A stretch of DNA of 10,295 nucleotides, taken from a virus (taxonomy: Duplodnaviria > Heunggongvirae > Uroviricota > Caudoviricetes). A program made the translations under genes and the position numbers. Shown here in pieces: positions 1 to 10,295 of the stretch (the stretch's first letter is position 1; the number at the start of each line of letters is the position of its first letter). Where the stretch lies: the IMG/VR virus record IMGVR_UViG_3300047476_001337, positions 1 through 10,295 of that record; one strand, given 5' to 3'. A model generated the notes under the pieces. That model saw only the letters and a list, made by a program, of their open reading frames with translations. It was not told where the DNA came from and did no database searches.

Positions 1-99
1 TAACACAACTGTTAAATCAGAAAAGTCTTTATTAAAATTTTTTGTGAAAAAAGTTTTTAATATTTTTGTTAAACCATGTTCTAAATTTTCTTTATTCAT
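1..99 (-). CDS. Partial hypothetical protein (MNKENLEHGLTKILKTFFTKNFNKDFSDLTVVL...), runs off the window start
   Basis: ATG at 99, 2 nt after the stop of the 102-467 ORF; 33 open codons to the edge; operon-like packing. Not in the ORF track. Confidence 0.55.
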   Translation of the reverse strand, partial: MNKENLEHGLTKILKTFFTKNFNKDFSDLTVVL

Positions 100-101
100 A
101 A

Positions 102-467
102 TTAAGCTTCAGTAAATAGATGATGACCATTCTTGTCTACAACAAAAAGAAGTACTTTAAGAAAATGACCTTTACCAACCAATGGTTTTAATATTCTATT
201 TGGAATAATACCGGCTTGCCACCAAGCCAAATCTAAATTATATAATCTCCACAATTTATTTTTTACTTCCCATTCAGAAAAACGTGGTGTGTTATCATTA
301 GTATCAAAAAGTTCCTTATCAGTTGTATTCAAAAACATTTTTATAACTAAAAGTTTGGGATTATCAGGAAAATCAACAACTTCAAATTTTTCAATAATAT
401 CATTTTCTAAAAGATTCAACATCGAATCTCTATTCAATAATTTTTCTATTACTTGTCTAATATCCAT
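102..467 (-). CDS. Hypothetical phage protein, 121 aa; probable diverged paralog of 801-1148
   Basis: ORF track; start abuts the upstream stop (TAAATG); shares LLN..NDII[EQ]K[FY].V..F...L.V[IV]K.FLN with 801-1148. Confidence 0.8.
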   Translation of the reverse strand: MDIRQVIEKLLNRDSMLNLLENDIIEKFEVVDFPDNPKLLVIKMFLNTTDKELFDTNDNTPRFSEWEVKNKLWRLYNLDLAWWQAGIIPNRILKPLVGKGHFLKVLLFVVDKNGHHLFTEA

Positions 468-791
468 TTAGAACTTGTCAATAACTTTTTTGCGGAAACC
501 GAATTCCCAATTTGAACCATAGGTATTGTATTTCAAATTAAAAACTTTATCCGTCTTATCTATTATTTTTCCTTTCAATTCTCTAAGGTCTTGAGTACTC
601 AACTCATCGTCCAAGTTATTAACCAAAACATATATAATAGTTACTTCACCTTTATTTTTACCGTTAACAGGACCTGAGCCATACAACACAGTACGTTTCT
701 CATACCAAACATCATCAACCCTATCAAATGTTGCCATGATAAATTTTTTGATGACATCTTCTTTTTTATTTTCACTAATAACGTATTTCAT
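468..791 (-). CDS. Hypothetical phage protein, 107 aa, MKYVISE-type N-terminus
   Basis: ORF track; tight co-directional packing; N-terminal motif shared with four other ORFs in the window. Confidence 0.85.
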   Translation of the reverse strand: MKYVISENKKEDVIKKFIMATFDRVDDVWYEKRTVLYGSGPVNGKNKGEVTIIYVLVNNLDDELSTQDLRELKGKIIDKTDKVFNLKYNTYGSNWEFGFRKKVIDKF

Positions 792-800
792 ATTTTATAA

Positions 801-1148
801 TTAATAACTTTTTTGTTTAATAATGGGATATTCCATAATTTTATTACCAAGGACATCAATAACAATTAATACTCCCCAAGATATTGAATTTAACAATCCC
901 AATGGTCTAAATATTTTTGTACGAATATCATTACTAACTTTATGAAAGTCAAAATTATTATCGTACAATAATTTTGCACCTTGTTGACCTTCGTAATCAA
1001 CAGTAATATTAAGAAAAACTTTAACAACCAACAATTCAAACTCATTAAAAGATGCCACGGTATATTTTTGAATTATATCATTTGGTGGTATAATTTTAGG
1101 ATTATTTAATAAACCCAAGATGGCTCTATCGGTGCTAGTCATTTCCAT
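801..1148 (-). CDS. Hypothetical phage protein, 115 aa
   Basis: ORF track; TATTTATA motif 8 nt upstream; paralogy to 102-467. Confidence 0.8.
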   Translation of the reverse strand: MEMTSTDRAILGLLNNPKIIPPNDIIQKYTVASFNEFELLVVKVFLNITVDYEGQQGAKLLYDNNFDFHKVSNDIRTKIFRPLGLLNSISWGVLIVIDVLGNKIMEYPIIKQKSY

Positions 1149-1156
1149 GTATTTTT

Positions 1157-1164
1157 TATAAATA
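1157..1164 (-). promoter_or_regulatory. TATTTATA motif, putative phage-type promoter of the leftward operon
   Basis: TATTTAT[A/T] recurs 4-8 nt upstream of ATGs at 1148, 5987, 7061, 8438 and 8848; function inferred. Confidence 0.45.
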
Positions 1165-1165
1165 G

Positions 1166-1197
1166 TTTGTTATGCTCATTTCTTTTTATTACCTTTG
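1166..1197 (+). promoter_or_regulatory. Bacteroidetes primary-sigma promoter (-33 TTTG, -7 TAnnTTTG) driving the array genes
   Basis: TTTG 1166-1169, 20-nt spacer, TACCTTTG 1190-1197, ATG at 1204; matches the established Bacteroides/Flavobacterium consensus. Confidence 0.75.
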
Positions 1198-1203
1198 TTC
1201 CAA

Positions 1204-2139
1204 ATGAAAGATTTACAATCCGTAATAAACAAACTCATTAATAAGTCAGTGGTTGGGTGTGACACCTACACCAATAAAAATAGTCTATGGTTAATATTTA
1301 CCGACAAAAAAGAGTGGGTGATTGAATTAACTAGCTCAGGCTCTTTGTGGTATAATTACTATTTCTTTCAAAAAATATTTAAGGTTCTTAGTCTTGATGT
1401 TATTGAGAATCAACATTATATAACAAAATGGGTTGGTGATACCATTCAAAATGGGGTGAAAAACACCGAGGACATTACCTTTGAGGAAGTTGAAAATGTT
1501 GGTGATACCATTCAAAATGGGGTGAAAAACACCTGCCATCCGCATCACTGGCCAAACTCGGGTGTTGGTGATACCATTCAAAATGGGGTGAAATACACTA
1601 CGGCAGACAACTTCCAACGTTCGTATTGGGTTGATGATACCATTCAAAATGGGGTGAGAGACACCGCTCATCACATTGGTCGCAAATATGCCCCTGTTGA
1701 AAACACCATTCAAAATGGGGTGAGAATCACCAACCGAAAGCGGTGCGCTTTATATCAGACCGTTGAAAACACCATTCAAAATGGGGTGAGAATCACCTCC
1801 GCCGCCATGTTCTTTGGTACAGAACAAGTTGAAGATACCATTCAAAATGGGGTGAAAAGTACCCACACAAGGCAATTACATCAACCGCTGATAGTTGAGG
1901 ATACCATTCAAAATGGGGTTAAATTTGTTTCAAGTTTAAGTTATTACCCATCATCTATGATTGAACATACCATTCAAAATGGGGTCAAAAACACCTTATA
2001 TAAACAAGGGAATTACCGCGGAGTAGTTGAAGAAACTATACAAAATGGGGTAAAATATATTGGGTATATATTTCGTAAAAATATACGAAAAGTTGAAGAA
2101 ACTATACAAAATGGAATTAAAAATAATCAAATAATATAA
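1204..2139 (+). CDS. Array protein 1 (311 aa): ~76-aa N-terminal domain + 11 VEDTIQNGVKxT repeats with unique 10-aa inserts
   Basis: Start moved from 1195 to 1204 (MKDLQ): it aligns with the paralog start MKDLSK, and 1195 lies inside the -7 promoter box. N-domain has 52/76 aa identity to array protein 2 by manual alignment. Confidence 0.85.
   Translation: MKDLQSVINKLINKSVVGCDTYTNKNSLWLIFTDKKEWVIELTSSGSLWYNYYFFQKIFKVLSLDVIENQHYITKWVGDTIQNGVKNTEDITFEEVENVGDTIQNGVKNTCHPHHWPNSGVGDTIQNGVKYTTADNFQRSYWVDDTIQNGVRDTAHHIGRKYAPVENTIQNGVRITNRKRCALYQTVENTIQNGVRITSAAMFFGTEQVEDTIQNGVKSTHTRQLHQPLIVEDTIQNGVKFVSSLSYYPSSMIEHTIQNGVKNTLYKQGNYRGVVEETIQNGVKYIGYIFRKNIRKVEETIQNGIKNNQII
1432..2127 (+). repeat. CRISPR-like array 1, in frame inside a CDS: 11 x 36-nt repeats, 10 unique 30-nt spacers
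   Basis: Repeats start at 1432, 1498, 1564, 1630, 1696, 1762, 1828, 1894, 1960, 2026, 2092, an invariant 66-nt period. Spacers are unrelated to each other. Internal CCATT-caa-AATGG palindrome. Confidence 0.95.
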
Positions 2140-2145
2140 AACAAA

Positions 2146-4581
2146 ATGAAAGATTTAAGTAAACTAATTAACAAGATGATTGACAAGGCTATTATAGGTT
2201 GTGATAAATATGTTCACAATAATAGTACTTGGTTAATTTTTACTGACGATAAAAAATGGGTTATTGAATTAACTAAGGATGGTACTTTGTGGTATAATTA
2301 CAATTTTTTCAAAAATTTATTAAAAGTTCTTTCTTTGGATGTTGTTGAAAATCAACACTATATTACCAAATGGGTTGAAGATACCATTATAAATGGAGTG
2401 AAAGAAACTATTACCTCTGAAAATCGTAGTAGATTAACCGCAGAAAATATTATTGAAAATGGGGTGAAAAACACCGAAACCACTAAAGCCACTTACAATA
2501 CATTGGTTGAACATACCATTAAAAATGGGGTGAAACACACCGAGGATTCGAAAAGTCTGAACTCTCAGGAAAGGGTTGAACATACCATTGAAAATGGGGT
2601 GAAAGAAACTCTTCATTATGACCACCATTGTCTAAGGGAAGTTGTTGGTACAATTCAAAATGGGGTGAAACACACCCGAAGAAACGGGGATTCTATGAAT
2701 ACCGATGCTGAAGACGCCATTATAAATGGGGTAAAGGAATCAAAACCATCTAATGCTGCTTCTTGGACTGAAGTTGAAGATACCATTCAAAATGGGGTGA
2801 GAGACACTGGAACGTACTACGTGGAACAGGTCGTTGAGATTGAAGATACCATTCAAAATGGGGTGAAACACACCTCTGGGGGTAGAAATTATGGTCCGTA
2901 TAGAGTTGAAGACACCATTCAAAATGGGGTGAAAGAAACCGAATGGATAAACAATAGTTTGCTCCCTGCGGTTGAAGATACCATTGAAAATGGGGTTAAA
3001 GAAACTGAATTACACAAAGGGGTTAGACCATCTGCGGTTGAAGATACAATTCAAAATGGGGTTAAACACACTAATAACAGGCTTAATCGTGATATAAGAG
3101 TCGTTGAAGATACTCTTGAAAATGGGGTGAAATGTACTCAATCAAAATCAGGTTACTGGGGGAGAAATAATGAAGACACCATTAAAAATGGGGTAAGACA
3201 TACAATGTGGAGTAATGATGATGACGATGTTGAAGACGCCATTGGAAATGGGGTGAAAGAAATTCATTGGGTTAAATATAGTAATTTAAGGTCTGTTGAA
3301 GACACCATTCAAAATGGGGTGAAGTACACCTGTCAAACAATGAATCCAAAATGGAAGTATGTTGAAGATACCATTCAAACTGGAGTGAAGTACACAAGTT
3401 GGCACGAACCGATACTTTTAGGTACAAAGGTTGAAGACGCCATTCAAAATGGGGTGAAAGAAACTCACCGAGATGCTGAGCGACACCCAAAGACTGTTGA
3501 AGACGCCATTGAAAATGGGGTAAAAGAAACCAAGAAAGGTGGTTTTAATCAACATTATAATATGTTTAGGACCATTGAAAATGGGGTAAAAGAAACCAAA
3601 AAATTAGAACACGATAGAACCACTTATCATGCTCATTTTAGTCAAGAACATGGAACGCACACACCGTTAGACATGGTTCAAGATGTGGTTCAAAATGGAA
3701 TCAAGGAAACCAAAACACCCGGTGCAGATGGTGATATTTTATCAACGTTAGAATGGATAAAAGAAAATAACACCGTGAATATCCCTAAACTAATTGATGA
3801 TGTTATTGAGAATGGAGTTAAACATACTGAGGCAGGTTGGGCTCAATACAATTCAGTTGATGATGTGATTGAACGTGGAATAAAACGCACAGAAGGTGGT
3901 ATTTTATTTGATGAAACTAAAGTTGATAGGATTATTTCTGAAGGTGTTAAAGAAACTAAAGCTGGTGGATATTTGAGTTCAATAGAAATGAAAGGTAAAA
4001 TGGTTCATCAACTTGAATCTCCAAAACAAAATAATGAGGTTGATGACGTAATTGAACACGGTGTAAAACTAACCAACAGCTCATTACAAATTGATGGTTC
4101 TTGTGTTGTAGAAGATGTTATTCAAAATGGAATTAAAGAAACATCTTCAACAACTTTAGAACCAACCAAAGCAATTGAATATATTATTCAAAATGGAATT
4201 AAAGAAACCCATGATGATGTTTATCACAATAAAGGTAGAGTTGATGGCGTAATTAAAAATGGCGTCAAAGAAGTAAAACCATCATACCGAATAATTATTA
4301 ACCCAATGAATTTTGAATCTGAAATAATTGAAGATACAAGACTCCTCGATATTACAGATGTAATTTGTGATGGAGTAAAAGAAATTCAACCATTACCTGC
4401 ACAAGATGGTAATAGAGATTGGGGTAATTACTATTATAGAAAAGGAGAACCTACAAAACCACATACCAAATATGTGGATGAGGTTATTGAGAATGGTATT
4501 AAAGAAACAAAACCAATTGATTATTCAGACAATACTGAATTTATTGTGGATGGTGTTATAAGTAGAGGAATTAGTATTTAA
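2146..4581 (+). CDS. Array protein 2 (811 aa): same N-terminal domain + 30 repeat units
   Basis: ORF track; 6 nt after the stop of gene 1; paralogous N-terminus; synonymous variation within repeats. Confidence 0.9.
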   Translation: MKDLSKLINKMIDKAIIGCDKYVHNNSTWLIFTDDKKWVIELTKDGTLWYNYNFFKNLLKVLSLDVVENQHYITKWVEDTIINGVKETITSENRSRLTAENIIENGVKNTETTKATYNTLVEHTIKNGVKHTEDSKSLNSQERVEHTIENGVKETLHYDHHCLREVVGTIQNGVKHTRRNGDSMNTDAEDAIINGVKESKPSNAASWTEVEDTIQNGVRDTGTYYVEQVVEIEDTIQNGVKHTSGGRNYGPYRVEDTIQNGVKETEWINNSLLPAVEDTIENGVKETELHKGVRPSAVEDTIQNGVKHTNNRLNRDIRVVEDTLENGVKCTQSKSGYWGRNNEDTIKNGVRHTMWSNDDDDVEDAIGNGVKEIHWVKYSNLRSVEDTIQNGVKYTCQTMNPKWKYVEDTIQTGVKYTSWHEPILLGTKVEDAIQNGVKETHRDAERHPKTVEDAIENGVKETKKGGFNQHYNMFRTIENGVKETKKLEHDRTTYHAHFSQEHGTHTPLDMVQDVVQNGIKETKTPGADGDILSTLEWIKENNTVNIPKLIDDVIENGVKHTEAGWAQYNSVDDVIERGIKRTEGGILFDETKVDRIISEGVKETKAGGYLSSIEMKGKMVHQLESPKQNNEVDDVIEHGVKLTNSSLQIDGSCVVEDVIQNGIKETSSTTLEPTKAIEYIIQNGIKETHDDVYHNKGRVDGVIKNGVKEVKPSYRIIINPMNFESEIIEDTRLLDITDVICDGVKEIQPLPAQDGNRDWGNYYYRKGEPTKPHTKYVDEVIENGIKETKPIDYSDNTEFIVDGVISRGISI
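2374..3597 (+). repeat. CRISPR-like array 2, regular part: 19 x 36-nt repeats; spacers 15 x 30 nt, 2 x 33 nt, 1 x 24 nt
   Basis: Repeats at 2374, 2440, 2506, 2575, 2641, 2707, 2773, 2839, 2905, 2971, 3037, 3103, 3169, 3229, 3295, 3361, 3430, 3496, 3562; all spacings are multiples of 3. Confidence 0.95.
3676..4581 (+). repeat. Degenerate distal part of array 2: 11 repeats recognisable mainly at protein level ([VI][DE]xV I[EQ]NG[IV]KET)
   Basis: Units at 3676, 3793, 3856, 3922, 4039, 4108, 4174, 4240, 4351, 4474, 4546; spacers of 9-29 codons. Confidence 0.85.
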
Positions 4582-4906
4582 TAAAACTTCTACGTAACCA
4601 ATAATACATATCTTTATCCCAAGCCTTATCAAAATCAATTTTAGATAATATCCACAACAATAACTCTTCTCTTGATACTCCACAGTATTTGTATAACGCA
4701 AATAATGCATTATAGACAGTTTCAGTTAACATACCTAAATTATCGTATACTGGAATGTGATATGTGTCCCATCCATTAACGTACATTATGGGATGTAAAA
4801 ATTCAATTTCAATTTTAATACAAAACTGATAGGTTCCTGAAACCGTATGGTTCATATAGTAAACTCTTACCACTTTTACCATTTTATCAATAATATTTGG
4901 TTCCAT
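4571..4906 (-). CDS. Hypothetical protein, 111 aa
   Basis: ORF track; promoter motif immediately upstream; convergent 11-nt overlap with array gene 2. Confidence 0.75.
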   Translation of the reverse strand: MEPNIIDKMVKVVRVYYMNHTVSGTYQFCIKIEIEFLHPIMYVNGWDTYHIPVYDNLGMLTETVYNALFALYKYCGVSREELLLWILSKIDFDKAWDKDMYYWLRRSFIKY

Positions 4907-4910
4907 ACAA

Positions 4911-4941
4911 CAAAGATAATATAATTTACGTATATTTACAA
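4911..4941 (-). promoter_or_regulatory. Bacteroidetes-type promoter TTG-N20-TATCTTTG
   Basis: - strand TTG (4941-4939), 20 nt, TATCTTTG (4918-4911), ATG 4 nt later. Confidence 0.6.
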
Positions 4942-4944
4942 TAT

Positions 4945-5190
4945 ATGACAGAAGCTGTTCAAAATGTACTAAACATGGTGGTTAAACCAAAATATCCATT
5001 AGTGGGTGAGATAATAGTACGTGAAGACAATGAATTCGATATCACCACTTACATGATTTACATTATGTCAGATAAGTATGAAGCTATTAAATATCAAAAT
5101 GAAATAGTTAAAGATATTGAAAATGTCTGTAAAAGTATGGGAATAAAAAGAAGAGAAATTGAAAATATTAAATTTGCCTCATATGGTTAA
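4945..5190 (+). CDS. Hypothetical phage protein, ~81 aa (MTEAVQNVLNMVVKPKYP...)
   Basis: ORF track 4897-5190; internal ATG at 4945 preferred because 4897 overlaps the divergent gene and its promoter. Confidence 0.7.
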   Translation: MTEAVQNVLNMVVKPKYPLVGEIIVREDNEFDITTYMIYIMSDKYEAIKYQNEIVKDIENVCKSMGIKRREIENIKFASYG

Positions 5191-5987
5191 ACAAACTGAA
5201 GGTCAACAGACTCTTTATTATAACCATATTTTTCAAACAAATCTTCAACAAATTTTTCAAAACTATTTCTATTTTCACCATAACGAAGTCCACGACTTCT
5301 TGGTTGTACAATAGAAATTCTTAGCATGGTGCTATCAACTTTAACTGACATACGTTGAATGTATTTACCAAAAATAGAATCTTTTATTTCTTTTTTGATT
5401 TTCTTATTCATTACTTTTGTAATCCATTCATCAACACCCTTAATTGAGGTACCATAATTATTTATCTGTAATTTACCATGAGCTGGAGAACCAAACTCAA
5501 CACCAAGTAATTTCATAAGTTCCGTTCTTAATTTACCAACAACATTGTTAGCTTCTACTTTATCTTTAGTTGGTAATTTCAACCAATCTTCAATATCAAT
5601 CCAAACATTAACATGAATTTCATTTGGTCTTTCTTCTGACATTTCAATATTGTATTTTGGATTTATCGTTAGTTTTGAAATAATCCTTGATAATAGTTTC
5701 TCATATTTTTCAGTAAACTTTTCTTCAGGTCTGAAAGTTTCAAACTCAATGGCACCTTTATTAATAAGTTGTTTGACTAAACTTGATATCGGTCTCGATG
5801 TATATTTTTCAACTACCAAATTATATTTTTCAACAATTTCATCTCTAAGAACTTTATCCAAATAACTAATTGGAGCTTTAGATGAAAAATTCTTACCCGT
5901 TTCTTTAGCATAAAATCTTAAAAATTGATACCAATAATCTTCTAAATCATTTTGGGTTAAATGAGATATGTCAAATTCGTTAGCCAT
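5187..5987 (-). CDS. Hypothetical phage protein, ~266 aa (MANEFDIS...)
   Basis: ORF track 5187-6005; start at 5987 preferred, with TATTTATT 4 nt upstream; no family recognised. Confidence 0.8.
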   Translation of the reverse strand: MANEFDISHLTQNDLEDYWYQFLRFYAKETGKNFSSKAPISYLDKVLRDEIVEKYNLVVEKYTSRPISSLVKQLINKGAIEFETFRPEEKFTEKYEKLLSRIISKLTINPKYNIEMSEERPNEIHVNVWIDIEDWLKLPTKDKVEANNVVGKLRTELMKLLGVEFGSPAHGKLQINNYGTSIKGVDEWITKVMNKKIKKEIKDSIFGKYIQRMSVKVDSTMLRISIVQPRSRGLRYGENRNSFEKFVEDLFEKYGYNKESVDLQFV

Positions 5988-6010
5988 TAGTAATAAATAC
6001 TCCAATAAAC

Positions 6011-6039
6011 AAAAAACCCCACCTTGTGGATGGGGTTTT
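6011..6039 (-). terminator. Intrinsic terminator downstream of yceI
   Basis: - strand AAAACCCCATCC-ACAA-GGTGGGG-TTTTTT: GC-rich stem followed by a U tract. Confidence 0.75.
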
Positions 6040-6059
6040 AATTTTTAAGATTTTTTTGA

Positions 6060-6569
6060 TTATTCAGCCACTTCTACTGCCTGAATATCAATAGTAAGAG
6101 CAACCTCTTCACTAACCAATACACCACCAGCTTCCAAAGCCGCATTCCAAGTCAAACCAAAATCATTACGATTTATTTTTCCTGAAATTTCAAAACCATG
6201 TTTCACATTACCCCAAGGGTCAACACCTTTACCATTGTAATCCAACCCAAGTGTTACTTCTTTGGTTACACCTTTGATTGTCAATTCACCTGTAATTGTT
6301 CTATTGTGAACATTTACGCCAGTTGCAACAAAATCAATTGATGGGAAATTTCTCACTTGGAAGAATTCAGAACTTTTAAGGTGCTCATCACGTCCTTCAT
6401 CATTTGTGTTGATGGTAGATGCGTCAATGGTTACAGATATGTTCATGTTGTCCAATTCTCCTTCTGCAGAACCCATTACGGTACCAAAAGAACCTCTAAC
6501 GGTTGAAATCATTAAGTGTTTTACTTTGAATCCCACTTCTGAGTGAGATGCATCAATATTCATTTTCAT
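6060..6569 (-). CDS. yceI: YceI family polyisoprenoid/lipid-binding protein, 169 aa
   Basis: Characteristic motifs IDxxHSEVGFKVKHLMISTVRGSF, SINTNDEGRDEHLKSSEFF, GELTIKGVTK, DPWG, GKINRxDFGLTWN, GGVLVSEEV. Confidence 0.93.
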   Translation of the reverse strand: MKMNIDASHSEVGFKVKHLMISTVRGSFGTVMGSAEGELDNMNISVTIDASTINTNDEGRDEHLKSSEFFQVRNFPSIDFVATGVNVHNRTITGELTIKGVTKEVTLGLDYNGKGVDPWGNVKHGFEISGKINRNDFGLTWNAALEAGGVLVSEEVALTIDIQAVEVAE

Positions 6570-6617
6570 ATGTTAAAATCTAATAAATTAAAATTGGATA
6601 ATCAATTAATTTATTGA

Positions 6618-6884
6618 TTATTCTTCAGGGCTAATGTATTGTGCATTTTCAAATGAATTGGTAGATATAAATTCATGGGTCAAGTAATCAATAACTGATT
6701 TCATGGCAGCACCTTGATTTTCAGGACTTTTTTCGGCTTTAATATTTAGAGCAATTCCACCAGCCAATATTGCTCTCATCATCGTTGGAGTAATTTCTTT
6801 AGAAGTTGATAATTGAAAGTTAAACCTACCTTCAGTGTATGTCATATCAACTCTAACGCTTAATGTTTCATTTTCCTGTATCAT
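6618..6884 (-). CDS. Hypothetical protein, ~88 aa (MIQENETL...)
   Basis: ORF track 6618-6944; the 5' extension runs through a terminator and AT-rich promoter-like DNA, so ATG 6884 is preferred. Confidence 0.75.
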   Translation of the reverse strand: MIQENETLSVRVDMTYTEGRFNFQLSTSKEITPTMMRAILAGGIALNIKAEKSPENQGAAMKSVIDYLTHEFISTNSFENAQYISPEE

Positions 6885-6913
6885 AATAAAAATATACAAA
6901 AAAGTTTTCAAAT

Positions 6914-6941
6914 AAAAAACCCCCATCTTAAAGTGGGGGTT
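6914..6941 (-). terminator. Intrinsic terminator
   Basis: - strand AACCCCCA-CTTTAAGA-TGGGGGTT-TTTT, 6 nt after the stop of the 6948-7061 ORF. Confidence 0.75.
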
Positions 6942-6947
6942 CAAAAA

Positions 6948-7061
6948 TTACTTGTTAGATTCTTTAGCCTTATTCAGAACCTCGTTGTTCTGTTTAATTC
7001 TTAAGGCAAATTTCTTACTCATTTTTCTACTTTTTGAATACGTACTCTTTGAACTTTTCAT
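6948..7061 (-). CDS. Small basic protein, 37 aa (MKSSKSTYSKSRKMSKKFALRIKQNNEVLNKAKESNK)
   Basis: Read manually; ATG 2 nt after the stop of 7064-7498, preceded by TATTTATT and followed by a terminator. Confidence 0.6.
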   Translation of the reverse strand: MKSSKSTYSKSRKMSKKFALRIKQNNEVLNKAKESNK

Positions 7062-7063
7062 AA

Positions 7064-7498
7064 TTACAAATAAATATTACCAACAACATTTATAACATCA
7101 CGGATTTCTTTTTCAGTGTAGTCTTGTGATATTGGTGTATCTTCCAAGCTCAAATACCCACCCACATGTTTCAAATCACCAAAAAACGCCAGTCCAGTGG
7201 CTGACGTATTTCTAAGAATCAGTGGCCCACCAACACTCTTTAATTTCCATAAATATTGAATGTCAGTATTTGCCAAGTCCAATTCTCCACCAACAGATTG
7301 AAGGTTTCCCAGGGTTCGAGTGTGTGTAAATGACAAATCCAAATCACCTCCAATCCTATATGGTGGATTTCCTTTTAATTCCAAATATCTTTTTAGATTA
7401 TTCCATCCACCAAATACCTTTATATCATGAATGTGAAGAACCTGTTGTTCTTCCTCAAATAATCTTTTGTGTTGGGATTCGGTTATGATGTATTTCAT
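7064..7498 (-). CDS. Leucine-rich-repeat protein, 144 aa, ~4 x 20-aa repeats (xVGGxLxLxNTxIxxLGNLx)
   Basis: Repeat motif visible in the translation; paralog of 7501-7986. Confidence 0.85.
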   Translation of the reverse strand: MKYIITESQHKRLFEEEQQVLHIHDIKVFGGWNNLKRYLELKGNPPYRIGGDLDLSFTHTRTLGNLQSVGGELDLANTDIQYLWKLKSVGGPLILRNTSATGLAFFGDLKHVGGYLSLEDTPISQDYTEKEIRDVINVVGNIYL

Positions 7499-7500
7499 AA

Positions 7501-7986
7501 TTACATAAATAGTGTTCCACCAACATTAACCATCTGTCTTATTTCTTCAACTGAGTATTTTTTGGATATTGGAGTTAAAAATATATCCAAATTACCACCA
7601 ACTGATTTAAGATTTCCAAAAGATTCAATTGGACTATCTTCTAAAAATAAATTACCACCAACATGAGTTAAGTTTCCAAGAGATTTAATTGGTGTGTTCA
7701 TTAAATTCAAATGTCTACCAACATGAGTTAAGTTTCCAAGAGATTCAATTGATGTGTTACGTAAACGCAAAATACCACCAACGGAAGTTAAATTTCCAAG
7801 TGATTTAATCGAGGTGTTTTGTAATAACAAATCACCACCAATACTATATGGTGGATTTCCTTTTAATTCCAAATATCTTTGTAGTCCATCCCATCCACCA
7901 AATACTTTTGCACTAGGAAGATGAAGAACCTTTTGTTCCTCTTCAAATAATCTTTTGTGTTGGGATTCGGTTATGATGTATTTCAT
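7501..7986 (-). CDS. Leucine-rich-repeat protein, 161 aa, 5 x 20-aa repeats
   Basis: 60-nt DNA periodicity (ccaacatgagttaagtttccaagagatt repeated); SLGNLT[SH]VGGxLxLxNTxI units. Confidence 0.87.
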   Translation of the reverse strand: MKYIITESQHKRLFEEEQKVLHLPSAKVFGGWDGLQRYLELKGNPPYSIGGDLLLQNTSIKSLGNLTSVGGILRLRNTSIESLGNLTHVGRHLNLMNTPIKSLGNLTHVGGNLFLEDSPIESFGNLKSVGGNLDIFLTPISKKYSVEEIRQMVNVGGTLFM

Positions 7987-8006
7987 ATATATTGTAATTT
8001 ACGTTA

Positions 8007-8438
8007 TTAGAGTCCTTGTAAACCGTTAAACATTTCATCGTCAATCGATATAACTCCCTTTAGTTTATAAACTTCATCTAACCAAGCTTCAACATATTTT
8101 CTAATTTCATCATAATACAAACCAAACCTATCTTCCAAAAATGACCAAATATTATCATAATTTATATAAATTACATTAAGGTCTTTATTATAAAGCATCA
8201 AAATTTCATTTGGATTATATCTAAACAAGATATGACTGGGATTTTTATCACTCTGAGAAATTTTCATATCATCAAACAAATGTAAGAAATCCATTGGTGT
8301 GGTAATATTTAATAATTTTGCAAATATATCCAACCCGCCAACTCTTTTTGCAGCCACGTTTAACCCATCAGATTTAATATCATTGACTATTTTCTTAATC
8401 AATTTTTCATTTTGTTGTTCAGTGATTAGAATTTTCAT
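8007..8438 (-). CDS. Hypothetical phage protein, ~143 aa (MKILITEQQNEKL...)
   Basis: ORF track 8007-8504; start at 8438 preferred (TATTTATA 5 nt upstream, shared N-terminal motif). C-terminal half resembles the N-domain of the array proteins. Confidence 0.8.
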   Translation of the reverse strand: MKILITEQQNEKLIKKIVNDIKSDGLNVAAKRVGGLDIFAKLLNITTPMDFLHLFDDMKISQSDKNPSHILFRYNPNEILMLYNKDLNVIYINYDNIWSFLEDRFGLYYDEIRKYVEAWLDEVYKLKGVISIDDEMFNGLQGL

Positions 8439-8452
8439 GTTAATATAAATAT

Positions 8453-8478
8453 AAACAAACCCACCTTTTTTAAGATGG
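8453..8478 (-). terminator. Probable intrinsic terminator
   Basis: - strand CCATCTT-AAAA-AAGGTGG followed by GTTTGTTT; similar to the hairpins at 6011 and 6914. Confidence 0.5.
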
Positions 8479-8502
8479 ATATAATTAGGGGGACAATATA
8501 AC

Positions 8503-8596
8503 ACCCGAAGGGTCGGGGAGGTCAGACAACCGTCCGAAGGACGGGTGGACGGGGTCAGAAAAAGGGGGTGGGGGTTCCGAGACGGTTTCCGGCACC
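8503..8596. other. GC-rich (62/94 = 66%) G-skewed intergenic island with C-GAA-G hairpins and G tracts
   Basis: ACCC-GAA-GGGT 8503-8513; CCGTCC-GAA-GGACGG 8530-8544; G runs at 8543, 8551, 8564, 8570; function unknown. Confidence 0.8.
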
Positions 8597-8602
8597 ATTT
8601 AA

Positions 8603-8848
8603 TTAATACTTTTTTGATTTGGCAATAAGCATTCCATAAAGAAAAGCTTCAACACATTGTTGTGAACTTGACTGGAAAACCATTTGACCATCCAATAACA
8701 CGGTATTATTAATAACATTAAGATTTGGGATTACTTTTTTTGCCACAATTTCTATTTGAGATGGTTCATCAAACATTCCTTGTTCATTTACAATATTCTT
8801 CACCATTTTAATTAAATCAGATTCTGTTAATCTTACAACTTTTTTCAT
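8603..8848 (-). CDS. Hypothetical phage protein, 81 aa (MKKVVRLTESDLIKMVKNIVNEQ N-terminus)
   Basis: ORF track; TATTTATA 4 nt upstream; I recognise this N-terminal motif from large aquatic phages (recollection, not a search). Confidence 0.85.
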   Translation of the reverse strand: MKKVVRLTESDLIKMVKNIVNEQGMFDEPSQIEIVAKKVIPNLNVINNTVLLDGQMVFQSSSQQCVEAFLYGMLIAKSKKY

Positions 8849-8863
8849 ATTATATAAATATAC

Positions 8864-8959
8864 TTAATCCACATTATGTTCCCTGTAGTTAATGGTCTGA
8901 TAAATCATTCCACCTATCATTCCCACCATCACAATAAAATATCCAATTGCATCAATCAT
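8864..8959 (-). CDS. Small single-pass membrane peptide, 31 aa (MIDAIGYFIVMVGMIGGMIYQTINYREHNVD)
   Basis: Read manually; start overlaps the end of 8952-9173; hydrophobic stretch with GxxxG; fills the gap before the next promoter motif. Confidence 0.55.
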   Translation of the reverse strand: MIDAIGYFIVMVGMIGGMIYQTINYREHNVD

Positions 8960-9173
8960 GGTTATTTATATTTTTAGGGGGAACCATATGAATATCTTTA
9001 TCGTCCATCTTGGTTATTTCACGATGTAATTTATTTTCCATTTTACAAATTAAATCTTTGGTTAACATATCAATAACTGACTCTTCTAAATCAAGGTCCT
9101 TCAAAGTTTCTTTATATGTTTCAGAGAATATGTCATTTGATATCATAGATAATAATTCTTGTTCAGCATCCAT
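8952..9173 (-). CDS. Hypothetical acidic protein, 73 aa
   Basis: ORF track; start overlaps the end of the upstream ORF (possible translational coupling). Confidence 0.7.
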   Translation of the reverse strand: MDAEQELLSMISNDIFSETYKETLKDLDLEESVIDMLTKDLICKMENKLHREITKMDDKDIHMVPPKNINNHD

Positions 9174-9816
9174 TATTTAGATTGTTTGAGTTCTTGTTGT
9201 TTATCTTTTTAAGAAACGTTTTCATATTCAGTCTTATTCGCTCTCTACTTTCTGCAACCTTTTCAGGTGGTATTATCTTGTACCTTTTCTTATTTATGAT
9301 TTCAAAATTTATCTTAACTCGTTTACTCAGTTCTTCTCGTGGAATGATGATATATTTTTTCCATATTCTTTCTTCTTCAAATAACCCATCATAAATGGTA
9401 ACATACTCACAACTTGGATTCTTTATAAACCACTCTAAAAACTCATCATCAATAGATTGTATACCATTTTTGATTAATCCTTGGTCTGTTGTTAGGATGA
9501 TTTTTTTAATATTTTTATTTTTATGAATCGCCATCATAGCGCTATGATAAATAAAATTTTCATCTACTTTTATCACTTGCAATATTTCATAACCGCCTAT
9601 AGATACTTCTTTACATTCTTTATTAAAACAAGATGAGTCTGGGTGTATAAACCAATCGCCTACTTTAATTTCTTCCTCAGAAATAATGTGCATATTCATA
9701 CACTTTATTGTTTGCATAGTATCAGGGGCGTAATGTTCTCTGTAACCATACTCATCTTCATTTGTGATAAAAAACCTACTTGGTTTGTCCGTTGGTAATA
9801 CGTGAATGTTTTTCAT
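9163..9816 (-). CDS. Hypothetical phage protein, ~217 aa (MKNIHVLPTDKPSR...)
   Basis: ORF track 9163-9831; ATG 9816 preferred because 9831-9817 contains the TATATTTG box. Confidence 0.8.
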   Translation of the reverse strand: MKNIHVLPTDKPSRFFITNEDEYGYREHYAPDTMQTIKCMNMHIISEEEIKVGDWFIHPDSSCFNKECKEVSIGGYEILQVIKVDENFIYHSAMMAIHKNKNIKKIILTTDQGLIKNGIQSIDDEFLEWFIKNPSCEYVTIYDGLFEEERIWKKYIIIPREELSKRVKINFEIINKKRYKIIPPEKVAESRERIRLNMKTFLKKINNKNSNNLNNGC

Positions 9817-9820
9817 ACCA

Positions 9821-9828
9821 CAAATATA
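9821..9828 (-). promoter_or_regulatory. TAnnTTTG (-7) promoter box, TATATTTG
   Basis: 4 nt upstream of ATG 9816; no clear -33 TTTG at canonical spacing. Confidence 0.55.
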
Positions 9829-9868
9829 CAAAGAATATTTGAAATAAAAAAAGGGTTCATGATTTTTG

Positions 9869-9980
9869 TAGTCAGGACAGGATTTGAACCTGTAATGAGA
9901 GTTCTAATGTGGACACCATCCAAGTAGTTATTACCTACTAACTCACAACATCTTTGCGTCTACCATTCCGCCACCTGACT
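9869..9980 (-). ncRNA. tRNA-like element 1: canonical acceptor, D and T arms; 61-nt non-canonical centre
   Basis: AGTCAGG/CCTGACT acceptor stem; GCG-GAATGGTAGA-CGC D arm; ACAGG-TTCAAAT-CCTGT T arm; discriminator A then CAA rather than CCA; no assignable anticodon. Confidence 0.75.
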
Positions 9981-9987
9981 ATTTTAT

Positions 9988-10170
9988 TTAGATAAACTTA
10001 CTAATATCTTCTTTAGTAATTTCAGTTATCGAATCATCCATAATTTCTTTATTACTATGTCCAATTACTATAACGGAATAATACTTACCATCCAATTCAT
10101 ATACTTGGTATGCCGAATCTTTAACCCATTCACCTTCTCCGATGAATTTTGCTTTATCTAAATCTATCAT
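9988..10170 (-). CDS. Hypothetical protein, 60 aa, between the two tRNA-like elements
   Basis: ORF track; fills the space between the elements almost exactly. Confidence 0.7.
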   Translation of the reverse strand: MIDLDKAKFIGEGEWVKDSAYQVYELDGKYYSVIVIGHSNKEIMDDSITEITKEDISKFI

Positions 10171-10184
10171 AATTTTATTTTTTG

Positions 10185-10295
10185 TAGTCAGGACAGGAAT
10201 CGAACCTGTATGATACTTGACATAATATCTACCGTGTATGAGCCGCCTTCTTCGGCGCGTGTCAAATACTCATCTTCACTTAGCGTCTACCATTC
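10185..10295 (-). ncRNA. tRNA-like element 2 (5' end beyond the window), 72-nt non-canonical centre
   Basis: Same CCTGACTAC 3' end, ACAGG-TTCGATT-CCTGT T arm and GAATGGTAGACGC D arm as element 1; unrelated centre. Confidence 0.7.

Follow-up and report, generated by a model that had tools for sequence, protein, structure and literature searches.

Can a gene take up pieces of foreign DNA in the manner of a CRISPR array and still be read, kept and shaped as a gene? This question is raised by the first 10.3 kb (the window, 10,295 nucleotides in full) of a 74.3-kb IMG/VR virus record (IMGVR_UViG_3300047476_001337), which belongs to an uncultured lake phage (33% GC; completeness estimate 25%) and in which two arrays display a repeat and spacer geometry (~36-nt repeats and unique ~30-nt spacers) inside open reading frames. 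To our knowledge, CRISPR adaptation serves only as immune-memory storage in non-coding arrays, and no paper on a translated repeat-spacer array, or on the protein motif described below, was found in the literature. The original prediction for this locus, made from the sequence alone, held that the spacers are of external or non-templated origin, enter near the 5' end, are selected as protein, and drift toward genome composition as they age.

Results

Two phage genes carry translated repeat-spacer arrays

The features on which the analysis rests are the following:

1204..2139 (+): gene 1, 311 aa; N-terminal domain plus translated repeat-spacer array 1 (from the ORF and its translation)
1204..1431 (+): N-terminal domain of gene 1, ~76 aa, alpha/beta (AlphaFold pLDDT 90.6)
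1432-2139 (+): array 1, wholly within the ORF 1204-2139
1432..2127 (+): repeats of array 1, eleven of 36 nt, with a 66-nt period
2146..4581 (+): gene 2, 811 aa, a paralogue of gene 1; N-terminal domain, then array 2
2146-2373 (+): N-terminal domain of gene 2
2374-3561 (+): regular part of array 2, with 18 regular 66-nt units
after 3561, within 2146..4581 (+): older irregular units of gene 2, with inserts of 9-29 aa

Both genes consist of a conserved N-terminal domain (N-domain) followed by a translated repeat-spacer array. Each repeat of array 1 encodes 12 amino acids (V-E-D-T-I-Q-N-G-V-K-x-T), with the codons ACC, GGG and GTG being atypical for the phage genome, and each of the 10 spacers between them, hereafter called cassettes (30 nt; 1468-2091), encodes 10 variable residues. 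All core-like repeats of the 74-kb record are located in genes 1 and 2, on the + strand. In array 2, the deviant cassette lengths (33, 24 and 33 nt) are each a multiple of 3, as originally stated. In the 3' third of gene 2, the motif D-x-V-I-x-N-G-I-K-E-T is retained with AT-rich codons, and there are long conserved inserts of 25-29 aa which recur in many phages; this region looks like the ancient part of array 2.

Elsewhere in the window, a YceI-like protein (PF04264, E 1.4e-45) is encoded by the phage at 6060-6569 (-), and its gene may be a host-derived auxiliary gene. A second tandem repeat, of 60 nt (20 residues; 4.2 copies, 76% matches), is present at 7588-7841, inside the ORF 7501-7986 (-).

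The cassettes are read and constrained as protein

Re-parsing of array 1 yielded cassette GC counts (of 30) of 11, 18, 15, 15, 15, 15, 13, 9, 11 and 7, identical to those first reported. The + frame is free of internal stops, as had been claimed, and the other five frames of the cassettes contain 6-53 stops each; given the base composition of the cassettes themselves (6.8% stops per codon), the probability that 321 codons contain no stop is 1.4e-10, where a rough initial estimate had given 1e-6 to 1e-7. The missing stops have a trivial explanation, as the array is a gene; the anomalous composition of the cassettes and its gradient along the array are not trivial. The unusual codons pointed out earlier in cassettes 2-7 are real, since the GC content at third codon positions (GC3) of these cassettes is 30/60 (0.50) vs 0.27 for phage genes and 0.29 for the cassettes of the family (binomial p = 5e-4), and cassettes 8-10 display a GC3 of 6/30 (0.20).

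Over 296 cassette pairs common to different genes, pN/pS was 0.29, therefore the cassettes are read and constrained as protein; together with the open frame, this supports the earlier claim that they are selected as such. In older repeats the amino-acid motif is kept, with synonymous variation present. A family-wide constraint on the repeats at the nucleotide level was considered and rejected, as synonymous sites are as variable in repeats as in cassettes.

Six cassettes of array 1 match chromosomal genes of one bacterial family

A 24-mer from the centre of cassette 2 matched two bacterial metagenome contigs (L120/L121; ~50% GC), on which the full match comprises 29/30 nucleotides with unrelated flanks, inside a 1207-aa GH92 mannosidase gene (source region ~50% GC) that has bacterial metabolic genes on its flanks. 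Homologues of this GH92 protein led to an NCBI metagenome-assembled genome (MAG), G404, and from it to its genus (20 genomes of 1.5-2.4 Mb) and family (125 genomes), which is formed by uncultured freshwater Bacteroidota with small genomes. Within this single family, 6 of the 10 array 1 cassettes (1, 2, 3, 4, 6 and 7) match chromosomal genes, with per-genome E-values down to 4e-8. The cassettes and their matches are:

1468..1497 (+): cassette 1, EDITFEEVEN, the newest; 28/30 to contig C161 of genome G412, sense strand, at the end of a small host ORF and in its frame
1534..1563 (+): cassette 2, CHPHHWPNSG, 60% GC; 29/30 to L120/L121 and to G412:C173, antisense to the GH92 alpha-mannosidase gene
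1600..1629 (+): cassette 3, TADNFQRSYW; 28/30 to G548:C51, within a TonB-dependent receptor gene (sense strand, same frame)
1666..1695 (+): cassette 4, AHHIGRKYAP; 27/30 to G543 and G545, antisense to clpX; common to phage L007
1732..1761 (+): cassette 5, NRKRCALYQT, 50% GC; source not found
1798..1827 (+): cassette 6, SAAMFFGTEQ; 25/30 (first 20 exact), antisense to rpoC in several genomes of the G404 genus
1864..1893 (+): cassette 7, HTRQLHQPLI; 26/30 (last 22 exact) to G420 and G413; identical DNA in phages L007 and L008
1930..2091 (+): cassettes 8-10 with their repeats, the old end of the array; AT-rich, GC3 0.20; source not found

In all matches with readable ends, the identity does not extend beyond the cassette, and the flanks are unrelated. 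Both newest cassettes (1 and 2) match genome G412, and the captured strands display no bias (3 sense, 3 antisense). The source genomes are MAGs or species representatives, and the matches of the window amount to 25-29/30, not to exact identity. In L008, a phage syntenic with the one studied here, the first cassette of gene 1 matches two genomes of the same bacterial family, including G539, over 30/30 nucleotides, and the first cassette of gene 2 matches G539 over 28/30. No cassette matched at E<=1e-3 in a control set of 21 larger genomes belonging to another family. The matched bacterium is presumably the host of the phage. The GC-rich look of cassettes 2-7 is largely explained by their bacterial origin, as the matched regions are GC-richer (35-52%) than the phage (33%). 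Thus, the external origin put forward in the original prediction is borne out by six cassettes of array 1 which match bacterial genes at 25-29/30, with sharp borders where readable, and for these six the non-templated alternative is rejected.

A search of the phage's own genome, of Bacteroidetes genomes and of co-occurring viruses had been suggested at the outset; matches came from the Bacteroidota family (6/10 array 1 cassettes), and none from the phage's own genome, GenBank phages or IMG/VR. In the own 74-kb genome the best cassette matches were 13 nt long, no better than those of shuffled sequences, and no protospacer was found in GenBank phages (megablast and blastn), in IMG/VR (26-mers of cassettes 2 and 3), in rRNA genes, or in an even sample of 401 Bacteroidota genomes, the latter being a weak test in which 2 candidates were scored per genome. 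No match was obtained for cassettes 5 and 8-10 in the 125-genome family, nor for the cassettes of L007 in five genomes. Array 2 cassettes, most of which are old units common to several phages, gave nothing convincing against the source genus and the five best genomes; the host-capture result concerns array 1.

Arrays grow at the N-domain end and age toward the 3' end

The sister phages L007 and L008 are syntenic with the phage of the window, with flank nucleotide identities of 88% and 81%, respectively. Both are devoid of cassettes 1-3 and have distal array 1 cassettes in common with it (from cassettes 8-10, two are common to L007 and L008, and the third to L007 only), and L008 has its own first cassette in gene 1. 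In array 1, repeats 1 and 2 are identical and repeat 3 nearly so, with degeneration increasing toward the 3' end; further, repeats 1-3 carry a V-G-D variant that is private to the first repeat, and similar runs are found in gene 2 of L008 and in protein P0005. For family-wide statistics, 59 distinct genes were parsed out of 90 loci. Repeat 1 is closer to repeat 0 than later repeats are (6.1 vs 9.1 nt; p 4e-9). Core GC decreases along the arrays, as does the use of the rare glycine codon GGG (rho -0.43), and cassette GC3 declines along the 59 homologous arrays (rho -0.19, p 6e-5). Furthermore, the quality of the host matches falls from 5' to 3' in array 1. Repeat copying, the comparison with sister phages and these declines therefore indicate that the arrays grow at the N-domain end and age toward the 3' end.

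These observations agree with the remaining parts of the original prediction. Entry near the 5' end is supported by the decay of host identity, by the comparison with L007 and L008 and by the copied variant of the first repeat; age grading, by match quality dropping away from the 5' end; and drift toward genome composition, by the fall of GC3 from 0.50 to 0.20 in array 1 and by the family-wide rho of -0.19. The positional gradient, whose absence from homologous arrays would have spoken against this view, is present in the 59 arrays.

A large protein family in which whole cassettes are exchanged

At E<=1e-3, the gene 1 protein has 2283 homologues; nearly all come from metagenomes, more than 2,000 of them from lakes, and the gene family was found only in viral or metagenomic DNA. 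Many 10-residue cassettes, above all in gene 2, are found again without any change in other phages and at other array positions; variation among cassettes consists of gain, loss and exchange of whole cassettes and not of substitutions at fixed positions. Old cassettes are shuffled through recombination between repeats. In gene 2 of L007 (8613-10343), units 4 and 9 contain the same cassette, FEGIGTEGIH, encoded by identical DNA, which indicates an internal duplication by recombination between repeats.

The N-domain of gene 1, which occupies the place where a CRISPR leader would be, is folded with confidence by AlphaFold and has 17 invariant residues across 35 homologues; the best PDB match to its fold reaches only Z 5.3. 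For the array, AlphaFold predicts one beta-hairpin per unit, with an N-G turn, stacked like a solenoid at low confidence (pLDDT 50-60); the best structural match of this low-confidence model (pLDDT 50-60) is a SufBD-like beta-helix (Z 14.1, rmsd 3.1, 174 residues aligned). As judged from this model, the scaffold of the array is probably a stack of beta-hairpins or a solenoid.

Searches of the gene 1 protein against Pfam and PHROGs retrieved nothing above threshold, the ESM Atlas yielded no recognisable relatives, and no RNA family was detected at the locus in Rfam. A Dodecin match (22.2 bits, cut-off 22.5) was rejected and read as a coincidence of a helix-like motif, and homology to the Crov588 FNIP leucine-rich repeat (PDB sequence match, E 3.5e-6) was likewise rejected, the match reflecting a common 22-residue period. 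The neighbouring genes are not conserved among distant members of the family and contain no integrase-like domains.

The repeats resemble those of type VI-B CRISPR arrays

The geometry of the phage arrays (36+30 nt) is that of type VI-B. Compared with published VI-B repeats (PMC5395568, Table 4), the reverse-complemented consensus repeat matches that of Flavobacterium columnare at 24/36 positions, that of F. branchiophilum at 23/36 and that of PspCas13b at 19/36, true VI-B repeats matching one another at 22-29/36; none of 20,000 shuffles reached a 23/36 match to VI-B repeats. True VI-B repeats fold at -10.9 and -12.2 kcal/mol into a hairpin closed by paired GUUG/CAAC ends, whereas the phage repeat RNA (reverse complement) folds at -6.8 kcal/mol (z -1.0) with unpaired ends; the phage repeat has lost the end-paired VI-B hairpin. 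The likeness holds only as reverse complement; in that orientation the canonical leader would lie at the gene's 3' end, whereas growth takes place at the 5' end.

Regarding adaptation machinery, none of five jumbo phages related to this one, of which four are 98-100% complete, has Cas1 (PF01867), and neither has any of the 20 genomes of the genus with the best matches for cassettes 1, 2, 6 and 7. Cas1 is present in 19/125 genomes of the source family, MAGs being a type of assembly in which CRISPR loci are often missing. The type II-C loci of this family (L173-L179) contain Cas1-linked arrays with 47-nt repeats and 29-30-nt spacers. The spacer length of these II-C arrays equals the cassette length of the phage, and one genome of the family, G543, has both Cas1 and the cassette 4 match. 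No bacterial array with the phage repeat was found, either by exact 19-mer in 185,579 genomes or by degenerate patterns in 401 Bacteroidota and 125 family genomes; single core-like matches in bacterial genomes are isolated and do not form arrays.

As for flanking motifs, among seven protospacers a pyrimidine occupies position -1 (6/6) and AA positions +2/+3 (4/7), numbers too small to call a PAM, so that a clear PAM did not emerge. Upstream of the array, codons -12 to -7 before the first repeat (~1395-1412) are unusually uniform at synonymous sites across 35 homologues (GAT 34/34, GTT 25/27, AAT 31/34 and CAA 35/35, as counts that ignore kinship), and they may represent a leader-like signal within the coding sequence. 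Taken together, the locus is like a CRISPR array at the acquisition step and fails several of its defining features, i.e., its sequence is coding, its repeat fails to fold, and cas genes were not found.

Discussion

In array 1, every new unit of 66 nt combines a duplicate of the first repeat with a piece of bacterial chromosome exactly 30 nt long and is inserted next to the N-domain, and the source gene is captured on either strand and in any frame. About 63% of host 30-mers lack an in-frame stop, which makes the open-frame filter mild; for this reason most insertions would not disrupt the gene and would extend it by 10 new residues of essentially random sequence. Tolerated units would then evolve as protein, with third codon positions drifting to phage composition and repeats diverging, and recombination between repeats would delete, duplicate and swap units among phages. 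The weakest step of this scheme is the inserting agent, which may be a CRISPR-adaptation-type integrase with a 30-nt ruler; the likeliest enzyme would be a Cas1-Cas2 of the II-C/VI-B kind which is supplied by the host and works on the phage DNA in trans during degradation of the host chromosome, and the repeats may descend from, or mimic, a VI-B-type repeat. Type VI-B arrays are devoid of cas1 and cas2, are filled in trans by II-C Cas1-Cas2, and contain many self spacers (Hoikkala et al., 2021, PMC8092290). Because of the geometry, the likeness of the repeats, this trans filling and the II-C loci of the source family, ruler-based integration of the Cas1-Cas2 type is the best available candidate mechanism. 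We consider the explanation as a whole, i.e., a translated array which captures host DNA through a CRISPR-adaptation-type integrase, with host Cas1-Cas2 as the most likely one, to be reasonably probable.

On what such arrays are for, we lean slightly toward the view that these phages own a mechanism, borrowed from CRISPR adaptation or convergent with it, which writes random 10-residue peptides into a protein by means of in-frame 30-nt pieces of host DNA, thereby building a heritable peptide-display library on a constant scaffold, whose useful cassettes are kept and traded.

Host 30-nt pieces could also be captured into the translated array by a phage-encoded, Cas1-independent mechanism, that is, a dedicated protein diversifier that merely resembles CRISPR adaptation. 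Albeit unlikely, this is in our view a serious rival, since neither Cas1 nor a matching array was found, the hairpin is lost, no clear PAM or nucleotide-level leader emerged, and the growing end is reversed relative to canonical VI-B arrays. The absence of Cas1 from the four complete related phages and from the 20 genomes of the source genus points in its direction, as do the lack of the phage repeat in the bacterial arrays searched, the lost VI-B hairpin, and the existence of a large gene family seen only in viral or metagenomic DNA. However, no candidate enzyme was found for it, the neighbouring genes being unconserved and without integrase-like domains, and Cas1-Cas2 would be expected to produce just what is seen, namely a 36+30 geometry, a duplicated first repeat and likeness to VI-B repeats; moreover, an empty Cas1 search carries less weight in MAGs, from which CRISPR loci are often missing.

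We consider it improbable that the locus is a working CRISPR array, whose processed RNA would guide an effector of the host (Cas13b or Cas9) to host genes or act as a decoy, with translation being incidental. Such a role would fit the VI-B-like repeat and the matches to host genes such as rpoC and clpX, and huge phages do carry arrays without cas1/cas2 whose spacers are directed against host chromosomes (PMC7162821). Nevertheless, the cassettes lie under purifying selection at the amino-acid level in a frame that stays open across more than 1,100 codons, a VI-B-like fold is not formed by the reverse-complemented repeat, the captured strands are unbiased (3 sense, 3 antisense), the old cassettes match no target, and Rfam contains no RNA family for the locus. 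An ordinary tandem-repeat protein, with loops diversified by point mutation and repeat recombination and with bacterial matches due to chance or contamination, would account for the gene 2 cassettes that recur in shuffled order across many phages, for the cassette present twice in L007 and for the lack of host matches in array 2, but is very improbable given that six cassettes of one array match one family (E down to 4e-8) with sharp borders where readable, that the matches lie within housekeeping genes of 35-52% GC, some of them antisense, and that the control family was empty and a sister phage gave a 30/30 match.

Under the favoured explanation, capture of host DNA by a CRISPR-adaptation-type integrase, the phage arrays display similarities to, and differences from, several known systems. 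Like the type VI-B (Cas13b) arrays of Flavobacterium, they have 36-nt repeats and 30-nt spacers without cas1/cas2 in cis, contain chromosomal spacers, grow at one end with duplication of the repeat, and have a repeat matching at 24/36 as reverse complement. Unlike them, the phage array lies in a gene, in frame, and is selected as protein, its repeat has no hairpin, its growing end is the opposite one, and neither Cas1 nor a matching bacterial array was found. The genomes of huge phages contain arrays without Cas1, Cas2 or Cas4 which sometimes target host genes, and the use of host Cas proteins has been proposed for them (Al-Shayeb et al., 2020, PMC7162821). The present case resembles these arrays in that the phage is large, adaptation genes are missing and the spacers match the host chromosome (PMC7162821). 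It differs from them in that those are non-coding guide-RNA loci whose repeats match host arrays, whereas the array described here is an ORF under purifying selection with a repeat that occurs in no host array found.

Protein diversification in phages offers further points of comparison. Diversity-generating retroelements, such as that acting on Mtd of Bordetella phage BPP-1, use a reverse transcriptase and a template repeat, and change adenine positions. Both are phage mechanisms that rewrite a defined part of a protein for variation; in the present arrays, by contrast, whole 30-nt host segments are inserted, each with a new repeat. In the gp38 adhesins of T2/T6-type phages and in beta-solenoids with coils of ~22 residues, variable segments arise by mutation and recombination. 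Constant motifs framing hypervariable segments, a 22-residue period and a predicted beta-hairpin or solenoid architecture are shared with these proteins; in contrast, no sequence relationship or confident structural relationship to them was found, and the array described here captures host DNA.

A reaction resembling CRISPR adaptation thus appears to lengthen a protein-coding gene, supplying raw sequence for segments that selection keeps, trims and shuffles. This raises the concrete question of which enzyme acts on the phage DNA; if no Cas1 is involved, the integrase itself would be new. Such a reaction would be a previously unknown way for proteins to diversify and for genes to grow out of foreign DNA, and the arrays would provide a new record of phage-host relationships, in which the newest cassettes name the host lineage.
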